A DNA stretch of 64,000 nt from assembly GCA_045837725.1 (NCBI GenBank), contig JBEWZL010000145.1:62001-126000 (forward strand), read 5' to 3'. The notes beneath the pieces are model-generated. The model was not told where the DNA came from, did not search any database, and saw nothing but the letters and a program-made list of their open reading frames with translations. The stretch's first letter is position 1; each line of letters opens with the position of its first letter. This DNA comes from Vermamoeba vermiformis. Lineage: Eukaryota. Positions 1-64,000 of the stretch are shown piece after piece. The position numbers and the translations under genes were made by a program.

Positions 1-210
1 ACTAAAACAAACAAATCATCACACATTAAAACTAAGTACCAATTTTATTTTGTGAGCAGAGTTAAAATACGAGTAATAAGTATTCAAAATGGCAGTCAGT
101 ATACAGTGGCTCCACCAGACAAGTGCATTGGCGAGTTGCACAAATTTAGGATAATATCAAAGGCCGATGAACAATTTGCCGCTGTTGTCTTACAACGTAA
201 TAAGAAACTA

Positions 211-252
211 ATCGAAAGGTATTGTAAAAACCCAGTTGGGTATATTTCATTT
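211..252 (+). repeat. Left terminal inverted repeat, preceded by TSD ACTA at 207-210
   Basis: ATCGAAAGGTATTGTAAAAACCCAGTTGGGTATATTTCATTT; its reverse complement matches 6339-6380 with 2 mismatches. Confidence 0.92.
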
Positions 253-263
253 ATTTTAGATAA

Positions 264-3200
264 TCATTTGCTCAATCTCTTCTTTTCATAGTCAGCCCAT
301 ACTTCATTCTTGCTTTGGTCTGCATCTATGAAGCAATTACGTGGCTCCCAGGACTGTTGTCCTCCATCCCAAAGTACCAGCCATTCTAACTTACGTCCAA
401 CTTTTCGGTGGTCTATAATACTTTTAACTACCCATTCTGCCTCATCTGCAAACAAAAATGAGTTACAATTAAGTATAAACCTACGATTTACCTTCAACCT
501 GTCGTTTACGCTTCTTTAAATTGACCATTGTTGGTTCTTTTTCTGATGAGACCACAAGCTCTGGTACTTCACGTTTAACTTGGCCAATCTGGAACAAATC
601 TGTCACAACTTTCACTTCTTCTGTTCTCTCCAGACCTTTGTAATATTCAATGCCCTGTAATGTGTTAGTAACTGAATACTAAAGTACAATCCTCACCTTT
701 TCAGAAAGAAATTTAGATGTCTTTGTCACTATTGTGGCTATCAACTCCTTGGACACAGGGTTTGGTTGAAGTGCTATAGGTTGGGCTGATGGAGAATGAC
801 TAAACACAGATTCTTCAACTTCAATCCATTGTTCATCGAGAGATTTTTGTTTGAACAGGAGTGTTGGAGTGCCATCAAGTCCTTTCTTTAGCCAAAAAGC
901 ATATTTGTCTTTGTGACCACTCATTGATGAGCAGAATGTGAGAAACCACTTTTTCCAGGAAAGAATGGGCCATTGGAGTTCATGAATATACACATCCTTG
1001 GAATAGATTGACTTTGCAAATGTAATAGCATCATTCATAGTTTCAATAACTTTCCATTGGAAGTAAGTATGAAATGGTTGAAATAGTCGGTCAATATCTT
1101 CATGTGTGTGGCCAGGTTGTAAATAATGAATGAAAACCTCTTCAAACCACTCATTGTGCACTAGTAATGCTGCAAATTGAAGCAAATATTGATTTTTGCC
1201 TTCAGCTGCACTGTTATCAACTTGTAAATACAGTGTTGTTGGTCTATTTTGTGGTTGAATTGATAGCAAAGATTCTTTCAAATGATGGAACAGGAGTGAG
1301 ATGTAAAAGTCTGCATCTGCAATGTAATCAGACTCCTTGAAAAACACTAACTCTTTCTTGTTCAGCCCATGGTTAATGAAGCCTACAAAGCTTGCTTGCA
1401 AAAGATTAATATTAGCCCATTCTTTTGGCATTGGATGGTGCTGAGGAAGTTGAAAACTGCCACTTTTGTCTGTAATGATGCTCATCTTCAAAAAGGGTTG
1501 CTTAATGGCAATATCTGTTCTTTGCCGATACATCTGCCTGTCCTTTGTTATATAATCTATGTGTTCATTCATCTGCTGTTTCAATTGCAACAGCTTATCT
1601 TCTGAAGGGCACTGTAGTCGCCGTTGTTTAATCAATAAACAGGTTGAGCACTTGCCAAGTCGAGTCTCCTTTGGTCTTTTAACATTCTAAAATCTTTAGC
1701 AAAATTGAAAGATGCACATAGTAACTTACTGCAAACCATTTGCGCTTGACCTGCTTGAAAGTTTCATAGCTTGGTGTGTCAACTCCTGGGTGAAGATTGG
1801 CAAATTCTCCAGAAAACAGATTGTACCATTCCTTCACACTTGCATTGGTTAGCAATTGCAGTATCAGAACAAGAACTTACGTCATGTGTGATGGTAAGTG
1901 AATTTCATCTTTAGTTGGCACATAATCACCATATGTATTGCAATAGTTTTGGATCCAAGCAGCTACTGAGTCTCTCTTTGGGGAGTCATACACCCGAAAG
2001 CAATTACCATGCATATGAGCCTTTGTACCATTTAGGTATTGCTGCTTGCATTGAATAACCTTGTCGACAGACACTCCATAAACTCTGCAAAATGCAAGCT
2101 GACAAACTGATACACCTCCCACCAGGAAAACAACAGCTGGGCTATCAATGTTCATGTTTGTTTCAAAAAATTTCATAAGCCACTTGGTTTTCTGACTGTC
2201 ATTGAGCTCAGCCACCATCTTGCGGCTTTCCAGAATCTGGCTGGTACTGAAGAGTTCAGTACATCTAGCCTTACAACAGTTTGTAGCTGCAACTGGAAAG
2301 GGTTAGTTACATCTTATATTTGCAAGTTCTAAGTACCTTTGTTAATTGAATCAGCCCCAAGTAACTTTTGTTTTTTTAATGACTTGAGTTTTTCAGATGG
2401 AATGATATTCTTTGTTAGGATTTGGAACAGATTCTGTGAGGCAATTGGGGTACCATCTGGCTGCACTTGCAAGGTAGTAAATAGGTCTTTTGCATTGATG
2501 GCTTTTGAAACAGGTACAGAATTCTAACAAGAGTTAATGCTTAGATAAAGAGCTAAACCAGGTTAAATTACCTGTCGTTTTAAGTACACAATGTGGTCAT
2601 AATATATCTTAGATTTGCTTGTTTCAAGTGTTTCAGCCACTGGAGTGGCAATTCCTTCATTTTGCATGCCATCATAGAAATACAAGACTGACTGTTGAAC
2701 AAAATAGCAAGTAGTGTGGGCTCCAGTGCACATCATAACAGCTAATAGGTCATACTGACAATTGTTGACAGTTAAAACTGGCTCGATGGTTATATTTGGG
2801 TTGCTAAATTGCCTTTTGAGTCTTCCTAACTCGATAGTCAAAACTTGTGGCAGCTCCAATGTACCTACACAGTTTAATATCAAATTCGTTTTCTTCTAAT
2901 TGAACTTACGATGTTCAACAGGTTGTATGCCACAATCATAGCAGTTGATGGGTAGCTGGCAGTTGTAATCTGCTAAGTGGTTGAGTGCAGCTTGGAGTGA
3001 GAGTGTACTGTCAGTCAGTTTTTCTTCAACAAAAACTGCCGCTTGATGAAATAGCTTTGTTGTTGTAGGACATTTGCAGTGACTAACAACTTTAAGAGTA
3101 GAGGCAAATAATGCTGATTCGGCAATTGACAGAGTTTTGAAAGCTGCCGTTAGTATTGCACCAATTGAGACGTAAGTCTTGCAAGGCACCCAACCTACAA

Positions 3201-3461
3201 CAGGACCAAGGGCATCTATCAGATCCAATTTTAATTGGTGTAGCCTGTCACTGGATAGTGGTCCATTATTAATCCAACTGGTCAATAGTTTAAAAAAGTC
3301 ACTCTCGAACTTGTGTCCAGGCAATCTTTGCAGCACTAGCCGAAGAACAAAGCCAACTGTCTCAATAGTGCATAGGTCATTCATATCTACCATTGTTAGG
3401 TTGTTCTATTAATAGTGCTTATCTTACTGTTAGAGCCCCATTGAAAGCCTTGGAATGTCAT
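264..3461 (-). CDS. Transposase fusion protein, 948 aa predicted: N-terminal USP/C19-like peptidase, Cys motifs, Sola-like DDD catalytic domain, NLS, C-terminal chromodomain
   Basis: Exons 3461-3428, 3386-2910, 2864-2572, 2523-2337, 2292-1881, 1838-1730, 1686-697, 654-492, 445-264 join through GT-AG introns into one stop-free 2847-nt frame. Motifs: YDLLAVMMCTGAHTTCY..YFYDGM, CCKARC, KCSTC, QVDNS/GKN/GHTHEDID, KKRKR, EWVVKSIIDHR..WLVLW..SWEP. Confidence 0.85.
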
Positions 3462-3576
3462 TTTCCTGAAGTAACAGTATTAACGAGCTGCACATTAATA
3501 GTGATTTTTAAAATCAATACGGTTGATCAATTTTGTATCATTATATGATGATCAATAGCATAGAATAATAAGAGTT

Positions 3577-3871
3577 GTTCGGCAAAGTAGTGCTGTTTTA
3601 CATCAGCAGCAAGAGGGCTGATGATACCACTGTGAGCCCCTACGATTTTAGCTAGCCATAACAGTGCCATATATATATTAGATGCAATGAATAACAGCCA
3701 GCATTATATTTAGTTGAGTTCGGCAAAGTCGTGCTGCGCGCGCAGTTGAAGTTAAAGTCACATAACGTCAGTGTTGGGCAATCATGATTTTTCTTACCAA
3801 AATCAATTGCATATATAAACTACATGAGGTATTATAATACCATATATATACTTAATAGAGTTCGGCAAAGT
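3577..3871 (+). repeat. Three exact copies of GTTCGGCAAAGT spaced 141 and 142 bp
   Basis: Copies start at 3577, 3718 and 3860 in the spacer between the two transposon genes. Confidence 0.8.
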
Positions 3872-4707
3872 CTAGGTAAGGCACAGAAATTGTCAAAACA
3901 GATGGCCCGAGAGAACTTTACTTGCATTAACTCAATAGTCCAGCTACTGCCATTACTAATAGCATAAATAATTGTAAGCACAATGACTAGGGATAGGAGT
4001 GACTTCAATTCTCTTTTACTCATGAGTAGTGGATCTTGTCAGATCTAGATCGGCAGAACTGAACTAGCAAAACTAGCTTTAAAATATATATCAAAGCATT
4101 AGTATTGCTCATTGTATATGTACAAAGGCATATACCATGTTTGAAACAATTTGGTTAATTAGTAATGATACTATAGATTGAAAACCCTCTAACGGCAAGG
4201 ATTTGACTGGTGCACGAGACAGAACAGATACTAGGCCTTTTGAATATGCAATTATCAGCCCCAAAATAATAGATATAGGATATATATAATATAAGCAGCA
4301 TACATATGTTATTATTATGTATTATGTTGATACCTAACAATTTCCGAGCTGGATATGAAATTATGCCGATCAATTTTCTCCTCAAAAATTCAAAATAGCC
4401 ATTGAACTAGCATATTTAAATTATTATAAAGCATATATAATTATAAATTGATATATGGCTTCATATGTAATAATTTCCGAGCAACATGAAAAGTTAAATC
4501 CACCTTGACTTACATTAGTTTTGAATCCATTGAGTTGTCTTGATAATGATGTGTTGATTGAGGTATATAATAGGTGATCTGAACTATAGGTGTTGTTTAA
4601 TGTTATTATTGGAATGAAATAATGGTCAGATAACTTCTCAGTAGCAAGAGCCCTGGTTAATTTCCTTTTATGGGTAACCAAATCCAATTGTCCTCGGAAA
4701 TCATTAC

Positions 4708-6176
4708 ATGAACACCACAATGAGTGAGGATACTGACAAGGTATTAATTGACAACCCTACTGCTGCATCAGTTGACAGTGAAGCCCAGCAGCCAAAGCAA
4801 AATCCCCCGCCCAGTCCAAAATCCACTCGGGAATCATTAATAGCTGGTAATTAACTCTCTTAATTATTCTATAATTTTCCCAACATTATGATGTCTCTTT
4901 ATTTATAAGGAAACTAATTTTTAATGGCTAGAAGAAAAAATTGAGTCCCTCGATCCTGATCGGCAAACCAAAATTCCTATTGGTAATTCCAATAATGAAG
5001 GTACATATTAATTTATTATTGTAAGTATTACTCATACATAAATCAATTATAGTAAGCAATGACAGTGTCCAAGAAGAAAAATCATCCTTCGGCGGGCTGA
5101 ACTCTGCCGACAACAAAGGTAAGTAATAAGGCATTGTTGGATCAACTCTGACTTGTTGCTGATTTAGAGGTATATACTGAGTTCTACAAGTACCACGGAG
5201 AGCCTTGGAATGGCAATTATTATTGTAAAGTGACTCGGCGGGTAGATGACTTTGCTGTCGAAGTTGGAGATACAGTGGTTGTAAAAAATGTCATTGGCTT
5301 GCACACAGTGCTATTCATCATTCGCAATAAGCAATTCAACAAGGTTCTCCTTGCAGATCCTTCCCTTAAATCTGTAATTGAAGTCAAGTTCAGTGACGTC
5401 GAGTCAGTTGAAGGCAAAGCTAGCAACAGTCAAAAGGAGTGTCTGGATGAATTGTTTAAGGCTTATTATGCAGCAAAGGTATGTCAGAAACAATATATAC
5501 CTATTTATTTACATTGTCCAGACTAGAAAAGTCTCTCCAAAGCCTATTGTGAAAACAGAGCCAGCAAAAAAGGCTTCTAGGACCCAGCCAGTACGTGCCT
5601 CAAGAACACCGGTAAAGCCTGCTACACCAAGTAAAAAAGGTAGCAAATTCGTTATATCGATAGGTTTTGACAAAGACATTTACAGGAGCAAGCAAGGGAC
5701 TTGTTGCTAAAGATCAGAAGAGACCTACTGCTGTAGTAGAGCCTTCTTTGGTCAAACGACGACAATTGCAAAGTTTGTCTGCATCAGAGTCAGAAGATGA
5801 AGTTATCCCACTTAAGAACAAGACAAAGCCCATTCACAAGCCAATGTTACCAAAGCTCCAACCACCACAAGCTGCACCCACTGCTGCCACTAACACAACT
5901 GAATTAGTTGGAGCTCCATCTGTCCACTTGAGTCCTCAAACTACAGGACTGCATAGTACAGGATTGACACCCAGCCCAGTTACCACTTCTGTGTTGAATA
6001 CTGCAAATAATTCAAGCAACCAATATCTCCAAAGTATACTTGAATTGCAGCAAATGCAGCACAGACACTCTATGGCACAGCAACAGGCCCAGTTCATGAC
6101 AATTCTACAACAACAGCAGCAAGCAGAGGCAGACAGCTCATTCCGTACTGCCTTCTTACTCGCAAACAAACTTTGA
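4708..6176 (+). CDS. Second transposon gene (6 exons): possible BAH-like domain, K/P-rich linker, Q-rich C-terminus
   Basis: Exons 4708(or 4720)-4846, 4932-5000, 5053-5118, 5168-5478, 5522-5639, ~5686-6176 splice in frame via GT-AG introns; lies inside the TIRs. Confidence 0.7.
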
Positions 6177-6338
6177 TATTTATTCTGGTGTTAGAAATTT
6201 AATAAACTGAAGTTCAATCTTACATCAAGACAAGCAAGCTGCACACTATGCTATTGCAAAGAACACTATGGTTGACCTCCTAAGATCTACAATGAAAAAG
6301 AAAGATCATCTCTATCCTCAGAAGAACAATAGAAAAGC

Positions 6339-6380
6339 AAATGAAATACACCCAAATGGGTTTTTACAATACCTTTCGAT
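6339..6380 (-). repeat. Right terminal inverted repeat, followed by TSD ACTA at 6381-6384
   Basis: AAATGAAATACACCCAAATGGGTTTTTACAATACCTTTCGAT then ACTA. Confidence 0.92.
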
Positions 6381-6384
6381 ACTA

Positions 6385-6938
6385 TTATTGGATTTTGAAA
6401 GCTTTTTATTATAGAGATCTCAATTCTTTTTTTACTAACAATCACACTAACACCATTCTAATATTATATGCTAGGTAATGAGATTGCAGTGATTCAACTT
6501 TATAACCTAACCAAGCAGAAGTTTTTGTGGGAAAGAAGGTCACCAAATACAAGATATGAAATTGATCCAAATGAGCCCAAATACATTGAAGTTCATAAGT
6601 CTGGAGACCATCATTTGTTGGAGTATGATCTGGAATCAAATCAAGTTATTTCAAAGATTTGTGATAGCACTGATTCCCTGAGTGAACTACATTATTTTGG
6701 ATCAAACATCATTGTACAAGCCACTGCTGAGGTTAAAGTATTAATCATTCTACTGTCATTTAAAGTAATTTAATATTTTTTGTAGATTGTAAACAGAGAT
6801 TCACACATGGTGTGCCTGGACTATCATTTTGGAGAGCATTTTTCCATTGAGTCAGTACATGGAGCTGCCAACACTGTTGTTTTGGAGGTATTAGAAGAAG
6901 AATCAAATCCTAACAGACTAATACTTCTAACCTTTTAA
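6385..6938 (+). pseudogene. 3' part of an uncharacterised gene, probably interrupted by the transposon (5' part around 52-210)
   Basis: Open frame 52-210 runs into the left TSD. Exon-like segments ~6475-6731 and 6786-6938 lie on the same strand after the right TSD. Confidence 0.35.
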
Positions 6939-7084
6939 TACATGAACAAATTAACATAGAGTGCAAATAAAGTACAGTACAGTAATCAAACTGTGCTGTT
7001 TCAAAGAACAAGCTAAAGCTTTCATTTTTTAAAGATTATTTTTTTTTTACGTTACTTTTAGCTTTTAATAATACTCCCATTAAG

Positions 7085-8040
7085 ACTTGGCATTTCCGTG
7101 AAATGTGATTGACACATGATGGCTGTTCTGTTGCACACCCTCCTGATGGAACATGATTGACATCCTGTGCTTGGTGCTAAGGCGAGTGCATTGGAATTGA
7201 ACTGACCCCACACGTGCCAGGAGTTGTGCCAATCAGATTTGTGTCACGTGCTCCACTGCAGATGATGCTGCAGCTGACGGTGGTGAACTGTTTGATGCCC
7301 AATGCAAGTAGTGGTATTAGACGTGTGGTTCCATGGCATTGAATTACTGTGGGATGTGAATAATATCTGCCAAGGCACTCACTCCCAGTCACTGCACCTC
7401 CCCTGATGGAATTCAACAGCTGCTCAATCCTGCAAGAGTGTGTGGAGTTGACTGAACAAGTTGATCACATCGCTGAGTGGTCTGATGGGCAGCATGGTTT
7501 TAGTGGTGGCCTTATCTGTTTGTGGACCCAGTGAGCACCGATGCTTTTAGGGCTGTCATGGCATGCTTGTCATTGCCCTGAGCATGTGCATTGGACTGAT
7601 CGGGGCAGTGTGAATCAAGATACTACCAATTGCAGGACATCATGGCTGTGCAGTGCTGTTGGAACCCAAGCTCACTTGGATCTGATATGAAATCATTTGA
7701 ATGCAACAAATGCAACAAAATGCAAAGAAATGAAATGAAAGAAAATTGGTTGAATTGCAGTTAATGTGCAATTCCAAGGCCTGCATAGTGCCCTCCTAAA
7801 GTTCCCCCAGCTACCTCGACAATCACTTTCAAGCTCTGGGAAACACGCTTTGCATCATCAGCAGATCACCGTGGGCGTGCTAGAGGCCTTCTGTTGCCAC
7901 TTGTTCTTGACAGCATGAAAGGCTCAGTCACAGGGCTCTCAATAGTGGCGTTGATAGCCATGACGTTCATCGTGGTCAGCTGCATGCCAAAGCTCAGTGA
8001 GATCTACCATAGAAAGTCCAACTGACGCCAAACTGCTGTA
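7085..8040. mobile_element. Highly degenerate, TpG/CpA-rich probable retroelement remnant
   Basis: GC-richer than its flanks, no long ORF or introns, few CpG. Short + strand peptide ITVGVLEAFCCHLF (~7865-7907) is reminiscent of the N-terminal region of tyrosine recombinases. Confidence 0.3.
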
Positions 8041-8129
8041 TGAATACTTTGATAAAATCTATATACTATACTTACACGTGGTTAAATTCTTTTTTTGAAC
8101 TCTCTTCTCCTGTTCTGTTGTTCACCGGT

Positions 8130-9460
8130 AAAGTTTGAAGCGCGACTGAATCACGCAGTGCGTCTACAAGGCAGCGGAAGACGACATTGCCAGGGTGCTA
8201 CACCTGGGCCACCGTAAGTACCTTCACATTTTACTAAATCAATAACAGCTATGGCTAACGTACCGCTCGAGAAAGCCAGGGTCTGCCAACGAAGCAGCAA
8301 TAGCTGAGACTTCTGCCTTCTGTACAGCGAGACGAACACATAACTTTGGTGGGCGTCGGAAACCCTCCTTGCATCTTGGCGCGGGTGGCATTGCACCCTG
8401 CCAGAATGCAAGAAGCACCGTCTTGCACACTCTCTCGGAGAACTTTGACCGTCTAGACCGAGTCTCTTGCAGAAGTCCTTGAGCAGCTTGACGAACTTGG
8501 AGCAAGTGAGGATATGAGGATGTGGACACAACCCTTGTCATCGACGTAGCAGAATATAGAACCATTGTTGGGCCCCCACATGTCGCAGAGGGTGCGAGTG
8601 CAGAGCACGTGACCGGGAACCGCGTGCACACGACGGAAACCTCACTGATGCTGTCAAAGCCGCGTGCGGACCTTAGCCGCTAAGTGGACCACAAGGAACT
8701 CGTTTATATCCCATGACGGATGAACTGTTGGTCAAAGACGGCACAAGAAGCAGAATCGGACGAAGTGCTCGATGCCAATGGGCGTAGGGTTCATAGCCCC
8801 ACCCTTCTGCTACTGGGAGTCAAACCTCAGCCACCAGTCAACGTCACGTCGGCCCTCATATTCATGATGAGATCGATCATGCCCCTGCGCACGTACGGCC
8901 CCAGCGAGGCGAGGAATAGCCACGTAGGGTTGCTGGGGCTGACAGGGATAAGGAGGAACTGGGCTGGGGAGATCGGGCGCAGCGGTAGCAGCTGGGTGTT
9001 GAGCGGCTTGAGGAGCTGTGGGGCTGTTGACGGGGCTGAAAGCGGAACGGCTGTTGTGGAGCAGCAAGTTGTTGGAGTAAACGGAGGTTGGGGCTGCAAC
9101 GAGTTGGGTAACACAGCCACGGACCGGACCCTGCCTGGACCTTGAGCGCGGTCATCATGGAATGGAACAGCGTGTCAGCGAATGAAAGAAGAAGAGTTGG
9201 CCAGGTCCTGTGCGCGAGGGGCATTGTTGGATTTGTTGTGGTGCCGGATGCGGGTGAAGTCAGACTGGCGCAGGGCTTCGAAGCGCGCAGGATCGAACGC
9301 GAGATTGTCCACCCTCTTCGACCTGCGCAGTTGCATCGCTCTGGCTGGAATTCTGCCTCAATAAGTGGGGTGCATCGCTTGATCATCGTAGAATTGCGGT
9401 TGAGATTTCTACAAGAGGCGGAATCCAAAGTGGAGCCGGAACGACATTGCTCAGACATTT
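8130..9460 (-). mobile_element. Degenerate DIRS/Ngaro-type tyrosine-recombinase retrotransposon fragment
   Basis: GC-rich, intronless and frameshifted. Carries YR C-terminal motifs and an upstream Pro/Gln-rich, possibly gag-like frame (8810-9458). Confidence 0.55.
8240..8720 (-). pseudogene. Frameshifted tyrosine recombinase C-terminal half
   Basis: Across frames, in order: LVVHL, VPGHVLC, LTCSKFVKLLKDFCKRLGLD, GASCILAG, KMQG, SDAHQSYV. Matches the YR pattern LxxxGld..HSxRxGgA..aG..ik.xGxWxSda..Y. Confidence 0.6.
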
Positions 9461-9879
9461 CAACGAGAAATTCACATGACGAAATTATTTCATAGGTATA
9501 TTCATCAAAAGGCTTGAAAGCGAGCTACAGTCTAATTGGATCCAAGCTGCCACAAAAAATCAGTTTGAATATTTTAAATTAATTTTCTACACTTCATACA
9601 GTCATGGATTAATATCTAGTTGTTTCGTATAAGTGTAAAATAACTTAAATAAATTATTCAGAGGTGCTTACCGTTTTGATCGCATCTGTTCTAATAATTT
9701 CTCTGCAATTGGTCCAAGAAAGGCTATTTAAGAATCATTAGTGCATCATTACTTTAATCTGCTGGTCAGATGGCGAGAAGGTTGCGGAATCTAACGCCTA
9801 TTTGGTGGATCCGATCGTTTCGAGTTGGAGTCAGTTCATAAGATAGATGAAAGAAATTCGGATTGATGCGACAAGACAC

Positions 9880-9917
9880 AAGCCTTCATTATGATGTGAA
9901 GCCTTCATTATGATGTG
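9880..9917. repeat. Perfect 19-bp tandem duplication AAGCCTTCATTATGATGTG x2
   Basis: Units at 9880-9898 and 9899-9917. Confidence 0.9.
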
Positions 9918-10020
9918 ATAAGAATTTTGATGTCGGAAGGTTGGCCGCTACACAAGTTTGGTTGTTATTAATATTTTTTTGACGGAGAAGTGATACACGA
10001 CTCAATATTATTATTTAAAT

Positions 10021-11063
10021 ATGGGTAGTGGTTCATCTCGTGCCCTTACAGGCTCCAACAGCCTGGTGAGTGCTTTAACAAATCCAGCTCAATCTGGAGG
10101 AGTCCAACGCTCAATTTGGAATAGAGAGGCATATATCGTTGTTAAAACACGCAAAGAATTTTTAGAGCTTTACAAGTAAGTTACTAAGTCTTTTCAAAGA
10201 CAAATCCGCGAACTGACTATTTATTTGCATAAATGGCACCAATAATTCGCAATAATAATAGTATATCCATAAAATAGTACTTACGGTGCGCTTTATATTA
10301 TTTAACCGCGTAAGAAGGCTCTTACAATTTATTTTCGTATTTTAATCCAATATCTGTGGAAACCCAAAAATCTTTCGTATTTTTATTATATTATTGATTA
10401 TTCATACTATTATTATTTATTAATATTTATTTTCGTAATATTAGAGCCGAGCCTCAATTTGCTCAAGCAGTCTCTGCTTCCGTTTCGGCCGCCGCATCTG
10501 GTGCTGCAAATAACAACCCCGCTGAAGGACCGCTTGCCTCATTTGTAAGTACCGTCGATTTGTGTTAAAATGCAAATAATATCGGTCTCCATTAAGTTTG
10601 AACTGCTACGATTGGATCCTGATATTTCATTCTTTAGGCTTTGAGCTTGCTGTTCTATAACCCCAAATCCGAGCAAAAGATTAATATCAACGATAAACCT
10701 CGTTCATTTATTAACTTTGGAGACCTTCAACGATTTTTCCCTCAAGAGCTCAGTCAAAACAACACAACCACATCCGCTCCTGAAGCACAACAACCAGACT
10801 TTGTAGCCACTGTTAGTGAGCGCTTAGCCAACGCTGTCGACCGTGTCTCGTCAAGGACTTTCGAGCCTTTGATTGATGACCCTGCTACTTACAAGGGCAA
10901 CGCTGGTTTCTTGCCTGCTATGGAAGTGTCCGAGCCAGCCCCCTCACGCTCGCTCAAAGAGTTGTTGAAGAGTGTGGACCTCAAAGCACTTATTTTGCCT
11001 GCTGCCTTGACTGTCGGCATCGCTGCTAGCCTTGCTCAGTTGAGAACCTTCGTTCGTGCCTAA
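10021..11063 (+). CDS. Uncharacterised protein, 3 exons, MGxxxS myristoylation motif and hydrophobic C-terminus
   Basis: MGSGSSRAL.. exon, ~10445-10544 exon and ~10638-11063 exon splice in frame. Confidence 0.7.
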
Positions 11064-11310
11064 ACACAAGGCATTTTTGTACAGTACTGTAAAGAGCCGT
11101 TTTTGTAGATCTGAAAGGCCCTAGTCGAAGTAGTATATATTAGATATTCATTATGTATCCCCATATCGCCAGAGCTGTAAATAAATAATGATATTTTAGA
11201 AAAATAGCGCGGATCCAGATCAAACGGAGGTCCAAGATTTGTGTTTTTCGGATTATGGGTTTATTTTTTGTTATTATATTCAATTTCCACACACAAGATG
11301 TGCACCAAAC

Positions 11311-12463
11311 TTAACGGTTGGATTTAGCAACACGTTCGATTTCGTCTTTCTTCTTGATGGCAAAGCTGTTGGACGAACCCTTGGCAGCGTTGATCAATTC
11401 GTCAGCCAAGCACTCAGAGACGCTCTTGATGCTACGGAAGGCAGATTCACGAGCACCAGTGGTGAGCAAGTAGACAGCGGTGTTAACACGACGCAAAGGA
11501 GAAACGTCGACGGCTTGTCTGCGGACGGTACCAGCAGAACCGACACGGGTCGAGTCTTCACGAGGACCAGAGTTGATGACGGCCTTAACCAAGACTTGGA
11601 GGGGGTTCTCACCAGTCAAAAGGTAGATGATTTCGAAGGCGTGTTCAACAATCTTAACCTGTTGAAGGAAACAAAAATTAGTCAATCTGATTCGATCTGA
11701 AAATTATTGGTAGATATTTTCTAGCTATTACACTGCTGTTCTTTGATGATAAAAATAATAATATTCATTGTTTGAATACTTACAGCCATCATCTTTTTAC
11801 CGTTGTTGCGACCGTGCATCATGATAGAGTTAGACAAACGCTCAACAATGGGGCAGAGAGCCTTTCTGAATCTCTTCTTGTTGTATCTGCCAGCAGTGTG
11901 GGGCAAGTATTGCTTGTACTTCTCACGCTCATTGACAGCGATGTAATCCTGAAGAGATGAGAAGTCAGCACTAATTCCACATTACATATTCGCAGAGCGA
12001 TTTAATTTAAGCCCTATTATTAAATGAAACATGGCGACTCTTTGTTTTACCGTGAAAGCGCGAAGGAAAAGGAGAGGTAATTTAATAATTTGATCCACAA
12101 TAATAATTATCATATTATTTTTCTCCTGCAACACTTACTCTGAGAGACTTGTCGATTTGGGCGACTTGGACATCATCGTAAGTCCTATGAGAATAAATTA
12201 TTAATCTCGAGCTTTGATTAAGCACACAATAAAAATTAATAATTCGACATCAAGTTGTTTTAAAACGCTGAAAAATACTGAAGGCTATTGACACGTAAAA
12301 ATATCCATGTATTAATTATTTGTTATTCTATTAGGCCTCCAGTATTTAATTTAGCAGCATATTTTCCAATTTGTTCGTTTTCAATCTGATTTGGCTGTAT
12401 TAATCGCAATATATACCATTTGTTGAAGAGTTTAACGGTGGAAGAACCGGTAACAAGTGCCAT
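11311..12463 (-). CDS. RPS5: 40S ribosomal protein S5 (uS7)
   Basis: [69 protein letters not shown]; multi-exon. Confidence 0.97.
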
Positions 12464-12624
12464 CTTGTATGTGTTGCTTATTTGACCACAAAGGAACAGG
12501 AAAGAGAGCAAAAGTTCGTCCACGAAAAAGATTCAAAACCAAACCCTGACTTAACCACAAAAAATAAATTTGATAAAAAGTGGTTTCGTGACTTAATCAT
12601 TTTTACAACCGCTAAATTGCCTGT

Positions 12625-13842
12625 ATGTTTCGTACGACAAACACAATCGCTAAGCTGATATCGCCCATTGCAATTCGTTCTTTCAGTAATCGAAGTAGTC
12701 ACAAAATGCAATCCGGTTTGTGGGATGATGTCAAGTCCGCCACTTCTAAAGCTCAGAAAGAAGGATGGCTGTACACAATAAAAACAACACCCGAGCACAT
12801 GCAACATTCGGGCGTAAAGGTAAATATTAGAGCGCCGCTAATATTTTAATATTTTTTTGCAATTATTTATTTTTGCCTTGTCCTTTAGTTCTTACTTCGT
12901 GTCGCTACATCGTTGGCAGCAAAGCCATCTGGTGATTTGGGCAAAGAAAATGAAAAAAAGCAAAACCCTTCTAAGCCCGCTGATCCGTTCGAAAACCCAT
13001 CTACTCAGGACCTGTTCGTTAAGGAGCTTACTTCCACACATAGCCTAATGCTCAACAAATTTAATATATCCTTAGATTGCACATCGTTAAATTACACAAT
13101 CTCTTTTCATGCGATTTATCCTTAACTCACGCGACACGTCTCCGATTACCACGTGCTCATCGTCACAAACGACTTCCAACATCAAAGTGAGCCCTTGAAC
13201 GAATCAGACTTCGAGGCTATGAAGCTTGTCATCGAGGAAATGAACGGAATTGGATTTTACAATGCTGGAGAGTTATCCGGAGCAAGGTAATTCACACGCG
13301 TGTTTTTCGTGCAGAAAAACTGACTCGTTTAACAGTCAACCTCACAAACACATGCAAGTTATTCCACTGGGGACTGATGAAAAGCTACCCGTAGATGATA
13401 TTATTGAAAAATCAAAGGCGCCGAAGGATGTGGTACACGTGATCCCAGATCTGCCTTATGTAAATAGATGCTGTGTATTCTCAGATTACAGCGCGAAGTA
13501 CTTGCACGATGTATATGGAAGAGTCATGCGCGAGGTATTTGATGATCTCAAAAAGGTACTACTCGATATTAAGGCAACGATAAAGTACTTACTTTAGATC
13601 AGACGATCGACGACGGATCGCTTCAAATAGAAAAAATGAGCTACAACTTCTTAATGACTAAAAAGTGGATGATGATAGTGCCTCGTAGATTGCCGGAGTA
13701 CGAGGGACTGAGCGTCAATTCACTCGGAATGGTCGGCTGGTTCTTCGTGAAAAATGACATGCAATTGAACAAACTGAAGAATGTTGGGCCGATGAACGTA
13801 CTGCAAGCCGTTGCGTATGCCAAGCAGAACTCATCACTGTAG
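12625..13842 (+). CDS. ATP adenylyltransferase / Ap4A phosphorylase (Apa1/2 family)
   Basis: DPFENP, LNKF, FYNAGELSGASQPHKHMQ (HxHxQ), SYNFLMTKKWMMIVPRR, SVNSLG. Confidence 0.9.
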
Positions 13843-13885
13843 ATAAATTGGAACGTAAGTTCTTTAACCATTATTTACATTATTG

Positions 13886-15354
13886 TTAACAAGTACACGT
13901 CGCTGCTTTGCTTGTGACTTGAATTTTCTTGGGATTGCACGTTATATTGCTGCACTGAGCTTTCAAGCACGGCAGCGAGAAGGGTGAGGAGGTGCAGTCG
14001 GTATCGTCCACGTACTTATACGCTTTGATACCCGGGTTCTGCTCATTGATCAAGTCCACGTATTGCTCTCGTGCAAAAACAGTGTTGGGCTCTAACACGG
14101 TAAATGCTTTGTTCCTCACGTAGGCGTTTATACTGGCCCGGGGGATCGGCATAAACGGAACAACTGAGACACGCATGCGAGAGCCCAACATGTGACTAAA
14201 TTTACGAAAGTTAATTGGTAATTATCATATATACATGCGTTTACGTACCTGAACGCCGAGTTGAACATAGTATCAGTGATATTTTGAACAAGGCCAACAG
14301 TATCAAAGTATTCGTGCCACGGATCTCCGATGACGACCTTGCGGTACTGGTCAATCAGTCGCAAGATGTCTTCCTGTTGAAAAATTAATATTACGGATAC
14401 GAGTACTTATACTACTACTTACTCTATGAATATGGTTCTTGGAGACGCCGTACTCAAAGAAGTAAATGGCTTTTGAGCCATCGAGTACTCTTCGGCCGGG
14501 TTGGGACAGATGTCGAACGTCTTGGAGGACTTGGAAGATGTCAGAGGTTCGACTCAACTCTGCGTTCTTGAAGCGAATAATAGTATATTCGCATTCTTGA
14601 ATAATCTGCGTAAAGTCAGTAAGTAAGTACTGAAGTTCAAAACCCAAAGCAAATTAATACATCGTAAACTTTTTGTCGGATCGCATCCACTGACTCTGCT
14701 GCTATATCGATGGTAGCTACATTTCCCGCATCGCTTCCAAACCAAACTGCATTATCAGTTAATCAGTCGTTGTTATTTTGGCGTCTAATGTAAATTTCGT
14801 CTAACTTGAAAGAGCGACGTACCCTTGAGACTTGCGTCGATCAGTTCATGCTGCCCCCAATCCTCATCGGATTGGTAGACGAACATCATTATCATTGCAG
14901 AGCTATCGTGGGATTGCGATTGCGGGGCCTAAAAAAGACTACTCAGTAAAACTGAATTAAAAGCTAATCGGTATTAATTTCGAACAAAGTTAGTTTAAAG
15001 TTTAACAATGACGTCCCTTCCAGTTTAAACACATCCGGTAACAAAAAAAAAAAGAATTAATAATTTACTTACGAATCGTTCATCAAAATGAAAGCGTAGC
15101 CTTGGTATAACAAGGTGATCAAATGGAGTTTGATCATATCTATGAGCGAGGTCAGTCAAAAAAAGGAAATTCGTAGGATCCATTTTTGACACGCAGGGGA
15201 TCGCGTTGACTTTGGCACGAGGTTGAGGTCCATTTATAGGTGGCATTGATTTATCGTCGCGGAGTATCGTTGGCTTTAAATGCCAAACCTTGATTACGGC
15301 CATAGCTGCCAATGTAACTATCACTGCAAGCAAAATTCGGACGATTAAGCTCAT
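13886..15354 (-). CDS. Cassette gene A, copy 1: type II membrane torsin/LAP1-LULL1-like AAA+ pseudo-ATPase
   Basis: N-terminal TM; 6 exons; no Walker A; ECEYTIIRFKNAE, DGSKAIYFF, MLGSRMRVSVVPFMPIP; Cys-rich tail. Confidence 0.7.
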
Positions 15355-15541
15355 ATCTATAGGTATTGACTCGTATGCTAAGGGCGATAAATAAAATAGT
15401 TTCTGAAATTGAAGAATTGGAATTTAAATTGCTGGAAAAAAATCCGGCCAACTTTTTTCAGCTAAAAAGAATAGAAGGCGACCGGATCAAACCTCAAATT
15501 TTGATTTAATATTCTATTGGAAGCACGTTACTAATAATCGA

Positions 15542-17148
15542 ATGATGCCGGTACATCAGGCAAATCAAAACCAACCGCAAGGGCAGGCACCAGGTCAACA
15601 AGGCCAGCAACAACCTCCAGCGCAACTGCAACCTGGTCAAATAAATTGGGGGTCCTACATCCAGGCTTACGTTGCTTTCTTGAGCGTGGTCGTTTATAAA
15701 TATTGGGCATCTGTCCAATATTTTATGTTTAAGTATATCAGCCATAACTATTCGGACTTTATGGCCGTATTGTCCATCCTGTTAATATCGTCTCCTGTGT
15801 AAGTTAATTGATTTATAATTGTGATCGATCCCGCCTCAAAGGGCTCGTTTTAACGTTATTTAGATTCTTCTACCGCAAGCGATGGAACAAATACATTCAA
15901 ATGGCTATGGCGACTATTTTTTTGGGGTCCATAGTGCTGGCATTCGTAAGTTCTTCTTATTCTTTTAAAAAAAAAGAATTCTGAGTTAACACGCTATAGT
16001 TGGCTGCACCTTCACAAGCCCACGTAGAAAGAAGTTTGGCAAACCAATCTATAGGAAATGATTTCTCCGACTTCGCCGCCTCGCTGTTAAATGAAACTCA
16101 CCGCATCTACGGGTTTTTTGGCAGATCTGGTAAATGATTGAATTAACATTTAAAATCTAAACTCGTAAGACTTATTCATTATTTTATTTAGGGACGGGCA
16201 AAACTAATATTGCAGAAAAAGTGGCGAATATTGACGCAACGATGTTAAAACGTGCTATCAATTCCCGAGTGTTTTTTTTGCATAATCAAGCGTCAAAAGT
16301 AGTCGCTGATTTTTTCAATCCGAATATTACTGATTCGATGGCTGGTTGGATACAACCTGGTGGCGGATGCGCAATGCCAAAATGTTACTTGATCTTGGAA
16401 GACTTGCACCTTCTGTTAGACTACTATTATTTGAAGGCCAAACAACCCGAGCAAGTCGAGCTGTTCTTCGACAAACTTCAGACATTGGTGCGCGAGAATC
16501 CTCGTGCAGTAGTCATTATGATCATCGAAGTGACTGCTTTCAGCCGCAGCATTGACCAATCAAGAATTGCGAATGTTACATCGAATGAAGATCTTCAGAA
16601 AGAGCTCAAGGAGAGCAACAGCGTGTTCTGTCGTTTGGGCGATGAATACTTGTCAGTTTACTTCAAAGACGTGCACCGTGACTACGGTCAGTGGAAGGCA
16701 GCGATGCAAGTACATCTCAATGAACTCGTGCATAATACGATTCTACTGTCACAAGCACAAGCGCAGCCTTTCGACAAGGGTGCTAAAATATTGTACGTAG
16801 AAATGGAGTTTTTACGCGGTCAATTGGACTTACTAGTTGCATAGGTTCGACGAGTCAGTGTTTAAGAGGAGCCGCAAATTAGTCTACGCATTCAAAGACG
16901 TCAAAAAGTTCTTTCTACCGCGCTTGTACTGGAAGATCATTGACGCGAACACACCACGTGACTGCACCCCTGCAAATGGTCGTATTCTCACTGTATACGC
17001 CAAAGGAGATTTTAATGTTAAGTGCGAGCCTTGTGGTTGGATTTGCCAATTTCAATACTCAGATGAGTGGACTAAATTGTACGAACAAGTGTCGCGGGTA
17101 CCTGTCGAGTACTTCTTCCGGACAATGGACATGCTTAAAATACTGTAA
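15542..17148 (+). CDS. Cassette gene B, copy 1: multi-TM-anchored AAA+ ATPase (torsin/Clp-like)
   Basis: Q-rich N-terminus, 2-3 TM segments, intron-split Walker A GFFGRSGTGKT, Walker B-like CYLILED; 5 exons. Confidence 0.78.
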
Positions 17149-17255
17149 TAATAAAACATCTTTCTACTCCTTCTTTAGTACGAGAAACTATTTTGCAGAT
17201 AAACTTTTATTATGTGCCGATGGTTTCAAAAACATTCTACAAGTGACGGGCGAAC

Positions 17256-18782
17256 TCACTTTTCATCCACTTTTTGCCTGATGTACAAGCTCTTATTTTT
17301 ACATTTCCCTAATTCAGAATCGGGGAGTTTGAAATGATAAAATCCTTTTGGTTTCTTGGCAGCCTCATCAGCTTTGAGAAATTTTTTAATCTGGTCAAGA
17401 GCGTCGTCTGTCAACATTTTGTTGGGCTTCATCGAAAGCCAATTTCCTGTCGTATTGATTGTTTTAAATTTGCATTGGGATGCACCCTCAAATGATTTGA
17501 AGCTGATTTCTAGTGCACTCGTGGCAGAGGAAAGGTTTTGACCTTCGCTCGATTCATCTTTTGATTCTTCATTATTGTTAACTTGTGCTTCGGAGGTCTG
17601 ATTTGTGGCTACAGTAATTTGGTTATTGCTGGGATGGTTCGGAAGTTCCTCTCTGGCTTTTTCTTGATCTTGGCGAGCACTTTCAGCATTGTTGCACTGT
17701 GTCTCATTCTTCTGACGGGCGTCTTCAGCAGCTTCGCGCTTTTTTTCTTTATCTAGGCTAGCGGTTTCAGCATCTTGACGCTCCTTTTCTTTAACTTGGC
17801 AAGTTTTTTCGGCATCGTCGCGCACGTTCTCATTTTTCTGACGAGTTCCTTCAGATGTTTCACGAGTGCTTTCAGCACCTTTACGCTCATTTTCAGCATT
17901 TTGACGCTCTATTTCTTGATTTTGGCGAGCACTTTCAGCATCGTTGCGCTGTGTCTCATTCGTCTGGCGAGTATCTTCAGCTGTTTCACGCTTTGTTTCT
18001 TTAGCTCGGCGAGTGTTTTCAGCTGCTTCACGCTCTGTCTCTTCATCTTGGCGAGTTTTTTCGGCATCGTCGCGCCCCTTCTCAGTTGTCTGACGAGCTC
18101 CTTCAGCTGTTTCACGAGCGCTTTCAGCATTTTTACGATCATTTTCAGCATTTTTACGATCATTTTCAGCATTTTGACGTTCTATTTCTTTAGCTAGGCG
18201 AGTGTTTTCAGCCTCTTTGCGCTCTTTTTCGTTCTGCTCTTCTCGTTTCAGCAGATCTTCCAGTATTGTTCGTTCGTCTTTGCGGTTGCGCTCTATCTCT
18301 GATAATCTCCGGTTCATTGTGCGTAAACGGGAGCTGTTCGTAGCAACGGATATCGCCAGAATACATATGATAGCAGTTTGAACCGAATTTGAATCCAGAT
18401 TCTTGATCAAGAAGAGTATTTTTGATACAAAATTCTCGGTCGTCGTGAATTTGTTATTAATATTGTTGCTATTAATATCTACAGCCATATTATCCTCATC
18501 CGTAGAGCCAGCTAAGCCACTTATGTATTCTTGGCAGATCTTCATTTTTTCTTTCTGTTCTGTGTCGAACTTTAATTGCTGTTCCTCATCGCACACATCA
18601 TAAAATGTTTTTGTGGCCAAAGTTTTGCCTGGCGGAAGGCATCCAGTTTGACAAAGTTCGCAAAAACGCTGACACGCTACCGGCGGGTCTCCGCTGGAGC
18701 AAGCTTGTGAGTAGAGAGACTCTGCAGAAGAGTGTACGAATACATGCGATATAATTAGTATAATGAGCTGTGGTGTTATCAT
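17256..18782 (-). CDS. Cassette gene C, copy 1: intronless type I membrane protein, 7-Cys ectodomain, long heptad-repeat coiled coil
   Basis: 508-aa ORF with signal peptide, CSSGDPPVACQRFCELCQTGCLPPGKTLATKTFYDVC, hydrophobic AIICILAISVA, AExxRxx repeats. Confidence 0.85.
   Translation of the reverse strand: MITPQLIILIISHVFVHSSAESLYSQACSSGDPPVACQRFCELCQTGCLPPGKTLATKTFYDVCDEEQQLKFDTEQKEKMKICQEYISGLAGSTDEDNMAVDINSNNINNKFTTTENFVSKILFLIKNLDSNSVQTAIICILAISVATNSSRLRTMNRRLSEIERNRKDERTILEDLLKREEQNEKERKEAENTRLAKEIERQNAENDRKNAENDRKNAESARETAEGARQTTEKGRDDAEKTRQDEETEREAAENTRRAKETKRETAEDTRQTNETQRNDAESARQNQEIERQNAENERKGAESTRETSEGTRQKNENVRDDAEKTCQVKEKERQDAETASLDKEKKREAAEDARQKNETQCNNAESARQDQEKAREELPNHPSNNQITVATNQTSEAQVNNNEESKDESSEGQNLSSATSALEISFKSFEGASQCKFKTINTTGNWLSMKPNKMLTDDALDQIKKFLKADEAAKKPKGFYHFKLPDSELGKCKNKSLYIRQKVDEK
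17650..18215 (-). repeat. Coding 21-bp (heptad) repeats with a higher-order 252-bp (84-aa) period
   Basis: RDDAEKT-encoding GGCATCGTCG recurs at 17811 and 18063; AENDRKN occurs as exact tandem units. Confidence 0.85.
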
Positions 18783-19033
18783 TTTAAATCAAAGAATCAA
18801 TAAAAAAAAATCAATTCTTTTTTTTCATTCATAAAATTCCCACACACCATTTGTTATTGTAACCTTTAAATAATGAATTACAATAGCGAAGTTTGATCTC
18901 AAATTTACCGTTCGGATTTGACACTTCAGCATGTCCTCTCGATCCAAGTCATTGAAGGACGATGCTCAATTCACCAAAATCTTCTCAAACGTTGACTTTC
19001 GGTGACTGGTTTGCTACTATTTACAACGTTTAT

Positions 19034-20528
19034 TTAACAAGTGCATGTCACCGCACTATCCGTGACTTGGATCGTCTTCACGACGTTGTTACCACAAGTC
19101 AGTTTGCTGCACTGAGCTTTCAAGCACGGCAACGAGAACGGCGAGGCATTGCAGTCAGTGTCGTCCATGTACTTATACACTTTGATACCTGGGTTCTTTT
19201 CCCGGATCAAGTTCAAGTACTGCTCGCGTGCAGGGAATTCAGTGTTGACTTCGAACGTTGTGAATACTTTGTCGTCCAAGTAGGTCTTGATACTAGCTTG
19301 AGGAATGGGTAAGAATGGAATAACTGAGACGCGCATCCGAGAGCCCAACATGTGACTGCACGGTAAAAGTTGAAGTTAGTGACGCGGATGTGCATATTTA
19401 TGGAAATCTAGACTCACTTAAATGTCGAGTTAAAGATGGTGTTAGTAATATTCTGCACGAGGCCGACGGTATTGAAGTATTTGTGCCACGGATCTGCTTT
19501 GACAACCTTGCGGTACTGCTCCATCAATTTCAAAAAGTCGCCCTAAATACGAATTAGCTTTGGCCATAGAATAATATCCAACGTACTCTTTGAATATGAT
19601 TTTTTGCAACGCCGTATTCGAAGAAGTAAATGGCTTTTGAGCCATCGAGTTCTCTTCGGCCGGGTTGGGACAGATGTCGAACGTCTTGGAGGACTTGGAA
19701 GATTTGAGGCGTCAGGCTGTGTTCTGCGTTCTTGAAGCGAATGACAGTGTAATCGCATTCGAGTAAGATCTAAAAATAGAGCACGGGGTGTTAGCTGAAA
19801 AAAGTGCCGCAAAGATTGACCCGATCCACGTACCTCGTAAATCTTTGCTCTAATTTCATCGATTGATTTAACTTCTGCTATATCAATAGTCGCTACATTT
19901 CCAGCCGCACTGCCAAACCAAACTACAGTAACGGTGTTAAGGATCTGTCAGATCATTTGTTCCTACGTACCTTTTAGAGTTGCGTCAATGAGTTCGTGTT
20001 GACCCCAATCCTCATCAGCTGGATAGACAAATAACGTTATCATGGCAGAATTATCGTGAGATTGCGCATGTGGTGCCTAATAAAGAATAATCAGACCTCT
20101 TCAGGACAGGTTATTAAATGCATTGGTTATTTGTAAAATTATCATAGATATTAAATATGGTATTTTAATGGCTACCAAGTGAGCGCTATGACGGCTAAAA
20201 CAAAAAATAATGAAGAATAATTATTTATAATTTTACTTACAAATCTTTCATCAAAGTGGTACCGTAATCGAGGTATAACAAGATGATCAAATGCAGTTTG
20301 GTCGTATTTCTTTGCTAACTCCGTAAAGCGCTTGAAATACGTCGGATCCATTGTTGAAACGCAAGGAAAGCGTTTATTGGCTTGGTTGACTTGAGGCTGT
20401 GGCTTATCAATAGGTCTTTTAGGTGATCTGGCTATGGGAATGGCTGGTTTTGTCGGCCAAGCCAGCAACACGATCAAGGCGATCGTAATTGCGCCACCAA
20501 TCAGCAAATTACGAATAGTAGGGTTCAT
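19034..20528 (-). CDS. Cassette gene A, copy 2: torsin/LAP1-LULL1-like pseudo-ATPase
   Basis: Paralog of 13886-15354: N-terminal TM, LAKKYDQ..LRYHF, DGSKAIYFF, MLGSRMRVSVIPFLPIP. Confidence 0.7.
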
Positions 20529-20749
20529 ATTTTGATATATTCTATATACATATGTTTGGTGGTTTTTAAAACAATAGATACTGAATTCTATTTGCAAAAA
20601 ATATTTTGCTGACGCGTCACAGGTCAAAAAATCGCCCTAACTTTTTTCAGCGAACGGATAGAACATTTATGCCGTGCCTAGTCATCAGTCGACATATTAA
20701 CGTAGACTTATTGATCAAAGGCAACAAGATCCGCATGATTATACAATAA

Positions 20750-22449
20750 ATGTTGATGGCAGGACAGCAACCAGGCCAAAACCAACCCCAAGGACAGGGT
20801 CAAGGCCAACAACAAGGCCAACAGCCGCAAGGCCAACAAGGCCAGGCACAACAGCAGCCTGCTCAACAAGGAGGTTGGCGGCTAATTGAGGGCTACATTT
20901 TCTTCTTGATCTTCACAGTTTCAAAATATTGGGATTCTATCCAGTATTTTATGTTTAAAAATATCAGTCAAAAATACGCCGATTTTTTGGCCTTATTATT
21001 TGTCCTAGCAATTGTTTCTCCAGTGTAAGTATTTTTTATTGAATTTAGATCCAGCTTTTAATTTGATTCTATGGCCTTATAGACTTATTTATATTAATTG
21101 TTAACATATTTTCTGTCAGATTTTTCTATCGCAAACAACTGAACAGATACATCCGTCAAGGACTGTATGTTTTATTCTTCGCGTCAATAATCGCGGCATT
21201 TGTAAGTAAATAGACCTATGTATAATTAAGAATGCTTATTCTTGCATACTCAACCTAAAATTTATTTGTTGTAGTTCACTGGAGCTTCTGTCAAGCATGT
21301 AGATAGAGAATTAGCCAATCAAGCTGTCGGAAATGATTTCAGAGAATTAGCTTCTTCAATGGTTAATGAAACGCATCGTATATATGGATTTATGGGACGA
21401 TCAGGTAAGCTAATCTTTTTTTTTTGGCAAATTTCTTTTTCCAGATCTGCTCAATTTTTGAGGCTTTCAAACTAACCAGATTATTAGGAACTGGCAAAAC
21501 TAAGACGGCTGAGAAATTAGCAGAAGTCGATTTTACATTGATGAAGCGCCACAATAATGCACGCGTGTTCTTGTTGCACAATCAGCCGTCAAAGTCAGTC
21601 GAGGACTTTTTCGATCCAAGCGACGCAGATTCATTGACTGGCTGGATCCGCAACGGCTGCGTATTACCTAAGTGTTACTTGATCTTAGATGACTTGCACC
21701 TTCTTTTGGATTACTACTACTTGAACCAACAACCCGAGCAAGTCGAGCTGTTCTTCGACAAGATCCAAGACTTTGTTGACGAGCATCCTCGTGCAGTAGT
21801 CATATTTATCATCGAGATCACGGCTTTTAGTCGCAGCGTTGGCCAATCGAGGATCGCACACGTTGAAACGAGTAAAGAGTTGCAGAAAGAGCTCAAGGAG
21901 AGCAACAGCGTGTTCTGTCGTTTGGGCGATGAATACTTGTCAGTTTATTTCAAAGACGTGCACCGTGACTACGGTCAGTGGAAGGCTGCGATGCAAGTAC
22001 ATCTCAATGAACTCGTGCTCAACACCATGTTGCTGTCACAAGCACAGTCGCAGCCTTTTGACGTGGACACCAAGATTGAGTACGTCACTGCTAACATGCC
22101 TAATATGTTAACGTTGCTAATGGGTACCTTAAATATCAGGTTCGACGAGTCAGTGTTCAAAGAGACTCGTTCACTGGTCTACGCATTCAAAGATGTCAAA
22201 AAGTTCATTTTGCCGCGCTTGTACTGGAAGATCATTGACGCGAACACACCACGTGACTGCACCCCTGCAAATGGTCGTATTCTCACTGTATATGCCAAGG
22301 ACGATTTCGAGGTCAAATGCGAGCCTTGTGGCTTCATGTGTCGGTTGCGCCATTCAGACGCGTGGACCAACATCCGCGAGCGACTGTCACTCGTGCCTGT
22401 TGAGTACTTTTTCCGCGGCATGGACGTGACACGTGTGTTCTTGACTTAA
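20750..22449 (+). CDS. Cassette gene B, copy 2: membrane-anchored AAA+ ATPase
   Basis: Q/G-rich N-terminus, TM segments, GFMGRSGTGKT, CYLILDD; 60-nt intron at 22080-22139 matches copy 1. Confidence 0.78.
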
Positions 22450-22588
22450 TCTGTGCCATATTGTGATATATAGTGTAGTAGTCGGTATAGTAAACTTTGT
22501 GCATAGTCTTCTTTTAACCACATCCGTTTCCGTAATGAATTTTTATTTACAATTCTTTTTACATGGCTAAGCTATATGAAACTATTAC

Positions 22589-23317
22589 CTATTGCTCCAG
22601 TTCGTGATGAATTTCACCGTCACTCGTTTGTTCGGTGTTATTAGGACCTGAAGTGTTGTAGGGCCCATCCCACTTTTGTTTAATTTCAAGAGGAGGAAAT
22701 TCTTCTATATTAACTTCATTATTAACATTAATATTGTTAGTTGGTTCCGCGTTGTTATTCGCTTGAGTTGCTTCTTCACGAGCACGTTCTTTGGCTATCA
22801 TAAGTTTTCGCTTCTCTGCTCGGATCTGCGAGATCAATATTACAATAACGGTTATAAATATGCCAATGATAGCCGTGAATAATTGAAGAACAATTGAAGG
22901 AGTGTTCTTGATCTGGTTGTACACGTCATCAATAATTTGGGTTGAAGTTGCTACGTCATCTTCACGGCTCGTTTGACCTCCATTATCATTACCATTATTA
23001 TTGGAATTTTTATTATTGTCAGGATCAGTTTCAGAACCATCAGTATGCCCATCCATGTATTCTTGACACATCTTCGTCTTTTCCTCTCGCTCTTTTTCAA
23101 ATTGTAATTTTTGCTCTTCATTGCACACGTCGTAAAATGTTTTTGTAGCCAAAGTCTTGCCTGGTGGAAGACATCCAGTTTGACAAAGTTCGCAATATTG
23201 CTTGCAAGCTGCTGGCGGATCTCCACCTGAGCAAGCTCGCGAGTAGAGTCCAGGCTCCGCAGTGCTTAATACAAATAGTGTAGATAAAATCACTAGAATG
23301 ACGTGTTGTGCTTGCAT
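22589..23317 (-). CDS. Cassette gene C, copy 2: intronless type I membrane protein with 7-Cys ectodomain and short tail
   Basis: MQAQHVILVILSTLFVLSTA signal, same Cys spacing as copy 1, TM IVLQLFTAIIGIFITVIVILI. Confidence 0.85.
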   Translation of the reverse strand: MQAQHVILVILSTLFVLSTAEPGLYSRACSGGDPPAACKQYCELCQTGCLPPGKTLATKTFYDVCNEEQKLQFEKEREEKTKMCQEYMDGHTDGSETDPDNNKNSNNNGNDNGGQTSREDDVATSTQIIDDVYNQIKNTPSIVLQLFTAIIGIFITVIVILISQIRAEKRKLMIAKERAREEATQANNNAEPTNNINVNNEVNIEEFPPLEIKQKWDGPYNTSGPNNTEQTSDGEIHHELEQ

Positions 23318-23547
23318 GGCGGGAAAAAATAACAAAATAACAAAAATCAATTCAATTTTGGACCACGCATTGTACAATAGGAATATATTCAACGCTTATT
23401 ATGCACCTTCGTATTTGTTCCTAAAAATATGAGCACGCGCCACATTATTGGGTTTCTTTTAGAGGAATTCGCGAAGCGTGGCGAAGAAAGGGCCAAAATC
23501 GGATTTTGGCGTCTTTTTATTCACGTAATAGCTCAAGTACAAACACA

Positions 23548-25862
23548 ATGAAGAGATCAATATCGGAAATCGAGCCTGATAGCGGCCTTGAAGCGAATAA
23601 GAAAGCCAAGATTGCTGATCTAGCGGGAAATGTGGACTTTACTGTAAGTATACTTTCTGTAATAGCATAAATAATGCGTTTGTAATTATTCCAACACCTA
23701 ATGATTTAATTGATTTTTTCTAACGGTATTAACTAACCTTGCGCAGATCGGATTTGAAAATATTCCCCAGGACGTACTAAATGCGATATTGGACCTATTT
23801 GAAGACATGAAAGACATCAAGGCTCTTGGTTTAACCTGCTCGCAGCTCCAAAACAGAACGCGTCCGTTCTGGGAATCAACGGCATCTGCTTTGGTGTCCA
23901 TCCGAGCACAGCCTTATAAATTACATCAAAAGCAGTTCATAAGTCAAAAAGTGGTTGACTTTAAAAAGAAGTATCAGGGTATTATCCCGTTCAAGGTCCT
24001 TGATTTTTCGAACATCGATCCAACCCGATCTGCAACTGATAAGAGGGCTGACGATGAAGAGAATGACGACGAAAGTGGTCAATTTAGCCCTAGCGACGCA
24101 AGGTTTCTTCCATGGGACGGTACTCGCTTTGTTCTTTTGACGTGCAATCGACTTGCAGTGTTCTCGAGCCACGATCCAAAGCCGATCTACCAACAGCAGT
24201 TCAAAGCCACTGCGTTCAACAAGCTAGCTTTATGCTCGAAAAGTATGTCATTAAGTACTTGTCGTACGTATCTAACGCTTGTTTTAGCACGTTCAATTGG
24301 CGCTCTTGTCAGATTGGACAACGGCGCAGGGGCAGAAATTTACATCTTGAACGACACTAACGGCCAAATCTCACTCGCGCACACGATCGAATTGGAGAAG
24401 AGAAAGAAGGGCAAGAAGGAAAAGACGCCGAAGAAGCTTATTGGAGGTCGTGGCAGACCTGCAGCGAGGCATGAAGATGAGGAAGAAAATGACGATCAAG
24501 ATGAAGACGGGGAGGACGATGAAGAGGGCGAAGATGATGTTGACGATGATGAAGAAGACAATGAAGATCAAGATGAAGAAGAGGACTACGACGTACCCAA
24601 GTTCAGACAAACTGGTTATCAAAACTTCGTCTTGGGAGGTCAGTGTAACTATTACTGTCATCACGAGTAGGTCTAATATACCATATTAGACAATTACGCG
24701 ACAGCATCGCAACGGCTCAACATCAAACAGTTCTCAGTGAGCACTGGAAAGCTTGTCAAGACCGTGACTTTCTGCGAGAGTGAAGTGAACGAACAGGTTC
24801 AGTAAGTGACCTCGCTCACACTAATGTCTGGTTACTAATAATGTTGCTTTAGTAACGCTGCTCCAGTCAGATACTTAGAGTTCAGTACAATTGCTCTGTC
24901 TCCTGATGGTGCCAAAGCTTATGCGTGTAAGTCAAACCCTAACCCTAACAATTTTTTTGAATTTTGACCTATTTTCTGTTTAGGGTCTACACAACATTAC
25001 TTTGATGGCGGTCCTTTGTATGAACTCGACATAGCCACGGAGACTTATAGAATATATTTCACTCCGAATTCTGACTACGACAAGTACCCCGACATTGAGT
25101 TTTTGAACGACGGAAAATATCTCAAGATAGAGTCATTAGGTAAATTTAATACTTCAATATAGTACCATATTAGTAGCTCGACGTTAAATTAGCTTCATTT
25201 TTTAAGGCACGAATACTTCGGGCTGGTTCGTTCACAAAAATGAACCGCCTTACCGCGCGATTGGCGGGTTTTCAGAAGATATGTGCGGCGGTACTTTCAT
25301 CGTATCACCTGATGTGTCTAAAGCCTTGTTTCATGGCTATGACCCGACCGTTAAAGTCCTTACGTTTTTTGATCCCCAGCCAAGACCTCTTGGCGTACCG
25401 GAGTTTACTTTGGGAGAAGAAGCAGGTAAATAGTATTAAAATTTATTAAAAATTAAATTACGTATTGCTAACCGAGTCGATAACGGCAGACTGGACTTTT
25501 AAATGGCATCCAACGGACAATTCGATATTCTTCGCTTCGACGGGCGATAAAGTGCAGGTAAGGAATCATTTATTATTAATAATGAACGATAATTTATTAT
25601 TACTTTTGCTAATTATTTTTGGTTTTAGGTTCATCGGTTGAACAAGTACGACAAATTGACGCTAGATCAGCCCTTCTCGAATTCCTATTGGTTCCTTCAA
25701 GATGTTGCTTGTTATGAATCATATGACGGATCCAATAATCAAATCAAATCACCGCACGTGCTATTCCTTTTCATGGATTCGGATCTGCATACGATCGTTT
25801 GGGACCTTTCAGTCGACTTAAACAACCTTAGAGTTGAAGAGGACAAGGTCATGCTAAATTAA
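23548..25862 (+). CDS. F-box-like protein with acidic D/E tract and probable beta-propeller region
   Basis: FENIPQDVLNAILDLF..LGLTCSQLQ..W F-box pattern after exon 1; many GT-AG introns. Confidence 0.65.
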
Positions 25863-26208
25863 TTAGCGCTAGATTTGTTAGGGTTAAATTAAATACTTTT
25901 TTGACACGTCGGGCCGCACTTCAGCCACATCCACAACCGCACCTGTTTGGAACTTTGGAGGCAACAAGGTAATAGAAAGACAGGTAAAGAGAATTTAATG
26001 ATAATTATTGAACTGGAATTGCTCATCCGATAAGTTAATCGGATAATTAGTCGGATCTTTGTGACACGCTGTGACAGCTTTAAGTGCAGAAATTTCGCGA
26101 ACGGTTAATTGTGTTTAACCAATTTTCGAAAATCAAACTTAAACAGAAATACGTTTCAGTGTCATATTTACTTACAATACTATTAGCAGCACTTCTAAAA
26201 CAGGCGTT

Positions 26209-27547
26209 ATGGCCTCAATCTGGATCGCGTTACTTTTCGTTGCATATTTTGTTTCAGCTTCTTGTGGCCAACAATTATCAATCCTGCCCGTAGAATTAGT
26301 GAATTCAGCGGCGGTATCATCTCCGCTATTGTTTATCGACGAGAGTTTGACTCCCGAAGGCAATACGTACGCGGATCTGTTTTGTAATTTCTATGCAATT
26401 GCAAAATTTAAATTAATCGACCTGACTAATATATGCCGTTATACAGGGTTCGTCAAATAACTAAATTGGCCTTTGGTGCTCGGAACGGCAACGCAATAAC
26501 GTTCAATGCGGATGTGACTCGTCCTTCTTCTGCCGTAGAAACAGTCGAACGCTTAGTATTTGATATGAATACTGGGCAGCTTAGTATTGGCGGAGATTAT
26601 CCGTTGTATTCAAGCCCCTCGGATGTAAGAAAAAAAAATTTTAAATCTCTTTTTGAATACCAAATTGTTAATTAATTTCACGTTCTAATCGCAATATAGA
26701 ACCAACTCGCGACTGATTGGTCAATTTCAATTGGCGCTAATCAATCATCTAATGGCGTGCTGACTTCCTCGAGTCTGGATCTCGAACTGGAATTCCCGCT
26801 TTTGAACACTACGAATCAAATCGATAAGGTCTATTACTGGGTATGATTCAATTAGATATCCGATGCTATTTAAGGCGAATCACGTGCTAATGTTTCGTTT
26901 TTTCGATTTTTCAGAGTTCATCGAATCACAGCAAAGTCTACTTTGCCTATTTTGGACGATTTGACACCAGCTTAACAATCATCGATATCGAATCAAAGAG
27001 ACTGTATTCATCGTTAATAACCATTCCTGGATTCAACATCAGTCACGGTTACGATAAGCCAGATCCGGCTAATATCGCCCGGGCTCAAAGGATTGAAATT
27101 TCCTCGGAAGAATATCTGATTGGCTTCGGAGGCTTAGATCTCGTTGGAGGATTCAGTGGAGTCGATTACAGTGTTTATTCAGTGAATGAAACGACCTTGG
27201 ATCCGACCCAGGTTTTGACGCTCAATCAAACTGCGAATCTGCCTGGATTTTGGCCGGTAATTTACAATGATAAGAGACTCGTTACAATAGGCGGGATATA
27301 TTACGAGCAAGCGACAGAAGCAACTTTGAACGTGCACGCGTTTGATCTCTCGAATGGAGTCATGAATTCTCAGAGATTTTTAGCCACTGAGCCGTGGAGA
27401 CTGCACGAGAGATATTTAACAATTGCTATAACTGTACCTGTATGTGTTGTTGGAGGATGCACCGCTATATTTGTGGTGTTGATTACGAGAAGAAGTTGGC
27501 TCAAAAAGAATTCTTGTAACTGCAACAAAAAGGTCCAGAATAAATAA
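26209..27547 (+). CDS. Uncharacterised single-pass membrane glycoprotein
   Basis: Signal peptide MASIWIALLFVAYFVSASCG, several NxS/T sequons, C-terminal TM IAITVPVCVVGGCTAIFVVLI. Confidence 0.75.
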
Positions 27548-27685
27548 TACTACGAGGACCGGGTAATTGACTGGCGTTCTTAGCGGCCGATTTTACAAAT
27601 AAATGAAGTTTTAGCAAGAAATAGGCTGAATTTTGAAGTTTAAATTTTAAGTTCCTTTTAGTATGTACACCATATCAAAACTGTT

Positions 27686-30600
27686 TTAAGCACCTTGTGG
27701 AGCGGATTTAGCGAGGCTCAAGCTTTCGACAAGCGAGATGACTTCGCCCGAGTGTTTGAGGTAACTTTGAGCCTCGATCTGCTTGTGCCCAACACTCACT
27801 AACAGACCATTGTCTTTTGTAGACTATGAAAGGCTACGTTAGTATATGGGATAATATATTGAGGACTATTGTAACCTACGTTCAACGAGACCAAATCGTG
27901 CAAATTTTCAGACAGATCTGCCGTGACATCACCAACATACATGAAGAAATCGAACTCGGACTCATATTCCTCGATGATTTGTTTGGCTATAGTAGCCATA
28001 CTCGGCAGTCTGGGACGGAATTCAATCGCCAAGTGTTTGCGAACCTACGAGGAACAGTGAGACCGGTGATGAAAGTGGCTCTTGTGCACGTGTTTAACGT
28101 ACCATTTCGATTGGGAAATCGGCAATTTGTGAGATGTAGTTTTGAAGCTCTTGTGCTTGGAGTTGACCGAACGAGCGAGGGCAATTGCTTTGAAGAAAAT
28201 AAGGGTCAGGACCTGTTGACATAGACGTACATGAACATGACTTACCGGTACTGCCAAGTGATGTAGACTTCAGTCTGTTCGACGTATGCACCAGGCGTGC
28301 GCTTGGTAAAGTATTCAATGACAGGTTTGATCGTTTTCATCCAGTCTAAGTTCAACTCGGGTGCTACAATGACACGTGTCAGACAGCTACAAAAACAATA
28401 ATGAAGTGTCACTACGTACCAACAGGCTTCCAATCAGTGCCTGGGAACTTCACGAAGAAGCCGTGCTCGGCAAGGAGACCAACGCGCGAGTCACTGGCGA
28501 ACCACTGATCGAGCACTGTCCTGTCACGAGCACTCAAGATGAACACTGTGTTGTGCTCATCGCTTGCTAAGTGGTTCAGATGCTTCATGAAGAGCTTGCC
28601 AAATAAGGTTAACACTTGCTTTCAATCTGGAATAGAGTCAAATGACTTACCGGATTAGCCTCTTTTTTCGAGGGCATCAAGTCGAGCATGTTGTAGTCCA
28701 ACAAGATGAATCTCTTTTTGGTTTTGATGAACGTCTCAACAGTCTTTTCAATGTCCAAGTGAGGAATGGATTCTAACGAGTGCTGAATGCGAGCTGTGTG
28801 TTTCATTTCCTGAAATGGAAATGCGTTAGTCCTCCTTATGCGTGTTATGTAGAATGAATGAGTGAACTTACGGTAACAAAGGACTCGCCCCAGTTCGACG
28901 CAGTGTGCTTAGCGATGAATCTGTAGTTGGACTCGTGTCTTTCACGTCGTTCGTCAGCACTCATGTTCAGAACTGTCCAGTACGCGTCGGCGACTTCTTG
29001 CGTGTCCCAAGGATTGACGCGAATAGTAGAACTCAAGGATTGTGCGGCCTAAACGAAAAAAGTTTTAGTTGGTCGGTACTAGGACTACTCGTAAGGTATT
29101 CTATTTGACAGGTGTCAAGTGTCAAAGTGTCACTGAATACTTACACCTGCAAACTCGCTCAAAATGACGACTCCGTGACGCTTTTGCTGGCAAACAATGT
29201 ACTCTTGACAGACCAAGTTCATTCCGTCACGAATGGATGTGACGACACAAGCATCTGAAATGCTGTACAAGGCAGCGAGTTCAATCGAGTTGACGGATTT
29301 GAACAGGTAATGGATCGGGTTGTGGTGCAAACCTCCGTAGCGGCCATTAACACTACCAACGATTTCTTCAACTTCCTTTTTAAGTTTTTGATATTCAACC
29401 ACGTCTTGTCTGCTCGGTACCGCGATCTGGATCAACACCACACGGTTCTGATATTATCTTAGGTTAGCTTATATTATTATTTATAATAAGGGTGGCACCT
29501 ACTTGAACTTCAGGGTGTTGTTTCAAGAACAATTCAAATGCTCGCAATTTATGAGGCACGCCTTTGATGTAGTCCAAACGATCGACGCCAATGAATACAG
29601 TGCAGCCTTTGAACTTTTCTTCGAGTTCTTTGATCTATTGTTACATAAGTTAATAACGGTTCTATATAATGATGCTATTGTTAGTAACTTACGCGTTCTT
29701 GCACGTCTTGGGAAGGCAACATTGAAACCCATTTGTCGACATCAATACCGACAGGAAATATTCCTACAGGGATTGAATTGCCCTTGTATACGACGTCTCT
29801 TGGTCCTGTTTCCACGCCCAAAATATACGAGCAAGCCTATAATCGCTCAGTTAGTTTTTAGTGTCGAAAAAAGGCCGGATCGGGATCTCGATAATTTAGC
29901 TTTACTATATCGAATTAATATGACTCACCTGCAAGAAATGTCGACTGTAATCGTATGTATGGAATCCAAGCATGCTGCAGTGCAGTAAGGCGATCAATAA
30001 CTCAGCGCGTACTGGCAGAACTTTGTAGATCTCTGAGGCAAGCATTAATACTTTACTATCATACTATCATAATAATAATCGCTATATGGTTGGTTTAATG
30101 ACTATACCTGATGAAGGGAACGGAATATGCAAGAAAAATGAAATTTGCGCGGATGGGACTTTCTCGCGGAAATAACGAGGGAACATCATTAAATGATAGT
30201 CATGTACCTATATAAATTGTTAATTATCCGCCTGAGAGCATCGGAATAGTAATTTCTAATATCCTCTGAGATCTGAATAAATTTTCTTCTTTCAATTTTC
30301 TTAACTAAAGGTCATAATTGCGAATTATTCAGCATATGATGTAATTATGAATAAAGTATGTTATAAATATTAGGAAAAAATACTTTGAGACTTACCCAAA
30401 CGAGATCTCCTTCTTGATAAATTTCTTCTACAACATTAGCGAATTCCTTATTAGCAGTGCAATAAGACTTCCATAATTTAAAGTCGAAATGAGTATCCTT
30501 TTGAATATAGTGGAAAAGAGGCCTATAATGCGAATAAAATTCGTCAGTACACGTCAGATCCAAATTAATAACATTGCTAAGCAATAGTACGAATTGAATA

Positions 30601-31016
30601 ACCGTAAACAATAAATTATTGGGTGCGTTATGATGATACAGCAAGCATGAGATGATTTAAGTGAAAAGAATGCGAGATCCAGCAGTAAATATCAATGCGT
30701 ACCATAAAATTCCGTTTGAGAAGCCATTGTAATGTTCGTCAGCAAGCTTATCGTCCAAGAATACAGGAATACACTTCTCTTGCTCGTATAATTGCTTCTT
30801 GAAATCTTCTTGCTCTTCTTCAGGTATCCAACAACCAGGCCATCCGATCCAAACAAAGGACATTTTGAGACCAGATAGCGCAGCTACTAGACCACCGCTG
30901 CTCATCTTGAACTTCCAACCTTCTTCCGTCTTTTCGACTGATACAGGCAGACGATTGGAGATGACGATCAGTCGCTGATTTTGCTGTTGCATGGCCATTT
31001 CCGTAGAATGTTGCAT
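27686..31016 (-). CDS. TPS1: Trehalose-6-phosphate synthase with C-terminal TPP-like domain
   Basis: RLIVISNRLP, SSGGLV, WIGWPG, HYNGFSN, QIAVPSR, TSIRDGMNLV, LSEFAG, VNPWD, AEHG. Confidence 0.93.
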
Positions 31017-31574
31017 GTTACAGATATTATAATATAAATAATATAGGATTTGTGCGAACACGACCGAAGAAAATAAAACAAGCAGCAAAAATAAGTGAAA
31101 TCTGCTTTAAAAATCAATCGCTGGGCCAAGAAAAAGCTGTCTATCGTGAGATGAGTCACAAAAATACAATGCAATTACAACAACCATTAGTCGTTTAAAT
31201 AATAATTGGCGCAAAAAGGTGGATTAAGCACAAAAAATATTTACCACTAACCGGATGCGGCTACCAGAGCGAATGAAACTCGTGCGGCAGATAAATAGGT
31301 GCGTTCATAATAAAACAATTGAATTTGCAATCGTATCTTCGTGCTTGTACGTTTGATCGATAAGGTAATTAATTAATACAACTGTTGTTGTCGCTTCTTT
31401 GGTCTTCCGTTTGCTTTGTTGGTTCTCTTTTGAGTTAAACAAAGTAGTAGTGGGTTTCGTTTTGGGAGCTAAAACGATGGTATCCGATTGCTGCTTTCGG
31501 GAGATCTCCAGTCGCGTGTAAAAATGTTCTCGAAGGCTGAAAATGAATAGTTCGAATTTATCAAAGAAACACCA

Positions 31575-32810
31575 ATGGCTGCACGTATGTTTTTACATAT
31601 CAATTAAAAATGAATCTTAACCTTGTATTGCGTGATCTAGAAAAAGAAGACTTGGCTGCTATCATGCAGCGAATTAAGCATAAAATCTTAGTACTTTCGG
31701 GCAAAGGTGGTGTAGGAAAGAGTACTGTATCATCACAACTCGCATTCACATTGGCCAAAGCCGGATTCAAAGTAAGCAATTAACCCAGATCCGTTTTGTT
31801 ATTTTCAAAATTACAAAATTAATTATATAAATATTAGGTAGGCATTCTTGATATAGATTTATGCGGTCCTAGCATTCCTAAAATTCTTGGTGTCGACAAC
31901 TCGAGCGTTCACAGCTCAACTTCTGGCAGGCACGCGTTAACTTTTAAATACTTCTATAACAATGGATATTATATATTAATGCAATATTTAATATTAGATG
32001 GATTCCTGTTTTCGCGGATCGCGAGCAACGATTGTCTGTCATGTCGATCGCTTTTCTGTTGGACGATAAAAATACACCTGTCGTTTGGAGAGGTCCTAAA
32101 AAGAATGGTATGTTTAATATAAGTAATTTAAATAGAATTTTATCGAGCACATCTGAGATCAGCATTTTGCACGAAAATAAGAATATTAGAAATTAGATCA
32201 GGCACGCCTGTTGAGCAAATTCATACTAACAAGTTGAACAGCTATTATCAAACAGTTCTTGGAAGATGTTCAATGGGGAGACCTCGATTTCTTGGTCGTT
32301 GACACGCCTCCTGGTACATCCGACGAACATATTTCAATTTGCGAGCTCTTGAATCAGTATAATCCCGATGGTGCAGTTATAGTAACAACCCCTCAGGTAT
32401 AATTACTTTATTTTAATACTCGTATATGTTCTAACCGAAATTCAGGGAGTTTCAATTTCGGATGTACGCAAGGAAATTACTTTTTGCCGAAAGATTGGAT
32501 TGCCAGTTTTAGGATTAGTCGAAAACATGAGTGGTTTTGTATGCCCTCATTGTGCAGTAAGTACCATTGCATTCTATTATAAATGAACAAAACTGATCGA
32601 ATCTGGCAGGAATGTACCAATGTTTTTTCAACGGGAGGAGGTGAAGGCTTGGCTAAAGAGCTTGAAGTAGATTTTATTGGTCGTATTCCGTTAGACCCAC
32701 AAATTATGTCTGCTTGCGAACAAGGCAAGAGTTTTATTGAAGTACACAGCGAATCTACCGCTCTGAAGGCTTTACAAGACTTCGTTGAAAAATACAAGAC
32801 TTCTGCTTAA
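31575..32810 (+). CDS. NUBP2: Cytosolic Fe-S cluster assembly factor NUBP2/Cfd1
   Basis: [52 protein letters not shown]; lacks the N-terminal Cys extension of NUBP1. Confidence 0.88.
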
Positions 32811-32975
32811 AAAGGAAGTCCTCAATTGTAAATACTTAAATTTAGCAATAAAGTCTCTTTGACTCACTAAGATCTTGGATCGGTTTTCAAATCCAAAAAA
32901 GAGGCCAATTTTTCAACAACAAGTAATTATTTTACATGATTTCGTAAGGGTTTGAAACAAAAAATAAATAAGAGC

Positions 32976-35900
32976 TTAATATTCGAGTCCTTCTGTGACT
33001 TTCAACATGAACGCCATCTTCAACATTTCAGCCATTTCACGACGACTGGATGCGCTCTTAAGGAACGGATGCTATTGATTCATACAGTTAGTCTCGGTGT
33101 AATAATAATTTAATAGGAGCACGTACTTGAGAAAGCTCAGCAGCAGTGGCACGTTTGCTCGGATCGAACTCGAAACAACGACCCAAAAAGTCTCGGAAAT
33201 TAGAAGACCATTTCTCAGGCTGTCGTAGGCCTGTAAAACCTTTAGTGGCCGTGTAGAAGATTGCTTTCAACGGATGGAATGAGTAGTTTGGCGGTCGTCC
33301 GTCTGCCATTTCAATTGCAACGCATCCGAGTGACCAAATATCAGCCTACATAGTACTATTAGCATATATCGCCACAAATAAGATAATATTAAACATACCT
33401 TAACACCATATCCGTCACCTCTAATCATTTCAGGGGCTAACCAAAATCGAGATCCAGCGATACCAAACTCGCTGTCATCGTCAGCTTCGTCTAACTCTAC
33501 AGATAAACCCAAGTCGGCTAAATATCATATAATTAGTATTTAGCACCATCTTAAGAGTGATAGGTCAGCGAGATCTGCTTACCAATTTTGACGTCAGCGT
33601 TGACGTTCAACAAAATATTGTCGCTCTTCAAGTCACGATGAATTCGCTTTCTCTCGTGCAAATAGTTCACGGCGCTGATGATATCTCGCAGGACAAACGC
33701 GATGTGGTTCTCGTTCAATTGGACTCGGAGCAAGTCCTTCAAAGTACCGCCATCGCAGTACTCCATCACGGTCCAAATTTGCTCTTTGTAAGTGTAGCTG
33801 CCAAGATGCTTGACAATGTTAGGATGTTGACACGAGTTCAGTAATCGAATCTCATTAGCAATAAGATTGATATTGGCCTTCGATTTTTTCTTCGGATCTT
33901 TTTCTTTGTCTTTATCGCTGTTCAACGTGGCTACTTTAATAGCGACTCGCTTGTTCTTCTCAGCCTTATTTAAACTCTTGCCAATATGCACAGTAGCAAA
34001 TGCACTTAAAGTTAATATTAATAACGTTTAAAGAGCAAAAGTATTTCCGTTGGATCTTACCCTTTGCCGATCTTGTGCGAGATTGAATAGAAATCTTTAG
34101 GATTCGCCTTGATAAATATTTGATCTAATAAATTCAATAATTAATAATCATGAAAACAAAATTTTGAAAGAATTAGACTTACTTAATTCTTCTTCGGTCA
34201 AAGTGATGGATGTGCTTCGCTTTTTCTTGCCAGTGCCGGTACTCGTTCCAACTGACGTGGTCTTGCTATTGCTATTATTAGACAGCACACCAGTGTTAGC
34301 GTCGTTCTGGCTTTTCGTTGTATCTACAGGCTCTCCATTGACCAACGTAGTAGGTGCCTTCTCAACCTTGTTCGGCACTTGTCCTTCAGATCTTCTGCGA
34401 GATTTCTCTTCTTTGGCTTTTTCCGCTTTACTATCCAACGGACTGGTCTCGGGGATCGCGGTCAACTTTGACTTTTGATCATCGCCTAAGCGTACTCTAT
34501 CAGGTGTTTTGCTGCGGGATTTTTCCTTGTCTTTATCTTTCTTCGAAGAGTTTGATATTGATCGTTTTTTATGTTTCTTTTCTGGTGCTGGTGAGCTTGG
34601 TGTGGATTTACTGCCATTTTTGGGATCTTCAATGACCAATACTTTATCTGTAATAATATCAACTTCCATATTCTTACTGCTTCTCTTACGTTTGGATTTA
34701 TCCTTGATTTTTTCAGACGAAGAAGTTCTGACTGGCTGATCGGATCCGACTGAAGCCGTTTTATCTCCTTTAGGAGATTCTCTCGGCGACCCTTCTTTAG
34801 GCGTATTATTCGCAGTGCCTTTGTCTTCATTTGCAGTCGGTGCTGCAGCATTTGCAATAGTTTCTCCTGCTGTTTCTACGGAGCTATTTGATGCAATCAG
34901 CGAGGGAGGTTTATTGGACTCGTCTTTCTTCTTTTCTTCGCTGCCGCTGTGAGCCTTCTCGCTTGAAGTACTTGCTTTAAGTTCTAATTGACTTGATGAA
35001 TCCTTACGACTGCTGTCATCCATTTTAATCGAATCTACTGCCGGATCGGGCTTCTTTTCATTTTTGATCTTGCCATCACTGCTTGATTTTGCTACTGAAT
35101 CGACTATTTCGATCTTAATCATATCTTCTCTATTTTTAACATCTCGTTCTTTCAATGCTGAAACACTTCTCTTGTTACGCGTCACCTTTTTCAATTCGGC
35201 GTCTAATCAAAAAATAAGTATCAGCCTCCAAAAATAGCTTTCGAATAATAATAAATTGTGTAGCGTATCTTTCGTTCAAGTTGAGGAATTCAAACTAATT
35301 TCAATTTCGAAATATTGATTGGTATGACGGCTGACACAATTTTAAATTAGACTTCAAAAATGCCAGATCCCCCAAGGTAGATCAGCTGCTTTTGTTCGTT
35401 TACGCAGTATGAATCAAATATCAAGCTTACCTTCGGCATTTACTTCTTTACCCTCGCGCCTAAAAACGGATCCGTCAGTTGCAATGATTAATAACAGAAT
35501 CAAGTTTAAATTTGCTGAGTTCATAACTTTAAAAGCTTAATCGAAAAAATTACTCAAAGAATTGATTACAAATGAAACTTACGCAGCTTTGGCACTTGAC
35601 TTTGCACGTTTTCGATCGGCTGCTTTTAGATCTGAAGCGGCATCTTTTTCGCTGCTTGATCGGTCTCTCTTAGGCTTAGTCAAGCTATTTTGCTCCTCAT
35701 CATTTTCTTTTCTATCTTCGGCATTTGTGGCATTGCCCTCCAAACCAGCTTTGTCGGATTCCGACGGGAAAATTGCAGGACAGGTTCCACTGCGCTTTCT
35801 TGTTAAGCTCGGCCTATTACTAGGATCAAGAGTACGTTGTGGAGTTGCAGCAGAAGTAGCGGCAGCTGCGGATTCAGCTTGCAACTGACTACGTTTCTTC

Positions 35901-36340
35901 AGGACTTCAGGAGGAGCTTTCTCGAATGCAGTTCGGCATTGGAAATATATACACTGCATAAATACGTCCCAATCTTTAAGGACTTCATCTTTCGTCAAAC
36001 TAGAAACCAAAAACTCCTTTTGGGCATCCAACGGCAATTTCTGTGTGAAAATTACAAAAAATTAATTGTTGTACGTTAATGAGTAATACTGATGTACTCT
36101 AATCGGTAATTAATTAATTGACCAATTCAAGTGTGATACAAGCTGTCAATATAACTTGGGAAATTAAAATCGATTAAAAAATAAATATTATTTACGAGAG
36201 TCTTTATCGATGATAGTAAGTTATTTAATTATTATGAGCAAGAATTGTACCAAACTTACCCTTAAAGGACTATTTGGATCCTCATCCGCGAACTGTGGGG
36301 TTGCCGGGGCGCTTTCTTTACGTTTCTTAAATAAGCTCAT
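32976..36340 (-). CDS. STE20/PAK-family Ser/Thr protein kinase with long low-complexity N-terminal region
   Basis: VAIK, VMEYCDGGTL, IHRDLKSDNILL, DLG, GSRFWLAPE, EMADGRPP. Confidence 0.9.
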
Positions 36341-36560
36341 TTTCAACAATAGTTACGTCTCTAATAAAAAGTATATTAAAGTACGCTCTATTGCTGTGCA
36401 TTAAAGTGATCACAAATTCAAATTGAATCGGAACAACCTCGTTACAAAACTCCTGCCCACTCGGCAGCAACATTCGGAACTGGGCAGCAAACTTTACCGT
36501 TATTTGTTGACGTCTGCATTTTATCTCATTTGTTTTGGATCCATGTAATATATATTAGTT

Positions 36561-39500
36561 ATGCTAGCTCGATTTTTCTCGTCCAAGGCCAATTCTACGA
36601 TTGTTGCAGTTGGAGTTGTCTTCCATCTGGTGTACTTCGTCAGCATTGTAGATATCTACTTTAGAACGCCTTTAGTACATGGTGTCGAGCCTATTCCATT
36701 CCCTGGCACGCCTCCTGCTAAGCGATTAGTGCTATTTGTTGGTAACTAGATTTTTTGAAATAATCAAAAAAAATATCTAACAAACCACTACAATTATTAA
36801 ATAATAAGACGCTTATTCGTAAGCACCAATACATATAATAGAATAATTTTAACTTATTGCCGAATTTTTCTAGCTGATGGACTTCGTGCTGACAAATTGT
36901 TTGAACAACAATCTGGCACGCCATTTCTGCGAGAAATAATCGAAACAAAAGGCTCATGGGGTGTTAGTCATACAAGGTAATAATATAATATGGTATTAAT
37001 CTTGATCTAACCCGTGATCTAAGAGTACCTACGGAATCTCGTCCGGGCCATGTCGCAATGATAGCTGGATTTTACGAAGATGTTAGCGCCGTTACGAAAG
37101 GTATGATAATTCTTACAAAATACAATAGCGTCTTGTATTTAAACCGGTCGTGTGTAGGTTGGAAGGAGAATCCGGTTGAGTTTGACTCTGTATTCAACAG
37201 AACTCAATACACGTGGTCCTGGGGCAGTCCCGATATCTTACCTATATTTGCTAAGGACGTGGATCATATTTATATGGACATGTACGAAGGACACAGCGAG
37301 GACTTTTCGAAGGGTAAAACTTTGCAAGAATTTTATTCGTTCAGTGAAACTCACTAAGGCAATCTTAATCGCAAAACGATAGCGGAGTTAAGTGAGAATA
37401 ATATGCTAATGGATTCTATCTTATATAGACGCTACCAAGCTAGACACATGGGTGTTCGACAAGGTCCAAGCGTTCTTAGCCAACGCCAAGCAAAACAAAC
37501 AACTCTACAACAAACTGCAGTCCGAGAAGATTGTGTTTTTCTTGCACTTACTTGGCATCGATACTACTGGCCACGCTAAACGTCCTTACTCCAAAGAGTA
37601 CGTTTGGTTTCAGACTAGATCCCGTCTAATTGCTAATGGTACTAATACTTTTACTTTATTATAGATATATCGATAATATTAAGGTTGTGGATCGAGGTGT
37701 GCACAAGATCTACGATTTGATCGAAGATTTTTATCCAGATAGATCCACAGCTTATATATTCACTGCTGATCATGGCATGAGCGATAAAGGTACCTAATTG
37801 ATTAAATACAGAGCAAATTAACGTGAAGCACAAACAGACATATATTCTATTGATATTTTTTGTGCCTTTCGGTGAACGCAATTTTGCGAATGTGAGTTGT
37901 AGATGGAAAATTAATCCGTTCATGAAACAGGCAATCACGGTGACGGCGAGACAGCCAATACTGAAACACCATTGATCGCGTGGGGTGCGGGCATTAACAA
38001 GCCACAGTTTGAAGAGTCAGTTCAAGGCAATGGAATTAGCCCGCCTTCATGGCGCGTCAGTCATTTAAAAAGATTTGACGTCGAACAAGCTGACATTGCG
38101 CCCTTAATGGTACGTATAATATATTACTAAAAATATCTATTCAATCGTTATACTTTACTTAATTTTCGGTTTTGACACGCGTGTCAAAAAATGTCACACT
38201 TAATTAACGCGAATTAAATTCCGATTGATTACGGTTGATATTAATAAGCTATTTTAGGCTACTTTAATAGGCGCTAGTATTCCTATCAACTCAATCGGTG
38301 TTTTGCCGTTGGATTTTATTAATGAAACGGATGCGTTCAAAGCGGAAGTGTTGTTCACGAATGCCAAAGAAATTGGAGCTCAATACACGAAAAAATCAGA
38401 TCTGAAACAAAAGAACACGTTATTTTTCAAGCCTTTTGAGCCGTTGAGATCCATTGAACAAAGTTACGATGAAATTTCACGCAACATAAAACTCGGCAAA
38501 TATCAACAAGCCGAAGAGCAGTCGTTGACTTTGATTCGATTGTGCCTCAAAGGACTTCATTACTTGCAAGTGTAAGTTTGACACGAACCACCATTGTTTT
38601 GACACGTGTCATAGTCCGAGCTCTAACCACCTTTCATCCAACAGATATGATTGGCCCTTCTTAATGTCAAGTGTATTTGCCGGCTATGTCGCGTGGATCA
38701 TTCATTTGTTGTTATTAGTGCTCAACAAATCACACCACGAAGAAGAAAAGTTGAAGCATCTCAAGGAAAAACACACGAGCGTACGTCCCGCGACGACTTT
38801 CCTTATATGGTAATATGAATCTAATGGACTCTATGACAGGTCTATGTCGTGAGTGCGTTCTTCACGGTGGCTATGTTCACGTACTTGGCGATGCAATGGT
38901 CGCCTATTCAATACTACTTATACGTCGGCTTTGCAATCTACTACTGGACCAACATTCTGAAACAACTCAACGATACTCGCAGAACTGTGAACAAGATGGG
39001 CATTAGCACATTCACAACGATTCTTTACGTCGTTGTTTTTGTAGCAGCTCTTGAAATATTCGTACGTCACCCTACAACTTCACACCATTTTTTATATGAA
39101 TGGTATAATTAGAGATATATTCTTATACGACGTGTTTGTAATAGGTCTTGGGCTTCATCTACCGCTCCATCTACGCACTTGTCTTTGCCATTCTAGCTGT
39201 GTGGGGTCTCGTACAATCATCGCTCAGCATGACCATCAAAGCTGTGTGGTGCTTGTTGTGCGGTTGCATGGCCATTTATCCTCTGTTGCCTGTCAACATT
39301 GGCAGTTCCATTGGCTTAGTGTAAGTGTCACGTGTCTAATTTAAGCATCAGAATCACTACCAAATATAGTAATTTCGGGTACTAACGTGTAATCTTAGGA
39401 CTACTGGCGGTGCTTTAATAACACTCATGGGCATATTCTCGACATCCAAGGACTTGAAAATGTTCTTTGCAAGCGGTACTCTCGGATCTGATCCGAGCAT

Positions 39501-40540
39501 TATTTCACCCGTACCCAAGTCTGCCAAACACATCTTCCAGGTACTAATGTTATCAACTATAAATTAACTCATTACTAACGTATTGTGCAGATCATTTGTG
39601 CTTTAGCTGCTACTGTCATGACGTACACGACCGATGTCAGTTTGCAACAGAACTACGGTCTGCCGCTCATCAATCAGTACGGCAGTTGGGCAGTGTTAAT
39701 CGTGTCTATCGCCATGGCACTCTATTCTGAGTCCAATCTCTTTGACCTCTTGTTCACTTTGTTCTTGTGTCTCGGCACGCCTTATGTCATGTTCAGTGTC
39801 TCGTAAGTCACAAAACAGCATTGTATCAGCTATATTTAAGTTATTGATACCATTTTGTGCAGTTATGAAGCGCTATTTTTCGTTACATTTGCAGTGCTGC
39901 TGTTCGTGTGGCTCATCGTCGAGAAGCAACTTTTCGTGTCACGTGCTCAACGCACTGGTGAGTCTCACTCGTCATTGGCCGATGAAGCTCGTATAGCCCT
40001 CTTCTACGTAAGTAATCGATGCTATTCGATCCTATAGCTTCATATACATTAGAGCTCTAGTGTCGACAAATGTCACTCAGACAATGATTTACAAGTTCGA
40101 TTCTAACAATGTATTTTTAGCTATTTTTCTGTTACATGGCGTTCTTTGGCACAGGCAACATCGCCAGCATTAGCAGCTTCGAAATTTCATCGACGTACAG
40201 ATTCGTCACGATTTTCAGGCCGTTCTTGATGACAGGTCTGTTGCTGCTCAAACTGCTCATTCCATTCGCACTCGTAGCAGGCGTGTTTGGCTCAATGAGT
40301 CGCATGCGCAACAGCAACGTGTCAAATATGTTTTATTTCGTGCTGGCATTCAGTGACGTGATGACACTCAACTTCTTTTTCTTGGTCAAAGACGAGGGTA
40401 GTTGGTTAGAGATTGGCACGAGCATCAGTCAATTTGCATTAACCAACTTGTTTATTATCATGCAACTCATACTATTTGCAATTTCACACCTCTTGCTGAG
40501 AAGGTTGAAGTTCGCTGCAGATCCAAATAAACGGGACTAA
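36561..40540 (+). CDS. PIGN: GPI ethanolamine phosphate transferase 1 (PIG-N/Mcd4)
   Basis: [84 protein letters not shown]. Confidence 0.95.
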
Positions 40541-40589
40541 AATTCAAAATTTATTTTATTAAGTCCCTAAACACTAAGCAGCACCAACT

Positions 40590-41677
40590 ATGACTAGTAT
40601 AGATTTTAAAAGGCTTATGCAAGAAGCTAAAGCTCAAGCATTAGCTGGCAAAGCGGATGTATCAAAAAAGCAAGACGATGAAGAAGCTTACCCACAGATT
40701 TTAACGACGAAAAATAATGAAAAAAAATCAATTACAGATATTAACAAATATGCAAAGATTATTAGCCCCGTATCGAGCTTCAAATTAACAGAACAATTTC
40801 AAGTTGGCAAAGAAAAAATTTCAAAAGTGTCATATATTCCAAACTATGTCACAGAACAAGAGGAAAAAGATTTATTAGAATGCGTAAGTATATTAACAAT
40901 TTTTAAAAATTATTTGAATTGTTTTTGAACGATTCCAATTTTTAGATCTATTCCTATAACGACCAATGGGTCCAATTAAAGAAAAGAAGGTTACAAAACT
41001 GGGGTAACTATTAGATTTCACATTATAACTTCGCTTTTAATCAGCCTGATCTATTTTTTAAGGTGGATCTGTTACCGCAAAAGGACTTGAACCAGACGAG
41101 CTACCGCCTTGGTTTAACGATATGGGTTCTAAATTAATCTGCAGCGATGTATTTACCGAAGAATATAGGCCAAATCATCTGCTCATCAATGAATACATTT
41201 TGGATCAAGGCATTATGGTACGATAACTCCGTCTTAAATAAGTATCAATATTAATTATGTCATTAGCCACATAAGGACGGTCCTGCTTATTATCCACAAG
41301 TCGCTATATTATCACTAAAAGGAACTGGTACGAAGATCAACAATTTTCGTTGATCGATCTTGATTACTTAAATATTTTTGCAGTTAAGATTGAGTTCGTT
41401 AAGTCCCCCGGTGATAAGGTACCTGTAGCATCACTTATACTCGAGCCAAGGTCACTTTTTGTATTCTCAGACGACGCGTACCAGATTTACTTCCACGTAA
41501 TCCGAGAGTCTCGCGTAGAAGTCGTAAGTAACAGCTATTAGTATATATATGTAAGTACTAATATTATAATAGATTGATGATAAAGTAGTCAATTCAGAGC
41601 TGCCCCCAGGCACTGAAATTCCGCGAACGGAACGGATCTCACTAACTATTCGTCATGTACCGCTAGCTCCCAAATAA
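40590..41677 (+). CDS. ALKBH6: AlkB homolog 6-like Fe(II)/2-oxoglutarate dioxygenase
   Basis: YIPNYVTEQEE, WVQLKKRRLQNWG, PNHLLINEY..QGIMPHKDGPAYYP, LEPRSL, RISLTIRHV. Confidence 0.85.
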
Positions 41678-41924
41678 AACTCCTTCATATGCAATGATTA
41701 ATAATTCTCACTGCTGATATGAAAGTGCCCCAGGACAATAAGAAAAACAAGCAAATTCGAGCCTAACAACTAAGTGGATCTCACCGAACAAAAAAAATAT
41801 GAAGCGAAAATCAGTGTTGGAACTTACTTGTAAGACCTTAGGATGTCGAATATTAACCACCACTTAATGATATTGTGCATATTGATTTTTGAGTATTAAT
41901 ACGCTGCGTACGAGATCTTGAAGT

Positions 41925-43119
41925 CTAAAACGTCTTTGGTTTTAATTCTAAAGTCGCGTTATCTTTAACAGGTTTTTTCTTCGTTGGTGTTTTGCGCTCG
42001 GTATTTTCTTGATTAAGATGTAAGGTTTTCTTTGGAGGCATTGTAGGCTCAGATGCGCTTAAAGCTTCATTCCTCGTCATAGCATTCGTTTCTTCTTTCT
42101 TAGTATTATCTACAATATTACCGCTCTTATCCAAAGGCGTTGAGGAGCCACTTTCGTGTCCGTTTTGTTTTTCTTCGGCGGATTGAGTCACGACCACTGC
42201 AGCCGCGGGAAACTCGCCACTTTGCGCAGGAGTTCGTTCTCTTGGCGTCCTACTCTTTTCAGGGGTACTTGTAACCTCTGTCGATGAGGTTGATTGCGCT
42301 GCGGAGTTTCCAGTTGATAAAGATCTCGGATTGGGGATCGGTTCTCGTCTTAATAATTATCGAGAGCATTAGATCATATGTATATTTATACTATGACTCG
42401 TAGTGTATTCAATGATAAGCTTACTTTTCTATTGAGTCGCAGACTTGCAGCGAGTAAACGACCAAATCACGCAGTGATTGAAAAGAATTAATATCGTGAT
42501 AAGAGCGCACTGTTGAGATAGTCTGATCCATATCATATGATATATCGTCTTGTAATTGAGAATGCTTCTTTAGCTCTTTCTGTTCGTCAATTCAACGAGT
42601 CAGATCCGATCGAGAAAAATCTTACGAAATTGTTGGCTTACCTTGATTTGAACCATTTTATGTACACTTCGATGAACATGGCTATTTACATGATGAATGC
42701 CTACACTAGGCTCGTTTGAGAGATAATTTAAATAATCTGCGGCTCGTCTGTTGGCTTAAAATAAAAAATCAATTAATAATTGAAAATCTATGGTGAAGCT
42801 ACGTCCATAATCGGTTCATATGGACCATATAATAATTTATGTAACTAAAATAATTCTTAAAATATCAATAATAAAGTATCTTACCGTTTTTCGCGCGATC
42901 TGTCGTATCTGAATCCAAATAATAAATACTTCGTTTGCCAGTCTTGCTAGGCGTTGAAGGATTTGATGCTGAGACTTCATTAAGCACTTGTTCTACATTA
43001 GTATCGCCTTCTTTGATACTTGCAACTCTCGGCCTTTTTTGCGGAGATTTGATTGGACTTTTCTCAGCGACTGGCTCGACCACTAATGGTACGCCATATG
43101 TGAACGATTGTAAGGACAT
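41925..43119 (-). CDS. Uncharacterised low-complexity S/T/P/K-rich protein
   Basis: ORFs 42865-43119 and 41925-42350 plus small exons flanked by GT-AG sites; no recognisable domain. Confidence 0.55.
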
Positions 43120-43272
43120 AGTCGTGGTGATGACTCAATAGCGATAATCATAAGAAAAAACTTGAATTTTCGCTAATTGGTGACGTGGGACAAAAATTGA
43201 CCAAGACAAAGTTTCGTCATCATTCCACGGCACCCACTGTACAATACCACAACTAAGCTCTATATATTAAAT

Positions 43273-44652
43273 ATGTCTACGGCAAATAATCGAATGTTCT
43301 GGTGCCACGAGTGCGGATCGCAGGTTAAACCGCATGCGAACAGCATCTCTTGTCCTAGCTGTGGTGGAGAGTTCTTGGAGGAAATTACCGAGGATACTAT
43401 GCAAACAGATGACACTAATGTACCTCCTGTTAATAATCAACCTCAACAACCGACTCAAGCGCCGTTTGTCGATCCGATCCAACAACTTGTAAATAATCTA
43501 TTTAATTCTTTTGGAGTTCAACCCCCTCCCATGCCTCAACGACAAAATCAACCCAACGTGCAGCAGCAATTTGTGTTCCAACAGCCGGTTCAAATTCACT
43601 TCCAGCACGGATTTCACGGTGCAAATCCGTTCGCGCAGCCGCAAAATCGAAATCAAGGTGTAAATAATGGTCCGCAACCTCTCAATCCCTTTATGGGGTA
43701 AGTAGGACTATGCACCTTAATTTTCTGATATTAATGTTGATTTTCAGGCTATTTCAACAAATGCTCGGCATCCAAGGAAATATTGGAGATTATGCGTTTG
43801 GCAATATTGATAACCTCTTAAACACATTATTCCAGAATCAAAAACCGTAAGTGTTGTGTATTTAAGCGATTTGTAATCATAGAAAGAAAATTCGGAAATA
43901 TTTTCGTTGGATGGACGAATTAATTGCTGGCAGTTGAAAAAAAATTCGTGCCACGATTAACTAAGATTAATAATGTTTTATAATGCCACTTTCATACCCT
44001 TCTCAAATTCTTATAATTTGACGGTAAATTAACTTTTTTTTTCCGTTTTTTAGATCGACGCATGCCGCGAGCAAACGAATTGTCGATGACTTGGATGTAA
44101 TTACTATTGAACAATCTGATGTTGGTAAGGAACAATCAAAGTTACATTCCCTTTATTACGCTACATCCAGATTCGGTGACTCATTCTTATTTTCTTAAAC
44201 CAGATAAAAAATTAGAATGCGCTATTTGTAAAGATGAATATGCATTAGAAGACAAAGTCAAAGTACTGCCTTGCAACCATTTATTCCACGGCCAATGCAT
44301 TGACAAGTGGCTTGAAAATGTAAGTCTTGACCGAATCTGCTACAAATTGAAATTTAATTTGATATTGATCATTTGCGTATTTTTATAGAGCAATGTATGC
44401 CCTATTTGCCGCTACGAATTCGAAACAGACGATCCTGAATACGATCAGATGCGTAAAGAACGAAGAGCGCAAATGACTTCAAGCTCAAACAGCACTCCTA
44501 ATACTACCAATGCCACTAATAATACGAGCACAAATCAACCGAATGCTGAACAGAATAATGGCACGAACACTAGCGACAACAACTCGAATAATAATCAAAA
44601 TAATCGACCGAGTTCTGGTGGATCGAGCGCGAATTTGAGCTACTTCTCATAA
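43273..44652 (+). CDS. RNF126/RNF115-like RING-H2 E3 ubiquitin ligase
   Basis: N-terminal FWCHEC..CPSCGGEFLEE zinc ribbon, GNIGDYAFG, ECAICKDEY..LPCNHLFHGQCIDKWL..CPICRYE. Confidence 0.9.
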
Positions 44653-45432
44653 GCTCAGAAATAGCGTATTATGATATTCAATCGTGTATTCATAGCACAC
44701 CATATCACCATTCGTACATATATCACCATATGAACCACTGTAAAGAACCCTTTTTTTGAAGATCCAAATCCAGCCTATCAACCCAACCACTACGAACCAA
44801 CCCTATCAACCTGTTATTATTATGCACCATATCGATACTGAACCTCGGTACGTTCTGAAAAAGAAGACTATGTTTGTATTATGCTATACTATTTAATTGT
44901 ACAACAACCTCGATGAATAACAATCAATTTTGTTGCGAAATAAATCCAAAGAAGCGAACTCTGTTCAGTTTAAAAGAACAATAACTCGTTTATTAGATCG
45001 TTTGTGGACTCTCAGATCCAATAGCAGAATTCCCGAAAACGAATCCAAGCGTGTACGAGGAGCGAGGAAAAGTTGGAAAGGTAGCAATAAGTCATTAAAA
45101 CGTTTTAATGGCCTTACAATACAGTATAAATAGGCACGAGAAGATAGCATTTATCCGGAAATGGTCTCTAACTACGACGGAAAGTCCTATAACAAATAGG
45201 TATCTTTATTACTTCATGTGAACTCGTCACTCTGCGCTAGTGTCGAAAATATCCAAAAACAAGCTTCATAAAATTCATGTCCTTTTAACAATTGGTAAAT
45301 CTCGGGTAATATACTGGCAAAAAGAAAGCACAAAAATCTTGAAAATGCACGCGTCCGGCTATTTATTGTTGAATTCAGTTCAGTTCTAAGGACCACAACC
45401 ACAACCACATATCGTCGTTACAAACACGAGCA

Positions 45433-46313
45433 ATGGAAACTATCGATGTTCTTTTCGTTGGTGGTAAGTCGGAGGTTTTTGATCTTTGAATTAAAATTAA
45501 GAACAAATATTAAGTTTATATGTCGCAGAGAATGAGCACCTCGTTATCGAGCGATTTATTGGCAGAGCTTTAACGATCGAAGAAATTGGATCTATCAAAC
45601 CTGAAGCATTCCAATCGGTATGCAGTAGTTAAACATCGGAAAAATATTTAGTAAGTCCTAAATTCTTCTTTTAGGCAGTAAATGGCATTCAGTACCGTTT
45701 GGTCAAGATTCCCCGAGGGTGGTCAGTGCATCCAAATAAAAAAATTGATCAATTCTTCGACACTTGCTCGTGCGCTGCTTTCGTCATTAATTTATGCACT
45801 TGTAAGTATATTTAAAATCAATAGATACCTAATTGAACGTACTAAGTCTCAATGAATGAAGGTAATCAACCGAGTGTACTTGATCCGACTAAAAATCAAA
45901 TCACAATGGCTTTCGATACCATTAACAAGTTTGCAAGTCTCGATTTTATGGCGAACATGGCATTTTGCGTCATTTTTCTAACACCAAACAATCTGGATTC
46001 ACTCGTTGAAAATTCAGCTTTGGCTCCGTACACAGACGACGCGGTTAGTAAGTATCGATGGAAAAATTGTATATAATAATCAGATATATTCATACCTGAT
46101 TACTCAAGGTATTAATTACTTTTTTAAGCAGATGGGCAAGCAGCGATGCAAAAGCTATGCTCCTACGCCAAAGAGCTGATCAAAACTAGCTCAAAGAATA
46201 CAATTTACACGCATATCATTCAATGCGAACCAAACAACGTGAGAAATTTGCTGGTTGCCGGGCTCAAAGACATTATCCTCGAAAAAGCCCTTGGTCTGAT
46301 GAAGAACGACTGA
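45433..46313 (+). CDS. Degenerate G-alpha-like mini-protein (probable pseudo-GTPase)
   Basis: Five in-frame exons. The C-terminal half follows the G-alpha pattern (FFD..AAFVINL..NQ..LDPTKNQI..IYTHI..NVR..LKDIIL) but G1/G3/G4 boxes are missing. Confidence 0.6.
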
Positions 46314-46428
46314 ACTATAGCTCTATTATTTAATAATAAATCATTCGCTAATAGCCATATTATTCCTTCCATGTTGACATTTGTACCTGTCAGGAAACAA
46401 TAATTTTTAGTATTTTTGGACATCCAAC

Positions 46429-48707
46429 ATGGCGACCTCAAGAGGTCGGTAAAACGAACCTATGTTTCATTGATAAATCATTGTTTATAGTAATAATGTA
46501 TCTTGATATTCGATGCTTGATAATGGCCAAAATGCAGATCTGACTTTTCGTTTGACAGTGCTGAAGAGCTTGTACCCATATTTTTTGGGAAGAAAACAAG
46601 TCGTAGATAAGACGAGAACTATTAAAGTCTTAAACAAATACACCGGACAGGTATTGCAATTTAATTATTTAATTTTTTGATTTATTTTCGGAATTATTTT
46701 TTAAACACACCAATGTTTTATTTACAATCTTCTATGCGTGTAAAATCACCTAAAAATTACGTACAGGTTGCTACTGAAGTTAGCTGCCCTACTCCCTCTG
46801 TCATTAAAGAAGCTTTCTCAAACGCCGCCAAATCCGCTCCTGCCTTGAAAGTAAGTATTCCGTAACGTATACGAACGTATTTATTCACATAAATAGGCTT
46901 TGCCAAATTTTCAACGCAAAGAAATTTTGCTATCACTCGCCCAACAAATCCAAGAGCGAAGAGAAGAACTCGTTCATGTGCTGGCCATTGAAGCAGGCAA
47001 ACCTATTAAAGACGCCCGTGCTGAAGTAGACGTACGTACTATAGCCTTAATATCATATTCATTGCAGTATTTCTGATGCACGTGACCAGCGAGCCTATGA
47101 CACTGCCACGATCTCGGCCGAAGAAGCCGTGCGCATTGGCGGCGAATACTTCCCTCTTGATATCTCCAAGCGCAACTTAGGTACCTACTATTGATTATGA
47201 TCCATAACGGTAATAGAGCACGCTGTTACTAATCGCTGCAATGTCCTCAAGGTTACTCCGCGATCACTTCTCGATTCCCGGTTGGAGTTGTTTCAATGAT
47301 CGTGCCATTCAACTTCCCCGTCAATTTGGCTGTAAGTGGTGATATTTCAAGTCATTACAATAGTATTAAAACGAGCCTTAGATGCACAAAATTGGTCCCG
47401 CCATTGCCGCCGGATGTCCCTTCGTTTTGAAGCCCTCAGATAGAACTCCAGTTAGTAAGTGACTCATAGCTATGTCAGTAGTGCTTGTTATTAACAGTAC
47501 AATATAGGTTCTGCTATTCTCGGTGAAATGTTGAGCAACACTTCATTGCCCGAAGGCTCGTTCTCCATTCTTCCCACTCTTCACGAAGACGCGCACCACT
47601 TCAGTACTGACGACAAGATCAAGTTGATTTCATTCACTGGATCTGTCGGCGTTGGTTGGAAAGTTAAACAAACTGCTGAAAAGAAGAAAGTCGTAAGTAC
47701 AGTCTTGGCTCGTATGGATCTTTAACCAGCCACTAATTTTTCAATATTAAGCTCCTTGAACTCGGTGGCAATGCCGCCTGCATCGTCGATAAAGACGCAG
47801 ATATTACACGTGTTGTTGACAGATTGACATTTGGTGCTTTCTATTACTCCGGTCAAAGCTGCATTTCCGTGCAAAGAATTTACATTCACGAAGATATTTA
47901 TGATGTACGTATCCCTGTTATATGATACCAGTATCAGTGCTCACTCGTTATACAGCAAGTCGTTCCTAAGCTCGTAAATGGCGCCAAGGGTTTGAAGATG
48001 GGAGATCCTCTCGATGAAAACACATTCATTGGCCCCGTCATCTCGGAGAATGACGCTATTGTAAGTATTTACCGCGACACCAACTGCTTTTTGTAGCTTT
48101 CTCCGTCGCCTAATATCGCCACTACAGAGATTGGAAAAGTGGACTCAAAACGCTGTTGCTGGAGGAGCCAAGCTGCTTACTGGTGGCAAGAGACACAACT
48201 ACATCTTCGGTAAGCACTTAGCCTTATTATTGCTACTCGGGTGATTCACAATTCGATTCAATTTCGCTGACCTAGTATCTTAGAGCCCACGATTGTCGAG
48301 GATGTACACCACACCTGCGAGCTCTCCTGCCGTGAAGCCTTTGGGTAAGCATTCATACCGACGAGACCTACACGAAGATATTCATTGCTAATATATTAAT
48401 TGCTGTCAGTCCTGTGTGTACCGTTGAAAAGTTCAAAGATTTCAAGGCTGTGATCGAGAAGGTGAACAGCTCCGACTACGGCCTCCAAGCAGGTCTCTTT
48501 ACCAAGGACATCCACAAGATCTTCTATGCTTACAACCATCTCGACGTTGGTGGTGTAGTCGTTAACGATATCCCTTCAGCACGCGTGGATTCGATGCCTT
48601 ACGGAGGTATCAAGGACAGCGGACTCGGTCGCGAAGGAGTGAAGTACGCCATTGAAGAGATGACTGAAATGAAGACGTTGTTAATGAAGGATATTGATAA
48701 GATGTAA
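46429..48707 (+). CDS. Aldehyde dehydrogenase (ALDH family 21-like)
   Basis: EAGKPIKDA, PFNFPVNL, ISFTGS, LELGGNA, GQSCISVQR, EAFGPV, YGLQAG, MPYGGIKDSGLGREG. Confidence 0.93.
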
Positions 48708-49102
48708 GCCTGTACGAGGTAAATTAAGTTGAAAAGTTTCGGAGGACGCGTTTGACCAAGGACAATTAGTTGGTGAGCATTAGAGCGTAATGTTCCACAT
48801 ATGGCGTCGTCGGATATCTTGGATCCACCAACCGCGTTCGTCTGATCGGAAAACCAAGGGAGTGTTCAATGAAATTCCGACAAACTTTCACCAAAAGGGG
48901 TAATTTCCGGGAGTTTCATGTAACCACGTGTCGCACGATTTTGCTGGACAGAATTTCAGTATTCAGTCATTCTTACCTACACAACAGCACGCGACTATCT
49001 ATTTAAAACAAAAATCAGTCGCCGTCAGTTCATTTTATTTATTTTTCGTTTCAGATACAGCCACACACATCCCAAGACTCATACTTAGTCAGCACTTAAA
49101 TT

Positions 49103-49946
49103 ATGGAGCAGAGAACTGATATTAATCCCTTCGACCCCGATTTTAGTCTCCAACAAAATATGGACATTACTTTCGATAATATTCTTGATGATTTTCCTCT
49201 GCCCAATCCTGCAGCCTCTTCGAATCAGGCACTCCCTCCTGCCCAACCAATTCTCACTACCCCGCATATTATTGAAGAAGTTAAAGAGGCACCACAGCCC
49301 AAGAAACGTGGCCGTAAGCCCGGATCTGGAAGAAAACCGGCGGCTGCTCCCGTTAAATCCGAGCCAATGGAAACAGATCAAGAACCAAAAGAGAAAAAAG
49401 CATGCAAGCCGAGAGTAGCAAAGGCTGCCCCGAAGAAGAAAGCTGCTAAGAAGCAAGATGAGGACTCCATTTTTGATGACGACTCAGATGAAGAAATGAA
49501 TGACGATGGAAATCTTGATGGTAAAGATGAGAAGACCAAGAAGTAAGTAGCACAATATTTTAGTGAATTAAATTTAAATTATTCAATTTGCACGAAAGTT
49601 CCGTTCAAAAATTTTCAATCCGACGGAGAAAAGGCGCAATTGACGGATGCTGACAAATTCCTTTAGGTTATTGAAAAACAGAGAAGCTGCGCAACAATTC
49701 CGACAGCGACAACGCGATCACATCGATGTGCTCGAAAAACAAGTCCAACAACTGATTGAACAACGAGCGCAATACAACACGCAAACAGATGCACTTTTGG
49801 CTGAAAACAAATTGGTCCGCAGTCAAGTTCAATATATGCGCGAGTTCCTATCGCAGGCCTTAGCATTTGCATTCTCTCAGAATGTTTCAAGGATGTATCC
49901 TATGGCCAACACCAATATCAAAACTGTCGATCCCGCGCAGAACTAG
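49103..49946 (+). CDS. bZIP transcription factor with AT-hook-like KKRGRKP motif
   Basis: LLKNREAAQQFRQRQR basic region followed by leucine heptads; two exons. Confidence 0.88.
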
Positions 49947-50311
49947 AAAGTTTTCTACCACTTTTTTCAATTTTGTAAATAACCGCGATGTAAAAACCAC
50001 TGTATTATAAATCATAGCGAAGGTTAAGTCCTTCGTTTCAACATTCACAAACAAATCTGTGTCCTTTAAAATATCTTCTTGCAAACACGCAGGTTTTAAG
50101 CTGAATTTCAGTTCACTGATTGATCCCACTCACTGAAATGTAAAGCAAGTCAGAATCGAGTAATATATACTATAATGCCTTCCCGCGATCAAGCTCAATT
50201 AGTAGCTCCATTTAAGGATATAGGCGTAGTCCAGCAAACTGGCGTGACTCTAACTCGAGATCTGCTCACAAAATCAAATAGACGCACAAAACACATATTT
50301 CTTTATTTGGT

Positions 50312-51551
50312 TTATTGTGTTTCATTAGTACTACTTTGGGCTGATATTTGATCGTAATCGTCTCGAATATCGCAATGGCCAGCAAGTTGGCTAATAAATG
50401 CTTTGAACTCATCGTCTACGGGTCTTAATAGTGTGACTTCTTTAAATACAGCGCTGCGGCTCTCTTCAACGTATTTGAACTTGACTTCAAACATTTTAAT
50501 CGACGGTACATTGTCCTCGCCGATCTTGGCTACAAACGATGAGACTTTCAACCTGGAAGACTCCGTTAGATATTTAACGATGAATTTGATCCATATATTG
50601 CGCGGATAATACAAAATAAAGAGTCTACATAACGATTAAGAATGGTCTTGATCCAGTACGCGATACCGAAAGACTATTACTCGTCTATTTAACACTTACT
50701 TGGTGATAGCGTAATACATCATGAGCACTAGTGCTTCATATCCTAGCCCTTTTCCGCGAGCGGTAGGCTCAGCAATCATAATTTCAATCTCAGCTTGATG
50801 GTCATCGTCGAAACTGTTGAAGAACAAATTGGTGTCCCCCACCATGCCTATAAATACATCAATATGACATATTATAGCAGCAGTATATGGATATTGGCCG
50901 TACCTCCGCCGTGCAAGCCTGTGCCGGGCGTATCTAATCGGATCCAAAATAACAAATTGCTTAGTAATGCACAAATCAACGCGTCATGCCATATAATTAC
51001 CTGGAATAGATCTGTCTAATATAATAAAAGTACATTCTATCATGAGGGTAGGGTTAGAAATGAAGAATTATGCAGTTGCGGCAACTTACTTTTTGGATCA
51101 TCGCGCCACGACTCTTGCATCTCGTATTCTTCCTCAATAGTCAAGGGCTCTGAAGCTGTTTTCTCTATTGAAAGGTTAATATGTTTTGAAGGGCGTTTCT
51201 TATAGCAAAACCGTTGTTTAATACCTTGCAACCACGGATCTTGCATCCTGAGTAAAATGATTAAAAAAATATTATTTGGATTACAAGTATTATAATTGCG
51301 TAAAATATTTGCGATCTGGAGCAGATCCAACAAAGTATTCGTTACAAAATTCGAAAAATAAACCAGGCCATTGTGCGTGTAGTATATTATGTATACATAC
51401 CATTTGTGATATAAATCCACGTGCTCTTTTCGATAGGGCACCAAAATGACTTTATTGCCGATCTGTCAAACAAAATCTGAGTTCACTCGCCCAATTTACC
51501 GACGTCATTTGCATTAATACTCACTATTCTAGTGTTATAATTATCTTTCAT
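50312..51551 (-). CDS. NAT9: N-acetyltransferase 9-like GNAT
   Basis: LVPYRKEHV, TASEPLTIEEEYEMQESW, MVGDTNLF, AEIEIMIAEP.ARGKGLG, SAVFKEV. Confidence 0.92.
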
Positions 51552-51665
51552 ATTTACAATTGTGCTCTTGATTCAGATACAAAAATAATTTTGGATCGTG
51601 TTTATTTCGATCAGATTCGTTTGGAGCGCGACCACGCGTGATTTTACAGTATTCATTCATTAGAT

Positions 51666-54201
51666 ATGCTTCAACGAGTATTGGGTGTAGTCGTTGCCCG
51701 CGGCTTCAAGCGACAGAACAAACGGATCGAGTGCAGCAGATCTCTCGAGTGGAGATTGCGCTCTCGTCAGATCTCCGTTTTAAACAAATTAAATACCAAT
51801 TTTAATACAACAGGTACGCACAACAATACATATTAGCGATATTTAAATCATCCTAGCAATTTTTTTTGATTATTTTTAATTTGGATCTGGTTGATCATAA
51901 AAGTGAACTCAACTTTCGTTACAAGTTATTAAATTATCGCAAATTACATATGCTAACACTAATAATAGTGACAGTATCATGCACCAACTCGTTCCTGTTC
52001 GGCACATCACAACAGTCAAGCAGATTTTACGCGGTTAAAAAAACTCGCGCAACAATGCAAGAAGAACACACACGTACGTCAATATCATCTTAAAAGTATT
52101 GTTTTCTCACAGTCGAATATTTACAGGCTTAGAGGCTGAGCTGGAAAGAATGCTTATGCTTGGAGATGTGGATGGAGCAAAAAAAGAAATTGAACAGTAC
52201 TTGGCTGAAGATCCAGAGAGTCCTGTAGGACATGTTATGATCACCAAGTACTATGTCAACACTAAGGACCGATCGCAAGCATTACAATACGCTTTGGATT
52301 GGCACAAAAGATCTCCATCCGATTTTTCAAATTTCAACTTGGCCTTTGTCTACTGGAATATGGATCAACCAGAGCTCGCCTTGCAATATATCAATAATAT
52401 AGTCGATGCTAGAGAAGAGATGTGGCTCGATTGGAAGTATTTGAAGGGAACTCTGTGTCTTCAAGTCAACGACTACAAATCCGCTTTGGATGCGATCAAT
52501 GAATCGATTATGATCAATCCTAAGCGTGCAGCTAGCTACAAGATCAAAGCACGTGCGCTTATGCACCTTGGAGAATATGTCCAAGCTGAAAAAGTGCTCA
52601 AAAAGCTTCTTAGTCAGACGGCGGATGTGGGCTGGTTCAGAGAATTGCTTGTGTTCCTTTGCGAGCATGGACAATACAGCCGCGTGCTTAAGTTGGTCAA
52701 GCAATATGAAAATGTGGATCATATAGAAGGTTTGGACGAAGTTTTGTTGTCTCAGTACAAGGCTTTGGCGCTCTTTCGATCGGGCAATCCGGATGAGGCC
52801 GCAGAAGTGTTAGAAGACTTGCAAGAGACTATAGAACTGCCTCTAGAATCACAAGCACTCCTATCCGAAATTTATATCTCACAAAGACCGCCGCAACTTC
52901 AAGAAGCCAAGACGCTGCTCGAATCCCTGATCGTCGAACAACCGCAACAGTCTTTGTGGTGGGAGAGACATGCTATGGTCTGTGCGCAACTTATGAACCA
53001 CGAAGCAGCTATTACGAGCATGAAACGAGCTGTTGAATTGAGTCCCGACAAGCCACATCTGTGGTTAGAACTCGCAGCAGTGACGCCAGATCTCAAGCAA
53101 AAACAAGTTGCATTGGATCAATACGCCAAGTCTGGTGGCAATAGTGCTGTGAGCCATTTAATAGCAGCAGATGTATCAGCTAAGCAGAACAAACTTGCCG
53201 AAGCCAGGCGACATCTGGCCGTCGCAGAACGAGTCAACAAAACATCGCAAGAACTCACGAGACTACAGTTTTTGAAGACTATTCAAGCTCTATATGCACA
53301 AATAAGAGATTATTCGAGCCAAGTCATGACGCTAGAAGAACTTTTGGAAGAAGCCAAATCCAAATCCGATCCGTACGAGCGATCTGAAGCAGAAAGATTG
53401 CTTATTGATGCGTACGTCAATTGGGAGAAGTTCGACGACGCCTTAGACCTCATCGAGAGCTACTTGCAGAACAAAGGCAAAGATGTTTTCAATATTTTGT
53501 TGCTGCGCACCGTTTGTTTTAGAAAGATGGGAGATCTCGAAAAAGCCGCGTTCAATTTGTCAGATCCGCGCTTGCAACGCGAGACATTCTCGAAGAATAG
53601 AGCAAAGATGTTCTATGAACGCGGTCTGATTTCCTTGGCCTCGCCGGAAGATGAAAATGCTGTGGCCCACGCTACGGAGTTCTTCCGCAAATCAACGGAG
53701 CTGGATCCGGAATTTGCAGCCGCGTGGGACCAACTCTGTCGATGCGTCATGTCACAAATAGGCGACCTTGACAAGACCCCCAATGCCTTAGAGCTCGTCG
53801 AAGAAGTGTTGGAAATGCACGTTCACATTCTCAATCTCGAGCCACACAATTGGGACACGTGGCTCAGACGTGCCTCGCTGCACTTAGCATTGGGACAGCG
53901 CGACGAGGCACGCATGAGTGTCAATAAGGTGCTCGAGGTGTACCCGAACAACGGCGTGGCCTTGCGACTGAAGAAAGACATCGACGAGTTCAAGATGACC
54001 AAAGCTATGCAACAAGAACTGGACAAGATGAAAGAGCGCAAAGAAAAGCAAGCCAAGGCACACGAGATGAAAGAAGCGCAATATGAAGAGCAACAACGTG
54101 AAGCTGAACGTGTCAGTCCTGATCACGTGCCGAGAGGATTTTCAGTGAACGAATTGACACCTGATCCGATGGCATTCAACTTCACCAAGTTCAAGAAATA
54201 A
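51666..54201 (+). CDS. TPR-repeat protein with probable mitochondrial presequence
   Basis: Repeated TPR-type helices (A.ELSPD, LDPEFAAAW, LEPHNWDTW); R/S-rich, acid-poor N-terminal exons. Confidence 0.8.
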
Positions 54202-54456
54202 GCTCGATATTGATATTGATGCTTCAATGACGATGAAATATCAATGGTATAGCTTCATATTATTCAGACCTTAATCGTGTCAGAAACAGATCTGACTCGG
54301 AACTCGATGATTTTTATTAAGGTCCTAATAGTACGTGACTCAATAAGTCGAATTGCTACGGACATTAACATTTGTTGCAGAATAAACGACCGTGCACAAT
54401 CGGAGTTGTCAATTCTCTGATAACGAAGCAAAGAAATAACGTATAAAAAAGAAGTT

Positions 54457-56461
54457 TTAATAATCGAAGTCGGAATCTTCCCCAAGTAAATCGTCCTTAT
54501 CAATCGTTACTTCGAGACCACGATTTATCCACACTTTATGTCGCATAACTAGATTGGGCAGCTCCGATTTTCTACAAATGTAATTAACATAATAATATGG
54601 CGCACATTATTCACTTTTAGACCTTACCGGAAGAAGTCAAAAGATTCGTCATAAATGTAGCTATCACTTTTGTGCACATTAGTAGGTCGAATCAAGCGGC
54701 AGTCCATAGACGCCGATTTATCGATGATTCTGATGTGCCAAATGTGCTGACTAAACTCCGGACCGTATCGGATCTCGTCATCGTCGATTACAACGCGTGC
54801 AAACGAAGGCAATTTAACGTACAAAAATGAATACCGGAATTTTCGAGTGAATATCCAGACAGTAGCTTAGTACTCTATTAATACGTATGGCATATATGGC
54901 GAAATATTCGTACCAGTGGTTTTTCTCGGAATTGGATTGACGGCAACAGTCAAACCAGGTGCTTTGGCCAAGTACTTCTCCCATTTCTTCGCTCGAAATA
55001 TATCTGGTACCAAAACTATAACGAGTTAAACGATAAGATTGCACTCCTATTATCTTACTTAAGGTTTTCAAGTCGTGTTTTTGCGTGCGTTTCAAACTGG
55101 CCAAAATCAATCCGATCACTTTGAGGGAAGTTAGATCCAACAGCAAAAGACTTAATACTATAGCTTTACCTTCAAACGCTGCGCATCTCAATGATCTGGA
55201 GAAGATCATCCCAGCTAAAGGACGTTAAACGTATGTCAAGGGTAGTTCAATGAATTACCTGAAGCTGACATCGGGATCGCGCACTCTCGCCGTTCACTGC
55301 CGTGAATTACCTCGCATTGAGGGTATTTGATGAACAGTGGTGAGTTAGGGACCGCTCTCGTTGGGTATAAATTAAATGCTGAGATAGGGATTAGTATCAG
55401 TTATTAAAAGGGGAAAACAAGCAGATCGTACGCTCCTTGGTCTCAGCCTTCAACATCCATTGCACGGCTTGTAACTGATATTTCGTGAGAGGAAAAGATG
55501 ACGGCAAATTAAGCGTGTTTTGAACAGTCGGGTCGTAACTCTGGTTAGGTTAGAACAACAACCGTTCAAGGCCTAGAAATTGGTTGTAGCACTTGCCTCG
55601 TAATATGTTTTGGAAGATATCGTAGTACTCATTGCCAGCTCCTCTAATCGCTTCATTATACCCTGCGGTAGCTTGCCGCCTCCACGAAGAAATTCTATGA
55701 CCCTAATTAATACTCTTAGTGCAAGATTTTGGATTAGACTGAATAGCTATTCAGTTGATATCTATATATTATAGATTTTATATTGTTGGATTAACTTAGT
55801 AAAATATTAAGGAACATTTCACTTATTGTTATCGACTTTAATGTGAAAGTTATCAATTTATCAATAACGAAATACCATGTGACATACCTATTATAGCGCA
55901 GATAGGTGTGCAAATTGCGAGAGACATCCTCGCGCAACTCGATGTAGTTTTTTGTGAGATGAGTATCAATAGGTAAATTCTGCAAAGCAAATCAGTAATG
56001 AAAGTGCAAATATTGTTGTTCTTTCAATATACCACTTCTATAGTCTGGCGCTCGTATTCTCCGTCTTTCTTTAATATTTTTAGCTCAATTTTCGTGGGCA
56101 CTAGTTCTTCCTTTTTGGGTTTGCCATCGTCTTCTTCGCTCTCTTCTTCACGGTAATATTTGCCGTCATCATCTATGCATAGAATATTAAACCTAGGTAC
56201 CTTAAAGCGACTCGTACAAATGGTGGAGATCCGTAAGACAGCCAAGGAGTCGTCATTTGCACATTGAGACCACTCTCGACAAACTGCTGCACAATGGCGC
56301 AATGAAGTGTAATTAAGCTTATCAAATATACGCAACAACATTTCAGGCGCCATAAACGACCAATAGGGTTGGTTTGCGTTTGGATCCGATCCGAAAGCCG
56401 ATTTCTCAATCTTAGCTCTTTTGTTTGGCTTAAATGCCTTCCAAGTGCTACGTCTCTTCAT
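54457..56461 (-). CDS. F-box protein
   Basis: WSFMAPEMLLRIFDKL..LRHCAAVCREWSQCANDDSL; downstream exons inferred, 3' end approximate. Confidence 0.7.
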
Positions 56462-56688
56462 CTTCTTTTTTTGTCAACTACTTGTAAACTAATTTGCAGC
56501 GCAGAAATTTTTCTTTTTTGTCGAACGTACCTGATTGGTCAGTTTGAGACACAATATCCACAGTACAACTACAACGTAACAATACTGCCGTACATTAAAC
56601 CTGCTTTATTAGTGAGTTATTAAATACAATTTGGTCCAAAAATGCCAGCCTTAAGATCTATGTCACATTAATAGTATTCGAGCCTTGC

Positions 56689-58651
56689 CTAGATACGATG
56701 CAAGTACGAGCCAGCCTTAGTCAAGTATCGCACCCACTGTTCGTGCCATGGTTAGTTAAGCACGAGTATATAGTATAAAAGCAAACACTTACTTTGACCG
56801 CATTATATCCACTTCGTTCAATGACTCGCAAGTAGCGGATCTGCAAACCTGAAGCAGCAAACATCGGTACTTGGAACTCCATTTGAATAGGAGGACGAGA
56901 CCACGCCTTCTTCTCGACAGAGACGTTTGAGATTAACTCAATACGGGCCTGCAAGGTGTACTCGGTCATACCCGGGAATCGACGGATCCTGTCATTTTTG
57001 CAAGTTAGTACCGAGCCTTATATTACTGATTGGTGTATATAACGTACTTCCACACGATGCCGCCAGCGTCAGCGTTGTATTTAGCCTTGCCCGCACCCTT
57101 AATCGCAATCTTGCAGGTAGCTGTATTAACACCAATTAGTACGCCAACCACGACTAGCGAGACCAACACGAGCACGTACCTGTGTTCTTCGGGGTCGGGA
57201 TTTTAATGATGACATTAGCGCCGTTCAATTTAGCGTTGAAAGTCGATTTAACGGTGACATCGGCTTCAATTCTGTTGCGACTGACTTCAGTGACGTTAGA
57301 AATAACTCTGAACGGGGAGCTGATGTTTTCAGTGGTGCGGTATCTGTTGTATAATGTTAGAAGGCCTCGGTCTAGTTCTATCGTGCAGCACTTACCGCAT
57401 CAATTCGAATTCACCGTCAGGAGGCACGAAGCTGATAGTACGGTCAGCGTCAAATCGGCCCAACTTGACACATTGGTGCATGGTCACGTCATCGAGTTCA
57501 ATGCCAGAAGCGGTCTTAGGCCTAACAATGCATCAATAAGACCTAGTTCTAGGGCTTGGAACATCATCTAGCCGCTTACTTTTTGCCCATCTTGGTCTCC
57601 TTGTCCAACAAAATCTTGTCGTTCATGCCCAATTTGCACTCGGGCATGCCGCTCAGTTGTGTCTTCATCATAATTTGACCAGTAACATCGGCCTTCAACA
57701 CGTTGCCTAATTCAATGTTAGCCCGACATCTACTTTGCGAGCAATGTATTATAATAGAGTTAGTCTCGTACCTGCAGTCGACATGAGTAAGTTGACTGAC
57801 TCGATGACGTCAATATAAATTTCGTTTCTTTTGTATCGGAGATCAACGGGACGCCACGGCAATTGACCTGTAATTACATGCGATGAGTTTTTAAGCCTTT
57901 TTTGGATCATTGAACGTACCGGTAGTTTGAATTGTGATTTGAGAGATCTGGTCCTCACGAGCCTGCATTCAACGATTAAATAATGCAACAATAATGTAAT
58001 GACTAGAGTATTTTACCTTTTTAATAGCCTTGCTTTGTGTAGTGATAAGATTTTTAATTGAATCCGCATCCGTATTTTGAGGGAAACCGTAATCGAGGAT
58101 TTCTGTACGAATACGAAAATAAATTAGTAATTATTTTAATAGCAATATATTTACTATTAATAATCGATTTTGAATTGATGAGTTAAATTGAAAAATTTCT
58201 CCTACCTTCTACGACCTCAACTACTGTAACAATATTATCTTTGACACTCTCTTCGTCAAAAGAACCAAAGTATGACTTGAAGATTTTAATAAGAGCGTAT
58301 AATACTTCGAAAATTCCGGTGGCATCTGAGTTGTCCTTGGTAACAGCGACTATATAGAGATCCTTGTCACGCACGTGAACAAAAGAAGTATCTCCTATTT
58401 GTTTTAAAGGTGAACGTTGATCTTTTGATGTCACTACTTGTAATCTGAACGCTTCAGCGATTCCTTTGCTGCATTCAAAAAAAAAATTAATAATTAAATT
58501 TCAAAATAAGCTGTAATAAAATGAATAATAAATATGCCGTGTATGATGCACAATACTAATATATTTGATATCTTTACCTGACGCCGTCACGATAAACCTG
58601 ATTTAATAATACATCTCCTTTTTGCGTGATAATAAACAAGGCGTAAATCAT
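56689..58651 (-). CDS. AP2M1: Adaptor protein complex AP-2 mu subunit
   Basis: [74 protein letters not shown]. Confidence 0.9.
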
Positions 58652-58921
58652 TTTCAAGCCTGGACTAATAAATAAATACTATGCTACACAAGACAACGCT
58701 ACGGATCAATAACGCGTTGTGTTCTATTCGTTGGACAATGAGCTTTCGGCAATAAAATTGAAAAAGATTTTTTTTCTCGTTTTGCGATGAAAACTCGCGT
58801 AAAACTTCTTATTCAACTTCACTAAAGAGCGCAAGTAGACAACTAACAATAAATTATTGATAAGATTTATGTCGGACTGTACAAGACATAAAGGTGCTTC
58901 AAGCTACGTTGGATCGAGTTT

Positions 58922-61900
58922 TTAAGCTTTGAAAAAGGCGCTCAACTCCTTGATCAGCGCGTCACCAAGAGCAATGTCGTTGCTCTTAATAGCCACAGCG
59001 AGAGAGTTAGGACCACCCTCTTCCTTGATCAACACAGCCACGTGATGGCCCATCGTGGTCTTGCCGTACATTGACGCGCGATCAGCTGTTTCTTCAACGC
59101 GCGATACGCCGAACAAACCAAGAATATCAGCAACTGCAGCCTTGAGCGATCTGGTGGTGATTGAAGTGGCGTTGAGCGACAAGTTGGGCACTGAAGTCAA
59201 CAGCTTGACGAATCCCTCGCGAGTCAAGGATTGCGGCAAAATGAACGACGACGAGGGCAAGTTGAGCGAGAATTCTTTCTTGGCTTGCTCGCCTGACTTG
59301 GCTTGAGCAGGCTGTAATAATACATGTTAGTATCGCTCTCGTATAAGTATCTTGATATGCATCTCAGAGGAGCGCAAGGCTGAGATTCTGAGATCGGATG
59401 CGAGACTTACCATTTGCAAGTAGGTGAGCTGTCCGCCCAAGTTAAGTGGGTTGACGCAGCTCTGTGCATTAAACATGACACGGAAGCTGTGAGTTTGGTT
59501 GGCTTGGATCGAGGCAACGACGAAGATCGGGCTCTTGGCTACGGGCTGAAGAACTGGATGATCGGCAAAGTTGAGTTCAACATGATACACAGGGGCGGCT
59601 TTAGTCTTGAAGTTAAAGACTACTAAGATCTTGTTGGCCTCCTTCGGGCTAACTTTAGTTGTGTAAGTCTAAAAAAGGTTTGTTAGATATGCTGGATGTA
59701 AAAATAGTTCGAGCAAGCAAAAAATACTTACAACTTCGAGGAGATCATCCTTGACGAGGGTCTTGGTGCGCAACTTATCATCGGCAGTGGTAACAGGTGC
59801 GGCAGCCTTAGGAGCGCTAAATAAACGGTTAGAAAGCAAGCCGGATGCACCCGATCTTGTTCAGGTTGACTTACGCTTGAGGAACACCCTTCTTAGGAGC
59901 AGGACGCTAGACAACGAATATTAATACTCCGACAAGGTGTGCTAACATGGCTGATACTTACTCCTGTGGGAGAATCAATGCTGCCGACTTCTTGGAACGT
60001 TCCGCGACCAGAGCCAGCGGATCCAGAAGAGCTTGTGCGTGAGAGAGGACCAGTGGGGGACTTGGCGCCACCAAGGCTGCCGAGCATGTAGTCAGTGGCC
60101 TTGTCGTCCTTGGGTGACTTGGCGGGTGAAGGCGAAGGAGTCTTGGTCGGTGCGGGTGTAACGGCTTTGGGTCTGGCGGGATCGGGCTTCTTGACGTCAA
60201 TAGGAACCACGCGGTGTTGGCGCTATCAAAATAGGTTAGAGGCATACTTAATTAATGGATTGCTACGTACCACAGGCAGAGTTTCGTTCGAGCTGATGTT
60301 GCTCAGATCGACGCCGCTCAAAGCGTTCTTCATGCCAGATTCGGACCTGTTGTTCTTCTCATCATCGCTATCACCACCAGCACCTTCAGGCATGTCTTCA
60401 GTAGTCATGACAGTGTAGACCTTCTTGGTCTTAGCAGCACCGCCACGTTTAGGCTTGCGGTACTTGTTGTTCAACGCGCCTTCTTCGAGACCAAGATCGG
60501 CACCTGACAAACGTTGAACAGGAGTACCTTCATCGTCGTCGTCATCACCAAGGCCCAACTCCTCGCCCAAGTAGTGAGGGTTGGCAGCCATATTGCGACG
60601 ACGAGCTTCACGTTGCTAAACAAAAAAAGTCAGATGTGTTGCTTCAAAACGGATCTGTTTGACTTACTCGTTGGCGTTCCTCGGGGTCAATAGCCTTGTA
60701 CTCAGCTCGACCTTCTTCTTCCCATTCAGCCCATTCGCCCTTATCGTTGCGCTGGGGTTCGTCGAAGGACATTGGCGGCTCTTCAGGAGCAGGCTCAATG
60801 ATCCAGGCATCGAGATCCAAGCCTTGAGGCACTTGAACCTTGCGTTGAGCCTTGCTGCTAACAGGGTTCAGAGGATCATCGCTCAAAACGAAGAACTCGT
60901 CCAAGTGAGAATCTTCCTTGGCCTCGCGTTGTTCCTTTAGCAGCTTGAGCAAAACTTCCAAGAAGCAAGCACGTTCTTGCACTTCCAAGTGGACGGAGCG
61001 AGTGAAGAGAGGCAAGCGGCCTTCAACCAATTGAATGGCAATGTCGAGGTCGTGAGCAGCCTTTTGTCTGTTCTCCTCAGTCTCGCCGGCATTGGTGGCA
61101 AAGGCAGCGAGCTTAGTGACGAGCTTGAGCACGTTCTGCATGTAGATGCTTTGAACGGTGGCCGACAAAGCAGCGGCACGAGGTTGCAGGAGTGACTCGA
61201 GTGCAGGCAAGAAATCTTCAACGGATGAGGCGTACTCACCAACGATGAAGGCAGCAGCGTAGAGCACTTCAGTCATGGAGTCGTTGCTGTTCAACAAGAC
61301 AGGATCGCGCAAGACGTTGATCTAGAACTCGGGTCAGTACTGCATACGTTTAAAGGCGTCCTTTGAGTCACTTACCATGTTCTCAACGGCAAATTGTCTG
61401 ATGACGTGGACACGCACGCAGACGTCGAGGAGCTGGTCCTTGACGAGCTTACCGTGACGAGTGCCTTGAACATGACTGAGCTCCAACAAAGTGGCGATGT
61501 ACCACTCAAAGTCAGTGATGTACGCGTAGTTGTCGCGCGAGCACACACTAATGACCTTCTCGAGCAACTCGTCCTTGTAGCTGCCGTCAGCGTTGTTCAA
61601 GTGCTCGATCAACTTCTTGACGATCAAGCCCAAGTTCTTCTTGGTGACCATGGAGGACAAGAGGTCCAAGGCGCGCATGCGAATAGTCACGTCTTCGTCT
61701 TCCAAGCAGCTAACAACGACGTCACGGTGCTCAGCAACACCCTTAGGGAACACGCGCATAATGTTGTTCATGGCGAGCAGACCCAAGTACTTCAAGTTGG
61801 GGTCAGGGTGCTCGATAAATGTGCGCAACTTGCCAATGCACAGACGCATGACTTGCTCGTACTCGCTCAAGCCACAGATGCACGCTTGAATGACTTCGTA

Positions 61901-63169
61901 GAGCAAGGACATGGCAGCCGTGGTGTTGATGAGGGTGGTGAATGGCTCAATCAACTTCTTGGCCAAACGAGGCTCGTGGGGAGCAAGCAAAGCGAACTAG
62001 ATGAGGAAAGTGCACGTGTTATTGTGGCTATATTGTGATTAAACAGTGAAGTATTACGTACCAACTTGATGACCTTGATCAACATCCAGTTGTTGCTGGA
62101 CTTTGAAAGCAACTTGTACAAAGTTGGCGCCAAAACGAGGTAGCTCTTAGGATTGGACTTGGCAAGTTCGCAGAAGACGTTAACGGCAGCGCTGACGACG
62201 GCTTTACGCAGGTGTTAGTAATATTCCCTTGACTTAACTAAAATTGAAATAAAGAAGCTTACCAGGATCGGGATCCTCGAGCTTGTCTTTCAATCTGTTG
62301 AAGCTAGGTCGAAGAGCATCAGGGAACTTCAAGAAGATCTTGTACAAGACCAAGACAGCCTTCTTGCGGATATAAGGTCGCGAGCTGGTGAGCATAGAAA
62401 CCACATCCGGTGCCAAGTCTCTAGCAAGATCTGGAGTGCAGATGTTGCCGAGACAGTTCAAGGCCATACCGGCCTCGTATAAGCTCTTGCCCATAAAGTC
62501 CTACGAATATAATATTGAGTTCTCCGTCGTTATCAATTTCAGATCCTGAGAATTAGAGAGTAACGTTGCAATATTGCGAATTGTAGTCTTATATTATTGA
62601 GTGCATTATTCATTTGTATTTCCACGAAGGAGAGCGATTAAATACCTTCTTAATCAAGTTGGTGGTCAACATTGTGACATCCGTGTTCTCGTCGAAGCTT
62701 TGAGAGGCAGCACTATAAGCAATTCGCTTATTGGTGAACGATTGGAAGCTCATTACTTCTACGACATTGAAAGCAGCCCATTTCATGTCATAGCCCAGCA
62801 TCTGGAGCTGTTTCATTGAAAAAAAATTAGAAAATATCCCCAAATTATTATTTATGGTCTGATATAGTTAAAAAATAGCGTATTATTATTATGCGCGAGG
62901 GATACGCCGTAAGTTAATTTTTGTTAGTGAACTGATAGGAAAGAAATCTGATGGCAATAATCTTTTTGCCATTTATAATTATTCAATTATTATATTATAA
63001 TTAATATACTCACGTAAGTCAATTTTTGAACGGCAATAGACTTAACGCTCTTGCTATCGGATTTGAGCTCCTCTTTTATTTCTTGAATGCATTGGCTGAT
63101 ATACTGTCCTTCATTCGCTTTATGGCTGCGAATGCCAGTAATAAGATCAGTTAAATTCTTTTTGAACAT
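58922..63169 (-). CDS. AP3D1: Adaptor protein complex AP-3 delta subunit
   Basis: MFKKNLTDLITGIRSH, MLGYDMKWAAFNVVEVMS, PDLARDLA, SSNNWMLIK, EPRLAKKLIEP, DFEWYI, LEVQERAC, AQRKVQVPQGLDLDAWI. Confidence 0.96.
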
Positions 63170-63304
63170 AGCTGGGCCTCTATTGAACAAAATACGATGA
63201 AATTAGATTTTTTCAGATCCGCTTTTTGGTCAATTCGGAAATGGCACGAAACATTTCCATTTCGCAACAAAAGTGCAAACCAAACGATAGAGGTCATATT
63301 CGTT

Positions 63305-64000
63305 TTATTTTACAGGTTCATCAGGAAATTCTTGATTCTCTTTCAGAACTTGCCTGACATTAATGTTGATCCGCGAGTCTTTCAAATATTCTATCACTGC
63401 GCGTTGTGAGGCAGTTGAAGCTGCATCTACAAGCTCAACTGGAAGTGTATCTTCGATTATACGAGGCACACCGTGCATAAATAGCCGAGAATCGCCTCCC
63501 ATAAGGACCACATCTCCACTCCGAACAAAAAGTGCGACTGGTTCAACGTCTTTGGTCTTGCCACCAATTAAAAATACAGCACTATGACCAAGACTACGAA
63601 AAATTGTCAGTTAAGATGCTGCTACACTTATTGTAAAGGAGATCTCGTACCTTATCGAAATAACTGGTGACTCGAAATCGAATTCTACGTCATCTAAATG
63701 CCCACAGAGGAATGAATCTAGAATTTGACCGTAATTAGAAAGACTTTTTCATTTAACTAAGAGTATTGCATAAAGTCTGAGAATTAAGTATCATGTACTG
63801 GCATTAGACTGTCTAATATGAAATTATTTTTAGACAAAAGTATACCTAAGTGATAGTAATTTACAATAGCAGCTTCAGGAATGATACGAGTGTCAGCCCA
63901 AGTTGCGATCTGCTTGTTGAGTTCAAAGAGGTCACTGGGGAATGGACTGTGATGCTCTTTTTGATAAATCCTCTTCGTCCAATTGTAATGATAGCCTAAT
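63305..64000 (-). CDS. ALKBH1: AlkB homolog 1-like dioxygenase, 3' portion (runs off the window)
   Basis: EAAIVNYY, GHLDDVE, RSGDVVLMGGDSRLFMHGVPRI, RININVRQV. Confidence 0.88.

Follow-up and report, generated by a model that had tools for sequence, protein, structure and literature searches.

Transposons of several groups carry proteases of the ubiquitin and ubiquitin-like type, namely, OTU or Ulp1 in Ginger1, Ulp1 in Mutator-like elements, and OTU in Helitrons (PMC2836005). In the same article, one sentence mentions a Trichomonas vaginalis protein combining Peptidase C19 with transposase_11 (pfam01609), so that a USP–transposase fusion had been noted earlier. Chromodomain integrases of chromoviral Gypsy LTR retrotransposons reportedly direct insertion to heterochromatin (Gao et al. 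2008, cited in PMC6839031 and PMC12477816), and a Sola1 element of Ectocarpus has an opposite-strand accessory gene encoding ParB plus methyltransferase (PMC12477816).

The window analyzed here, that is, the whole stretch of 64,000 nucleotides (64 kb), contains at positions 211–6380 a TIR-bounded element of 6,170 bp. This element is likely an autonomous, recently active, two-gene cut-and-paste transposon whose transposase consists of USP-fold, DUF7869, and chromodomain-like modules (Table 1).

Table 1. Positions of the features of the element in the window
Feature	Positions	Strand	Remarks
TSD, left copy	207–210		ACTA; identical 4 nt beyond each TIR
Left TIR	211–257	+	47-nt arm; beyond the transposase gene's 3' end
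Transposase exon 9	264–445	−	Chromodomain-like module, residues ~890–948; stop codon 264–266
Transposase exon 8	492–654	−	Linker with basic KKRKR stretch; splice model
Transposase exon 7	697–1686	−	DUF7869, putative catalytic core (Pfam match ~841–1422)
Transposase exons 6 (1838–1730) and 5 (2292–1881)	1730–2292	−	Cys-rich, precedes the core; splice model
Transposase exon 4	2337–2523	−	Variable linker; splice model
Transposase exons 3 (2864–2572), 2 (3386–2910), and 1 (3461–3428)	2572–3461	−	Predicted USP-fold domain
Region between divergent genes	3462–4707		Presumed two-way promoter; from gene models
Second gene, exons 4708–4846, 4932–5000, 5053–5118, 5168–5478, 5522–5639, 5686–6176	4708–6176	+	Six exons, 397 aa; GT–AG model, open frame
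Right TIR	6334–6380	−	47-nt arm
TSD, right copy	6381–6384		ACTA; perfect match to the left copy

Termini, copies, and mobility

The perfect 4-bp TSD reported in a preliminary description of this locus was found on both sides, and the reported 40/42 identity of the TIRs was reproduced for their first 42 nt, the arms being extended to 47 nt with 43 identical positions (91% complementary). The terminal 24-mer of the TIR occurred within the 64-kb window at the two element ends and nowhere else, and 100 dinucleotide-preserving shuffles yielded 0.00 matches. Thus, the TSD and the non-chance TIRs at the element ends indicate an intact TIR/TSD element, which is probably still mobile. A search for further copies confirmed the termini in other surroundings: a metagenome copy (L002, ~75% identical) aligned to window base 211, beyond which its flank was unrelated, and a DNA contig from run X5 departed from the element right after position 6380 into a different flank. 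The same termini were therefore found with at least three different flanks, namely, those of the window, L002, and the X5 contig. Unitigs internal to the element in X5 had a depth of 1185–4007 versus 371 for the flank contig and contained many single-base variants; this excess of depth is a rough sign of many element copies. Fragments of further copies (P0015 and P0020) were 96–99% identical, and L003 contained a TIR-bounded short derivative of 1.09 kb. Copies L001 and L002 were broken by a common 2-nt frameshift, with an additional stop in L001. The window copy was inserted in a short intron of another gene, in surroundings that were gene-dense and had no obvious heterochromatin. The element is best explained as a member of a small family in a microbial eukaryote of water or soil that has very short introns.

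Strong purifying selection across all domains (see below) would also be expected of a host gene or of a domesticated, immobile transposase. This interpretation is, however, extremely improbable given the presence of the TIRs and TSD, the recurrence of the termini with different flanks, the several-fold depth and many variants inside the element in X5, the decayed copies and short TIR-bounded derivative, and the location of the element within the intron of another gene.

Gene organization and selection

The predicted transposase gene of the element lies on the minus strand and includes nine exons separated by eight GT–AG introns of 41–48 nt; the nine-exon frame described earlier was rebuilt to exactly 948 aa. 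Alignment to L001–L004 revealed a conserved 34-nt exon 1 followed by a 41-nt intron. All five comparable introns were kept in L001, while L002 kept 7 of the 7 compared splice donors and 6 of the 7 acceptors. It should be noted that the full architecture is encoded in L002, down to the chromodomain-like tail (exon 9, 92% amino acid identity). The DNA identity between the window and L002 was 68–91% in exons and 53–69% in introns, and indels were confined to introns, the sole exception being a 2-nt gap in exon 2 that corresponds to the frameshift breaking the L001 and L002 copies. Relative to L002, dN/dS was 0.095 for the whole transposase, with values of 0.040 for the DUF7869 core, 0.071 for the chromodomain-like part, 0.104 for the pre-core region (exons 5–6), 0.114 for the USP-like part, 0.18 for exon 8, and 0.27 for exon 4, where constraint within the transposase was weakest.

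This least constrained exon 4 linker could be taken to mean that the protease-like part belongs to one gene and the transposase to another, in tandem on the same strand, and that the 948-aa frame is artefactual. Meanwhile, exons 3 and 4 are separated by 48 nt and exons 4 and 5 by 44 nt, and a terminator and a promoter cannot fit into such gaps; moreover, exons 3–5 contain no in-frame stop once both introns are removed, these introns keep GT..AG in L001 and L002, and the same arrangement is preserved at ~75% DNA identity, all of which makes separate genes improbable. At the sequence level, a single conserved frame joining the USP-fold domain, the DUF7869 core, and the chromodomain-like module is supported, and the best explanation is that the USP-like and chromodomain-like modules are both fused to the core and have apparently been kept by selection.

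A second gene, absent from the preliminary description, lies within the element divergently from the transposase gene. It is kept at the same divergent position in L004, and dN/dS of its exon 4 was 0.10. Its product had no match in Pfam or PDB and comprises one constrained domain of ~100 aa and a basic linker; its C-terminus, rich in Q, is conserved. Compared with related copies, the intergenic region was 67–70% identical and included conserved blocks; it contained the ~26-nt repeat family D1 (copies at 3564, 3705, and 3847, spaced 141–142 nt).

Modules of the transposase and their putative functions

The N-terminal ~260 aa had no sequence match in Pfam or PDB: phmmer and profile searches of PDB with this domain revealed no USP, and Pfam UCH/UCH_1 profiles matched 0 of the 12 family members at E ≤ 10. 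HMMER comparison with 1.84 billion representatives returned six relatives, none of which was a known USP. In the ESM Atlas, exon 3 scored 0.95 to a cluster with UCH on 11% of its members, while exon 2 had no usable match. The USP assignment made earlier for this domain thus had no support from sequence searches, whereas structural comparison recovered USP folds. The AlphaFold model was made from a relative, P0016, which is 54% identical to the window's own protein and carries 15 intron-encoded residues; pLDDT was 63.1 and pTM 0.68, with confident prediction at residues 1–94 and 200–270 and pLDDT < 50 in the middle third (zinc-ribbon "fingers"). Foldseek yielded 17 matches at E ≤ 1e-3 (best 4.4e-5), and all of the matches listed were USP or USP-like. 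The VIA-align comparison, which covered 48,161 chains, placed USPL1 first (PDB 7zju, Z 16.5, 195/251 residues aligned, rmsd 3.2); Z was 15.1 for USP35 and 14.8 for USP12. Of the entries at ranks 1–36, all but two had USP-domain titles, and these two, 4msx_A at rank 27 and 6ah0_W at rank 32, are presumably USP-like. Model residue 1 was paired with USP35 residue 446; if the first five pairs are gapless, the family Cys (model residue 5) would correspond to USP35 position 450, and the title of the USP35 entry names C450S.

All motifs named in the preliminary description were found in the 948-aa protein, where NDLC (C17), GAHTT (H220), and YFYDGM (D235) provide the candidate catalytic residues, and CKC (C115/C117) and CYDC (C160/C163) provide the zinc cysteines. 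Within the family, the Cys was conserved in 8/8 sequences, the Asp in 6/6, each zinc Cys in 9/9, and the His in 4/5, or 4/4 without P0017, which has an intron read-through tail. The model is best explained as a compact cysteine-protease domain of USP fold, in which a conserved candidate set of Cys, His, and Asp is accompanied by a zinc ribbon of four Cys.

USP-like domains without cleavage are found in Pan2 and the splicing factor Sad1/USP39, and the domain could likewise be a dead pseudo-protease that binds ubiquitin, SUMO, or another partner or acts as a scaffold. Consistent with this, the model was matched by Pan2 pseudo-ubiquitin-hydrolase entries (Z 10.2–11.8) and by 4msx, an entry titled "essential yeast splicing factor" (Z 12.2). 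The domain no longer resembles active USPs at the profile level; there are only ~16 residues upstream of its Cys, and the typical Cys-box of USPs is not recognisable in it. Nevertheless, loss of activity appears rather unlikely: none of the true homologues examined (23–96% identity) has lost the candidate Cys, His, or Asp, active USPs (USPL1, USP35, USP12, and USP2; Z 14–16.5) rank above the pseudo-enzymes, and an Asn is located five residues upstream of the Cys, which is presumably the place of the oxyanion Asn in USPs.

The profile proposed for the core, DUF7869 (PF25273), matched exon 7 strongly (E = 3.8e-39, 134.7 bits versus a cut-off of 26), and Pfam gave no match in exons 5, 6, or 8. 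Candidates for the acidic residues are D577, D661, and E700/D703 (D73, D157, E196, and D199 in exon 7 numbering), and these four positions were invariant in a three-sequence alignment including a 30% identical relative. Of the chromodomain claimed earlier, which corresponds to exon 9, the likeness to HP1/CBX in PDB stood (phmmer, CBX1 with E = 4.6e-4; 26 of the 30 matches were chromodomain proteins), while the Pfam Chromo score remained under the cut-off (E = 0.0065, 16.8 bits versus 25.1) and two of the three cage aromatics were present, the third cage position being Gly.

In the proposed mechanism, the DUF7869 core, presumably an RNase H-like DDD/E nuclease, would bind the TIRs of 47 nt, cut the element out, and reinsert it by a 4-bp staggered cut, while the chromodomain-like tail may tether the enzyme to nucleosomes. 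The USP domain may strip ubiquitin or a ubiquitin-like modifier, e.g., SUMO, from the transposase itself, histones, or repair factors acting at donor or target sites; such removal would stabilise the transposase or steer repair, which has also been proposed for the Ulp1 and OTU domains found in other transposons. The second gene would provide an accessory protein. That the element reads or edits marks of chromatin or ubiquitin is a matter of pure inference.

Comparison with known elements

Sola1, Sola2, and Sola3 are reportedly cut-and-paste elements with a 4-bp TSD and a D-D-D transposase. Sola occurs in protists and other eukaryotes, and the element resembles it in being TIR-bounded and in having a 4-bp TSD, a large transposase, and three conserved acidic residues, D-D-D(E). 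Placement outside Sola, in another or unnamed superfamily with Pfam's DUF7869 as its core, is a real possibility, though short of an even chance. TSDs of 4 bp occur in other superfamilies too (in Ginger1, and at TTAA in piggyBac and Kolobok), and the third acidic residue is perhaps E700 rather than D703. However, a non-TTAA 4-bp TSD with a D-D-D pattern fits Sola best, and Pfam at E ≤ 1 gave no match to the models of Tc1/mariner, hAT, MULE, PIF/Harbinger, piggyBac, CMC, Merlin, P, Transib, or rve. The literature searched makes no mention of a USP-fold or chromodomain module for Sola. In the Sola1 of Ectocarpus, the accessory gene is also on the opposite strand, but it is unrelated to the second gene found here.

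The preliminary description knew of no such architecture; indeed, the combination of USP-fold, DUF7869, and chromodomain was not found in the literature searched, whereas protease–transposase fusion as such had already been noted. Ginger1, Mutator-like elements, and Helitrons share with this element a clan-CA-type ubiquitin or ubiquitin-like protease fused to or alongside the transposition enzyme, as well as the idea that the ubiquitin/SUMO pathway is involved in transposition or repair. Here, however, the predicted fold is USP (thumb-palm-fingers) and not Ulp1 or OTU, the protease is N-terminal to a DUF7869 core, and a chromodomain-like module is added. The T. vaginalis protein likewise has a USP-family (C19) domain with a DDE transposase, but, compared by its brief description, it has an IS4/IS5-type core, its C19 is recognisable by sequence, and no chromodomain is reported in that sentence. 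USPL1, a SUMO-specific USP-like isopeptidase, resembles the transposon domain in fold and compact size (~250–270 aa); sequence identity is 10%, a common fold does not imply a common substrate, and, unlike USPL1, the transposon domain retains four Cys at the zinc-ribbon positions. As in the chromoviral Gypsy integrases, the chromodomain-like module is at the C-terminus of a DNA-integrating enzyme; in contrast to their retroviral-type integrase, this enzyme is a transposase of the cut-and-paste type, the cage of its module has two of three aromatics, and this copy is in a genic intron. The element belongs to a known kind, the protease-carrying cut-and-paste transposons, and its combination of modules is new to the literature searched.

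Element ends, insertion site and copies

The terminal inverted repeats (TIRs) and the 4-bp target-site duplication claimed for this element in the preliminary description were borne out, with repeat arms 47 nt long. The terminal 24-mer was found at only two sites in the 64-kb window, namely, the element ends, and 100 dinucleotide-preserving shuffles gave 0.00 matches to it. The alignment of metagenome locus L002 to the element (about 75% identity) reached window base 211 and then passed into unrelated sequence, while in a contig of the DNA sequencing run X5 base 6380 is immediately followed by a 231-nt flank that differs from that of the window. Since both copies stopped at the same termini, the ends of the element were confirmed independently. 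The assumption that the true ends lie 11–14 nt further out, to which the flanking bases shared with a short element in metagenome locus L003 pointed, was rejected on two grounds: the bases outside the arms form no inverted repeat, and the flanks of the L002 and X5 copies differ.

The short element (L003:1244–2335) is a non-coding derivative of 1,092 bp with a TIR at either end; the 4 bp on its two sides are ACTA and ACTT (3/4 match). Its immediate flanks were like those of the window copy (left side, all 11 nt identical; right side, ACT and TTGGATT); this likeness could be due to a target-sequence preference or to a common short host motif. In a variant copy from X5, 126 nt of the subterminal region were replaced by 20 other letters.

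The window copy interrupts a putative host intron, 14 nt from the donor; this intron is 6,278 nt long with the element and 104 nt without it. An intron of such length in a genome with introns of about 45 nt suggests that the insertion was recent. The sequencing depth in X5 was 371 for the flank contig and 1185–4007 for unitigs inside the element, which had many single-base variants; the high depth is no more than a rough indication that the element is multicopy. Proteins P0015 and P0020, retrieved in searches, were fragments of further copies and were 96–99% identical to the window copy. The element appears to be intact and to have moved recently.

The host exons flanking the element join in frame (...AAVVLQ / R / NEIAV...). 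Elsewhere in the window, about 5.2 kb of host sequence were duplicated in tandem; the two copies had 71–86% identity and carried paired ORFs. A 126-nt coding tandem repeat was present there as well.

Coordinates in the window of the element features and of the host sequence discussed in the text
Feature	Position	Description
Left terminal inverted repeat	211–257	47-nt arm, 91% complementary to right arm
Right terminal inverted repeat	6334–6380	43/47 identical to left arm; 40/42 over first 42 nt
Target-site duplication	207–210 and 6381–6384	ACTA/ACTA, perfect
Flanks compared with L003	200–210 and 6381–6394	unrelated beyond
Putative host intron	197–6474	donor GT at 197, acceptor AG ends at 6474
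Transposase exon 1	3461–3428	minus strand, 34 nt
Transposase intron 1	3427–3387	minus strand, 41 nt
Transposase exon 7	697–1686	minus strand, DUF7869 core
Transposase exon 9	267–445	minus strand, chromodomain-like tail
Spacer repeats	3564–3872	three repeats
ORF2	4708–6176	plus strand, six exons, 397-aa frame
Subterminal region replaced in X5 variant	6194–6321	
Host tandem duplication	13938–18716 and 19095–23248	
Paired ORFs, first pair	16161–16844 and 21409–22449	
Paired ORFs, second pair	17256–18788 and 22589–23395	
Coding tandem repeat	17657–18234	126-nt unit

Transposase gene and ORF2

The initial minus-strand model of the transposase gene consisted of eight open segments separated by GT–AG introns of 42–48 nt with CTAAC-like branch sites and encoded 939 aa. 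Upstream alignment with four related loci revealed a conserved first exon, in which the differences were mostly synonymous, followed by an intron with conserved donor, branch site and acceptor (checked by eye). With this exon added, the final model (nine exons, eight introns, 948 aa) matched exactly the exon number and protein length described previously. Identity between the window and L002 was 68–91% in exons and 53–69% in introns, and indels were confined to introns, except for one 2-nt gap in exon 2. Splice sites were kept in L002 at seven of seven donors and six of the seven acceptors compared, and in L001, another metagenome locus, in all five comparable introns; the L002 acceptor of a 45-nt intron reads CAT. 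Support for the predicted single spliced 948-aa frame is comparative. The gap in exon 2 is a frameshift common to L001 and L002 that breaks both transposase copies, and exon 3 of L001 additionally contains an in-frame stop; both loci are degenerate copies from a sister lineage. Three RNA-seq runs with the species label of X5 (X18–X20, about 46–48% of each read) gave 0 reads over 7 kb, which took in flanking host exons, also with 0 reads, and are uninformative on expression or junctions.

Exon 7 matched the Pfam family DUF7869 (PF25273) over profile positions 2–190 of 192 (E = 3.8 × 10−39, 134.7 bits, cut-off 26). Residues D577, D661, E700 and D703 were invariant in an alignment of three sequences (window, L002 and P0001, a relative with 30% identity), with acidic-residue spacings of about 84 and then 39–42 residues. 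This pattern would fit a DDD or DDE nuclease. A phmmer search of the PDB with the core found no solved relative, and word-indexed protein searches yielded relatives among the candidates in 1 of 1701 and 6 of 5972 cases, none of them informatively named. Prokaryotic genome contigs and viral contigs yielded no relatives. Since the distant proteins P0001 (708 aa) and P0025 (569 aa) showed no domain other than DUF7869, the USP-like and chromo modules seem to be specific to the lineage of this element.

Exon 9 matched the Pfam family Chromo (PF00385) with E = 0.0065 and 16.8 bits (cut-off 25.1), and the corresponding tail in L002 scored 16.5 bits. The best phmmer match of exon 9 in the PDB was CBX1 (E = 4.6 × 10−4), and chromodomain proteins (CBX1/2/3/5/6/8, HP1, CDY/CDYL and cpSRP43) made up 26 of the 30 matches at E ≤ 1, the other four being Ycf48-like. 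In the CBX1 alignment, Trp occupies the first and second of the positions that we take to form the methyl-lysine cage, and Gly occupies the presumed third, which is Phe in HP1.

A second gene, ORF2, which was absent from the preliminary description, is divergent from the transposase gene across a 1.25-kb spacer, and the same gene was found at the same position in metagenome locus L004. Its dN/dS was 0.10 in exon 4 (about 104 codons), which marks a single constrained domain of about 100 aa, 1.15 in the N-terminal 90 codons, which are unconstrained, and 0.28 in the rest; the product has a Lys/Pro-rich linker and a well-kept Q-rich C-terminus. No Pfam family above the cut-off and no PDB match were found for ORF2, and a BLASTP comparison between its exon 4 and the P0001 C-terminus revealed no similarity. 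A match to LpqV (E = 0.0052, 17.4 bits against 25) was taken as chance. The spacer contains three repeats of about 26 nt located 141–142 nt apart, the core of which, GAGTTCGGCAAAGT, is kept in related loci; these repeats may be regulatory or transposase-binding sites.

The N-terminal domain

No Pfam family was assigned to the N-terminal domain, and the read-through protein P0002 lacked any family at E ≤ 1. The UCH (PF00443) and UCH_1 (PF13423) profiles matched none of the 12 family members at E ≤ 10. Weak matches to ZSWIM1-3_helical (0.031), Clusterin (0.021) and DUF1922 (0.19) occurred in one of the 12 members each and were taken as chance. Searches of the PDB by phmmer and by profile, using the N-terminal exons and the family alignment, gave chance-level matches and no USP. 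Among 1.84 billion representatives, six relatives were found at E ≤ 1 × 10−3, each a short ORF fragment from a related copy, and the domain, judged by its sequence, is nearly an orphan. A word-indexed search with the family alignment added more fragments, including P0016, a 273-aa ORF with 54% identity that covers the whole domain via read-through of an in-frame intron.

In the ESM Atlas, exon 3, which carries the GAHTT and YFYDGM motifs, scored 0.95 against a cluster in which 11% of the members carry UCH (192 shared features), and 15 of the 30 matches belonged to the set of this cluster; a further cluster, in which 100% of the members carry UCH, scored 0.87. Exon 2 alone gave no usable match. 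This UCH placement is a language-model lead. The candidate Cys was conserved in 8/8 sequences, the Asp in 6/6 and each of the four zinc-ribbon Cys in 9/9, while the candidate His was conserved in 4/5 as counted and in 4/4 after exclusion of P0017, the tail of which is intron read-through. In the sequences aligned, all true homologues retain the putative zinc ligands as well as the candidate Cys, His and Asp residues.

A first AlphaFold run, with the window read-through N-terminus and seven sequences, gave an unusable model (pLDDT 41.5). The second run, which was template-free and used 12 sequences with P0016 first, gave a model with pLDDT 63.1 and pTM 0.68, confident at residues 1–94 and 200–270 and poor between them, in the fingers region. 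Foldseek with this model returned 17 matches at E ≤ 1 × 10−3, led by USP15 (4.4 × 10−5), USP18, USP4, USP12, USP35 and USPL1. Independently of Foldseek, VIA-align compared the model with 48,161 chains and ranked USPL1 highest (Z = 16.5, 195 aligned residues, rmsd 3.2), along with USP35 (15.1), USP12 (14.8) and USP2 (14.1). Ranks 1–36 (Z = 10.2–16.5) had USP-domain titles, with two exceptions that we take to be USP-like, namely 4msx_A at rank 27 and 6ah0_W at rank 32; after the USP ranks came coronaviral papain-like proteases, which have the same fold. A thumb-palm-fingers USP fold of the N-terminal domain is supported by the predicted structure, with the fingers at low confidence.

In the P0016 model, the candidate Cys is located at the beginning of helix 2–20, the candidate His just before strand 224–230 and the candidate Asp at the end of strand 233–238. 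The VIA-align alignment begins by pairing model residue 1 with USP35 residue 446; if the first five pairs are gap-free, the family Cys (model residue 5) would fall on USP35 residue 450, the catalytic residue named in the title of that PDB entry.

Selection on the architecture and comparison with known elements

The three-module architecture of USP-like domain, transposase and chromodomain proposed in the preliminary description is supported. For the N-terminal module, this support is at the level of the predicted fold (P0016 model, Foldseek and VIA-align); the UCH profiles did not recognize it. The chromodomain-like tail is similar to solved chromodomains, and its Pfam Chromo score lies under the gathering cut-off. 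The complete order of USP-like part, linker, Cys-rich region, DUF7869 core and chromo tail is also encoded by L002, the tail having 92% amino acid identity. The low dN/dS values between the two copies indicate that selection kept all three modules during lineage divergence, and the whole transposase architecture is, by this estimate, under strong purifying selection.

dN/dS of the transposase, window versus L002 (regions numbered on the 939-aa model; dS about 1.2, near saturation)
Region	dN/dS
USP-like part (257 codons)	0.114
Linker	0.274
Region before core	0.104
Core	0.040
Residues 827–880	0.177
Chromo tail	0.071
Overall	0.095

A rather speculative reading, which we consider unlikely on balance, is that a single transposase acts as both a chromatin reader and an active USP-fold eraser of ubiquitin or SUMO, so that the choice of insertion site, or the evasion of silencing or degradation, would hinge on the editing of a host mark. 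The chromodomain-like tail would dock on marked nucleosomes, and the active USP-fold domain would remove either modifier at the docking site, whether from histones, from repair factors or from the transposase itself. If true, the element would encode the first cut-and-paste transposase that unites reader and eraser modules, and the activity could account for the near-identical immediate flanks at two independent insertions (window and L003).

The term DUF7869 was absent from the literature searched, in which no transposase combining a USP fold, DUF7869/Sola and a chromodomain was found; such an architecture may stand in Repbase, Dfam or supplements. Sola elements are reported by Bao (2009) to have DDD transposases and 4-bp target-site duplications. 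Like Sola, the element has TIRs and a 4-bp target-site duplication. Sola was listed in 2017 among the superfamilies without a Pfam model (PMC5751038) and was only touched on in passing by Majorek (2014). Gypsy elements insert into heterochromatin under the direction of chromodomains on their integrases (Gao 2008, cited by PMC6839031 and PMC12477816). According to PMC2836005, the presence of Ulp1 and OTU in Ginger1, Ulp1 in Mutator-like elements and OTU in Helitrons is established, and a Trichomonas vaginalis protein combines transposase_11 with Peptidase C19. We rate the present element as a protease-carrying cut-and-paste transposon, a kind already known. The conserved architecture, together with the apparent intactness and recent mobility of the element, makes it a compact, testable case for protease capture. 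The N-terminal domain, near-orphan in sequence yet a minimal USP by its predicted fold, is also relevant to the evolution of this fold. Transposons capture ubiquitin/SUMO proteases such as Ulp1 and OTU repeatedly, and to these the element family would add a third protease fold, USP, in one polypeptide with a chromatin-reader-like module.
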